DNA of 64,000 nucleotides from Octopus sinensis (GCF_006345805.1 NC_043002.1:117924001-117988000); one strand, 5' to 3'. Counted from the stretch's first letter, positions 1-64,000 are shown. Notes: generated from the sequence alone by a model not told the origin. Numbers and translations are program-made.

Positions 1-459
1 ATTTCTAATTTTCATGTAAAAAAAAATAATAATTTCCCGCCATTTAATTTTTATTTGTCTTGTAAAAGTTTAGAATGTAAAAAATTAAAATAAAGACACT
101 TAAGAGGAAGAAAAATCTATATAAAAAGTGCAGCAGTCAAAATCGATAACAGACTTCCAATATATTAACAGAAGCAACGAAAAATAACTTTCTTCGCATG
201 TAAACAAAATTGAAATCGAGCTTCTAGAACAATAATAATTTTATTTAGGGGTGGGGTGTAACATAAATCCCGCGGTAAACGTGAGTGATGGTGCTGCAAT
301 ATACACTCACTCATATGAATAATTAGAATTTATCTTAAAAGTTTCTTAATAATTTTTGAAATATTCCTTTAAAATAATTAGGATAATTTCTGACTGAAAA
401 TTTTTTAATTAGGAAACAAAAAAATATTCATAATATTTAGTTCGTAATTTAACCCAATA

Positions 460-468
460 CCGGAAGTG
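460..468 (+). promoter_or_regulatory. ETS/GABP-type motif CCGGAAGTG, possible promoter element upstream of the SRSF gene
   Basis: Exact CCGGAAGTG in a locally CpG-containing stretch. CGCCATTT (YY1-like) lies near 37-44. Function is inferred only. Confidence 0.3.
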
Positions 469-649
469 AATAATGATACGAATGAACAATTAAATTTCAC
501 AAAAATAATTATTGAAAAAACTTCTGTACAGCATACACGAAAATTTTAGATAGAATATTTGGTATTATATTCATTAATTGAAATTGAAAAAGAAAAGAAG
601 ATATCTGAAATTAAGTAACGTTTTTCAGCCCGTGCAGCAAAATCGTGAT

Positions 650-871
650 CCCCACATATGTAATCTGAAAGACGTGTATGTGTGTATATGGCTGTGTGTG
701 TGTGTGAGTGTTTCTCTACGTGTGCTCTATGTGTGTGTGTGTGTGTGTGTGCGAGTACCACGTCTTTTAAGCGAAACTCTCAGCAAGGCCGGGTCTTCTT
801 CTTCTCTCCACCGATTCTTCTTCTTTATCGCCGGTCATTATTACAATTTCCAACCTGACTAAGTGTCAAAT
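650..871 (+). other. Possible non-coding first exon of the SRSF gene (start uncertain)
   Basis: CpG/pyrimidine-rich stretch ending in a perfect donor AAT|GTAAGT at 872. The first certain coding ATG (3035) directly follows a splice acceptor, so upstream exons must exist. Confidence 0.3.
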
Positions 872-2879
872 GTAAGTGTTTCACTCATTTCTAATTTCTA
901 TCACCAATTCATCGGTTTTGGGACAACTGGAAGGAAATATTTTAATTTTTGTAGAATTTTGTTATTTTAATTTGTATTTTTTGTGTAAAAGAAAAAAAGG
1001 GAAAATATTTAATTGGAATTTTCCGATTCTTGATTACAACCAAATCTTTAATATAAATGAGTTGATGGAAATTATTTAATGTTGGTTTTCTAGAATGTAT
1101 TTTAAAAATGGAAATTAGGTTATTTGTCGGCTTTGGTGGTCGATTGGGAACTCGAAGCACCTTTCCTCCTCCGCAAACATCTTCCAAAACCAAAACCAAA
1201 AACTTTCGCCGGCGAATTCTCTCCAACTTTTCCTCTTCTTCCAAACTGGACCCGGAATCTCTCCACAATCCTTGCATCTCCAATCACTTATAAATTCATT
1301 ATCAATTCCACTTCTTCTTCTTCGTGTAAAAAGGATTTTAACAGAAACAAATCGCATTTCACTTGTGACATTCTTTTAAATAAATCCTGCATCTTCTTAA
1401 ATCTTTCTTCTTAAATCTTTCTTCTTAAATCTTTCTTATTAAACACAAACAGACTCAAAACTCCACGTATTTTGCTCCACTTTGAATAACTTTATTTTTC
1501 TCTCCTCAATTGCTATAATTATCAAATTTTAATAATTCTGGTTCTCTTCATGGAATATTTCTCAAACCCATTCGCTTCTAATCTTTTACCTTTCTCTCCA
1601 ATTATTCTCTCTCAAATTAATCAATCTTAATCAATTTATTTCACAAATACCCATTCCCCCCCTCCTTAAATTAAAACTTTGACTTTTTTTCTTTCTATTT
1701 TCTAAATTCTAAAATGATTTTCCCGCTTGATGCAGTTTTTTTGTCTAAAATCCTCCGCTTTCTTCCTTCTTCGCCACAAAAGCCTTCCTTATTTATGAAC
1801 CATTTAAACACTAATTATACAATTTCGTTATGTAATCAGGCTTCATATTATCCCCGAAACTATAAAAACTTCATTTTTCCAGGTTTTTACCATAATTTGT
1901 GTATTTAAAAAAAAAAAAAAACCTTTCCGATGGATTTTGCTTCGTTCTTTTTTCCCTTTCCGTGTTTAATAGTTTTACTTGTTTTTTTTTTTTAATTGTA
2001 TCTTTAACGATTAATCCTGTTTAAAGACGGAAAAGTTAGCAAACATTTACCTAATGTCGCTTAAATAACGAGCTTTTCTCCTTAATTTCCAGCGTGACTC
2101 GCCGCCGCCGCCGGATGACCTAAAAAAGGCCGCGTGCTGCGTTGACCCCATTTTCTGCTGAGTAATGGCGAGATTCTTTTAATATTAACCAAATAAAATA
2201 CGTTTATTTCCATCGTCGTCGCTAGTAAAAGCTTTAAGTTCAAAAATTTGTTCTCTCACCTCCGAGCGAAAAATGAAATCGCAATCGTTGGCAAAATCGG
2301 TGTCATTGAAATTTCGTATAAAGATAGTTTTGCTTTAGAATCCTTTTTGCCATTATGATTAAAAATTACTGGGATTTGTAGATGTTTTGGATCAATCCAC
2401 CAACTTTTAACTAATTATGATGGAGCATTACCGAGATAATTAACTCAAGCAAACCTACCGCTATAAATGTTATTTTCACTTTTTTTCAATTTTTCTATAT
2501 TTATTTACTGTGAAAAATTAAGTCGACAAAATGTATTCTAATTTATTCGACTTTTACACTAATTCGCCGCTAACCATGTGTGGTTCTCCCCTCCCACCTG
2601 AAGTATATGGATCATTTTCTGAGTGTTCTTTGGTTTTCTGTCTAGGCACAACTAAGTTTACCAGTAACTACTATTAAAGTTGGTGTAGGTACCAGGCGCC
2701 ACGTGTGACAGACAACCCTCCTCTCTAAGGCTGCTACTACAGAGTAATCTATCTGCCGAGACTCCTTCCTAGATCAACCGATTTAACGATACTCCAATAA
2801 TAGTGAAGTGTGACTAACGAGATACACACTATCTCCATTCTCTTGATTGAACGAGTATCCTTCAGTCTCCTCCCTACAG

Positions 2880-2918
2880 CCGATATAAACTACAATGGAC
2901 GACGTGGCTACTTCTCGT
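2880..2918 (+). CDS. SRSF4/5/6: Candidate upstream 39-nt exon with in-frame ATG (MDDVATSR) of the SR protein
   Basis: Acceptor ccttcagtctcctccctacag| at 2879; ATG at 2895 in strong context (A at -3, G at +4); donor CGT|GTGAGT at 2919; phase-0 join to 3035. Confidence 0.5.
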
Positions 2919-3034
2919 GTGAGTAATTTTAAGCTGATAAATAGCTGGATTCTTATTATTTTTGGTTTGTTAAGATTTGATTCTCCTTTTAACAAGTTTC
3001 ACCATAAGTAAATCTGTTCATGTTTGCTTTCCAG

Positions 3035-3157
3035 ATGGGAACTCGAGTGTATATTGGTCGTTTGTCTTACCATGCCAGAGAGAAAGATGTGGAGAGGTTT
3101 TTCCGCGGATTCGGTAGAATCAGAGATATCATGCTGAAAAATGGCTATGGATTTGTT
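3035..3157 (+). CDS. SRSF4/5/6: SR protein coding exon (RRM1 N-half)
   Basis: ccag|ATG...GTT|gtaagt; [10 protein letters not shown]...NGYGFV. Confidence 0.96.
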
Positions 3158-6100
3158 GTAAGTGATTTCCCTGAAGTTTTGGTTTTCATTAATTAGTCAT
3201 CGAAAACTCCTTGTAATTTTAGTGTTTCACCGTTACATTAATGTAATGTAAACAATTGCATTCCTTATAACGTTAACCCTTTTTCTTTCCTTTCGAATGA
3301 TTTTTTTTTAATATACATCCCCCCCCTTTTTTTAAAGGAATTTGAAGATTATAGGGATGCTGATGATGCAGTATATGAGTTAAATGGTAAAGAACTATGT
3401 GGCGAGAGGTAAGTCAAGGAAATTATTATAAATTAGTTCAAAGTTTTCTTTGAAATTTCCTATTTTTCTGAAAATATGTATTGTATCCTGTCTCTAGATT
3501 CTTCTTCCAAAGTGCAGGGCAATATTGTGTGAATTTTTTTTTGTCTTAGAGAAGGCTTTTGTGAGAAGAGATTAAATGCTAACAATATAGGTGAAATTTA
3601 GCTCTTAGAAATATTCTGTTCAGTCTAGTTTTTACTCACTTGCTTGGGTTGCAAAATGTTTTAGAAATTCGAATAAGGTATGCCAGTTAAAACTGGATTG
3701 TTGGCAGATAGGCAATTAGAACTTTTGATAGTCTGGAGAAAAAGCAGTGCGTAGCTGCTTGATAGAATTTGTACTGGAAATGGCAAGGATTTTAAGATAA
3801 ATGTATAGAGCTTCTATTGACAGTATTTACCTGTGCAAAGTCCGTGATTATATTTAGTCAAACTTAAGTGATGTTCCTGGAAATGTGGTGCATTAGGAAG
3901 TATGATTTGATGTACAACTCGTTAAAGACTCTTTAAAACGGTTTTCTTTTGAAATGTTTTATAATACATGTTTTCTTAAGTTACTGATCTTTTTATCCAG
4001 AGTAATTGTGGAACATGCTCGTGGGTTACCAAGGAGTGAGGAAAGTTGGCGTGATAGAGATAGGGGTTCACGCTTTCCACCCCGTCGCCGAGGAGGCAGA
4101 GACAAGTGAGGATATCATTTTTTTTATGCTCTTTTTAAACAGCTTAGGTTGAAAAAGTGCTTTTGTGTAGTGGGTGAACAGATACAAGTTTTAAAAAGCT
4201 CAAGTATATTAATTGTAAGAAAATAATGAACTTAAAAATATGGTCTTGTGTAATGTATGCATGACTGCAGATTATAATCACCTTTGTAAATTAAGCTATG
4301 AATTTGTAATTTTTAATGCTTTTAACAGCAGGTTAGTGAAAATGTGCCATTGTTCCCCCTGATCTTGATTGGGCTGCCAAAGGTCAAGGAATAATTTCTG
4401 TGTTTACACAAAGCCATTGTTAGTATCATTCAAATGAATTAGGATGGCAGTCCCTGGGACAGAACATTCAAAATACTTTTGCAGTAGGAGCTTGCCTCTT
4501 TCAGTTTCTGATCATACACGAAATTTCAGATTTGTTGTGTTTCTCAATTCATAGCAGGTATGGGCCTCCCACAAGGACAGAGTTCAGACTTATAGTCGAA
4601 AATTTATCATCTAGAGTCAGTTGGCAGGTATTTATGAATTTGATTTTTTTTTTCTTATCTTATGTATTTCGACAGCGACACTTAATGTATCTGCTGAACT
4701 AGGTTTGGGAATCTGTTTAGTAATTAATTTAATTTAGCAATTACTATCTACTTGTCCCACCTAGTTTGGCAGATTTTGTAGAGAATCTCTTAAAGCTTTA
4801 GTAAATGCTCTTTTATTTTTAAAATTGTAATATTTGTTTTTTCATATTTGTTGTAAATTCATATTGTGTTAATTAGGAAAATGCATGTTTAAAGTTGAAA
4901 CTGCATTGTACTTGATTTTAATTATTTACTTAAAATTTCTTTTATTGAAAAGGAACCACTTTGTGGGTTGGTTTAAAGCTACTAGTGTAATTCTCTTTCC
5001 CTCCCCTCCTCTCTAAAAATGTACCAAAAACTGATCAGAATGGATTTGCAACTTCTATTGAGAACATTTGCCGATTGATTTAACTCGAGTTGTGAATTAT
5101 CTAGCAATGTGATTAAGACGACCAGAAACAAGATTTCTTGTGAAGATGGAAACTCCAGTGTTGACAGCAAATGTCCCAGGAAAGGATGAAAGAAAAATAT
5201 TTTATTTACGTCCCTTTTCTCCTTCGTTCTGGGCATTTTTTTGGGTGTGGAATATGTAGTTGTAATTATGTTTGCCAACTTCCCTAGATTGTTTTGTATC
5301 CTATGTGGGCCCACTATAAATATTGATGCTAAATTGGCACTCTGCTTGATATTTAAAAATTGTATTTGATTTTCAAGCAAGATTTTTCCAATTTGGTTTC
5401 GCTTCTGTGGTGTTTTATCTTTTTAAAATAAGACAATTACACATCACAATAATTTTAATTTAATCTCACTTTAATTGTTTTAGTGTTGATTATATTTATA
5501 GTGGGCCTAATTTTTGTTTATTTTCTACAGAATCCCTAATATTTGATTGACACGAGATTCTTTTATTCCAATGTCTTCATATTATAAAAGACAACTAATT
5601 AATGCAACTAAGGTGACTTATTAAATAAGGTTTAATTACCATTGCTTCAAACTTGGAATGTTGAATCTCTTGTTATTTTTAATATTGTGATGGTTATTAC
5701 ATTATGAAAAAGGGGCTTTTAAAGTGTTTGTTTTGTTCTTGTTTAAACAATCATAATAAAATTTAATATATTGGGACAAAATATCCAATGGACTGACATC
5801 ACTTTACATTTATTTGAATAGTTTTATTCAGCATGAATGTACAGTGATGACGGTTTCCTGTCTTAAATTGTAAAAGTTGCATGTGAGAGTGAATGCTTTA
5901 AATATGTGTGTGTATGGTATACATCTTTTTATCAGATACATTTTGCTTGAGGATGTAATAAAATATTTACATAAAAAGTATAGTCAAAACAAATACTGAA
6001 AGCCCTTTTTATTAGAAATGTGTACTAATTATGTCATCTGACTTGTAACTACTCTTCCTCTCCCCTGAAAGCTTGTACAGATGACAGCCGATGAGACGCT

Positions 6101-8351
6101 TTTGGGTTGAACTGGCCTGTCCTAAATACTGAGTGCGTGAGGGCAGTGGTCTCAAAGCAATCAGATGTATCTGGGGTTGCGCTAAAGTTCTGGCTGGCTG
6201 GAGGTTTTCCCTTTCTAACCAACTGAGGGTGGCCTGCCCTCTTCCTACGTGCTGGCTCCCTTTTGGCTTGGAATAGAACCATCTTACAGAACGTGTTGGC
6301 TCCGCTTATTTTGCACTGGTCCACTCTTCCAATTGGTACTTGTCGTTATTCCACTCTGGCTGAAGTCCCACAATGTGGTTGGTCTTCTGGGAAGTCCACT
6401 CTGAACTGACTGGCTGTGTGGCAGGCGGGTGCCACCGCTTCCTCGGCAGCTGTGCACAGGCAGTGCAAGCTTGTTACCTCTTACCTCTTCTTTACCCATC
6501 CTGGCTGGATGGGCGCACACAAAGCTGCTTCTCCTTTTGGCAATAGGGTTGCTCGCATCCATTAGATGTCACTTGGTCAATCTATCAGGGCTAGTGAATG
6601 ACGTAGAAACATGGCAATGTACAAGGAGAGGTAATTGTAATCCTCCTCATATTTTGTGATCAGTGTTTTTAGTTTAGTTTACTATATAAACTTTATAAAG
6701 CATCTGGCATTAAGTCTTTTCTTTTCTTTTTTTTTTTAATATTTTTATATAATTTAAAGATACTTTAATTTTCAAATTTCACTGTTCATCTTCATATTTA
6801 CATTTTTTTCTAGAGTAATTTAAATTATTTAAAATTTTAATTTTAATGATAAATAACTAGGAAACTTGTTAAAGCAAACTATTTAACATTTGGTGCAGTT
6901 TTCCAAAATCAGATTTGGATCTATATTTTAGAAAGATTGAAGGAACTCAGTGAAATGAGTTTCTCATTAAATCAACCTAAGTTTTGTGGCTGTAGCAGCT
7001 TGAACTTTTACATGCTGTCTTTGCAACACTGAATAATAAACTTCACTGCTGGTCCAGCTCAGCTGGCTGCTCCTGGGGTTTACAGCTCCTGGGGTTTATA
7101 GTGGTTACTGTTCACTAACATATTGTTCCTGTCTGTAACTACCAGCTGAACTTTTACCAGATGCTTTCTTTAAAATGTAGTTTTGTAATCTTTGACCATT
7201 TCTGTTCTAGTAACATTTGTCCGGTAGGTGTCTTGTGTGATATGAGTGCATGTGAGAGTGTTAGATAGAATGGTTATTTTGCTTTTGAAGTTTTAACTAA
7301 AATTTATAATATAGCTTCTGTTCTTTCAAAGGATCTCAAAGACTATATGCGACAGGCTGGTGAAGTGACATATGCTGATGCTCATAAGGACCGTAAAAAT
7401 GAGGGGTAAGTTCATGGCCATTATTTAATTTTTCTGGTTTTCAGTGAATACCATGCTATTAAAAGAAGTATAATTATGTATTATTTAGTTCTATAACACT
7501 TAATTATTTAGTATATATTTTTATATCCTGCTGTTTTAAACTTTAGATTCCTGATAATATATTTAGTATATATTTTTATATCCTGCTGTTTTAAACTTTA
7601 GATTCCTGATAATATATTTTTCTTTTTGTCAGAATTGTAGAGTTTGCCACATATTCAGATATGAAAAATGCCTTAGATAAATTGGATGATACAGAAATTA
7701 ATGGGAGGCACATAAGGTTGATTGAAGACAGACCCCGTAAGCGTAGGCGCAGGTAAGAGGATTTTAAATATGTTTGTGTTACAATGTAAATGTCTTTTTA
7801 ACTGCATAAAAAGTTAATATTTGATAATGATAAAGAATTGTAGACATGTGGTAAAAATCTTAGTAAACAGTTGTGAATAACAAATTGTAACATGTTTAGT
7901 TTAGCCAGTATCAATATTGGGAAGATCCAATTTGTGAAATATGACGTAAATTTTTGTATGACAAGTTCTAAAATTCTATTTTTTCCTCCTCCTCAGCTCT
8001 CGCTCTCATTCACGTAGCCGATCAAGGTCCCGATCTCGGTCCCGCAGAAGGAGCCGGTCTCACTCTCGTTCTCGATCTGGGTCTCATCACAGTCGATCCC
8101 GTTCCGAACAGTCTCGGTCTCGTTCTAGATCAAGAAGTAGGCAGTCTGCAAGCCGCAGTCCAAGTAAAAGCAGGAGCAAGAGTCCTAGCCATTCCAGATC
8201 CAACACGCCACGGTCACGGTCAGTAAGCAAGAGTAAATCTAAGTCACGGTCTCCTTCACCATCCCGTTCTAAGTCTAGAACTCCGGAACCAAAGGAAAAT
8301 GGTTCACCAGTTGAAGAAAATCAAGTCAATGACAAAGATGCTAAAGAATGA
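3035..8351 (+). CDS. SRSF4/5/6: Serine/arginine-rich splicing factor, SRSF4/5/6 (SRp55/B52) family; join(3035..3157,3338..3408,4001..4105,4558..4627,7332..7405,7633..7752,7997..8351), 305 aa
   Basis: All introns GT-AG with consistent phases, total 918 nt. RRM1 [73 protein letters not shown]; RRM2 [42 protein letters not shown]...[30 protein letters not shown]; RS domain in the last exon; TGA at 8349-8351. Confidence 0.97.
3338..3408 (+). CDS. SRSF4/5/6: SR protein coding exon (RRM1 C-half)
   Basis: aaag|GAA...GAG AG|gtaagt; [23 protein letters not shown]. Confidence 0.96.
4001..4105 (+). CDS. SRSF4/5/6: SR protein coding exon (end of RRM1 and linker)
   Basis: ccag|A GTA...GAC AA|gtgag; [34 protein letters not shown]. 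Confidence 0.95.
4558..4627 (+). CDS. SRSF4/5/6: SR protein coding exon (RRM2 start)
   Basis: tagcag|G TAT...TGG CAG|gtattt; [23 protein letters not shown]. Confidence 0.96.
6081..6630 (+). other. Candidate PTC-containing poison exon in SRSF intron 4
   Basis: Branch-like TACTAAT near 6023, pyrimidine tract, AGs at 6071/6080/6087, about 50-55% GC island, donor GAG|GTAATT at 6631, in-frame TGA at 6108-6110. Confidence 0.6.
7332..7405 (+). CDS. SRSF4/5/6: SR protein coding exon (RRM2 middle)
   Basis: aaag|GAT CTC AAA...GAG GG|gtaagt; [24 protein letters not shown]. Confidence 0.96.
7505..7619. repeat. Perfect 55-bp tandem duplication in SRSF intron 5
   Basis: tatttagtatatatttttatatcctgctgttttaaactttagattcctgataata occurs at 7505-7559 and 7560-7614. 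Confidence 0.9.
7633..7752 (+). CDS. SRSF4/5/6: SR protein coding exon (RRM2 end)
   Basis: tcag|A ATT...CGC AG|gtaaga; [39 protein letters not shown]. Confidence 0.96.
7997..8351 (+). CDS. SRSF4/5/6: SR protein last coding exon (RS domain)
   Basis: ctcag|C TCT CGC TCT CAT...; RS dipeptide run ending ...NDKDAKE TGA. Confidence 0.95.
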
Positions 8352-8670
8352 TAATTTGTGCAATTTAATTTTATTTTTTAATATTTGTAAACAAAACCAT
8401 CCCTTGACCTGTATAAGACTTAAAGGTCTCACTGCAGTTTGTTTTCCCCACTCATCACAGAAATTTGTATCCTGCCCTTTCATTCTTCAAGGCATTTAAT
8501 CATTGTAAATAGTCATCATCTTTTGGGAGATTTTCTCAAAAACTAATTACATCCCCATTTTTATTTAGTAAATGGATAGTTTTGGTTGTTCTTGAAAAAC
8601 TATTTCACTCCAAAACTATTTCACTTAATTTACACAAACATTTTGATTTTGTCATTGAAGTAGGTCTAAA

Positions 8671-8952
8671 AATAAAACGACATTCATTGGTTACTTTTGC
8701 AGTTTTATTTTTATTTCTTTAGCCTCTGCTTTAAGAAATATACAATTGGCTTTTTATTCTGAACATGGGTTGACAATTTCTTAAGAGTATATATGTAAGC
8801 AAGATTTAAGAATAGTTAGATAAATATTTAAAAATCAAGACGTTTTGTGTATGTGACTGGATCTTGAAAGATGCTGAAAAGCTTTGATGGCTCCTTTTTC
8901 AAATGCTAGGCTTTTGCATCTTCAATATTGTACTGTGATCTTAGTCAATAAA
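8671..8952 (+). terminator. Candidate tandem polyadenylation signals of the SRSF gene
   Basis: AATAAA at 8671-8676 and 8947-8952 downstream of the stop; usage not shown by sequence. Confidence 0.4.
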
Positions 8953-10379
8953 ATTGGCAACATCTGCTGAGATATAAACTTGAATAGTTTTCTTTGATAT
9001 TTAATATGCTTCGTTTTTGTTTTATTTTTTTCTTGTTGGCACCATTACCTTCTTGGGTATATTACATCAGGATGAATGAATGATAAAATTTACTGCTTGG
9101 GATTTGAACTAGCTAAATATGGTATTTTGTTGATTCTGCTGTCTAGCTCCATTGACAAGATTTGCCACTGAACCATAATGAAGGCTTGTTGGCAATTGTT
9201 TTATTTCATAACAGTTTAAAATACTGATCTGCTTTCTTCCAGTATAGCCACTGTTTTAATTATATTATTGCTACTTGCATTGTTCCACTGTAATGAAATT
9301 AGGGTTGCTTTAATCCTGACGCAAACAAGAAATCCCAGTCCAGCATTATTAACTCAGTTTATCATACTGTATTGAATCGATAAAGAACTTATTGTGGCTG
9401 AAATGTGTTTTGATCATTCAAATGGGTTACTGGATATTTGTTTTTATGAATGACTGAATGAAAGAAAAATATGCAGGTACTGGATCTGTGATGTTCATTG
9501 TTGGCTGGTGTCACCGAAGGACTATTTGCTGCTATGTCCAGATTTATTTTTAACTTGTTACTTATTAAACACAAGTTTAAATTTTGCATTCAAATAACAA
9601 AGACTTGAAAAGGACATTTTATTCTTTGTGACACTTTGGGCGAAGTGTCCTAATATATCCTTTGGTGACCAATACCTTATGAGAAATTTGACAGAAAGTG
9701 CTGAAGCTTGTTTCAATGAAAAAAAAACTGAACAGTCCTCTCTATTAGAATATAGACACATGGGTCTTTTCTAATTTGAAATCTTGTGGTTTATTAGAAA
9801 CCTATAACTAATGATGCCATTGTTTACCTATGGTGATATAAATTATATCAAATTTAAATGAAATGCATTGGATTTGTGGAATCTTTAATCACTGGAAAAT
9901 GTCTACCTAGCAACATTTGTAACCAGTCAATTAACTGGAATGACAAAGTGCACACATGCCTTGAAAAAAAGTTATTTCTTACATATCCTAAACAAAGCTG
10001 TTGAGTGATCTGTGCCCAAGACCACATAAACAAGGTTTCCTCTGTACTGAACTACCCTAAAGCTTTAGTACTTGGGCTATATGATCAACAATGCAGTAAA
10101 AAATAATGGTTACTGTAGAAACAAGACCTTGCATGGTAACTTTTTTTTTTTTTTTTTTTTTTTTACGCATTTGCTCAGTTTTGACAAAAGCTACAGTTCA
10201 GATTCTTTGTGTCTAAACTACCAAATATCCTTGCACATTGCTAGTCACTGTTTCCATTCTTCCTTTGATTGCACCTAACTATTTTGACTCCTCTTCCTGT
10301 AACCAATGATATTCCTAGCATGTGTCTTTCAGTGACTCTTGTGAATATGCAGTCTATTGTGCTGTGTTCATTCTGGAAA

Positions 10380-12215
10380 TCTGGTTATTGGTCAAAATAT
10401 TTCGACAATCTAGTAGACAGCTTGTAGTGGTAAGAATGGCTGTTGAGCAGGGTGCATCCTCTGGCAGTTCCAAAAAGACTTGCAAAAGTGGACATGTTGT
10501 TGGTATGCTGGAAGCCAGCTAAAATAGTGTGTAAAGACGAGTTTCAATCCCTCATGAATCAAAGGAAAAGGTAAATAGTGCAGAAGCAAGATGTGGCATA
10601 GGTTTGAGAGCAGAAGGTGGATGGTATGAAAACCATATTTAGCGATATCCTAACACTGGGATGCTACACATTTGACTCCCAGGAAGTGCCATGCTCAAGT
10701 TCACTGATATCTATTTTCTTACATGTAAGAGGAAGTGTAGGAATTCTAACGTCAGGAAAAGCTGATGACAAGAAACATTGTAAAATTTGGGTTCAGAAAG
10801 AGAAATGATAAGAAAATGTTTAGTCACCAAGCCAAAGTAAAGACTTTACATTGGCAACAGCCCAATTCAGGAAAAGAGATGGACTTGCGTAACTTTAAAT
10901 GCTTAGCATTGAAATGGGATTATGTGGTCAAGAAATGAGGCACATTGCAGGACATCCTGGTTACAATGCCATTTAATAGCAATGACCAGTGCTTGCTAAG
11001 GTGAAGATCAAAATTGACAAATATAGATAAAATTTACTGCACATTTTGATGAATCAGTACATCAGTCTTCAATGTGGTGCAGTTTAAAGAAGAGCTACGC
11101 AGCCAGTAGAATGGAAAGCTGCATGTAGCATGTAAGAAGTAAACCTGCAGGAACCAAATGGAAGGCCTCTTGAGCAAACAAGAAAAATACTAGCAGAATG
11201 GAAGACTACGAAAAGGAACAGGAAAGATCACCTTTAGTTTTCCACTGCATGGTGAAATGACATTTGAAAAGAGACTTTGAGGACTACAGAAGAGAGGAAA
11301 ATGGATGCAGGAGAGAGATGTTGCTATATAAATTTGAGACAATCATACTCGAGAATGACCGATAAAGAGTGATGAAGAGGTTTGTGAAACCATTTATCAA
11401 ATGCTCAATTCACTGTAAGAAGTACCATCCATTTTGGCCAGTGAAATAGAGAATGCTTTCAAGCTGATGAGAGACAAAGCCCCCAAGAAAAGATGGTATA
11501 ACAATGGAAATATCAAGTGGGAGAGAGCAGCTGTGGAAAACCCTCATTCCATATTACTATTGTAGAGTAGAATACTATCTTGATCTGAGAAACTATTGCC
11601 CCATATGCCTCTTGTGTCATCACATTTGAAATAGTAACATCAACTTTTAGAACAAAGATCTATTTGCACCTTCAAACACTTGTGGAATGAAATATACATT
11701 CTTGAAAAACAACTTTTGAGTAATGATGTAGGTGTAGTATCCTGATGTAAAGCAATGCCTCAATATATTTACCCATTCTAGTATGGAATACCAAATGAAG
11801 AAATGGAGCAGTAAATGGCTTATGTGATATCATTGGCAAAACTAGTTCAGAGGTCTGACTTTATGTAGCTGTAAATGTGCCATAATTAGACTGATCAGAG
11901 AATAGGGCACCTTAACCAAAATTGATGTACACAAGAATTTCAAGTTGGAGATCCTGGTTAATAAATGTTCACCAATGACTAAGTAAGACTGAAGGTGATT
12001 AATGAAAATGATAGATCAGTAGCTGGCAGCATCGGAGAAATTGCTTTAAGATGGAGGGAAATAGGTGACATTGTCTAAATCTTTGAGAAACGGGTAATAA
12101 AATCATAGATGGAAGAGTTAAGCAAAACAGGAGTGCACAGCTTATGGGTAATGCAAGACAACTATTGGGTTGGTGTAATCCTATTGCATACCTGACTACA
12201 ATTCCAGTGAGATAT
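10380..12215 (+). mobile_element. Highly degenerate LINE remnant, probably RTE clade
   Basis: Purine-rich strand with fragmentary APE/RT-like translations and many stops; truncated at the TTAA element starting at 12225. Boundaries approximate. Confidence 0.4.
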
Positions 12216-12224
12216 GTATCTTAA

Positions 12225-13005
12225 CCCATTCATTACCAAACCGCCCGAAAAAAATTTTGGTTAATGTGACCAAGCCGCCCGAATTTACCTATTCATATTT
12301 AAATGAGATTATGCTTTGTAAACAGTTCATCGACAGTTTTGTACTAAGATCGACGTGTAATTTTAATTCCCTGAATTTTGGGAGATTTTTTTCGGCATCG
12401 ATTTTTCTTCAACTTTGAAAATGGATAGGAGTTTCATGTTATAAAGCATTGATTCCGAATTGGAAAATTTGTGAAGCAAATACTGGGTACTGTTGTGGAT
12501 TTAGTTTTTATACAGGGAAAATAATGTTAGTCAGCGTGGTCTGGAATTTATCACTTCCATACCATAACCAGGGCCGTATATCATTTTTCGACCGATTTCT
12601 TTAGTTCAGTGAAACTTACGGTGGATTCCAGTATTTCACTTTATTCCACCTTTATGGTACACCTGTTGTGCATTAAATTCAACTGACGATATAGCGATGT
12701 GCACAATTCTTCTTTATCAAAATTTTGTTGCATATGAATATTAGCTGATGATTCATTTTCTATGGTGATGTTTAAACAAAATTTTTATATTTTTACCTGT
12801 AATTAAAGTCACTTTGAGACAAAAGTTATGCAATAGAATTGATTAAGAACCCTTTCTTTAATTATGTTCCAAATATCACATTAATATGTTGATAAGTAAA
12901 AAAAGTTAGTTATTTAATGAAACAAACCTAGATTCATGATTATTTTAGAATTTAATTGAAACTCATGAGGGGTGTATTTTGGTCAGAAATACAGTAACGA
13001 AAGGG
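12225..13005. mobile_element. Non-autonomous piggyBac-type DNA transposon, 781 bp
   Basis: TTAA|CCCATTCATTAC...GTAACGAAAGGG|TTAA; subterminal direct repeats ACCAA(A/G)CCGCCCGAA at 12235 and 12269; no ORF. Confidence 0.75.
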
Positions 13006-13526
13006 TTAAAGATGAGTCAGTTATCCATAAGAGGGACAACTATTTCCACTTCCTGCTTACTAGTAGTGCAATTTTAATTTTTTGGATTACTATGTTCAAG
13101 TATGGTTGTGTCCACTTTAATTCATGTAGAAAGGTGTGACATTTCAAACAACTTGATTTTTAAGATCAATCTTTATTTTATTTCTATAGCCAACTCTCAG
13201 GTATGGGGAAGGGAGGGGGTTCTATCAATAATATTCTTGGCAATTTATATCTTGTCACTGGCAGTTAACAGTGTCTATTGCTAACACTCATTGGATATGT
13301 CTAAATAACTGGAATTTTTGTAGTGCTGATTTCAAGTTCCATGGTCCAACCTATATTATTCCTTCTTATATATCCTGTAGATACACCATCCACAAGATTA
13401 ATGCATGATAATTTTGTGATGCTTTTTAGTGTTAGCTGCAAAAACAAAAAAAAGACTATTTTCCTAGTCACAGATTAAAACAATAAACAGGATAAGGAAG
13501 GAAAAAACATGAGAAGCTGTGTAAGA

Positions 13527-13532
13527 TTTATT
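13527..13532 (-). terminator. Candidate FEZ polyadenylation signal (others at 14088 and 14574)
   Basis: TTTATT on + strand = AATAAA on - strand, about 2.5 kb downstream of the FEZ stop. Confidence 0.3.
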
Positions 13533-13660
13533 GAAACAACCATAAGTTACAAGCATGCAATGTTCATCAAGAGTAGCACTGCACATGAAAATATAGACTC
13601 AACCAAAATGGATGTCACTGCAATTAATAAAAAAGCCAATTAAAAGATGATATGAATTAA

Positions 13661-13864
13661 CCCTTTTGTTACAATATTTCTTTTGAAATAAACTGCTTTT
13701 GTTTCAGTTAATTTTGAAAATATTGAAGAATTTAATAAAATAACTCATCATTAAGATGGTGTTTGGAACTTAAATAACAGGAAGGTTTTGATTTAGATCA
13801 CTTTAAAACAAAAGTTTGCATTATAGAACCATAGGCAGTCTCAGGTTGGTTGGTATCAAATGGG
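13661..13864. mobile_element. piggyBac-type MITE, 204 bp
   Basis: TTAA|CCCTTTTGTTAC...TATCAAATGGG|TTAA; similar to the 220-bp copies at 23-24 kb. Confidence 0.7.
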
Positions 13865-16052
13865 TTAAGACTTGTTTGAAAAGTAAATCCCTTTCTTATT
13901 GAATATTTTAAGCTGTCATGTTATCCATATTCTTAATTTGACTAAACTGTAAACATTACTGCCTAATACTATATGTAATTTTGACTTTAATTTTTGGTGA
14001 TTATTCTTAGAAATATAACATATATGCATATAAATTGTCTATCTTATATCCACTTTGGCCAATAAAATAACTAACAGACAGGTTACTTTTATTCAAATGC
14101 TAGAGGGTTTGATACTGAGCTGATGTCTCAAGGTTTTGTAATAGCAATGAAAGATGCCAGCTCTGCAACTAGAGTGACAATACCAAAGTGAGATTAAATT
14201 ACTTTTTAGATTTCACTGCTTATTCAAAAATTTTGTTAAATGGTCAAACTTGGTTACTGGAAAGAGAACAAGACTATGTAGGAAAAGTTCTTTCAGTCAC
14301 TGAATTAAAAGCTGGCAGGATGTTATTTACAATATAGATTAACAGTTCTCCATGTTATTAGGTCATCTTAATTTATCATAAATATATGCAAATAAATTTG
14401 CTAAAATGTAGTGAAAATATAGAATAAAAAGTTATTAGGAAAAATAAGTTATTTTCTGTTAACAAAAACTAAACGAAACAAAGCAGTTTAAAAAATCAGC
14501 TCTTTCCCTGTTAAATAAAATGTAATGTAAGCACGATTAAAAAACTAAATTGACATCCTTGGACTAGAGAGCCTTTATTTTATGCTCTGTTGTACACAGA
14601 TGGCTATTCTATGGTGAGTTTTTTGATGCATTGGTAGTTACTTGCTTTCTAATAGCAAGATAACATACCAGCTATGAGTTATACAAGGCAAGCACACTTA
14701 GGTGACTTTTTCAATGTCCTTAGATAATAAAAAAGTACAAAGAATTCAGGAAACATATAAATGATAAAGAACTGTTGTGGATAAATAATTTTTTTTCTTC
14801 CTATATAAATCTGTATATTTTGGTTGACAGGCACAGTCCTAACTTGTTCACTTAAAATATTTTGAATGTCTTTACTGGAAAAAGATGAATAGATATAGTT
14901 GTACAAAAAATATTAGTCAGACTGATGTAGTTGAGAGGAGAAGTAAGCATAAATTGCACGAAAATGATAGGGAAAATCTAAAACCATACAAAATGTATGA
15001 CATTAGAGAATAATATACAGAATGTGCCAGTCTGGCAGGTTGGAAATCCCGACAAGGCAATGCAACATGAACATATAGAAATAGCAAATGAAAAGGCCCT
15101 GAAGAAAAAGGGAGTGAGAAAAAAAATTAATGTTTTCTTTTTTTCAGAAATATAGCAACATAAAATATCGAAGATAATCTTGTAAGAAGTGAGACAACAG
15201 CAGTTAACTTATTTTAACTGTAATAAATAAATAGAATTGTTTATGCATTTCACTAATCATTACAATCAAAACTACCTTCAATTTCCCAAAATAAATTTAG
15301 GTGGGTGTTCTAACTGGAAGAAAGAATTTTCTGCTGTTTTTGATTACATAGTATACATATATGTTAAAAGAAGGGAATAAACAATTCCAAATGTTAGCAA
15401 ATTTGCTTCTGTTTATAACATCAGCAACTTTGCAGCACCTCATCCATTGAAATGCAGAGTCAATTTTAAACAAAATCCACAAATTGAAATCTAGAGTAGT
15501 GTACATTGATCAGATAAAGTCATCATCTGTGTTTATATCAACATTATATTCAATTAAAAAAAATGTAATATAGATAATAAAACAAAAGATGATGATACTG
15601 GTCTGCACAATGCATATCACTTAAGCAATAACTCATTTCAAAAATACAGGCATATAAAGTGAACTCTGCTATACAGTTATGGTAGAGATAGAAAAAAAAT
15701 ATTGCATGCTTGTTGTTCTTACTATTATCATTATTATCACCATTGTGTTTTTAAATAATCAAATTTAGTAGATTGTTCTAAACAAATCTCCCACTTCAAT
15801 TGCATATCAGGATATGAATGCCAAAATAGAAATTTGTTGCTAAATAGGCTGTAAATGTTGAGTCTGGCCAGAGAGGAGAATAGCATAAGATAGAAATCAG
15901 CAAAAATGACGACAAAGACAAAAGGAAAAGAGGTGACGCAGTTCAAACAGTTGCAGTACTAAAACAGGAGGCATTCTGAAGCTGCTGACAACAATGCACA
16001 CAGCCTTTTCTCCTTGCTGTCAAGTGGGTGATGCAGGCCAAACACAATTGCC

Positions 16053-16069
16053 CTACGTAGGGCACAGAA
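16053..16069 (-). CDS. FEZ1/FEZ2 (unc-76): FEZ last coding exon (V-L-C-P-T-stop)
   Basis: ttttcag|TT CTG TGC CCT ACG TAG; phase 1 matches the upstream exon. Confidence 0.93.
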
Positions 16070-19000
16070 CTGAAAATAGAATGAATTTTAGGTTAGAAAT
16101 TTTAAAAATTTACAAAAAGGTAGCTAAATAATATTTTATTAAAATGCCTAAATTTGTAAATGAATCAGTCCAAATAAAACTAAAATGCTTAGATCTGCCA
16201 GTAATTAAATATTGCAAATAAAATAAATACAGTCTAATTTTGAACATTTAAACAAAGTATTTTGGAGCAAATATTTTTTGACTGAATGCTATTTTATCAT
16301 GAAGTATAAAGTTGCTGCTTCCCAGAAATGAATAACATAAAATTATTAAGAGTATGAGGAATTACAAATTCACTTATTTGTAAGGTATTGTTAAGAATTT
16401 TGATTTACAACTACGTGAGTTCAATCCCACTATGCAGCACCTGTCTTCTGTTATATCTCTGGGCTGATCAAAGCTTTCTGAGTGGATTTGGTTGGCAGTG
16501 CACACTAACTGTAATCAAGTGTCATCATCATCATAAAAGTGATGTCATTTGTTTGTAACCTTGTGTAAGTAAGTCTGGTGACTATGCTGTTCATATTTGA
16601 AGGACAAGGGGAAATATTACTGTACTTGGAAATAAATTAGGTTTGGTAATGGGAAAAACATCCAGAAGTTGAACATTTGGCTCAATGTATTTCCTCTGAC
16701 TCAAGCAAACAGAGAAGTGACGCTAAAATGATGATAATGAATGTGTATCATTTAACCTAATGAATAGAAGCAAGTGAAATTAAGTTAACAATGAAGATTT
16801 TTAAGGTAAGGTCCAAAGTCTGAGCAAAGGGGTGACGATGTTAATCTATTGGAAAGTTTGAGCAGTTCAGTTACTGAGAGAAGGCGTGTTGAAGCCACAA
16901 CTGCATAGAAACTCAACAATGCAGAGTACTTAGGCTGGATGGAACGACAGGTTCAGCAACACCTAAAGAATCTATAACACTTCACTTGTTGCTTTAACTC
17001 ACCAACCACTTCACTGGAAACCTTTTTGTTCTTGGTGTGGTAACCTCAGTCCAACATACACAAGGAAAAGTAACTCATTTTATTCTTGGAACCCTTTACT
17101 TCACAGGTAATGAAATTATACCTTAACTTCCATTCTCAAACTTACCAAGAGTACTCTTCTTATCTGTTTATTTATCATCATTTTAATGTCCACTTTTCCA
17201 TGCCCTTCCTGTTGTCAAACCTCACATGTTTTCTAAGTGAAGTAATAATCCCATAATCTATTGAACTAATGAACAGTCTGAACAAAGTTCACACATGTCA
17301 AAACATGTAAAGAAGCCCATGTGCTTCCATGGTTAACTGCAAGCATACATCATCTGCATTTGACAATGAACACACATAAGACAAGGAGAAAATACAAAAT
17401 CATTCATACAAACACATTCACACACATACAACAGGCTTCAGTTTCTGTCAACCATTTTCACTCACAAGATATTGGTTGGCCAATGGCTCTGGTATAGAAT
17501 ATTAGCTAACAACTTTCATGCTGTGGAACCAAACTCCTAACTGTGAGATCCTGAAGCAAACTTCTTAACCACACTTCTTAACTGGTTTCTATTGATATTT
17601 TATCTAACCTGATTCCTGGTAATATTTTCTTCTGTTAATGTTTCAGGCTGTAGTGTCATCAATGCACCATTAAAACATGTTTTGCTTTCCTAATTTCATA
17701 TTTATTATTTTTTTCCACTTGTGTTTGTTTTTCTTTTTGCTAGCATTAGCAAAGGAAAATGATGTAATGTTTATTAAATAATTTGTGTAATTTAATTGTA
17801 CAGAATTACATAGGAAGTTGAGCAGATAAATGTTGCATGAGTAGTGAGAGGCCTAGTGATATCCAGACTAATTTAAATCATTCCAATGAATGACTGATGT
17901 GTAAAATAGATGGTTTTGATGCTGAAATGAATATTTCAATTGTATCCAATTCCTCTGCCACTACAGATAAAAATCGCATGCCGCAGAAGTGTCATTTTCT
18001 GATTCTACCTGTCATTCAAATGTGCTGGCAGTGACAACACATACCACGTCTCACACAGGCCTGAACACTGCTGCTACACCAAACCCCTCTGTAGAAGCTA
18101 CATCAACACTTCACATCCATTTTACTTTATCAGTTTGAGATGGTTAATACATCCAATCACTAGAAGGAATGACCAAGACTCATGACAAATTGCTGTGCTT
18201 GAAGAGACACGTCAAGCTAAGTAAAATTGTGGCTGTCCTTGCACATCCTCTGCATCCCTCTTCAGCTGAGTGATCTTAACTCTGTGGGCTCATGGCTACT
18301 GGTACAACGTAAAAAGCATCTGTGCCAGTGCTGCATAAATTCACCCAGTTCACACTCTGTTAAGTGGTTGGCATTAGGAAGGGCCTCGTCCAGCTGTAGA
18401 AACACTGCCAAAATAGACATGGAACCTAGGCAGCTCTCCAGTTAGCCAGCTCCTGTCAAACTGTCTAAACAATGCAGCAGGGAAAATGGATGTTAAATGA
18501 TGATGATCTGAAGAAAATTGAAAACATTGCCACTTAAGTTACAAAACCAACAAAACTTAGAAAGGTTTTATCCTAGTGATATTAGTTTTGCCAATTACTC
18601 TGAAGGTCCTAAAATGTACTATATTTCAAAAGACTGAGGTACTATTAAGATATGATTTTTCTGTTACATAGAAGACATAGAGACTTTGTTGGACCAATTA
18701 TACTGTTCTATTTATGCAGAGCAGTATTTATCATGATCTAGGTTGACTAATATGTCACAAATATGACATTTAGAAGAGCAAAAATGTATATTTTACATAT
18801 TAGAGATACTCAATGACAATTTCTTATGCTTAAAAATCAGTAGTACTACAGTGGATTAAACTACAGATGAGTTCAAAGATATTACTGGTTTCAAACTTTG
18901 GCACAAGGCCAGCAGGTTTGGGGGTGGGGTTGAGCCAATTAAATTGACCCCCAGTGCTCAACTGGTACTTAATATCAGGCATGAGCAGTAAATGTAAAAG

Positions 19001-22000
19001 GTTGACAGTAATTGGTCATGAGGCATAGACAGGGCTGTATGCAAATGGCTGATACATTCTGGGTGAGATTATAGAGTTTCGGGTGGAAAGTATTTCTGAT
19101 AGAGACTGGCCATACATTAAAATTACATGAAATAGACAATAAATGTATGAATAGATTCAACATAATAATGTAATGTAAATAAGAGGAAAGTGTGACTATG
19201 TTAGTCATGTTATTCTGTATCTATATTGTATATATGCACATTGGCATGTATGTATGTTTGTGTCTACAAAACAGTATACCTACAGATGTGTTTGTATATA
19301 TAATATAATTATATAGTATTATTTAAATCTAAATTGCATAACATATAACCAGTATTTAGAACCCCAAATACATCCTTATGTATCAAAAGAGAAAACTATA
19401 GAGAGTAGTCATATCATAGTTCAAATTTCTTTTCAATGGTCTCAGCAACTTGAAAGATCACAAAGTACATAAACAAAATGAAACTGGAGAGTTTGCTCAT
19501 AAATTATTTAGTTACATCATCTTACATGTATGTTAGTATCAATAATATCCATTATACTGGGAAAACTAATAAACAGGCTGTCATAAAATATTCAGATATT
19601 GCATAACAAACATAAATAACCTTTAGGATTTATAAAGGACATTGGGCAGTGTTACTGTATCAAAGACCATAACTGCTGTGTTAAAATAGATAAAAAAAAT
19701 TTCAATTCTAAGTGAAAAGACTAGTGAAGTTTCTTTATAATAGTAGAGAAGGGAATACATTTTACCTCCAGTGTGCCAGTGTTAATGGGCATCAATAAAT
19801 GCTGGTATCAAATTTCAAAGCTCCCAACAGGACAATAATACATTTTATATATATTTGACAGCTAACCAATAATTACCATCACGAATACTTGGGTGTGTGT
19901 TTGTATTTGTAGACACATACACGTATACATATATGTACACATATTTACATATACATAAGCACACACATGTATATACATATAGACATACATACACATATGC
20001 ACAGACACGCACACACACACACATTCACAAGTTTAGTAGGACAAACAAGAACAATAGATCTCAAAAGAAGAATCTTTATCTTTCATCCTTTACTTGTTTC
20101 AGTCACTGGATTGCATGTCATGCTGGGGCACCACCTTGAAGGGTTTAGCTGAACAAAACAACCCCAGTATTTATTTATTTTTTTAAAACCTGGTACTTAT
20201 TCTTTTGGTCTCTTTTTCCAAACTGCTAAGTTACAGGGATGTAAAGAAACCAACACTGGTTGTCAAGTGGTGGTAGAGATAAACACATACATACATAGAT
20301 ATACATAATGAGCATCTTTCAATTTCAGTCAACTAAATCCACTGACAAGGCTTTGATCAGCACAGGGCTAAGTAGAAGACACTTGTTCAAGGTGCCATGC
20401 AATAGTGCATGACATCAGATTCATCATATGGAATGGATTATAACTCTTTCTGGCGCATTCAATTAAAAGTGAAATTAGAAAGCTGTATGAAAAATGCTTG
20501 TATTTTAAATAATCTACCTGTAAACTAAACAGTTACAAAAGTAAACAAATAAATAAATAAATAAAGATTACATATTTTCCTACGAATACACACGTTCTTC
20601 ACATGACCTCCCGATTTAATTTTTAATCAAGTGTTCACGAAAAAATGATAATACTCTATATAAAGCAACAAACTCCCTGATTTGAAGACACTTTGATAAG
20701 TGGCCCTTGAGTCACTTTTGTTACTTTCTGCCAATTAAAAAAATAGAGTACATGTTTACATTTATATACACTTACATATACTATGCACACACAGAGCTGC
20801 ATATACATTCATGAACACACACATGCTTGTACAGATGTACTCAAATATATGCAAGCACACATGTATATACATATACCTATGTAGAAATGTATATAAACAC
20901 ACACACACACACACACACACACTCATACATATACAAATGTACAACTATATGTATAATTGTTTATATACTCATATACATTGATAACTATGTGGGTCCTTAT
21001 ATTTATGCTCATACAAATGTGTACATCATTGTCATTTTAATGTCCGCTTTCTACACTCGCAAGGGCTGAAGTAGATTTTCTACAGTTCGATGACCTTCCT
21101 GCTGCCAACGGTCATCTGTTTCTAAGAAGGGTAATTCCCTGTAGTTGGACATGTTTTCACAGATGAGCGAAAACAAAGGACATTACCTGTTTACAACTAT
21201 CACACAATATCAAGACAAGGAGGTACAAATCCTCACCCACCCACTTACACACACATATATCATCATCATCATCGTTTAACATCCGCTTTCCATGCTAGCA
21301 TGGGTTGGACGATTTGACTGAGGACTGGTGAACCAGATGGGTGCACCAGGCTCCAATCTGATCTAGCAGAGTGTCTACAGCTGGATGCCCTTCCTAAAGC
21401 CAACCACTCCGAGAGTGTAGTGGGTGCTTTTACATGCCACTGGCATGAGGGCCAGTCAGGCGGTACTGGCAATGGCCACGCTCCAATAGTGTTTTTTATG
21501 AGCCACCTGCACAGGAGCCAGTCCAGCGGCACTGGCAACGGCCTCGCTCAAATGTTTTTCACATGCCAGTAAGGCGATGCTGGTAACAATCATGCTCAGA
21601 TGGTGCTTTTTATGTGCCACCGGCACAGAAGCCCATTTGCTGCTCTGGCAACGATCATGCCTGGATGGTGCTCTTAGTACTCCACTAGCACGGATGCCAG
21701 TCATCGAATTTGATTTCAATTTCACTTGCCTCAACAGGTCTTCGCAAGCAGAGTTTAGTGTCCAATGAAGGAAAGGTACGCATAAGTGGGCTGGTTACAC
21801 CACTGGCATAGGTCTCACTCCTGGGTTATGGTCTCACTTGGCTTGCTGGGTCTTCTTATGCACTGCATATTTCCAAAGGTCTCAGTCACTAGTCATTGCC
21901 TTGGTGTGGCCTAATGTTTGAAGGTCATGCTTCACCACCTCATCCCAGCTCTTCCTGGGTCTACCTCTTCCACAGGTCCCCTCAAATACTAGGGCGTGGC

Positions 22001-25000
22001 ACTTTTTCACAGTTATCCTCATCCATTCTTGGCACATGACCATACCAGCGCAGTCGTCTCTCTTGCACACCACATCTGATGCTTCTTAGGTTCAACTTTT
22101 CTGTCAAGGTACTTACACTCTGTCGAGTATGCACACTAACATTACAATCCAGCGGAGCATACTGGCTTCATTCCTTGTGAGCTTACGCATGTCCTCAGCA
22201 GTCACGGCCCATGTTTCACTGCCATGTAGCATGGCTGTTTGTACACATGCATCATACAATCTACCTTTTACTCTGAGCGAGAGACCCTTTGTCACCAGCA
22301 GAGGTAAGAGCTCTCTGAACTTTGCGTAGGCTATGCTTATTCTAGCAGCTAAACTTTCAGAGCACCCTCCCCTACTACTGACTTGGTTACCTAGGTAATG
22401 GAAGCTATCAACTACTTCTAGTTTTTCTCCCTGGAATGTGGCAGAAGTTGGTCTCTGCACATTTTCAGTGTTTATTGCTCCTGAGCATCTGCCACATACA
22501 AAACTATCTTCCCAGTTGGCCTTCCTTTGATATTGCTGCACCTCTTATGTGACCATAGCTTACACTGGGTACAACACAAAAGGCTTCTTTCAGTTTTTTT
22601 CAGGCTTTGATTGGTCTAAGGCTACAGCAGAAGACACTTTCCCAAAGTGCTACTGGGGAACTGAACTGAAACCATGTGGTTAGAAGTGAACTTTTCAACT
22701 ACACAGCCATTACTACTCTTTATGCACTATAGCTATATAGTGGCTATGTAGAAAAAACAAACTTAACATTAACAACAATTAGAAGAAAATAATTAGAACA
22801 ACAATAATTTTAGTAGAATAGCATGAGCTTCTTTTTAGGTGGATGACTAGGGTGTTAATATTTGACTATAATTTTCTATTATGGTAACTAGAAGTAGATG
22901 CATGGTTTGCGATTTACCTTACTTTTTTTATTTAGTAGATGTGTTTTTGGGAAATTTCAAAATTTCTGAAAACTTTATGTATGCATGAAATTATACTTTT
23001 GCTTTTGTGATTTAGTAATTTATTACCATCTACAAGTATTTTAACCCTTTTGTTACTGTATTTATTTTGAGATGCTCTGTGTTTCTTTCAGTTACTTTAA
23101 ATATGATAAAGAATTTAGTAAAATAACTTAGTTATCATTAAGCTGGTGTTAGGAACATAGATTGTGACTAAGGTTTGGTGGAAGATTTTAATTCAAAACT
23201 TATGGAAACAAGACATTTGTTCTCAGAGCCAGAGCCGGTTTCAGCCGGGTTGGTATTGAAAGGGTTAAGAGATTCAATTGTGCAAAACCTACACCCGTAT
23301 TTTGTTACCTGTACATGTTGGCACTGGAGCTATAATACTCATTGCAATACAAAAACAATACCCCTAGATTTTAAACTCCATATATATTCTGTTTGTGATG
23401 TTGGATGGCTTAATCTTTTGTTAGCAAATGTATTATAACAGCACTGAATCCTTTCGTTACCAACCCAGCTGAAACCGGCTCTGGCTCTGAGTACAAATGT
23501 CTTGCTTTCATAAGTTTTGAATTAAAATCTTCCACCAAACCTTAGTCACAATCTATGTTCCTAACACCAGCTTAATGATAACTAAGTTATTTTATTAAAT
23601 TCTTTGTTATATTTAAAATTAATTGAAAGAAACACAGAGCATCTCAAAATAAATACAGCAATGAAAGGGTTAATGGGGTTCAAAGTGGAGCTGATATATC
23701 TACTGCTAGCTTGGGTAATGATATTGCAATTGTAGATTATGTTACTTATAAAGATACTTACCTTCAAGAAGATATTGAATGGCTACTCTATAGTTACAGG
23801 TAAGTGATTACTTTTAGGAAGTCCAAGAGAACCTATTAAACTTGTATTTTCTTGCTGCTTTTTAGGCTATTTTCTTCTTACTTCATTGCTTTTAGCAGAA
23901 ACCACTGGAGTTTGGCATAATCTTTTAGCTTGCCAGCTCCAATCAAATCATCAAAACCATGCCAACATAGAAAATGGATGTTAAATGATAATAATGATGA
24001 TAAATACTATTATGCACATAGTATTATATTTGTCATTGCTATTAAAAGTAGGAAATCCCGTGACATGTAGGAGTTCTGTCTAAGTATTCTAAATGTTTGG
24101 GTTTATATAAGTTTATATCATTCTAGCCCTTGTTTTTTGAATGGTTAGCATGACTTAGTCTCAAGTTACTATATGTTGAGGATTTCTGGGGTTATGTCAT
24201 CATTTCAACTTTTATTCCTGGAGTCACTTGTCATAGATTGAGCAGTAGTTAACCCTTTCATTACTGTATTTATTTTGAGATGCTCTCTGTTTCTTTCAAT
24301 TACTTTAAATATAACAAAGAATTCAGTAAAATAACTTAGTTATGATTCAGCTAGTGTTGGGAATATAAATTGTGACTAAGGTTTGGTGGAAGACTTTAAT
24401 TCAAAACTTATGAAAGCAAGACATTTTTACTCAGAGCCAGAGCTGGTTTCAGCCAGGTTGGTAACAAAAGGGTTAATGAAATGCATTTTAGATGACATTA
24501 CAATATAACTTATGAACAAGCTTTCTAGATATGTTCATCTGCCTGTATCATACTAACCTTTCAAGATGTAGTCAGTCAACAATGTTGGTACTTGGCTACT
24601 GTCTTCATTGATTGCCTGCAAAACTAAAAATAGATGCAAGAAACAAGTTATTAAATAATTAAATATCAAAGAAAAAACAATCCACACACATATTTTTATT
24701 GCCAACACTTATTTTTCAAGGCAAGTCTGTCAATACTTTTATTTAGATAAAATAAAACTTGTAGGTCATGATATAGTATTATAATCAATTGAAACACATA
24801 TACACCATTATATTCACTTTTATTTTGTTATGATATTATCATCTAGTATAATGCTTCTTCAGTTTTGTTCCTGACTTCAGCATCATGGCTTGGCAACGTC
24901 TCTGGTCCAGGGAGGTCAGTAGTAGCTGAAGGGAGAGATGAATCTATGTCTATATGTGTGCTTGTGTCTTCTATGGTGAACTGTAAGGTCATTGCAAGAA

Positions 25001-26773
25001 GGTTTCCATTTGGGGTGGGTTTGACATCATGGTTTGCTGTTGTATGTTGTAGATTCTGTTGTTGCTACTACTTCTGTAGTTGTTCAGATTTTGTTGTTAC
25101 TGTGGTTGTCTATTTTGTTTTAGCTGCTGATGTTGCAGCTGTGTTTGTTTTTGCTGGTGCATGCTTTGTTATAGTTGTTATGGAGGTGCAAGCTTTCTTT
25201 TTGCTTCTTTTTGTTGTGAGCAGAGAACCTTCAATTGGTTGGTACTATCACATAAGGATCACCCCACTCTCCTCTCTTCCACAATAATATTTAGTTTTTG
25301 TCCAATGAGAAATTGTATATATGTAATTTTGTCTAGATTTTCTAGTTTGACTTGCATGATAACTTTCAACCCAATTCCAGACTAGTTTTTCTGTCACTGT
25401 TTCTTAACTTCTAGAAGAGAAATGGCTCTCTCTAGAATAATACACACCACTTCTCACTAGACATCTAATTCCAGTGGCATGTCTGAAATTTTAATCTTCA
25501 CTACATGCTTGACCAAATATGGCAGAATGACAAGATCCTCACTCTAATGCATAGGACAATAGAGTGCCTTTGCGCATGTACACCAGAGAGGAATCTAACC
25601 TTGATACTATCATTGTTTGGGTTGAGTGATGAAGTTGATATCACTAGAAATTCCTATCAAGCACTTTTCTACTTGTGCATAGGTGGCTATTTCCTCTCAA
25701 CAGTTTAGCCAATATACACCAATATACTATTTTCTGGGCTATTTCTTTTCCAAATGGTCTCTTGGTACTAGCCAAGAAGCTGTTTAGTTTTCAAAGTCAA
25801 CAAATTCCTGCATGCAATTCAATTATCTTTTCCTGCAAAAGTATATACTCAATATTTTGGGCAACTCCTGCAAAGGAGCTGGCCTTCTTTCTGCTAATGT
25901 TGCTGTTGCTGGTGGTGCTCCCAACTGCTTCAGAGAATGAGGTACTGGTGGTGGAAGAGGTATCAACTGTATTAGTGTTGGTGTGATTTGTAGTATTTGT
26001 GACCATCAATCCAAAATGTGCTCTCATCATATCAGCTGTTAGTAGTAGTAGTGTTTCCAGAAACCACAGTCAATCTGGTAGCAGCTATATTGGTGGTGGT
26101 AGAAGAGATGGTACAGTTATCACTTGTAGTGAAGGCAACATTGTGGTTGATGTTAAAGTACTTTATCTTCCTGTAGGACTATCAAGCTTGGAAAATTCTT
26201 ACTTTTGCTGTTGTGGTTTTTGTTCTTGTTTTTCTATCCATGTTTTTGTTACCATGACAATGATATCACCATCAGTTTCAATTATAACATTATGAATGTA
26301 ACAACTTGCAAATGAGAATCCCCCTCTCACTTTCTTTGTTATGCTCTTTTTACTTTCTCACTCTTATTTTACTGGTTTAAACATTAATACAGAATCATTG
26401 AGCATCATTTTTTTAAAGAGAAAATGAAAATTCTGTAGATTTGAAACAACTGAAAACATTCAGTATCCCTATTGGAGTGTCATTATGTAAAAAAAGAACA
26501 ACACACAACTGAGCAGGTGCCTTCTCACATAATCATCATGTTTTAATGTTCACATTTCCATGCTTGCATGGGTCAGACAGAATTTGCCAAGGCATTTTTG
26601 AAGGCCTGATTCCCTTTCTGTCATCAACTCCCACCTATTTTCAAGCAAGGTAATATTTCCCCATGGCCCGATATGTTTTTCATACAAGACTAAAAACACA
26701 CAATATAGCTTGTATAACTATGATGCTCATTTACAATCACCATGTGATGTCAAGGGTACATATATACATATAC

Positions 26774-26825
<52 letters not shown>

Positions 26826-29800
26826 TCATCATCATTTAATGTCCTTTGCCCATGCTGGCATGGGTTGGACAGTTTGATCAGGGCTGGTAAGCTGGAAGGC
26901 GGCACCAGACTCCAGTCAGATTTGGCATGGTTTTCTATGGCTGGATACCCTTCCTAATGCCAACCACTCTGAGAGTGTAATGGGTGATGAAGTAGCATAG
27001 CATACACACACACACACACATATATATATATACACACACATACACACACACATATATATATACACACACATACATATAGATATACATACATACATACACA
27101 CACACATACATACATATAAATATGCACACAAGTTTCTTTTAGTTTGTGTCCACCAAATCCATTCACAAGGTTCTATTTGGCCTGTGGCTATAGAAGAAGA
27201 CACTTGCCCAAGGTGCTGAGCAGTGGGACTGAACCCCAAACCATATGGTTGGAAAGCAAGCTACTTAACCACACAGCCTACTGTACAAAAACATATCAAG
27301 CAAACAACCACCAAGGAAGGTAGAAAAAGAAATTTTGGCGAAAAGTTAGTGCCCAAAATCAACATGGCTTCTTATTCCATAATAGACACCACCACCACCA
27401 TCACTGAAAACAACAACGCTATTTGTAAAACTCATCTAAATTGTCATAAAAATGTAATCTGAGCAAATTTTTCACTTTTTGTTAAGATGAAAAGGCAAAC
27501 AGGTGGAATGAGAAGTTGAAAGTATTATTAATCCTTTAGGGTTGATAGCCTGTCAAATAAATTGCGATCAATTTTACAACAGTTACACACCAATTTTTGA
27601 AACAGAGTCATTCCAATAACAGTAAACATTTCCTCAATGGTTTTCTAAATACGTACAATATGTATTTGCTTTAAGTATCCTGGGCCAATTTTAAATAAAC
27701 AAGCTCTGTAACATGAAAAAAGTGAGTTGATGCTATTAGTTTTAGATATAGAAATCGATCAAATGGAAATTGCAGCTGAGTTACCAGTGCCGGTGGCACG
27801 TAAGAGAACCATCTGAACGTGGCCGTTGCCAGCGCTGCCCCGACTGGCCTCGTGCCGGTGGCACGTAAAAAGCACCATCCGTTCGTGGCCGTTGCCAGCG
27901 CCGCCCCCTCGTGCCGGTGGCACGTAAAAAGTACCATCCGTTTGTGGCCGCTGCCAGCCTGGCCTGGCCACCGTGCCGGTGGCACATAAAAAGTACCATC
28001 TGATCGTGGCCGTTTGCCAGACTCGTCTGGCACCTGTGCCGGTGGCACGTAAAAAGCACCCACTACACTCGGTTGGCGTTAGGAAGGGCATCCAGCCGTA
28101 GAAACATTGCCAGATCAAACTGGGCCTGGTGCAGCCTTCTGGCTTGCCAGACCCCAGTTGAACTGTCCAACCCATGCTAGCATGGAAAGCGGACACTATA
28201 CGATGATGATGATGATGATGATATTCTTCAACTTGCTTCAGTCATAGGACTTTGGCTATGCTTGGACACCACTTGGAAGGGTTTAGTTGATCAAATCAAC
28301 CCCAGTGCATTTTTTCAAAGGGGTTAATACTTTGTCTCTTGTTGAACTGTGAAGTTATGAGGATGTAAACAAATTAACACCAGTTGTCAATTGGTGGTGG
28401 TGGCAGGACAGACATAAAGACATGCACAACAGGCTTCGACACAATTTCTATCAACCAAATTCACACAGTTCGAGGTCATTAACTGTATCAATTGACCAAC
28501 AGCTGTAAAGTATACAATGTAAACTAGCATTACATTCTTCTATTTGAAGTCTTACATGTTAGAGTTTGTTCAACTATATCCCAGGCTCTGTTTCTAAACA
28601 TAGCCATTTCTTTGTTGTGGTCATCTTACTTTAACAAATAAGTCTTTGAAAATGATTTTCTAGAAATCAGGAAAAAAAAGATTGGTTTTATTATGTTTTA
28701 TAGTACTGATATAGCTATATCCCAATTAGATAAATTATGTTAAGTAGAATTTGAAAACATTACTTTCAATTCTTCAAGCAGAATTTGATACTTCAACATG
28801 TGTGGTACTGACAATTATTGCAAGTTTTGGGCATTTCTTGTGATTAAGAAAAAAGCTCCAAAGAAAAGAAATGCAGGAATAAAAACCAATAACTTACTTT
28901 TAATATAAATTTGGAGCTGTTCAGAGGCCGGTGGTCCAAGGAAGGGGTGATAAGGAATAACTGTAGTTAGATACTGTAAAAAGAATAATCATTTTATTTA
29001 ATAAGAGTTTTGTAACTGTGTAAGAAAGAATTGAATGATCTTGACAATTTGGAAAATATTTCCCTATTATCAATTTTAAAAAATTTAAAATTTTCAAATG
29101 ATTTGGCTTGGAGAAAGGGTCAGTGTTCATGGCCTTCAGAGGTCTGCAGGAAGGGTCTATGCCCATAACCTTCAGAGCCCTCCTGGAACTGGTAAGATCA
29201 ATGGTTACAAGAAAAACATGTGCAGAAAACAATTTCCAGAGGGCCAAAATTCTCCAAAGGAAAGACCGAGTATAGTGGTTGGTGCAGGGTGTGGGAGGGT
29301 TGACAATATGGAGAAGAGGTGACACAAAACCAGCTACATGGAGTAAAAGCCATTGTAGTGATAGAAAAAGATAGAGAGAAGGGACATGTCTATGGACCAG
29401 AGGTAGAAGTATGATGGCTGATAACATTATAATAATTAAGTGGTTTTTCTTTGGATGTAATCTAGGGTGTTTGTGTGTGTGTAGCAGAAACTGAGTCTCA
29501 GATGTGAAGTTTCACCTGAGCTTTGTAGAAAGTATTTTCTGGCTTTGAAGAGGAGGCCTTGTTTTTACGATGCAGTTTTTACTATGCAGAGGATGAATGT
29601 TCACTGGGTGAGATCCTCAATGGTGGTGAGACCTAGCATTTGTAGTGGTTTACATCTGGGGGATTAGAGTATGATAATGCTTTTGTGATATGATAGTGAA
29701 ACGTGTCTCTGAGTTGTAAAAGGAGATAAAATTGGTACGAGTCTACTGGAGATGTTTTTGAAGGTGTTTCTTCATGGAGTCAGTGCAGAATGTTAGGAAA

Positions 29801-32465
29801 GAATGAAGGAAAGCATCATATGTGCAAGAGTGGCTATTGCTCAATGAATTATGACATAATTTATCTATGCAATTTATCATTTTGTAAAAAAAAAAAATCA
29901 AAAATTCATTCCAATATAAACAAGATTATCCCCTTGGATCAGGTTTCAGAAAAAAAGAAAAATAAAGGAAAAGGAAACATTTACATGTTTACCTTATATT
30001 ATACTGAAAGGTTAAAGTAAAACATCTATGACAACTTTTATATTGAGCATCATGACAAAGATAAAAAATATCAAATATATAATTTGATGCACTCTTTATA
30101 GAAAAATCCCATAAAAAAATGTTTTATTGGATTTATGATAACTAAATTTATAAGATACTAAGTAATTAAAATTTATATTAAATAAAGTTTAAGGAATAAA
30201 ACAAATATTATCATTGCAAACATTTAATTTATCTAAATATTTCTGGAGGGGAAGAATTAGATTTTTCTGTTCATACAAGCAGACAGAGTTCTAAACAATC
30301 TCTCTGGAGGAGATTTATTTATAGAAATTCAGTCCCACTTTGATTAGTAGAGTTTAAGGAAGGGCCTATAAATGAGATTGGCGGTTGATATAGAATTTGG
30401 AGAATGGAGATGAGTACATTATAAAACGCATAAGGAAAAAAGAGTGGTAGAACTTAGAACAATCATGTTTAGGATTGGGTTTAAAGAGCCAGCAAGGAAC
30501 AGAGAGAAAGTTTTAGCAAGTAGAAGTATAATACCCATGTAAGTCAGTTATAACAGGAGCAGAGAATATATGGCAATTGGCAGGGAATTTTAGAGAGTTT
30601 ATCAATCAAAAAGATGGATTTTCATTAGCTGTGTATAATGAATAAAGGATGATAGCAGTACATTATATTGGAACAGTTTTATAACTTGTAGAGCCAGGAG
30701 ATAATGTAATTCTTTACTTCAAAAGTTTCTGTTAAAAAGGCTAAAGCTATATTAAAAATATAAAGGCTTTTCAGTGTGTTACATTACCTACACTGAAACA
30801 CAATTCTTCCCAATAGAAGCCTAAAACAATATTCTACAAAGGTGACAAAATAACCTAATCACAACCAATAGTGACAAAACACATGCATTATATATTTTAT
30901 TGTAAAGAAGCTGCAAATGGTGTATTATTTTATTCATAGAAAATACACAGCTCAAAGCAAGACACTCACTGCAATTTATAAGTAACCTTTCATGGTGACC
31001 AAATTTCATCAAGGCCCATGATACTTTTGTTACTCAAGTGGATACATGTAGATCTGATGTCTCTTATGTATATGTTTGAAGATGGTGAGACAGCTCGAGT
31101 AAACAATGATAAGAGAGAGAGAGGGGTGAAGTGTTGGAAAGTGGTCCAGATAAGTCCTATGATGTCCCTAGTTACCCTGGAAGCAATGTATGGAACATTA
31201 AAACAAATTTCATTTATACTTACTGTTCCAGCACCTTCTGCCAATGCATTATTAACTTTTACTCTTTTCTTCTTTTTGTCAACATTGTTTTCACGTCTTT
31301 TTTTCTGAAGAGTCAGCAGTAGAGAGATGAACTGATTCTTGAGTTCCTTGTCATATTCAAGCTCATCACGTAAGGCTAGTTCAGTGACTAGAGTTTCTGA
31401 TAGCTCTTTTATGGTCAGCTCAAATTGGGCAAGTAACTCATTCAGAGCTGCCGTTGACATGCTTTTCATCTCTGAAAATATACAAGAATATTTTTCTTTT
31501 GGTCACATGAATTCATATTTAATTTATTGTTTTATATAATTTTCTTCTTTTTGTATATTATTTAAGATTCTCTATTTCTGACAAAGCAATTATATAATAA
31601 CTATTTTTTAATCTTTTACCTTTTACTTGTACTGTGGCAATGCTGGGGCACCACCTTAAAGAATTTTTTAGTCAAATAATTCAACCCCAGTATTTATTGT
31701 TTTTTAAAGCCTAGTACTTATTCTATTGGTTTCTTTTGCTGAACTCTTAAGTTACAGGAATGTAAACACATCAACACCAGTTGTAAAGTGGTGTTGGAGA
31801 ACAAACACAAATACAAAGGCATACACAACAAGCTTCCTTCAGTTTCCATTCACCAAATCCACTCACAAAGCTTTGATTGGCCTAAGGCTAAACACAAAGT
31901 TTTATAATCATCTAAGCAAATATCATCTTATAACTTTGTTTTTCAACATAAACACAGGTGCAATTTTTGATAGTTTGTTACAATGTTAATATTTTCCATC
32001 TAAATCGAGTTAATATTAATTTTTTTGCTTGATACTAAAACTCAGGGATACAACAACTATTTAAAATTTATGAGTATTGTATATTATTCATGCAAAATTA
32101 ATAAAACTACTACCTCCAGAGAAAACTTGAAGTGAATGTATACAAAAAATTAATACTATAGTCTACAATTCCCTAATACAATTGTCTCAAACATTAAAAC
32201 TCCAAGTTCAAAGTCTTAATTTTCAGGATTTCGGGCTCAATACATAGAAAGATATAATTAAAAAAACCTTCAAAAAATTTAACCAAACTCAACATATGTA
32301 ATCTAAAAGTTTGGTAAAGTTTCAGTAGCCTGGACAGAATAATTACAAAGTTGTTAAACTTTAACACCTTCAGTTATTAAATGAGTATCATCTCTACATT
32401 ATAATAAGCTGATATAAATGTTAGTTGATTGCTTGATTTCTCCAGTCACATTTTACATTGTACAA

Positions 32466-32535
<70 letters not shown>

Positions 32536-35109
32536 AAGAGAGAGAAAGAGATTGATTTAACATCGAGTTGACTGAGGAACATTGAAATTGACAAGCAATA
32601 GGAGGATGGTAAAAATGAGAAAAGTTACATAGTTGATGGATGCCAAATGAAGGCCACATGCTTTACACACACCTACAATAGCATGATAAACTTGACAAAG
32701 AAGCAGTTGGTTTACCCAACCATATATATAGATGTGTATATGTATATGTGCGTGTATATATGTATTGTATATATGTGTGTATATGTGTATGTGTGTGTAT
32801 ATGTATGTTCTATCTCTCTAAAATAACAACCAATATGTTGGTTGGTCGATTTCTTTGTGCTGTACATCATATAAAGAGATAAAGAGAGGAAATAAAAGAG
32901 AGATACAGAGAGAGTTAAAAATAAGAGGTGCTGGATGAAATCATATATTAGGCTCTGTGGAAGCCAATGAGTAAAGAAATGCAACACACAAAGTGAGAGT
33001 GAAAGAATCATAGAAACGGAGGAGGAGGAGGAGGAAGAAAGGGAGTATATGATGGTAGTTGGCTGTAGTTGTAAAAGATTCTGCAATAGTTAATATTTAT
33101 TGTAAGGAATGTTTTCTTTAGGTACTTTTTAAGTTGTTTGTCAGCAGAATATGATTTATAGCATTAATCACTAGGGAATTTGATAACTTAGGAATTTATA
33201 GAAAACTGTTCCAAATATATATATGACTAGGCAGTGAGCTGGCAGAAACATTAGCACACCAGGTGAAATGGTTAGCTGTATTTCATCTGTCTTTACGTTC
33301 TGAGTTCAAATTCCGCCAAGGTTGACTTTGCCTTTCATCCTTTCAGGAGTCGATCTAGTTGACTGGCCCCTCCCCAAAAATTTCAGGCCTTGTGCCTAGA
33401 GCAGAAAAGAATATATATGACTACAACTGTTATAAAAATATTAATACGCTATTGCTTCCCTTATCTTAGTCTATAACTTACTCTCCTCTCCTTTCCAAGT
33501 GGTATCCATATATCTACAGCAAGATACTTATCTCTGTCTCACTCATCATCACCATCTTCATCGTTTAACATCTGTTTTCCATGCTGGCATGGGTTGGACA
33601 GTTTGACTGAGGTCTGGAGAGCTAGCGGCTGCACCAGGCTCCAATTTGGCCCTTCCTAACGCCAACCACTCTGAGAGTGTAGTGGATACTTTTACGTGCC
33701 ACCAGCACAAGAGCCAGTCAGGCGGGCCTAGCATTGATCACGTTCAGATAGTGCTTTTTACGTGCCACTGACACAGGGGCCAATCAGGTGGAACTGGCAT
33801 TGGCCATGTTCATATGGTGCTTTTTATGTGCCACCTGGCACAACTCCCATCCTAATCAATACTACTCCCCCACCCAGTTAAGAGTCTTTTGTCTTTCAGG
33901 GTACTTGATGATCTTGGTGATGGTGCCACACGAAAAGCACCCAGTACACTTTGGCATTAAGAAGAGCATCTAGCTGTAGAAGCTAAGCCAAAACAGACAA
34001 TGCAGCCTGGTACAACCCCTAACCTTGTCAGCTACTGTCAAACTGTCCAACCCTTACTGGCATGGAAAACAGATGTTAAGTGATGATGATGAAGGTGATG
34101 ACTTTAAAGCTGTGAGCTGGCAGAACTGTTACTGCACTGAGTAAACTGCTTAATGGCATTTCGTTTGACACTATGTTCTGAGTTCAAATTCTGCTGAGGT
34201 CACGTTTGCTCTTCATTCTTTTCGAGTCAATAAAATAAGTACTAGTCAAAGTTGGCAACAAAGTTATACTTCAATGAGGAGAAATATTAATACATTTTTG
34301 TCATCATGGGTAATATAAGGAAGCATGAGAGATATACAAAAATTACGATTCAACTTTTATCAAATTACCGATGGTGGTAAAAGTATTATTTAAAAGTTAT
34401 CCACCTTATCACAGGTAACGTTCTAGTTAAAACATGATAATTAGAAACAACTAATGCTTTATACATATATAAATACATACATATATATATAAATATATAT
34501 ATATATATATGCATACACACATATATAATAATATACATATATGCAAATATACATACATATATGTACATCATCATCATCGTTTAACGTCCGCTTTCCATGC
34601 TAGCATGGGTTAGACGAATTGACTGAGGACTAGCGAACCAGATGGCTGCACCAGGCTCCAATCTGATCTGGCAGAGTTTCTACAGCTGGATGCCCTTCCT
34701 AACGCCAACCACTCCGAGAGTGTAGTGGGTGCTTTTACGTGCCACCAGCACAGGAGCCAGTCCAGTGGCACTGGCAACGACCTCGCTCAAATTGCTTTTC
34801 ACGTGCCACCGGCACAAGTGCCGATATATGGAGGCGCAATGGCCTAGTGGTTAGGGCAGCAGACTCGCGGTCGCAGGATCGCGGTTTCGATTCCCAGACC
34901 GGGCGTTGTGAGTGAAAACACCTAAAAGCTCCACGAGGCTCCGGCAGGGGGTGGTGATCCCTGCTGTACTCTTTCACCACTCTTTCTTCTGTTGGCCTGC
35001 TCGCTTAGCCAGCGGGGTGGCGTCATTTGAAGGCTAAAACAATGCAAACGCGTTGTGACCAGCGATGTGTAACAACATTTGATGGTCTGGTCGGTCACGT
35101 GATCACGTG

Positions 35110-35158
<49 letters not shown>

Positions 35159-38100
35159 AAAAAAGCAACAAGAATGGATTAAAATCTTGGTACAATTGTT
35201 TCGTACGAGGACATCTTTAATAAGCTACAAAAAATGCAGTAAATATAGATGGCTCGTTCTCGTCAGCCGAAAAAACATCAGAGATTCCCAAACATGAAAA
35301 GGGGTGGATACAAATGAGGGTGTAAGTTTAACTGCATTGAAGAAAGTTCGATTCCTGGAGATCCGATGAAAGGTCTTGAACTTACAGAATTTGTGCATGT
35401 CCATATATAGCTCATAGTGAATTGTTAATCAAGTTATGTGAAGAAATTTTGGATACAGTCATGCGAAATTTCTGAGAATCCGAGTAAGAAGCAAAGTGAC
35501 TGTCATATCGTGTAGAGGAACAGATTGTTATTGAAATTTACAAGAATCACAGATAAGTTTGATTCCTGGAGATCCGATGAAAAGTCTTGAACTTACAGAA
35601 TATGTGCATGTCCATATAGTGCATAGTGAATTATTAATCAAGTTATGTGAAGAAATTTTGGGTACAATCGTGCGAAATTTCAGGGAATCCGAGTGAGAAG
35701 CAAAATGACAATCTTATTCTGTAGAGGAACAGATTGTTATTGAAATTTACAAGAATCACAGAGAGAAGAGGAAGGAAGTAGAATTTAGTCAGTTACTGCT
35801 ATTAAATGCTATCAAAGAGAAGGGAACGGGAAGCTAAGGGGAGGGACACAAGTTGATACTATAAGAAAAATCTAAGCTTATTTGGTGCAAAATTCGAACT
35901 GAGGTCAATTAATTTATTTCTTTATTTATTAGTGTTACTATTAATAGATTGTCAGGTTACAATGAGAGGTCAGTAGAAAGGAAAGAACAAAAGGAGTTGT
36001 TTTCTAATGAAACCAAACAATTATATTATTATATTATATTATATTATATTATATTATAATATATTACAATAGGTTTGGGATTAGCAGAATTAATTATTAG
36101 TGCAAAAGAAACTAAGAAGTTTAACTAACTAATTTTTTATAGGTAGGTTAAAGTGAAATAGACTAAGAAATAGAGATAAAAATAGAGCAAAATTAAAATT
36201 ATCTACATAGTCTAATAGAAATAAATCAAATAACTTAAATCAATAAGTATTAAATAGTACAGTTAGAGAGAGACTATAATCATAGCTAGTTAGATCGTAT
36301 CTGTCTAGTTAAATATATAATATACTATGTGATTTTATAAAGTGATTTTATACTAAGTGATTTTAATATACAGTTGTCAATTAAAATATCATTTAAAATA
36401 TTTAAGAGTCTTAGTTCGAGCGTGTATACAAGAATTTTCCTAGTTCAATTCTGCTGTTCAGTGAAATTTCCCTATTTTTTCTATACATTAGTATTTCAAA
36501 TGTTTCCATGGAGCAAAGTTGACAACCTACCCTGCTATTTTTATAGGGTATTGCTCTTCTGACTAATTCCCAATTAAGGTTATATTTGATATTATTGTTT
36601 TTTAGTTCCCAAATTTTACTAGAAAGAGTGGTGCTATCAGCTTTATGACGTAATCTGAAGGAGGATAGATGATTATTCAATCTTTTCTTAAAATTTACAG
36701 TACATCCAACATAAGTGAATTTATTATTATCTGTGGTTGTGGAGCATTTGTAGATTATGTTATTTAACCCGCATAAACCAGGTGCCGGGTATTTTGATTT
36801 AATTCTGCAGTTACATCTAGGGGAATTATAATTAGAAGTGGAATAACTTGAGGATAGAAGTCTCATCCTACTGTTGCTCGAAGCAGTGCGGGTAAATTTA
36901 TCATGATTTTGGTTATTGTTGTTATCTAAAAAAACTCTATCATTATTGTAGTTAATATTATTATCTAAAGTAGTATTATCATTTATTGGTATTCTTACAT
37001 TTTCATTTGGTTCTAAAGCCCTACTTTCATTATTAATATTATTGGTGCTGTTATCTAAAATAATGTTATCATTATTGTAGTTAATGTTATTACCTAAAGT
37101 AGTATTATTATTTATCGGTATTCCTACACTATCATTTGGTTCTATAACCCTACTATCATTATTGATATTGTTGGTGTGCTGTTAGTATTGTTGTCGGTAT
37201 TGTTTTCCAAATGTGTAGTGTTGTTGCTGATAACATTGTTGTCCTCATTCACTGTACTTACATTCCTGGTATTATTCCTATTATTAACATAATCATTCCT
37301 ATTTATGTTATTATTATTATTAACAATTCTATAGCTATTGGTTATATTTATTATATGACATTCCTTATTATCATTGTTGCAATTATTACTTTCAGTAATG
37401 TTATTACAATTTTCAATTGTATTTTTATTCTTATTGTTTAAATTTTTTCTGGCTAGTTTTATGTTATTATTATTGATCTTAGCTATTAAAGTGGACATAT
37501 TTGGGAGGGTTGAATAAGAAATTCTGACTGTTTTTTTAGAAATAATTTTATGATATCTATGAGAGGATGGGAAATTTTTTTCAAGAATTGTTTTGAATCT
37601 ACTCTGAATATCTGATGAAACCGCACAGTTAAAAGGGATGTTTAGCCATATTATGTCTTTCTTATTAAATTTCTTAGAATTAGAGTTAGGGCTGTTAGAA
37701 TTGTTCCCACTAGAGTTAGGGTTGTTAGAATTGTTCCTATCATCATCAGATTTTTCGTATTTATTAATGTTCTTGTTTGCATGTTTATTAGTTTTATCCA
37801 AGTTTATTTTCTCCTTATTACAAGTGTTCACTGTTATGTTTTTTATTAATGTTCTTAATATCATTAGGGTACTTTGCCGTTGTAATCTATTCTACTATCA
37901 TTTCTGGCTTGGTCATTATTGTTGTCTACGTTACTAATTGTATGTTTCTAATTTTATTTAAGGTTGTCTTATCAGGGCTATCTATGTTATGGTCTATGTA
38001 TTTATCCTTGTACTTATTATCATTACGAATAGATGTTGTATTAGATCCACATCTACGTATCTTTTCGGCTTGATCGTTTTTGTTGTTTATGTGGTTATTG

Positions 38101-39154
38101 CTATTTAAATTACTTAAATTATTATGAGTTTGTAAGTTTTCCGTATCAACAAATGTAATTTTTTGGTTATATCCTGCTCTAGATAACGCCTCATTGTAAT
38201 GTCCTGAGTGTGAGTTAAATGTATCAAAATTAGACGATAATTTGGATATTCTCATGGAAATATTTCTAACTAAGGAATTAATTATATTTGGGGGATGATT
38301 AGATAATTTACTTACGTAACTAGTGATTTCACCTTCTTTTCTAAATGGATAATGTAGTTTGGAGTTAAGGTCTAAAGTAATATCTAGAAAATTAGCTATT
38401 TTAATGCCTGGTTCATAGGTTATGCTAAGGTTGAAATCTTTAAAAAACCTATCAATTTTCTTTTTTATTCTTTCTATGTGTGATTTATTACTGGTATGGA
38501 CAACAAACAAAGAATCATCTCTATATAAACCAGCTTGCAATTCAGGGATCTCCTTTTTTATGCATTTCAGTAGATATGCTCCGACTAAGTTGGTCACCTC
38601 AGCCGAATCACTTGAGCCCATAGGAATATCAAAATTATTAGGGGTATCAGCTCTGGTCCATAATTTTCCCTCAAACTCAATAAATGTTTTTCTAGCTAAA
38701 AGTATAATGTCTATTTCCTCTCTAGATATGAGGGAGCGATTCATCGCGAATATAAGTGATTTATTTAATAGGATAGGGGAAATGCTAGAGTAGTAGTTAT
38801 TTATGTCGAATTGAATGAAGGCTAGATTATTGGAAATCGAACTTTCTTCAATGCAGTTAAACTTACACCCTCATTTGTATCCACCCCTTTTCATGTTTGG
38901 GAATCTCTAATGTTTTTTCGGCTGACGAGAACGAGCTATCTATATTTACTGCATTTTTTGTAGCTTATTAAAGATGTCCTCGTACGAAACAATTGGACCG
39001 AGATTTTTAATCTCATTCTTGTTGCTTTTTTTCCTATTTGTAATCACCCCACTGTTCGTATGGTTAAACCATATAGATTTCCGGGCATCATCCTAGTTCA
39101 CGACCATATTCATGTGAATTCATTAAATTCACTTGAATCTCAATTACTTAAACC

Positions 39155-39188
<34 letters not shown>

Positions 39189-39237
39189 GTATATATATAT
39201 GTATATATATATGTATATATATATGTATATATATATG

Positions 39238-39308
<71 letters not shown>

Positions 39309-39711
39309 GTATATATATGGTATATATATATATATGTATATATATCTATATGTATATATATGTATATATATATATATATATATTATATGTATATATATAT
39401 ATATATTATATATATATGGATATATATCTATATATATATATGTATATATATTTATATATTATATATATATAGAATATTATATATAATATTATATAATATA
39501 TATATAGATATATATATATATATATATATTATTGTATATATATATAATTGTATATGTACTATATATATATGTATATATATATATGTATATATATATATAT
39601 GTAGATATGTTATATATATATATATATATGTATATATAGATATATATATTTATAACCTATGATATATAGTATTATATCTATAGGTATATATATTATATAT
39701 GTATATATATG

Positions 39712-39742
<31 letters not shown>

Positions 39743-41616
39743 GTAATATAGATATATGTTTATATATATTAATATATGTGTATATTATATATATGTATAT
39801 ATATATATTATATATATGGTATATATATATATATTGTATATTATATTCTACATTATGGTATACATCTATATTCTGTAATTATATTGTATATGTATATTAT
39901 CTTATGTATATGTATATATATATATATGATTGCAGCGTGGAAGGTGTTTTTTAAGCCATTTAAGAAACACACAAAAGCCGTTCGATTCCACTTCAACATT
40001 TAAGTTTAATTTGTCAAAATATTTTTTCTCGCTAAAATCCGCGACCTGTTCACTGACAAAAATCCGTGCTGCATCTGAGAAAGTAACACTTAGTTCGTCA
40101 TATATATGTACGTATGTATGTGTGTATGTATGCATGTATGTATATATGTATGTATGTATGTATGTACGTACATACGCCTGGTATGCATGTATGTATGTAT
40201 GTATATATTTATGTGTGTGTATATTGCACGCACATACACACTAGAAACATAAAGCTATAAACTGTAGTGATGGATAGAATGTAGAGTGACCACTCATCAC
40301 AATCATATCAAATTTCAAACCTCCCCCCTATATGTATATATATATCTAATATTTATATATATATATACATATATTATTATATATAATTCATCATCATCAT
40401 CATCGGCGTTTAACGTCTTCGTTCTCCATGCTAGCATGGGTTGGACGGTTTCGACCGGGTTCTGGGAAGCCAGAAGGCTGCACCAGGCTCCAGTCTATCT
40501 GACAATGTTTCTACAGCTGGATGCCCTTCCTAACGCCACCACTCCCGTGAGTGTAGTGGGTGCTTTTTACGTGCCACCTGCACAGGTGCCAGGCGGGGCT
40601 GGCAACGGCCACGGTCGATTGGTGTATTTTATTGTGCACCGGCACGGAAGCCAGTCAAGGCGGTGCTGGCATTGGCCACGAGTCGGATAGTGCTTTTTAA
40701 CTACCACCAGACCAGGGATCCTGGCTGGTTCAATTCGATTTTGATTTCGCTTGCCCCCAAATGTCTTCACAAAGCAAAGGGGGTTGGCATGGGTGCCTGT
40801 CGTACGGTCGCATTGGGTATTTTACGTGCCAGGCCACGAGTCGGATAGTGCTTTTTACGTACCACCAACCAGGGATCCTGGCTGGTTCAATTCGATTTCG
40901 ATTTCGCTTGCCCCAACATGTCTTCACAAGCAAAGGGGGTTGGCATGGGTTGCCTGTCGTACGGTCGCATTGGAGTATTTTACGTGCCACGCCACGAGTC
41001 GGATAGGCTTTTTACGTACCACCAGGCCAGGGATCCTGGCTGGTTCAATTCGGTTTCGATTTCGATTTCGCTTGCCCCAACATGTCTTCGCCAGCATGGG
41101 GGTTGCATGGGTGTCTTGTCGTCGGATGAGGTTCTATATCGACTTCGCTTGCCTCAACCGGTCTTTGTGTCCAGGGAGGAAAGGCATTCATAAGTGGGCT
41201 GGGCTCACTTGTCCTGCCGGGTCTTCTCACGTACAGAATATTTCCAAAGGTCTCGGTCTCTGGTCATTTCCTCAGTGAGGCCTAAAGTTCGAAGGTCGTG
41301 CTTCACAACCTCGTCCCAGGTTTTTCCTGGGTCTAACTCGTCCACGGGTTCCCTCAACTCTAGGGATTGCACTTTCTTTCTCACACAACCCTATCTTCAT
41401 CCATTCTCGCCAGCCACATGACCATACCAGCGCAATCGTCTCTCTTGCACACCACAACTATGCTTCTTAGGTACAACATNNNNNNNNNNNNNNNNNNNNN
41501 NNNNNNNNNNNNNNNNNNNNNNNNNNNNNNNNNNNNNNNNNNNNNNNNNNNNNNNNNNNNNNNNNNNNNNNNNNNNNNNATATAACATATATATATATCT
41601 ATACATACATATATAT

Positions 41617-41689
<73 letters not shown>

Positions 41690-42458
41690 TATATATATAT
41701 ATAAAGGAGCACTCCATCAGTTACAACAATGAGGGTCCCAACTGATATGATCAACAGAACAGCTTACACATGAAATTAACATGCAAGTGGCTGAGCAGTT
41801 GAAATACAAGTACTACTCGCTTTTGCCAACTGAGTGGACTGGAGCAACATGAAATAAAGTGTCTTCCTCAAGGACACAATACATTACTGGGGATTGAACT
41901 CATGACCTTATGCTCATGAGCCGAATGCCCTAACCACTAAGCCATGCGCCTTCACACACACACATATTATGTATATATATATATCATCATCATCATCATC
42001 ATCATTTATCGTCCGTTTTCCATGCTAGCATGTGTTGGACGGTTCTAGTGGGGTCTGTGAAGCCAGAAGGCTTCATCAAGCCCAGTCAAATCTGGCAGTG
42101 TTTCTACGGCTGGATGCCCTTCCTAACGCCAACCACTCCGTGAGTGTAGTGGGTGCTTTTTACGTGCCACCCGCACTGGTGCCAGACAGAGCTGGCAAAC
42201 GGCCACGAAGATGGTGCTTTTATGTGCCACCAGCACGAGGGCCAGGCGAGGCTGGCAACGGACACGAAACGGGGCGGTGCTGGCAACGGTCGCGAAACGG
42301 AAGTTCTCTTACATGCCACCGGCACTGGTAACACATCTGCAATTTCCATTGATCGATTTCAATTGATCGATTTCGATTCTGATCCTCACTTGCCTCAACA
42401 CGTCTTCACAAGTAGAGTTTTGTGTCCCAGAAGGGAAGGTATGCATACGTAGGCTGGC

Positions 42459-42491
<33 letters not shown>

Positions 42492-43299
42492 AAATAATAA
42501 TGATAATAATAATAATAATAATAAAGGGTAAAATTAATTAATCAATTAATAATTAATAATTTTACCAAGTAGTTCGGTATGTTAAAAAAACCATTATCAG
42601 TAAACTTATATAAAAATTCTATAATTATGAGCATAATTATAATTAGGGTTCAGCAAAATTTGCTTCACCACATACTGAAATTTAGAAATAGCAGTTAAAA
42701 TACTATTCTACTACCATATCTCCCAGACAGCAGTACTCTACAACTTTGTTAGAGTTGTAGAGTATTGCTGTCTGGGAGATATGGTAGTAGAATAGTATTT
42801 TAACTGCTATTTCTAAATTTCAGTATGTGGTGAAGCAACTTTTGCTGAACCCTAATTATAATTATGCTCATAATTATAGAATTTATACATATATATATAT
42901 ATATATTCTTTACTCTTTTACTCTTTTACTTGTTTCAGTCATTTGACTGCGGCCATGCTGGAGCACTGCCTTTAGTCGAGCAAATCGACCCCGGGACTTA
43001 TTCTTTGTAAGCCCAGTACTTATTCTATCGGTCACTTTTGCCAAACTGCTAAGTGACGGGGACGTAAACACACCAGCATCAGTTGTCAAGCAATGCTAGG
43101 GGGACAAACACAGACACACAAATATATACACATATATACAACAGGCTTCTTTCAGTTTCCATCTACCAAATCCACTCACAAGGTATTGGTCGGCCCAGGG
43201 CTATAGCAGAAGACACTTGCCCAAGATGCCACGCAGTGGGACTGAACCCGGAACCATGTGGTTGGTTTGCAAGCTACTTACCACACAGCCACTCTTGCG

Positions 43300-43342
<43 letters not shown>

Positions 43343-46300
43343 GATGGACTTCTTTCAGTTTCCGTTTACCAAATCCACCCACAGGGCTTTGGTTGGCCTG
43401 AGGCTGTAGTAGAAGACACTTGTCCAAGTTGTCTTACAGAGGGGCTGAACCCAGAACCATGTGGTTGGGAAGTAAACTTCTAACCACACAGCCATACCTT
43501 TAAACAATTTAAAAATCTGTTTTCTAATAGGTCTAGAGACTAAAATTATGGGTAATTCTGAGGAAGAGAGAAAATATGAAGAATGAAGTAAAGGCACTTA
43601 AAACAAAATCAAAAATAAAATTTAAAAAAAAATTCCTGTTACATGGTTAAATGTTTGGTAAGACAGAATAGAGCTGAAGCAGAACAGAGGATATCTTTGT
43701 AAAATCAGAGAAGCTCAAAGTAGAGACGGAAATTCCTAGTTGGTGCACAAAACCCTAACCTTCTCACCAGAAACTATTGTATAATGAAGTAAAATGTTAA
43801 AAAGAGACAGTTGATTACATTGTTTTTGAAAGCTCTGTCTTGAACACAATAAAACACATTAGAGAGGGATGGCAAAGTTGGAGGATACATACAATTGCAA
43901 TTGTTCATATACAATCCAAACATTGGACAAGTGGTATAAATACAAACCACAAAATGTCACAAAGTAAGAATGAATGCAACAATGCATTCATTGAACACAG
44001 ATTGGCAGCTTCTTTTTTGGAATAACCTATTTTGACTTTTTTTTTAACATTTGCTCATGGCCTACATTAAATTATATCATATCTTACATTATATCTTACA
44101 TATAAAAATATCAGGTTTCTCGCCATTTTCACCACTGGTTATGTGAGCAAAAATTGAACAAACTATGACTCAAAAGACAGTGTAAAAACCATCAATTGCT
44201 TAATGGCTCTTGAACACATTAAATTTCAAATTCTTATAGAAAGATCTGGAGCTTGTAGAGAACACCTTAGTATCTTGCTTGTGTGCCACAGCCCATCTGT
44301 TGCTGCTCTCTGCTTTAGAGCATGTCAGTTATCCTTTTGACAGATAAATTGTTGTGATTTTAGTTTTGATCACATGATTTTGATTGTCTTGATTGCTGTT
44401 ATATGCCTGCAGTGCGACTGTGCGGAGTTCTGTTATGTTTGCAGCACATGTTCAACGTTGATTTTAGTTAGTCGAGAATGTAGCAACTCGCTGCATAATA
44501 ATGTTATTGCGTTGAAGTTTGGTTTTGCTTACAATTTAGCAATATTTGTTTGTATTGTATATTGCTGTATTTTTAGTCAATTAAAACCTTTTAAAACTTT
44601 GATATTCGAGTTTGGGTTTTTAAACAATAATCAAAGACAATAGGCCAAAAATATTATCGATAAATATAAATTCCAGTGGACAATAACATCATCATCATCA
44701 TCATCATCATTGTTTAGCGTCCGTTTTCCATGCTAGCATGGGTTGGACGGGTCAACTGGGGTCTGTGAAGCTGGAAGGCTTCATCAGGCCCAGTCAGATC
44801 TGGCAGTGTTTCTACGGCTGGATGCCCTTCCTAACGCCAACCACTCCGCGAGTGTAGTGGGTGTTTATTACGTGCCACCTGCACAGGTGCCAGACAGAGC
44901 TGGCGAACGGCCACGAACGGATGGTGCTTTTACGTGTCACCGGCACGGGGCCAGGCGATGCTGGCAACGGACACGAACGGATGGTGCTTTTACGTGCCAC
45001 CGACACGGGACCAGACAGAGCTGGCAACCGGCCACGAACGGACGGTGCTTTTACATGTCACCGGCACGGGGGCCAGCCGAGGCTGGCAACGGACATGAAC
45101 GGATGGTGCTTTTACGTGCCACCGACACGGTTGCCAGACAGTAGCTATAAAAAATTGAAGAACTTATTCAAATATAAAAATCTGAACACTAGGACATCTG
45201 CTGTATGGAGATGGAAACAAGAAATCCTCATCATAATAACAAGATGAAAAGAAGATAAAGAAAAGCATGAAATCAAGATCCTAAGGACATATACAACATA
45301 TCAACATGAAAAGTACATGCTTATGTTGGTTTTACAGCAACAGAAGAAAACTTCAATGTTACATTGCTTGCATCATATTGATATTTTGGATGTTTTGCCT
45401 TTCAGATGCTATGATGTTGATGAAAAATATGTCTTCAGGACTCTGGTTTAATGGGATTGAAACCTAGTACTTGGCATTCATTTGTACAACATTCACTTTA
45501 ACTGTGAAAAAGAGCAGAGGTTTAGTCTTTCTATTGTTGCATTGTAGCTTTTTTCCTTGAACTGCTAAACTTTGGAACCCTCTTCCATCTCATTGTTTTC
45601 CTCTTATGATCTAAACTCTTTCAAGTCTAAAGTAAATTCATTCCTTTCATCTTAATTTCTCCTTCTTCATAGTCCCTTATGCTAAGTGGCTTCTCACTTT
45701 GCTTGGGACTTATAATAATGATGATGATGATGATGATGATAATAATAATAATAATAAAAAGATTGTGGGTCATTATGGATTTTCATTTACAAAATTTCAT
45801 TGGACATTTCAATTTTTCATTATGGCCTGTCTGAAAGCTTTCCATTTTACGCAGTGGTCATAGAGCAAAATACTGCTATTCGTAATCTTATCAAAGCAAT
45901 AAAATGCCACTAAATCAAAATTTAACATTCATGGAATACTAAATTTGGTTAATAACTTAGAATTATTAATATACTGTTCAACACATTAAAATTGAATGAA
46001 TAATTTCTTTCTGTCTGGGACTAGTTTTGTAAACATGTCATGGTGCATCATTTATAATTTCTGAGAATTTCAGTTTTGCCAATGGAAGTAGGACACTCAT
46101 CAGTACAACAAAGAAGAACGAAGCAGTATGAGTTGCCAATATTGAAATTTAAAAAAATTGCCTCACAAATGTTCTCTAAAATTCAAACCTTTGCCTTACG
46201 AATATAATTATTAGGCATGGCTACGTAGATAAGAAGTTCAATTTGTAACCACATGCTTTCAGGTTCTATCCTACAGTGTGGAACCTTGGGTTGACCAATA

Positions 46301-47769
46301 CTTTGAAATTCATAGACAGAAACTGAACAGAAGCCTTTCAAGTATATATATATAAAGAAATGCATGTATAAGCATGTATGTATGTGTGTATGCATAAATG
46401 TTGACTACTTGCCTCTTTGCATATTACCACCTGAGCAAAATGGTGATATGTTTATTTTCCCAGTAAACAATGCATCCTGTGGCTCTACACATTCAAGGGC
46501 CAGTGGAAGAAAAAAATTTCTAACTTGAAAAATACTTAAGGGTTGGTAATAGAAAAAGTATCTAGTTGTAAAATACTTCTCCAAATACATCTTCATCCAA
46601 TCCATGCCACCATGGAAAAAAGACATAAAACAGATGAACTAATATAATCTTCAAAATAATATAAGATCATCAACATTCTAATCCCTAAATGTATTGTGCA
46701 CATAAAAGAAAGTAAAATGGTCAAAAAACCTTTAAACCATAAGATTTATTTTGTAATTCTTTTTAGTTGTCATTTAATATCTCATAAACCAAAAAATTAA
46801 AAGGGTTTGGAGAAGTGTATAACAAATGGTATAGATTGAGACCAATATGTTGATGGATAGAAAACATCAACAACTGGGCAGAGCCTGAAAATCCTCATTA
46901 AGAAAATACCGGTTCAATACAAGATTAACATAATTCTTAATAAAATCTCTTATTGCTTGATAATCCTTGTAGGATATTTTGGGGATAGTTTAATAGACAA
47001 AAGCTAATCAATCAGTTTGATTTTAAATTTCGATCACATTTGTTATTAGTACTCATTTCATCATCTCAAAGTAGATGAATAAGGCAGGCTTCAAAATCAG
47101 AATATAACTGACACATAACAACCAATCAATCTTTTAGGCTAACCTACAGTTAATATAGTTTTATCTTACTATATGCATACATACTGATATCATTTTCCTA
47201 ACTATATACTTTAAGTCAAATAAAGGCATTTGTTTAAAAGTAGAACATATTACTGCAGTGACTGAAGAGAATTTATCAGTTTTGGTAGTTGATGATAATG
47301 ATGACAACTATATTGTCTATACTTTAGAACAAAGTATTCGTCTTCTCTACTTTCATTGATGTGTCTTGCATAAGATATTGCTCTCAATCCTTTGTTCGTA
47401 ATTTTTTTCTAAAATTATCAACTAACTGTTCCTTTAAGCTATTGACATGTAACAATTCAAATTTCCTCAATTTTATCACACTATGACAAATTCAAGCCAC
47501 CTCAGACAAATTAATAATAAGAATCTTTCTTCAAGAATGTAAATGCATTAAATATATTGAGGTAATGTTTGAAAATATAAAGTTAAAAGTTTGAATAAAA
47601 ATCCTTAATGAAAAAGAGAAAAAAAATCAGCTATCTATGGGAATTTAGATGTATACTTACTTTCTTTTCTGAAAGATTTAAGGCTCTTGTATGCAGTTGC
47701 CTTGCATATGATTTAGACCAATCTATTGGAAGTAAGTTACCAAAGTTTCCTGTAATTGTCCACCACATT
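16053..47769 (-). CDS. FEZ1/FEZ2 (unc-76): Fasciculation and elongation protein zeta (FEZ/UNC-76), partial: 5' exons and at least one central exon not located
   Basis: Spliced exons give [26 protein letters not shown]...; [31 protein letters not shown]; [10 protein letters not shown]...[33 protein letters not shown], matching the FEZ1/FEZ2/UNC-76 hallmark motifs. Phases are consistent across the last four exons. Confidence 0.95.
16800..17150 (-). mobile_element. Degenerate CR1-like LINE 3' fragment
   Basis: Minus-strand reading resembles the CR1 C-terminal FFSxRVxNxWNxLP motif, with frameshifts. Confidence 0.3.
20070..20400 (-). mobile_element. tRNA/CORE-type SINE copy (partial)
   Basis: Same tail (cttgtttcagtcact...) and gacacttg/caagg core segment as the 42907 and 53962 copies. 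Confidence 0.75.
21261..22575 (-). mobile_element. RTE-clade LINE, 3' portion (ORF2 C-terminus, 3' UTR repeat array, (GAT)n tail)
   Basis: ORF 22113..22541 [13 protein letters not shown]...[46 protein letters not shown], followed by [20 protein letters not shown]. Confidence 0.92.
23045..23264 (+). mobile_element. piggyBac-type MITE copy 1 (220 bp)
   Basis: TTAA|CCCTTTTGTTAC...ATTGAAAGGG|TTAA. Confidence 0.85.
23449..23669 (-). mobile_element. piggyBac-type MITE copy 2, inverted relative to copies 1 and 3
   Basis: Reverse complement of the 23045 copy; TGAA|TCCTTTCGTTAC...ATGAAAGGG|TTAA. Confidence 0.85.
24253..24472 (+). mobile_element. piggyBac-type MITE copy 3 (220 bp)
   Basis: TTAA|CCCTTTCATTAC...GTAACAAAAGGG|TTAA. 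Confidence 0.85.
24558..24623 (-). CDS. FEZ1/FEZ2 (unc-76): FEZ exon ([21 protein letters not shown])
   Basis: tttttag|TT TTG CAG GCA...TTG AAA G|gttagt; 66 nt, phase 1/1. Confidence 0.95.
24870..26290 (-). mobile_element. Degenerate retroelement ORF1/gag-like remnant (tentative)
   Basis: Minus strand has T/S/Q-rich coding-like composition with [11 protein letters not shown] and a decayed VEGR..C..C..H..C-like segment; many stops. Confidence 0.3.
27765..28222 (+). mobile_element. RTE 3' UTR fragment with about 5 tandem hairpin units and (GAT)n tail
   Basis: Repeated GTGCCGGTGGCACGTAAAAAG; terminal ggaagggcatccagcc...catggaaagcggac(gat)n as in the 21261 element. Confidence 0.85.
28898..28973 (-). 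CDS. FEZ1/FEZ2 (unc-76): FEZ exon ([25 protein letters not shown])
   Basis: tttttacag|TAT CTA ACT ACA...ATT AAA A|gtaagt; 76 nt. Confidence 0.96.
29110..30680 (-). mobile_element. Degenerate CR1/L2-type LINE ORF2 remnant
   Basis: Minus-strand fragments such as [25 protein letters not shown] resemble the C-terminal SFFxRTxxLWNxLP region; upstream fragments are RT-like. Confidence 0.6.
31224..31471 (-). CDS. FEZ1/FEZ2 (unc-76): FEZ exon (coiled-coil region)
   Basis: ttttcag|AG ATG AAA AGC...GGA ACA|gtaagt; [13 protein letters not shown]...[23 protein letters not shown]...[18 protein letters not shown]. Confidence 0.96.
31615..31890 (-). mobile_element. tRNA/CORE-type SINE copy (partial)
   Basis: Matches the internal and tail segments of the 53962 copy. 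Confidence 0.7.
32468..32550. repeat. (AG)n microsatellite
   Basis: Direct inspection. Confidence 0.95.
33229..33410 (+). mobile_element. tRNA-derived SINE, second family (ggcagtgagctggcag...ctgagttcaaattcc...gactttgcctttcatcc)
   Basis: A/B-box-like head; related partial copies near 34105 and 52590. Confidence 0.7.
33482..33513 (-). CDS. FEZ1/FEZ2 (unc-76): Candidate 32-nt FEZ exon ([10 protein letters not shown])
   Basis: tcttgctgtag|A TAT ATG GAT ACC ACT TGG AAA GGA GAG GAG A|gtaagt; the phase-1 end joins AG of exon 31471 to give ...WKGEEKMKSMS, positionally like vertebrate NWSYEGLRHMS. Confidence 0.45.
33545..34100. mobile_element. Two RTE 3'-end fragments in opposite orientation (33545-33860 minus; 33930-34100 plus)
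   Basis: (CAT)n tail at left and (GAT)n tail at right, shared catggaaaacagatgtt end. Confidence 0.7.
34565..34822 (-). mobile_element. RTE 3'-end fragment, interrupted by a SINE
   Basis: (CAT)n cgtttaacgtccgctttccatgctagcatggg...ggatgcccttcctaacgccaacc. Confidence 0.85.
34830..35110 (+). mobile_element. Young-looking tRNA-derived SINE, third family
   Basis: A box TGGCCTAGTGG, B box GGTTTCGATTCC, CpGs retained, TCACGTGA-repeat end running into (TA)n. Confidence 0.8.
35185..35272 (-). ncRNA. Type I hammerhead ribozyme motif in the PLE terminal repeat
   Basis: UUUCGG-CUGACGA-G...stem II...C-GAAA-palindromic stem III ACAAUUGU-A17-CCAAGA; GUA cleavage triplet. Confidence 0.75.
35344..35762. repeat. 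Two tandem units of about 211 bp in the PLE 3' UTR
   Basis: gattcctggagatccgatgaa at 35350 and 35561; units align along their length. Confidence 0.9.
36411..36866 (-). pseudogene. PLE GIY-YIG endonuclease domain
   Basis: [24 protein letters not shown]...[19 protein letters not shown]...LSSKIWELK...[11 protein letters not shown]...LNSRIE. Confidence 0.92.
37142..37864 (-). pseudogene. PLE RT thumb domain flanked by Asn-rich tracts (frameshifted)
   Basis: [54 protein letters not shown]. Confidence 0.88.
37926..38837 (-). pseudogene. PLE reverse transcriptase core, truncated just upstream of motif A
   Basis: The open frame extends upstream of the called ATG (38744) through [19 protein letters not shown] to the inverted repeat junction; YRDD catalytic motif intact. 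Confidence 0.93.
38916..39003 (+). ncRNA. Second hammerhead copy in the inverted terminal repeat; cleavage triplet mutated (GUA to GGA)
   Basis: TTTCGG CTGACGA G...C GAAA CAATTG GA CCGAGA; perfect stem I but U16.1 replaced by G at 38996. Confidence 0.65.
39156..39930. repeat. Long degenerate (TA)n/(TATG)n low-complexity tract
   Basis: Direct inspection. Confidence 0.97.
40388..41479 (-). mobile_element. RTE LINE 3' portion with expanded 3' UTR repeats, cut by an assembly gap
   Basis: C-terminal [12 protein letters not shown]...[11 protein letters not shown]; repeat array; (GAT)n tail. Confidence 0.88.
41480..41579. other. Assembly gap (100 N)
   Basis: Run of N. Confidence 1.
41705..41954 (-). 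mobile_element. tRNA-derived SINE
   Basis: Minus strand ggcgcatggcttagtggttagg...gagttcaatcccc...gtgtccttgaggaagacac. Confidence 0.75.
41984..42460 (-). mobile_element. RTE 3' UTR fragment with hairpin repeat array
   Basis: (CAT)n tail, ggatgcccttcctaacgccaacc, repeated gtgccacc.gcac units. Confidence 0.85.
42614..42884. repeat. Near-perfect inverted repeat: 132-bp arms, 7-nt loop
   Basis: 42614-42745 vs 42753-42884, only two mismatches (42659/42839 and 42733/42765). Confidence 0.97.
42907..43300 (-). mobile_element. Full-length tRNA/CORE-type SINE; a second head-only copy follows at about 43341-43500
   Basis: Head gcgcaagagtggctgtgtggtaag, ttgggcaagtgtc core, tail (aaagagt)n. Confidence 0.88.
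44688..45142 (-). mobile_element. RTE 3' UTR fragment with about five 60-bp hairpin repeat units
   Basis: Unit gtgcttttacgtgccaccggcac-variable-ctggcaacggccacgaacggatg. Confidence 0.88.
45500..45660 (+). mobile_element. Short CR1/L2-type LINE 3' fragment
   Basis: Reads ...[14 protein letters not shown]..., similar to the 29110 remnant. Confidence 0.45.
47661..47769 (-). CDS. FEZ1/FEZ2 (unc-76): FEZ exon ([36 protein letters not shown])
   Basis: gttttatag|A ATG TGG TGG...AAG AAA|gtaagt; 109 nt, conserved W..T.N.G...P.DW motif. Confidence 0.94.
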
Positions 47770-48139
47770 CTATAAAACAAATAAGAAAAAACATTAGAAA
47801 ATGAATTTCAAATTAGAAAAGGACATGTAGCTTAGTGCTTGGTGTGCAAGGTTTGCAATCATAAGAGTGTGGATTCAATTCCTGGACTACATGGTATATT
47901 GTGTCTAAATGCAAAGCACATTTAATTTCTGAAATGAAAAGTACCAGTTTCAACAATCTATTCATTTACTTAAGTCAAACTCAAGTCGAGGTCAGAAATT
48001 TTGATATGATCTTTATGAATTTGTTATTTTTTTTCTATCACATCAGATTTGTTTCGGAAGTATTAAAAATATTTAAAGATAGAATTCTGTCTAACAAGAG
48101 AACCACCAGACCTCCCTTGCATTTTTTTTTTTTGTTTCT

Positions 48140-48600
48140 CTTATGAGCTATGTGGCTGCTCCTGTACAGTTTATGCAGCCAGATGCTTTGTAATTCCACC
48201 TTTCTTATACACATATATCAATGCAATCATTCTTCAAAAAGAACTTTATTAGTTGACAGGACAAGATATTGAAAAATATCTTCTCTTCAAAGCTAATAAT
48301 GAGATGGTCCTAAACTGCTTGATCTTAGAATTTTTTCCCTTAGAAATCCAAACATCCTCAGTACAGCTCCACTGGTTGGTAACTCTTTCCCTCCACCAGA
48401 CCACTTTCAGCATCTTCCAGTGTTATTAAAGGTATTTCAGACAATATTTATAAACACTGTTTAAAACACTATTTAAAAAAAATAAAAGAAAAACTGTACA
48501 GTACTCCGCTAGGCTCTGGAGCACAAGCTGACCTTGTTACCTTAAAGACTTCCTAAACTTCCTTTCAGTTTTGTTTATTTTTATTAAACTAAGTCATTTG
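48140..48600 (-). mobile_element. Degenerate HERO-like (R2-group, restriction-like endonuclease) non-LTR RT fragment
   Basis: Minus strand reads RSACAPEPSGVLY...LWKMLKVVWWR...QWSC..DVWISKGKNSKIKQFRTISLL..EKIFFNILS..L..FFLKNDCID..GGI..SGC, with frameshifts. Confidence 0.6.
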
Positions 48601-49784
48601 GGGTGCTGAGCTTGCCATAATAGTTGAGATTAAAATGTAGAAAATGCATTATTACAATCACACTTAAATTATGGTTTTAGACAGCTGTTTGTAATCTGGC
48701 ATATTTCTGTTTCCATTCCAAAAAATGTTAGCCAGGCTTCAAACTTAATTTCAGACCCACTTTAAAAATTTATTTCTATAATTTATGGTCCAATATAAAT
48801 ACCAAATTTTAATCTTGTTTCAGTTACAACTTATGGTAAAAGTATTTCAATATTCCTCTATCTTTAGCATGAGCTTTACAAAATGTTTCATACACCTCAA
48901 TTTCATGTACAACAGAGCTACTAGAACTTTGCTTAAATGTATAAGAACTGTAACAGCATTTTCAAATCCTGGCAAAAATTCCTATCAAAGTGACCGGATT
49001 TTCTGATGAAAATAACACAAGTCAGTCTTGCTGTTCCTAGATATCAAAAAACACATGCTTTTTAGGTTCAATCCAATTGCATGACACTTTGAGCAAGTGT
49101 CTTAACAATAGCTTCAAGTTGACCTATGCTTTGAAATGAAATTAGGTAGAGGAAAATTGTACATAAACATGCCATCATTGTCATCATGATCATCTACTTT
49201 CTATGTTGGTATGGATTGGATGGGTCATTATGATTTGACTCAGTTGTATTTGGAGTTAATGTCCTCCTCAATAGGTCAGAGGACAATGTGTCCTTGAACA
49301 TTTTTATGTATAGCATAGTTTCAGTGACTAGCTGCATTTTATTGTGGCACCAGTACTACAGGGGTTGTTATGTCTTTGATAAGACATGACAACCTCATTG
49401 TGTTCAACGACTTAGTGGTTGAAACATCTGAAAACCAGAAGATAAAGTACCTAGAAAAAAAACAAGAGTTGGTATCAGGAAGGGCATCCAGCTGTAGAAC
49501 ACTGTTTCAAGTCTTGTCTAAGTTACACCAGCATGGGAAAAATGGATACAATGATGACAATTTGGGTTTTGAAATGCAATTAAAAATTTAAGAAATAAAC
49601 AAAAAAAAAATGTGTTTGAAATAATAAATTCATGTAGATTTGCTATGATTCACATTAAAAAAATTAAGGTGAAAAGACAGTGAAGAAATAACAGAGAAGA
49701 GAGAAAGTGAAAAGTAAAAGCATAAAAGTTTTTGTAAAAGACAGATAGCTTAGCCATGTGCATCTAATAAATATGCATGTGTAA

Positions 49785-49827
<43 letters not shown>

Positions 49828-50699
49828 GCATGTGCCATCAGTAATTACTCAAGGTAGGCAATTGATGATGTTTATGTAGTAAAACATACAAAAAAATAAG
49901 CGAAACACAGCCACACGACTGAGTTGGAGGCAGATTTATTTCTGCCTTTATGGCGCGTAAAGAAAATGTAGGAATGTACACACCATGCGTACTACAGTAA
50001 TTCGATGCATAACTTTAATACTGAGATTGAAAGGCAGGGGCAAATTATGCCTACCTAATCTACAAAAAAATAAAATATTTTGCATTTTATGCTTAGTAAT
50101 ATCAGTGTAACCTTCAAAGTTTTATTGAATTAGGTGCATATTTTGCCATAAAAGGAAAATGTTAATATCAATCTATTTTATTCAGGGTAGGCACTGCCTA
50201 CCTTGCCTACCCAGGCAAGGTATATATATGTATATCATATATTCTTTCCACTTGTTGTGGTTATTCTATCGTTTCTTCCTCCCTAATTGTTTCTTGCTAT
50301 ATCTCTGTCTTTTTCTTTTGTTCTCACCACCATTCAATAATTCTCACTTGTTCTCAACACCACTTATTTCTTTCACCCTATCTTAATCTTTCTTTCTGTC
50401 CCTTTTTCTAATCATGTCTGTTCATACTCTTCTCTCTTTGTTACTCTTTCACACTTCTACCCATCTTCCTTGAACTGTGCAGAGGGAACAAAATTTGTTA
50501 CTCTCATCCTGCCTTCTCTTCTTCTTTCTTCCTTTCATTCATGCTCTTAGCATGTGTAATTTTTCTAGCCTCGACAGAAGACTACCATATATATTTATCA
50601 AATCTTTAAGAATGAAATATCTGATTTTGAAATGAAAGTTTATTTTACTTTATCTCAACAAAAAGCAATGCAATAATCAAAGTATGCACCTAAATTATC

Positions 50700-51390
50700 A
50701 ACACAATTTTGCCATTTTATCAGTAGCTTATTTATGCCAGCAGTGAAGAATTCTGGAGAACAAGAGATGATGAAATCATGAAAGGCTGTTTTGACAACTT
50801 CTTCAGATTTGAAGTTTTTTCCTCACAAAAAGTTGTCAAATGCCTGGAAAACATGATCTGTTGAATATGGAGGATGACAGAGTACTTCCAAGTTTGGTTC
50901 CTGTAACTTGAGTAGCATTCTTTGTGCAATATATGGTCGAGCATCATCTTGCAAAGGAATTGGCCTTTCTCTATTGACCAATATCAGTTGTTTAATTGAA
51001 CGTTCACTCATCATTTCATCCAAATTGGTTGATGTATGCATCCGCTGTTATTGACTTACCAGGTCTCATGAAGCTGTAGTGGGTGACACCATTAGCTTTT
51101 TTTACTTGGTGAATATTCTTTTTTGGATTCTGCTTTGGCACTTCATCTCTATCCAACCACTTTACAGAGCGCTTTGCTATTGTTGAAAAGAATCCATTTT
51201 TCATCACATGTAACAAAACGATGCAAAAATGGTTTGCTTTTATGCCGTGACAGCAAAGAACAGGAAGTTTCAACATGATGTGTCATTTGATGCTCGTTCA
51301 GTTCATTTGGTACCAACTTGTCAAGCTTCTTTACCTTTCTGATTTGTTTCAGATGGTCCAGTACAGTTGGAATTGAAACATCAAACTACA
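50700..51390 (-). mobile_element. Mariner transposase remnant (Hsmar1/cecropia-like), frameshifted
   Basis: KRSVKWLDRDEVPK...GVTHYSFMRPGKSITAD; LVNRERPIPLQDDARPY...LCHPPYS; TIRs not resolved. Confidence 0.85.
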
Positions 51391-51649
51391 CCAATTCTGG
51401 TTTCTATGGCTGAGAAAAAAAGTTCCATATTTAATTGTTTCTTTTTGTTAACTGTTTCTATATTTCCACTTCAATTTTTACCACACACACACACACACAC
51501 GTTTATAGGCTTAGGCATGACTGCATGATTAGAAGTTTGCTTCCTAACTACTGTAAGTCAATCAAAGCCTTGTGAGGTGGGTTTGGTAGATGGAAACTGA
51601 AAGAAGCCTGTTGGGAGTGTGTGTATGTATATATATATATATATGGTAC

Positions 51650-52100
51650 TAGCAATGACTACAACTACAATGCATGGATGCTATTTACGTGGCACCAGCA
51701 CTGACCATGACTACGACGATTCATGGGTACCCTTTACATGAAACTGGCAACAACCACAACTATGACTCATGATTACATGGCACAATCAATGACCATGACT
51801 ATGATTCATGGGTGCCATTTATATGGCACTGTCAAAGACCAGAACAATTCATGGGAGCCATTTACATACTTGTGAATCAAAGTTGTGGCTGTTGCTGGTG
51901 TCACATAAATGGCACCCATGCTGGTGGTACATAAAAGCATCCATTACACTCCTAGAGTGGGTGGCGTTAGGAAAGACATCCAGCCATAGAAACCATGCCA
52001 AATCAGATTGGAACGTGGTGCAGCTCTCTGGCTTATTAGCTCCAGTCAAACCGTCTAACCCATGCCAGTATGGAGAGTGGACATTAAATGATGATGATGA
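51650..52100 (+). mobile_element. Older, diverged RTE 3' UTR fragment
   Basis: Decayed tggcac repeat units and ggcgttaggaaagacatccagcc...(gat)n end. Confidence 0.7.
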
Positions 52101-52128
52101 TATATATATACACACACATGCAAATATG

Positions 52129-52168
<40 letters not shown>

Positions 52169-53961
52169 TGCATGTGTGAGTGTGTGTGTTTGTGTCTGCT
52201 AGTCTTGTAAGATAGCTAACAGCTAACCATGGATACAAGTAATACAATATTACTCAAAAGTTCCACATTTTACTTGGTAGCAAATGTAGTTTGTGTGCAA
52301 AAACAGATTAGCATTGCAGTAGTGATGACAGACTCATGAAACACTGGGTGAATTTTTTAAATAAAGTTCATTAAAATCAATCCATAAGTGTTTATTTATA
52401 TCATTCTAACACAATGTTAAGAATTTAGTGAAAGTATTTAAATGAAAGTGTTTACATTCTGTATTATGTCTTAATATCCTTACTTAGGGAAGGCTGATGC
52501 CAGTGTTTCCATGTTCACAAGTAAATTTTTAAAAAATCATTTCTAAACAATAAAATGCAAAGGTCCATAATATATACAAGAAAAAGCAATGAGCTGATAG
52601 AATCATTAGCAAGTCTGACAAAAAGGCTTAGTGGTATTTCTTCTGGCTCTTTATGTTCTAGGTTCAAATTCTGCTAAAGTTGACTACCTTTCATCATCAT
52701 CTAATGTTCATTTTCCATACTGGCATGGGTTGGATGGTTTAACATTGAGCTGGCCAGCTAGGGAGCTGTCCAGACTCCAGTTGTCTGTTGTGGCATGGTT
52801 TCTATGGCTGAATGCCCTTCCTAATGCCACTTTACAGAATGTGCTGGGTGCTTTGAACACAGCTGATCACCCAGCTTTGATAAAATAAGTACCAGCTGAA
52901 TATTGGGGCTGATGTAATTGACTTATCCTCCCTTAAAATTGCTAGCCAGCTGCCAAAATTTGAAACCATATTATACACAAGAGATGTTATAAGCAGAATT
53001 TCACATCCCCAAATTAGTGGTACACATTATACACAAGTATGTACTAAACACAAATACATATGCTAATTAGCAAGATTACTGTTTTCACCTATTTCAGACT
53101 GCTGTAGAGAATGTTGTTTAGCCCTGACTGAGCAAACCTATGATTAAAAGCACTCCAATCACAACAATTCCACCTTTTCTTTAAGAATAGTATGTCTAGG
53201 ACTACGTTATCCAATGTGCCCTTTCTTATTTTAAAAGATAGAAGTTTCATGTTTTAAAAGTTTATATTGAAAGCATAGTTGATCAACTGTTTTTAGAATT
53301 TTTATCTAATGGATCACTGAACAATATTAAATCCTTTATTTACCTCAGTTTTTAATACTTTCGACACTAATAAGTGATTTCTTTCAAATTTCATGAACTT
53401 TCCCCATTATGATACTATGAAAATGTTTTTCAGTTTTTAAGCAGATGTTTTCCTGATTCTAAAAATATGTACTGGAAATACTTTATAAAAACATAAAAAT
53501 GATGTATTATAAATCAAGGACAGATGACAATTTAAAATTTAAAAGTGAAATACAAAAATTGGAACAGCTAAATTACAATATATGGAATCTATACATTTTT
53601 ATAATCATTTTACATCTCTTGTACTGAGGGACATTTCCTTTATGAGTTGTTGATTGGAAGTCTAAATGATTTTGACACTTTCAAATAGTACTGTTCCTGC
53701 AACTGTGTTGGGCAGTGTCAATGCTACCAAGAAAGTCCAGGTTCTTTCTTTTGGCCTATATTATCACCAATTTAAATTTAGCTGAGATAGGTAAAAATGA
53801 ATAAAATTTCTGAAACCACCATAACTTGACCATAAAACAGTTAACAAAAACAAACTGGTACAGGTCAGAGTCTTAATAAAAAGGCAAGGTTCTTAATTAC
53901 ACTTAAATTTATGACTTAAAATCCACTCTGATATATTTAACACATATTAAATGAACAAATA

Positions 53962-54154
53962 GGTGCAGGAGTGGCTGTGTGGTAAGTAGCTTGCTTACCA
54001 ACCACATGGTTCCGAGTTCATTCCCACTGCGTGGCACCTTGGGCAAGTGTCTCCAACTTCAGGCTGACCAACTTCAGGCTGACCAACTTCAGGCTGACCA
54101 AAGCTTTGTGAGTGGATTTGGTGGATGGAAACTGAAAGAAGTCCATCGTATGTA

Positions 54155-54190
<36 letters not shown>

Positions 54191-54376
54191 TGACCCCCAA
54201 CATCGCTTGACAACCAATGCTGGTGTGTTTATGTCCCCGTCACTTAGCAGTTTGGCAAACGAGACCTATAGAATAAGTACTAGGCTTACAAAGAATAAGT
54301 CCTGGGGTCGATTTCTTCAACTAAAGGCGATGCTCCAGCATAGCCACAGTCAAATGACTGAAACAATTAAAGAGTA
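53962..54376 (+). mobile_element. Full-length tRNA/CORE-type SINE with an internal 15-bp triplication and (TG)n
   Basis: Head ggagtggctgtgtggtaag...ggttccgagttcattccc; caccttgggcaagtgtc core; ccaacttcaggctga x3 at 54053-54097. Confidence 0.88.
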
Positions 54377-55316
54377 ATTATATATTATAATTTTGAGTCA
54401 CTTTAATATAATTAATATTCTTCAACAATTTATTATTATTATTATTATTATTATTATAGCCTTTTGGAAAACTTAAATAGATATTTAGTTATCTATGTTA
54501 TTAATAACTCTGACATATTTATATTTTACTATGTTATTAACTGTAAATTGTGAGGAAATATATATTTTAAAAGGCTTGATATAAATGGAGAAGTTACTGT
54601 GGAATTCATTGTTTTTGATGTTGGTGGACTACATGTAAAGAATAGAATGTCATATTTAATGAGGAAATGAAACAGTTGAATACAAGGACAATTAAGTAGA
54701 GATGACACACAACTAATAAGTTCTGAAGAATTGAGTCCATTATAGAAGTGGTAAAAGAGAAAGGATATAAAGGGTCAGGAATTGAAGAGATTTACTAATT
54801 TACTCATCTTAGAGGAATAAAAAACAACTGGTGTAAGCAAGATTTGAATCACAGAACTGTCCGTAATAACAACCCAAGAGATTTTACTTCTCTGCCAACT
54901 GAACCATGAATAATATAATTCAATATTTCAAATGTAATAATTGTGTTCTAATAGAATTATATAGAATCAAGTCATTCATTCAAAAGGTTATAATTATGAA
55001 ATGAAAAAAGATTTCTAAAAGTCTTTTTAATCTTTCCCAGGTAATGTATATCTACGACTAATAATTATGCAATGCAAATGACTCTGTACACCTTTAATTG
55101 CAGTGTGAAAATGGTTTATTTTTAATTTCTATGAATTACTAGCTGTTACATTATTACTATTAATTACTAGTGGTTATTTCAAATGTGGGAATCAGAAGAA
55201 ATTGCCTGAAACAACTTAAAACCATTAACTTCCATAAATATTAAAGTAACTATAAATTTTAAACAGGTGCAGAAGAAAGAACAAATAATTCTAGGGTAGT
55301 AATATTAACACCAGTA

Positions 55317-56548
55317 TGAGGGTTAGCTGAAAAGTTCAAGGGGTAACCAAGATAATCTCATGAAATGTGATCAAATGAGGTTTATTTTTCAACACAGTTC
55401 TTCTTGCGGTCCACACACTTCTTCCAGTGGTATTGCAGTGTTTGGATTCCATTGGTGAAGAAGCTTTTGTACTGTTGGTCAAAAAAAGTCACTAACAGCA
55501 GATATGATGCCATTACTACTGTGACACTGGTTCCTAGCTAAGTGTTTTTTAATGTTGGGGAACAGATGATAGTCAGAAGGGACCAAATCAGGAGAATAAG
55601 GAGGGTGATCAACCAGTCCAATTCCACAGTCATGCACAGTAGCCACTGAAACCAACACTTGTGTGCTGGAGCATTGTCCATGATGAAACAAGACACCTTT
55701 CATCAGTTTTCTTGGGCGTTTGGTCTTAATAACTTTTTGTAACTGCTTCAGCAAGTTGATATCGTATTCTCTCTTGATGGTGTGGCCCTTTTGAAGACAG
55801 TCAATACACACAATGCTTTTTTCATCCCCCAAAACGGAGACCATTACCTTTTTTTGCAGATGAAATGACACTGGCCTTCTTTGAGGAGTGTTTCCACTGC
55901 ATAGATTGTCTTTTCTCTGGCTCAAAGTGACGAACCCAACACTAATCCTGCATTATAAGACATTCAAGGAAACCAGCTGGATCTGCCTCAAACAATGTCA
56001 GATTTTCCTGTGATGTGATCAGCCTGCTGTGCTTTTGATTAGGTGTCAGAAGACATGGCACTCATTGAGCAGAATCCCTTGTCATTCTAAGCTCATGGGA
56101 TATTCTAATAGCATTGGCTATTTGATTTATAGTCAACTGCCTGTCATCCATCACCATGTAGTGAACACAATCAGTGTTTTTCTCAGTGGTGGCAGTTGCA
56201 GGATGTCCAGATCTGGGGTCATCTTGAAGATTCTCACTTCCCTTTCTAAATTCAGTGGCCCATGTTTGCACTATTGACAAAACTGGAGCATCATCTCCTA
56301 ATGTAGCAACCATAAATGTCATTGGAGGTTAAACCCTTTTTCTGCAGGTACACAACATGATGTTAAATTTTGTCCATTTTCAAGAGAAGTAGCTACCAGT
56401 TACTTTTGAAGTCTTCTTTGAACAGTCAGATGTCAGTTTACCTAGAAAGAAAGGCAGCAGTTGATTATAAGAAGAGCTGAAATTAATGCACAGCTCTAAG
56501 CAATACTCCTTCACAATCAGCCTATGAACATTTCAGTCCACCATTTAT
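55317..56548 (-). mobile_element. Near full-length degenerate mariner (irritans/Himar-like)
   Basis: HTH TLGDDAP...WATEFRKG...DDPRSGHP; catalytic KVMVSVLGD...HPPYSPDLVPSDYHLFPNIKK; TA + tgagggttagctgaaaagttca matching tgaacatttcagtccacc at the other end. Confidence 0.88.
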
Positions 56549-57199
56549 TAAGCAGCTAATTCCAAAGTGACTGTGACTGTTACTATGCCTGAAGCGGTAC
56601 AAGAGGAGCATCAAATGGTTCTAAATTTTGATGCTAATGTTTGTTTTTGCTCTGACACCCTGGCAAGACTAAAGAGAATTGAATGAAGAAGAGGAAGTAA
56701 TGAAAGAGAAACAGAGCAAAATGGTGATATAAGAGAATAATAAAAAGAACTAAAATGATAGGTGTGACGATGGAGGAGGTAGAGGAGAGGGAGAGAAAGA
56801 TGGTTATTTATGGTGATTGAATAGACACAACTAGAAAGGAGGAGAGAGATTGAAGTGTAAATATTAAACTCATCAATGTGTGTTTGACACAGATTTGCTA
56901 AGGTAGCATGTAAGGGTGGTGAGAGTGAGAAAGAGCTGGATGCTGATAATTAACGGTACAGAAGGGAGAGAGTGACAGGCAGTAATAATGATGTGTAATG
57001 GTATGAGAGAAAAGGGAGGAGGTAATGTGTGAGAAAGAGAGGAAAGGGAGAGCGGGCATAAAACAAAGATGGTTGATGGCACATAAACTTCATGTGGACA
57101 TGGCATACAGGCAAAATCCAAATATAGATATTTTACAACTCAACCTCAAACGTCACCAACATAATCACTTTTACATCTGCATTTCCATACATCTGTGGG

Positions 57200-57545
57200 T
57201 TGGGCAGGTTTTCTCCAGCGCAGCATTTCATCATGTGTTACATTTCTTTGTCATATCCTTTGTGAAGTTCAGTTTTTGAGATCAGTCTTTATACTTCCTC
57301 CCAGGTCTTCCTCAGTCATCTTCTTCCACAAGTTCCCTCTAGTTGGAGTACCCAGCATTTACTTTTCTATACAACAAACATCTGCCTCCTGACCGTATGC
57401 ACTGGAACCTTCTCACCACATTTCTTTCCAGCCTTTGCATATCTTCTGCATTCAAGACCCATGTCACACTATCATACAATATCACACTTTGTACACAAGC
57501 ATCATATAATATGTGCTTTAAGTCTGAAAGAGAAACCCTTTGTTA
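57200..57545 (-). mobile_element. RTE ORF2 C-terminal fragment
   Basis: KGFSFRLK...YDACVQSVILYDSVTWVLNAEDMQRLER, homologous to ORF 22113..22541. Confidence 0.75.
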
Positions 57546-58999
57546 TTAACTACTTCTAAGAAGCCTTTCAAGCATTTAAAAGAATTCATTTCACTTATAA
57601 ATCTTACAGCTCACAATTCCTGTAGACCAGCAATAAATGAAGCTTATCTTTGCTGTTAGCCTGCTTTTGATCCCATTACACCACTTGTGCATCTATTGTT
57701 TACATTATCACAAAGCACTGGCAAAGAAGCAAGATTTAGAATGATCAATATTATCTGAAACTGTTGCTAAAAGCAGAAGAATGATGATAGTGATTAAAGT
57801 GATAGTAAAAAATATCTTAAAATATTTAGTTTTGTTTCCAGTTGAAATCTGTTGAAGTTGACTTGATAAAATAACACCAATGGGGTCAAGTTAATTGACT
57901 GTAGCCTTCTCTGCAAATTGGCATATCAGTTTTCAACATAAGACAAAACAAGAGAATTGAAGATCAATGAATATATATTCTTTTTCTTATTCCGAGAGAT
58001 TGTAACCTAGAAGTTTTAGGGCAAATGACTCAGCACTTCTCTTTTGTCTGATATAAATCAAATGTTCTAATTACAGGCATAAATTATGTGCCATTTGATC
58101 TTAATCTAAGATCTAAGTAGCAGACACTATAAATTTGGTACTATAAAACTCTAGGTCCTTTTTCTCTTAGAAAGCTACTACCCAATTTAAGAGAAAAATA
58201 ATATTCAAACACAGATGTTAAAAATAACAATACTTCAGAATTAGTTACTAATATTTGCCGTGGAGAAATTATACAAAAAGTTTTCATGCAACTATACCTC
58301 AGTTGTTCATTTTTACCTTTGTTTTTCCATGCAAACAGTGATTTTCAGCGATGTGTGAATGTAAATAAACACAAACACATACACACACATATAAATGTGT
58401 GTGTATGTGTATAATGGGCTTCTTTCAGTTTCTGTCTACTAAATATCAAACCAACTCACAAGAATTTGGCCAGTCTAGGGCTAGAGTAGAAAGTACTTGC
58501 CCGAAGTGATGATTTTAATGTGGTCAAGGTTAAAGTAATTTTGAAATAAGATAGACAATAAATCTAAAATGTACTCTATTTCTTTTTCTAAGTTACTTAT
58601 AGGATAAATATAGCTGGACTTATGGGTAGCAAGTTAACAATTGCAACAGCCCAGTTCGTATGATCAAGTTTTAATTTCAATTTAAATAAAGCCGATCATA
58701 TCTATTTGTGTACATACTCTGTTATTTTAAGTAAAATTACAACTTTGCAGATTTGTGAAAAGTAATTACTGTCATAGTATAAATTGAAAATAATAATTAA
58801 TTTATAATTAAATGCTCAGAATTTCAAGCCTCTAATCTTCTTACAATATATTACTGCTTTAAAGGACGTCAATATCAATATCGTTTTTACATCTGCTTTT
58901 CTGGATGATATGTATGGTCAGAAGGATACAGAGACCTATAACATTGAAAATAACTTGGAGTTTCCACAACACAACCTTTTGAAAGTGACAGAATCAGGT

Positions 59000-60950
59000 C
59001 CGGTTAGAACAATGTTCCAGCCACAGGAAAAGTAATGTGGTGGAATAGTACTGGAGATAGAACCATAAATGTCCAGAAAGAGTGGAAAAAAAGGTAGCAG
59101 CAAAGAATAGTGTCACGTGGCTAGAAGAGAAGCTAGGCACTAAGACCAGAAAGCTGGAGGTTTGCCAATGTTCAATGACAAGAAGATCAGAAGTACAAGG
59201 TGTTCTGGATTGCAAAGCATTGAGTCAGGATAAATCAGGAACCTATCAGTGGAAATGCGTTTGAAATGACAGTAATGGTGCCGAAGCCTTCACTGATGTT
59301 GAAGAGAAAGAGGTTTGGAAATGTTATGAAGAGCAACTGCTTAGTATTGAAAATGGGTAGGAAGAAGAGAAACCACCGAAAGCATAACCAACAAATGGAC
59401 CAGCTGCTAAAGTGGACAGTTGTATGAATAAAATGATTATTAAAGATATATGGAGAAAACAGCAGATCCATCAGGTATAGTTGCCGAGATGCTGAAAATA
59501 TCTGATGAAACAGGATTCAAGACAATTGCTTACATAGTCAAATAAGTAATATAGAGAAGTGTTATAAGCAATGACTGGCATAGTAAAATAATTAACAGTA
59601 GCTAGACAGATATTGGAGACACTCAAGAAATAAGCAACTATGGAACTTTCAAACTGATAGATCTAGTTGTGAAAGTAACAGGAGTATTAGCACAATTGAT
59701 TATAGAATCAATTTAAATGAGATATAGTTCAGATTACTACTGATATGCTTTTCCAAGTAAGACAGTTGCAAAATGTTTTAAGAGTGAGCTTCTCTACCAA
59801 GCATTTGTTGATCTGAAGAAGACATTGACAGGGTACCATGATCTGTAGTCTGGTAGCTTTTAAGAGAAATAGGTATAGATAAATGGCTTGTGAGAGCAGT
59901 GCAAATCATATAGAGACACAATCAACAAAAAAGAGAGTTGGCAAGGAATTGAATGAGGAATTTAGCATGCAGGTAGGTTTTCATTCTTCTATTATAATTC
60001 TCCAAGATATAATAAAGACATTCAATACTAGTAGTTCACAAGAACTTTTTTATATGCTGATGACAGTCTTTATAGTAAAGTCTGTAGAAGACTCAAAGAA
60101 GAAATTCCAGATGTGTAAAGAAAACATTGAATCAAAACAGCTTAGAAAAATCTTGGCGATGACTAAAATTTTAGCAAGTAGGGAAGAAGATTGCTGCCAT
60201 CAAGGGAATGACTTCTTTGTTTTATTGATATATAGAAAATGCATAGGCAAGAACTCTGTATAGTGTACCTGGTGCAAACTATGGGTGCAAGTGGTATAGT
60301 TCAATCACAAGCAGGCTGCTAGTCAATAAAAATAATCAGCAGTCAGAGCACCAATAAAAGGCTCCATAGAAGTAGCTGAGATACTGTTACCTAATCAGCT
60401 GTGGAGGAGGGTGCTCTGAAAGCATAGGAGCCAGACAGAATTAGAACAAAGTGGAAAAAGTCCATGGAACTATTTCCCTGCTGGCAAACAAGGAGATTCT
60501 CTCTTTGAGTTAAGGGTAGGCTGCACATTGCTAGTGATTGAAATGCGATGGTACATGGTAGTGAATGTGAGCACTGAATGGAAAGTGTTAGTGAAAGTTA
60601 AAGAGAACTGAAACAAGCATGTTCTGTTGAATGAATAATGAATGATGTAGCACAGATAAACTGAGAGAAAAATTGGGATATAAGATGAATCAAGATGTAG
60701 TGTGCAAGATGACTATGATGGTATAGACATAAAATGTGTGCAGATGATGACAGTTTGGTAAAGTATCAGGAGGTGCAAATGGAAGAAAATTGCTGAAGAG
60801 GAAGTTTAGGGAAGTCATAGGCAGAAATGGTAAAAACAAAGTTCAGAATGCTGAATATGACAGGAGATAACAAAGGAATGCAACAAGTGGTGAGACACTG
60901 TGTTGGAAAGGATCTTCTCGACCCATGAAAGCATGGAAAAGCAGGTGTAA
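59000..60950 (+). mobile_element. Degenerate RTE LINE ORF2 (RT core to 3' end)
   Basis: ADPSGIVAEMLK; AFVDLKK; WLVRAVQIM; later segments homologous to the 22 kb element; many stops. Confidence 0.82.
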
Positions 60951-61094
60951 ATGATAATTCAAACCCTTTTAATCACCTCTTATGACACACGGGAATACAG
61001 TGTTCATAAAGATTAAATTTTGCAATAAGTTTCCAGTTTAAATTGTATTATATTGAACAGAAACAAATGAACAAAATGACTGGAATTGATTTAA

Positions 61095-61267
61095 TCCTTT
61101 AGCATTTAAACTGGCCCAAATATTCTAATCTGTTTTATGTTCAAACCTCCCACACCTTTCCTACAATATTCTAAAATAAACAACTGCATCATTAAAATTT
61201 TAAAGCTATGAGATAATGTATGATTAATTCAAAACATTACATTTGGCAGAATATGCATACTAAAGAG
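61095..61267. mobile_element. TTAA-flanked MITE (diverged piggyBac type)
   Basis: TTAA|TCCTTTAGCAT...ATACTAAAGAG|TTAA. Confidence 0.5.
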
Positions 61268-64000
61268 TTAAATGATGATGATGATAAAGTGGATAGCTCT
61301 TACTTTATTTACCAATAAGAGTAGCTTTAAGATGTGTAATATATTAAAAGCATGTGCTGTTTCATATTTAGTAAATGACAGTATCTAAAATAGTCCAAAA
61401 TTACAAAATGGCTGTTCATGGTACGTTCAAAATTTGGAACCTTAATTTTCAATGTATCTTTGCCATGAATACTACTAATGGTGCTAGATAAAGATTGAAA
61501 TCATTCATTGGAAAATTATAAAAGATTAACAAAGTAAAAGGTAACTAAAGTGTTGAAATTTTGCAGTTCAAGAAACCAAAGTACTATAATTTTGTTCTTC
61601 TAGACGAATTCTTCATTAGGTCTATACATGGAGCTAATGTAAGTAGACATGCAGTGAACATGCTCTTTTCAGAATGAATCCTAGCAATAACACAATCATA
61701 ATTTGCATTGTAATTTTTAAACTCTGTAAAGTGTTTTTAAATGATACTGAAAAGAAAAACATAAAAGAATTGCAATGGACAATTTAGAAAATGAAACAAT
61801 TGATAATAATTTTGATATACTCAAGGTTAATGAATTTTGAAATGCTTCAAAGATTTGCATCAGAGACTTTCTCATGCAACAATTAGACCAGTAAAACTAT
61901 GTACTAAAATATTTATACTGAAAACCAAATAGTTATTAATTTCATTTTTTATTAAACCAAAATACTCAAGAGGTTAGGTTTAGAAAATCCACATAAAATA
62001 TTGGCTTCAAATTTTGGCACAAAGCCAGAAATTTTGGGGATGGGTTAAGTTGATTTCATCAACCTCAGTGTTTAACTATTAATGCATTAATTACAATACT
62101 AAATTAAACAATATTAAAAATCATTATATCTCAGATTACAAGAAAAACATAGGTGATAATCAAATATGTATTTTAAGCAACAAAATTTTTTATGACTCTC
62201 AGCACTTCCACATGATCAAATATTCCATCAATTATTCCTTATTCTTATTATGAATCTTTAGCTTATTAGTCTAAAATTTGATTTACTAAATGACCCAGGA
62301 TTTTAATAGTAACTATATAGTGTGTTAACATCATTGAGAAGTATATCTGTGTCCACAGCACATAGATCTATACAGCTGAACTCGTTGCAAAAAAATAAAA
62401 ATGGTTTAAGCATCATCTCATAGTCTAAAACTGACATATTCACAGAATTAATCAATTTGTATCTTATGAAGCTGGAAGGCAACCGTAGAGAATATTTCCC
62501 CAAAATTTCACTAACAATTGAAAGGAACTCTCATTAATTAAAATCAATTGTTTTTTCATCTCTAAATTTCTCAGTCACATTAGTCCAGAACAAGGGAGTT
62601 GGCTGGCTAAAGTGTGTGGCAGAGAGAGACTTCAACCAAGACAAAGTTAAGGAATATAATCTCGTTCTAGCCTGGCGGTAGACACTGGGACACCAGAAGC
62701 ATTAAATAAAAATGAAAAAGAAGCCCATGGTTGGGGCTCGGACTCCGCCGTGAAATCAATTCTACATTATTTATATATTATAAAATATAATTAGCTTGTA
62801 TGCCATGAAGGAAGGCAGGACACTTTGAAACAAATAAGATAAAATAAACTGTATGTAGGAAGAGGACTATATTACTGGTCTTTGGAACGATAGAAATAGA
62901 AGAGTGCATAGACTGAGCGAGAAAGGCCGAGCTGTCTCTTTCTGGGTATTCTCATTTCGAAATAGATATAGAACAGGGAGGGGCAGCTTTAGTCGGTGAT
63001 GTCATAGCTGTAATTTTATTTTTCTGTCATTTAATAAATATATTGGAGTGAATGATATAATGCTGTTTGGCCATCTGAACGTTTATTGACCGCCTTCTTA
63101 AAAACAGAGGGCAGTGGATATGTCAAGGGTGGGGACCCTCAGTTTCAATAGTAGATTGTAATTGTTTTGCTTGCGCAATAAATATTAATATTCTATTACT
63201 TTGAATTTTACTATTTATTTTAATACCTCAAACAAAAAACAAATAAATGTGAAATATGATTTTTCATAACATCAAATTTATGGGATTATTTTATTATTTT
63301 GAATTATTAATATTTTGCTGCTTACTTTTTTGTAAATCATGTTATTTTTAGATAAATAAAACATGTTTTCAGGAAAGAAAACTATTACTAAATATATTGT
63401 TAATCATTATGAATGAAAAAAATTAAGACGATTTATTAGATCTGCTAAGTGTTCTCGGCGATGTATTCAAACGAAAATAGTATTGTAGCTTAAAAAACTG
63501 TCAAAGAATATGTTTATGGCAATACAATAATTTGAAGTTAAATGTTCTGCTTTAGATTAAGAATTGTGATAAATAACCCAAACCATTTTAATCATACTTA
63601 AAATACCAATACAAAAGAGATCACCCGTACTTCTTTTCTTGGCAGTTAAGTGTATGAGAATATCTTAAAATGCACATTCATTCACAATGGAAATCATATG
63701 TTAAGTAAGGGTGTAACGATATGGTTTGCCATTGAGTCATAATAATCCCGGAGATCGAGCAAAAGAAACTATATCTGTTTTCTACATTACACACTAGCAT
63801 TTATTATGAGTTAATAATTTAGTAAACAACCGAACACTGAAAATTAGTATTGAAAATCAATCTTATTTTAATCTATGCTCACCTAAAACAATCACACTCA
63901 CAGCTATTAATGTATGTTCACAGGACAGTCAGTGCTGTACTAACAGAATTTTGTTTCATTCCTACAAATGATATTATGCATTGAAAACAATCGGCAACCC

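Follow-up and report, generated by a model that had tools for sequence, protein, structure and literature searches.

The feature described here lies within a single SRSF5/B52-type SR splicing-factor gene on the plus strand of a 64-kb window, by which we mean the whole stretch of DNA that was analyzed (Table 1). Spliced translation and a protein search identified the gene product as an SRSF4/5/6-family SR protein with an SRSF5-like exon pattern, in which RRM1 is followed by a linker, an SWQDLKD pseudo-RRM and an RS tail. The best matches of the spliced product are SRSF4/5/6 proteins of molluscs, arthropods and vertebrates, and no cephalopod orthologue was among the matches of the full-length spliced protein. 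The exons break at GFV/EFED, GER/V, SWQ/DLKD and NEG/IVEF (a slash marks a splice junction), and the introns are 180, 592, 449, 2704, 227 and 244 nt long. The SWQ/DLKD intron is by far the longest (2704 nt vs 180-592 nt for the others), in agreement with a first-pass annotation of this DNA that had called it far longer than the other coding introns. When the splice sites were scored with a generic splice-site matrix, the exon 4 donor and the exon 5 acceptor were among the weakest of the host gene, and the exon 4 donor, CAG/GTATTT, was its weakest donor. Exon 4 begins at a NAGNAG acceptor with two possible starts; a protein that is annotated in the cuttlefish Acanthosepion pharaonis (CAE1322964.1, hereafter P0001) has the K form at this site, which corresponds to the start at 4558.

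Table 1 Features of the SR gene and of its SWQ/DLKD intron.
Feature	Position	Strand	Basis or remark
Host gene coding exons	3035-3157, 3338-3408, 4001-4105, 4555 or 4558-4627, 7332-7405, 7633-7752, 7997-8351	+	gene model
Constitutive coding exon 4 (ends ...SSRVSWQ)	4555-4627	+	NAGNAG acceptor, 4554/4555 or 4557/4558
SWQ/DLKD intron, host of the candidate poison exon	4628-7331	+	2704 nt; human SRSF5 intron 5 equivalent, PMC4379411
Branch-point-like TACTAAT	6023-6029	+	43 nt upstream of the first AG; putative function
Second branch-point candidate CTGAC	6038-6042	+	sequence; putative function
Polypyrimidine tract CTCTTCCTCTCCCCT	6052-6066	+	sequence
Main 3' splice site AG (6071/6072)	6070-6071	+	rank 2 of 120 intron AGs; junction present in the A. 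pharaonis P0001 model
Candidate poison cassette exon	6072-6630	+	559 nt, length not divisible by 3; 51% GC; no long ORF
Alternative acceptor AGs	6079-6080, 6086-6087	+	ranks 16 and 81 of the 120 intron AGs scored
First in-frame premature stop TGA	6108-6110	+	reached after 12 exon codons; the exon donor lies 520 nt further downstream
CTGGCTGGCTGG, core of the sense-only motif array	6190-6201	+	sequence
Further YTGGCTS copies	starts 6252, 6296, 6356, 6410, 6501	+	sequence
5' splice site GTAATT after GAG (6630/6631)	6631-6636	+	rank 5 of 166 intron GTs; putative use
Constitutive coding exon 5 (starts DLKDYMRQ...)	7332-7405	+	weak acceptor

The SWQ/DLKD intron contains a block with a composition distinct from its surroundings. 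Its GC content is 51% compared with 29% for the remainder of the intron, and in 200-nt windows the GC content is 46-54% over 6001-6600 and 19-33% on either side. The first-pass annotation had described a GC-rich block of about 550 nt in AT-rich flanks, preceded by two branch-like motifs, a pyrimidine tract and three AGs and ending on a GAG/GTAATT donor, and we found the block, at 559 nt, and each of these signals where it had placed them. For a cassette exon, 559 nt would be long, which counts against reading the block as one. We ranked the splice sites with the same generic matrix across all AGs and GTs of the intron, and the high-ranking acceptor at 6071 and donor at 6631 fall exactly on the composition boundaries of the block. 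Moreover, the splice signals of the block score equal to or above those of the flanking constitutive exons. A CpG island reading of the block was ruled out by a CpG observed/expected ratio of 0.38.

Reading on from SWQ in phase 0, an exon start at 6072 or 6081 leads to the TGA at 6108-6110 and a start at 6088 leads to a TGA at 6130-6132, which bears out the earlier claim that every acceptor choice gives an early stop. The premature stop is followed by three exon junctions, and inclusion of the 559-nt block would also shift the downstream frame. Because in-frame stops are expected by chance in 559 nt of non-coding sequence, the stops alone are no evidence for a poison exon.

The block does not belong to any of the other element types that we searched for. 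There is no second copy of it within the 64-kb window, consistent with the earlier remark that it is unlike the local repeats. A scan of the whole window matched no Rfam family, and a tRNA or SINE head was sought in 4000-8000 and not found. The six-frame translations of the block had no match at E<=0.001 in a set of 5.8 billion proteins, and a 92-aa minus-strand ORF in the block gave just two spurious matches, to repetitive proteins, among 1.84 billion representatives. The copy, Rfam, tRNA and protein searches thus rule out the block as a repeat, an RNA family or a coding remnant. A structured RNA was also ruled out, since the fold is no stabler than that of shuffled sequence (z = +1.6). A 20-mer scan of metagenome contigs returned 0 matches.

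The A. pharaonis annotation contains the upstream junction of the block. P0001 joins ...SSRVSWQ straight to 10 residues encoded from 6072, which is the translation expected from a 4627 to 6072 junction at the main acceptor. P0001 then follows another frame of the window, with 35 of 38 residues identical over 6101-6214, and the first 143 nt of the block are matched in two different frames. Since P0001 joins at the same acceptor and then shifts frame, the acceptor is conserved while the sequence behind it is not under coding constraint. The block is ~97% identical to A. pharaonis over these 143 nt, a value that says little because the window species appears to be close to A. pharaonis and the comparison is without an intronic baseline. 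Ultraconserved elements in the sense of Bejerano et al. (2004) are sequences of 200 nt or more that are identical at every position between distant species. Ultraconservation, which the first-pass annotation had proposed to look for, is not established, as the translated model implies a 1-nt and a 3-nt indel and two substitutions already within the comparable 143 nt. The P0001 junction might also stem from ab initio prediction, since a predictor unaided by transcripts could select this strong acceptor together with an open, GC-rich stretch.

We also compared the same intron in other animals. Truncated isoforms are annotated for SRSF5/B52 orthologues in at least 10 animal lineages, and in every case the break comes directly behind SWQ; they include isoforms of a ray, a shark, teleosts, Drosophila, a mosquito, amphioxus, a spider, nematodes and a sponge. 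This shared break indicates that SWQ/DLKD is the ancestral poison-exon intron. From the annotated isoforms and the structure of the human gene, we take intron 5 of human SRSF5 to be the SWQ/DLKD intron. The statement in the first-pass annotation that the SRSF5-type event maps to this RRM2 intron was thereby confirmed, by the intron number in PMC4379411 together with the isoforms that diverge after SWQ. The SWQ/DLKD introns of the molluscs Gigantopelta, Saccostrea and Dreissena also contain GC-richer blocks of ~250-530 nt, which end in AAG or GAG followed by GTAA.

The assembled invertebrate transcripts L002 and L003, whose identity to the query is 71% in one case and 75% in the other, show two different outcomes at this intron. 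Both count in favour of a poison exon here, and each also bears on an alternative to a cassette exon. In L002, all introns have been removed except the SWQ/DLKD intron, as would be expected if the whole 2.7-kb intron were retained or detained in a regulated manner, as in fungi, with the GC-rich block delaying splicing as a binding platform inside the intron instead of being an exon. Several annotated truncated isoforms also go on with V... (GT...), as if by read-through into the intron, and the weak flanking splice sites would fit such retention. In P0001, however, SWQ is followed by LVQ..., which is a splice into the block, whereas read-through would give SWQVFMNL..., and the block has a high-ranking acceptor and donor of its own. 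We therefore consider retention of the intact intron an improbable account of the block.

In L003, SWQ is joined to a non-coding stretch of over 580 nt and DLKD is not reached, and the P0001 model likewise stops inside the block, short of the 6630 donor. Both would be accounted for by an alternative terminal exon, in which the block is spliced to exon 4 and then cleaved and polyadenylated, yielding a short mRNA that is stable, escapes NMD and encodes a truncated protein with RRM1 only. Against this, neither AATAAA nor ATTAAA occurs in the block or in the 330 nt beyond it, the first ones being at 6966 and 7035, and the block ends exactly on a good donor, which makes a terminal exon unlikely. 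We conclude that the block at 6072-6630 is probably an alternative poison cassette exon of this SR gene. The first-pass reading of the block as the autoregulatory cassette is supported as a probable one by the ancestral intron, the 5' junction in A. pharaonis and the exclusion of a repeat, an RNA family and a coding remnant.

Within the block, we observed an array of a short pyrimidine-started motif, YTGGCTS, in the sense orientation. CTGGCTG occurs 5 times where 0.26 are expected, a count reached in 0 of 1000 shuffles, and TGGCT occurs 8 times while its complement AGCCA does not occur at all. Neither TGGCT nor CTGGCTG is enriched in the remainder of the SWQ/DLKD intron, and the SR SELEX motifs TCACAGG, ACDGS, TGCGTC, USCGKM and GAR repeats are not enriched in the block. 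The array is strictly strand-specific, which points to a function in the sense-strand RNA.

The motif recurs in other molluscs. The exact 10-mer CTGGCTGGCT, which was first spotted by eye in Gigantopelta and then tested in Potamilus and Dreissena, occurs once each in the 64-kb window, the 18-kb locus of the gastropod Gigantopelta and the 32-kb locus of the mussel Potamilus, and each of these sites lies in sense orientation within a GC-richer block of the SWQ/DLKD intron. Two sites with a single mismatch, made up of three overlapping matches, lie on the sense strand of the same intron in Dreissena; they sit in the second GC peak, and the highest-GC 500-nt window contains no motif. The exact 10-mer is absent from the block of the oyster Saccostrea. 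Apart from such short motifs, the block gave no significant nucleotide alignment to the candidate exons of Gigantopelta, Saccostrea and Dreissena or to L002 and L003. This lack of alignment to other molluscs would fit a block that is not a splicing element at all, but a regulatory element that acts at the DNA level, a non-coding RNA outside the known classes or the decayed remains of an old transposon with chance splice-like signals; P0001, possibly an ab initio annotation, would then be an artefact of prediction. Several observations make this very improbable: the strand specificity of the array, the uniqueness of the block in the window with no Rfam, tRNA or protein match, its position in the only intron from which the event is known across the animals, and the recurrence of the 10-mer in the same intron of two other mollusc classes.

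For the poison exon, the CUGGCUG array would be the best candidate for a protein-binding platform that sets inclusion, and it provides a concrete, testable handle on the inclusion control of an ancient exon. A further-reaching idea, which we regard as rather doubtful, is that the sense-only CUGGCUGG(CU) array forms a cis-regulatory code that belongs to the ancestral SRSF5 poison exon. The array would then have persisted in cephalopods, gastropods and bivalves for over 500 million years, during which the remaining exon turned over, and would bind the SR protein itself or a conserved cross-regulator. If true, the array would be the first defined sequence determinant of the animal-wide SRSF5 feedback loop.

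The poison-exon reading suggests how the gene may be regulated. In the productive mRNA, exon 4 would be joined directly to exon 5, so that SWQ runs into DLKD and RRM2 is complete. Alternatively, the cassette would be recognized via the branch point, the pyrimidine tract, the AG at 6071 and the GAG/GTAATT donor at 6630, giving an mRNA longer by 559 nt with a TGA 12 codons past SWQ and a frame shift downstream. In such a transcript, three junctions would lie far downstream of the stop and the 3' UTR would be very long. The transcript is expected to be subject to NMD; at most, it might yield a fragment of 135 or 136 aa comprising RRM1 and half of RRM2. A rise in SR-protein activity would be expected to increase inclusion and thereby exert negative feedback on the output of the gene. 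For annotators, this reading would mean that the truncated 'SFRS4_5_6' protein model of A. pharaonis represents an isoform with the poison exon and not a real short protein.

The block is very probably an expected further example of the known poison-exon mechanism and not a new mechanism, and the known picture of SR-gene autoregulation is unchanged by it. A poison cassette in intron 5 has been reported for SRSF5 (SRp40), with orthologues in Drosophila (B52), C. elegans (rsp), sea urchin, lancelet and anemone (Lareau et al. 2007; Lareau & Brenner 2015, PMC4379411). The species sampled in the latter study include no lophotrochozoans, and our literature search found no paper tying molluscs or lophotrochozoans to poison exons; the near-universal SRSF5-type unproductive splicing would thereby be extended to cephalopods and molluscs. 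The locus resembles the SRSF5 intron-5 system in its gene family, its exon pattern and the intron that splits RRM2 at SWQ/DLKD, and also in that no other intron of the gene is as long as this one, which is flanked by weak sites and is found retained in relatives. It differs in that the block shows no nucleotide similarity to the compared non-cephalopod exons beyond the 10-mer. Like the mammalian ultraconserved poison exons of SRSF3, SRSF6, SRSF7 and TRA2B, the block would be a stop-carrying cassette in a splicing-factor gene, for which non-coding constraint is expected, although those exons lie in different introns and have independent origins (PMC4379411). The retained intron of fungal srp2 in Neurospora and Aspergillus (PMC4379411) is at the orthologous position, is unusually long and carries stops, as is the case here. 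In the fungi, the entire intron stays in the transcript and there is no cassette, while the intron of this SR gene contains a distinct block that resembles an exon and is bounded by splice sites of its own.

The SR-protein gene lies on the + strand, and its coding exons were rebuilt from reading frames and splice signals (table below; a slash marks a splice junction). In the product, a Gly/Arg linker joins RRM1 to a pseudo-RRM bearing the SWQDLKD signature, and a long RS tail follows. Intron lengths are 180, 592, 449, 2704, 227 and 244 nt; the SWQ/DLKD intron (4628-7331), between exons 4 and 5, is therefore the length outlier described in the first-pass annotation (2704 nt against 180-592 nt). 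With a generic splice-site matrix, the weakest sites of the gene include the exon 4 donor (CAG/GTATTT) and the exon 5 acceptor, a pattern expected around a regulated event. The exon 4 acceptor is a tandem NAGNAG (catAGcAG/gt..., 4552-4557) whose proximal AG gives ...GRDNRYGPP and whose distal AG, the choice of the Acanthosepion pharaonis model, gives ...GRDKYGPP. The intron after exon 5 contains a 55-nt unit repeated 2.2 times at 98% identity (7501-7619), and other simple repeats are a (GT)n microsatellite (674-751) and a 14-nt tandem repeat (1392-1443).

Features of the SR gene, its candidate exon and the corresponding blocks of other molluscs
Feature	Position	Strand	Basis or boundary sequence
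Coding exon 1	3035-3157	+	reading frame, splice signals
Coding exon 2	3338-3408	+	reading frame, splice signals
Coding exon 3	4001-4105	+	reading frame, splice signals
Coding exon 4	4555 or 4558-4627	+	reading frame, splice signals
Branch-like TACTAAT	6023-6029	+	sequence
Branch-like CTGAC	6038-6042	+	sequence
Pyrimidine tract CTCTTCCTCTCCCCT	6052-6066	+	sequence
Candidate acceptor AGs	6070-71, 6079-80, 6086-87	+	sequence
Candidate donor GAG/GTAATT	6630/6631	+	sequence
Coding exon 5	7332-7405	+	reading frame, splice signals
Coding exon 6	7633-7752	+	reading frame, splice signals
Coding exon 7	7997-8351	+	reading frame, splice signals
Gigantopelta block	~6082-6608 of locus L001		...ccctgacag/cgta... 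to gtgaag/gtaaat
Saccostrea block	~2586-2994 of locus L004		...cctcgcag/CCTCATTAG... to gtggag/gtaatt
Dreissena block	locus L005		ends gcgtaag/gtaata
Potamilus block	~400-750 nt into SWQ/DLKD intron of locus L006		

We read positions 4400-7600 and profiled their base composition in 200-nt windows, where GC is 46-54% over 6001-6600 against 19-33% on either side. The candidate exon (6072-6630, 559 nt; hereafter the block) has 51% GC, compared with 29% in the remaining intron, and a CpG o/e of 0.38, in agreement with the GC-rich island between AT-rich flanks reported before; the branch-like motifs, tract, three AGs and GAG/GTAATT end listed with it were all found in place. Translation continuing from SWQ into 6072 meets a TGA at 6108-6110, 12 codons into the block, and the third acceptor leads to a TGA at 6130-6132, so an early stop follows whichever acceptor is used, as had been claimed. 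Because a non-coding stretch of 559 nt should contain stops by chance, we scored the splice signals instead, using a generic matrix with the base composition of the intron as background. Acceptor 6071 ranks second of the intron's 120 AGs, the sole better one lying inside the GC block with a score inflated by C content, and donor 6631 ranks fifth of 166 GTs; both fall exactly at the composition boundaries. The intron's top-scoring donor, CCG/GTAGGT at 7223/7224, lies within a second, smaller GC rise (6990-7230), and with an acceptor at 7145 it would give a 78-nt in-frame, stop-free putative cassette (7146-7223).

The best match to the N-terminal half of the window protein is an annotated protein of a cuttlefish, 'SFRS4_5_6 [Acanthosepion pharaonis]' (CAE1322964.1, UniProt A0A812EIC7), with exons 1-4 identical to those of the window and 47 more residues past ...SSRVSWQ. 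In tblastn against the window, the first 10 residues after SWQ are the translation from 6072, and the remaining tail matches 6101-6214 in a different frame (35/38 residues), a change that needs an additional T within the run of Ts at ~6098-6101 and the deletion of 3 nt. The annotated model thus joins exon 4 to the block at the predicted first acceptor (4627 to 6072; 6071/6072). The acceptor and first 143 nt are nearly unchanged, while, because the match shifts frame, the reading frame is not kept and the premature stop falls elsewhere, as expected of a non-coding exon. The model ends inside the block, short of the 6630 donor. Were the block a terminal exon with polyadenylation, a reading we consider improbable, a poly(A) signal might be expected; none was found in the block or in the 330 nt downstream, which weighs against it.

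The unproductive splicing of SRSF5 described by Lareau & Brenner (2015; PMC4379411) concerns 'intron 5', which we tied to SWQ/DLKD through short proteins matching the N-terminal half of the window protein. Annotated truncated isoforms agree through ...SWQ and then terminate after a short stretch of unrelated residues in SRSF5 of manta ray, shark and two teleosts, in B52 of Anopheles and Drosophila, and in orthologues of amphioxus, spiders, two nematodes, sponge, slug, annelid and several further assemblies. Since they all diverge after SWQ, the earlier placing of the event in the RRM2 intron proved correct. Matches listed for the 136-aa N-terminal query were all ≤238 aa, suggesting that candidates had been filtered by length; among the matches listed, the protein searches returned mollusc, arthropod and vertebrate orthologues but no octopus, squid or other cuttlefish orthologue beyond the truncated A. 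pharaonis model. Some tails start with V, as would result from read-through into GT..., and fit intron retention. Most do not, and so indicate a spliced cassette. Of two assembled invertebrate transcripts showing the same event, one (Logan SRR27896754) runs from SWQ into LTQP-stop and >580 nt of non-coding sequence, and the other (Logan SRR29905058) is fully spliced except for a retained 1442-nt SWQ/DLKD intron; a cassette of several hundred nucleotides is thus not unusual for an SRSF5-type gene. That the intron is simply retained and the block serves only as a platform within it seems to us an unlikely account of the window gene.

We compared orthologous loci of the gastropod Gigantopelta aegis, the oyster Saccostrea echinata, Dreissena polymorpha and the unionid mussel Potamilus streckersoni. 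In all four, SWQ/DLKD is interrupted by an intron of 1.3-11 kb with a GC-richer block inside. As to the conservation among molluscs that had been raised as a check, nucleotide alignments of the window block with these blocks were not significant; the exact 10-mer CTGGCTGGCT, however, recurs in Gigantopelta and Potamilus. With both strands searched, it is single-copy in the window (6190 of 64 kb), in the Gigantopelta locus (6366 of 18 kb) and in the Potamilus locus (13019 of 32 kb), each time on the sense strand within the GC-richer block, against a chance expectation of ~0.03-0.06 per locus. Visual inspection gave the Gigantopelta copy first, and the searches of Potamilus and Dreissena came later. 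In the Dreissena intron, two sense-strand sites differ from the 10-mer by one mismatch (three overlapping matches), and one of them, GGCTGGCTGGAT, resembles CCTGGCTGGATGG at window 6500. In the oyster the motif is present only in degenerate form (TCTGGCCAGGTTTTTCC, where the window has GCTGGCTGGAGGTTTTCC). This recurrence is suggestive of a short conserved element. Downstream of the Dreissena DLKD exon (L005:12500-12560), a tRNA-like sequence, GCTGGCTAGCTCAGTTGGTAGAGC..., is probably a tRNA gene or tRNA-derived SINE.

The block contains CTGGCTG five times against 0.26 expected, a count reached by 0 of 1000 dinucleotide shuffles, as well as six CTGGCT and eight TGGCT; this enrichment was not found in the rest of the intron. 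Since AGCCA, the reverse complement of TGGCT, has zero copies, the asymmetry points to a function in the sense RNA, possibly through a CUGGCUG-binding factor. Published SRSF5 and SRSF6 SELEX motifs and GAR repeats were not enriched in the block. Further 3' in the same intron are a CTGGCTG copy (7066-7072) and a short direct duplication, GCTCCTGGGGTTTA(C/T)AG (7040-7100).

A non-splicing element or chance is very unlikely in our view. The window holds no Rfam family and no second copy of the block, which is, as first described, unlike the local repeat families. No tRNA-like head was found in 4000-8000. Six-frame translations of the block gave no protein similarity, and its longest ORF on either strand (92 aa) gave only two spurious repetitive matches in an exhaustive HMMER scan, which rejects a coding remnant. 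A structured RNA is unlikely because folding of the sense strand shows no gain in stability over shuffled sequences (z = +1.6).

Elsewhere in the window, a − strand ORF (30990-31469) matches Pfam FEZ (FEZ-like protein, E = 1e-24), which places an exon of a neighbouring FEZ/UNC-76-type gene on that strand. Adjacent − strand ORFs (36411-38744) match a GIY-YIG nuclease and, weakly and short of the Pfam cut-off, a reverse transcriptase; their arrangement resembles a Penelope-like retroelement remnant. A mariner/Tc1-type transposase fragment lies at 55479-55925 (− strand; Pfam Transposase_1, E = 5e-9). A local repeat family (27.6-28.2, 40.3-41.3 and 44.7-45.2 kb) has ORFs sharing FYVPPA... and a second, 10-residue string; its 40.7-41.0 kb portion is a ~158-nt periodic array with CTGGCTGGTT, unrelated to the intron block.

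Taken together, the block is likely a poison cassette exon working by the known SRSF5-type mechanism. Inclusion of 6072-6630 would place a stop 12 codons past SWQ, 520 nt ahead of the next junction, and would shift the downstream frame, and the mRNA would be an NMD substrate or yield at most a 135/136-aa fragment. Our literature search found no description of poison exons in cephalopods or molluscs, and this instance therefore appears unreported. The founding species set contains no mollusc; a cephalopod copy is nevertheless expected, since the event is termed 'essentially universal across the metazoa' (PMC4379411). Only one element departs from the textbook picture, the CUGGCUGG array, which is confined to one strand and recurs in two further mollusc classes; if real, it would offer a handle on the control of an ancient exon. 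Human SRSF5, Drosophila B52 and Neurospora srp2, together with the SRSF3/SRSF4 autoregulation cited there (PMC4379411), suggest by analogy that higher SR-protein activity would raise inclusion and thereby complete a negative feedback.
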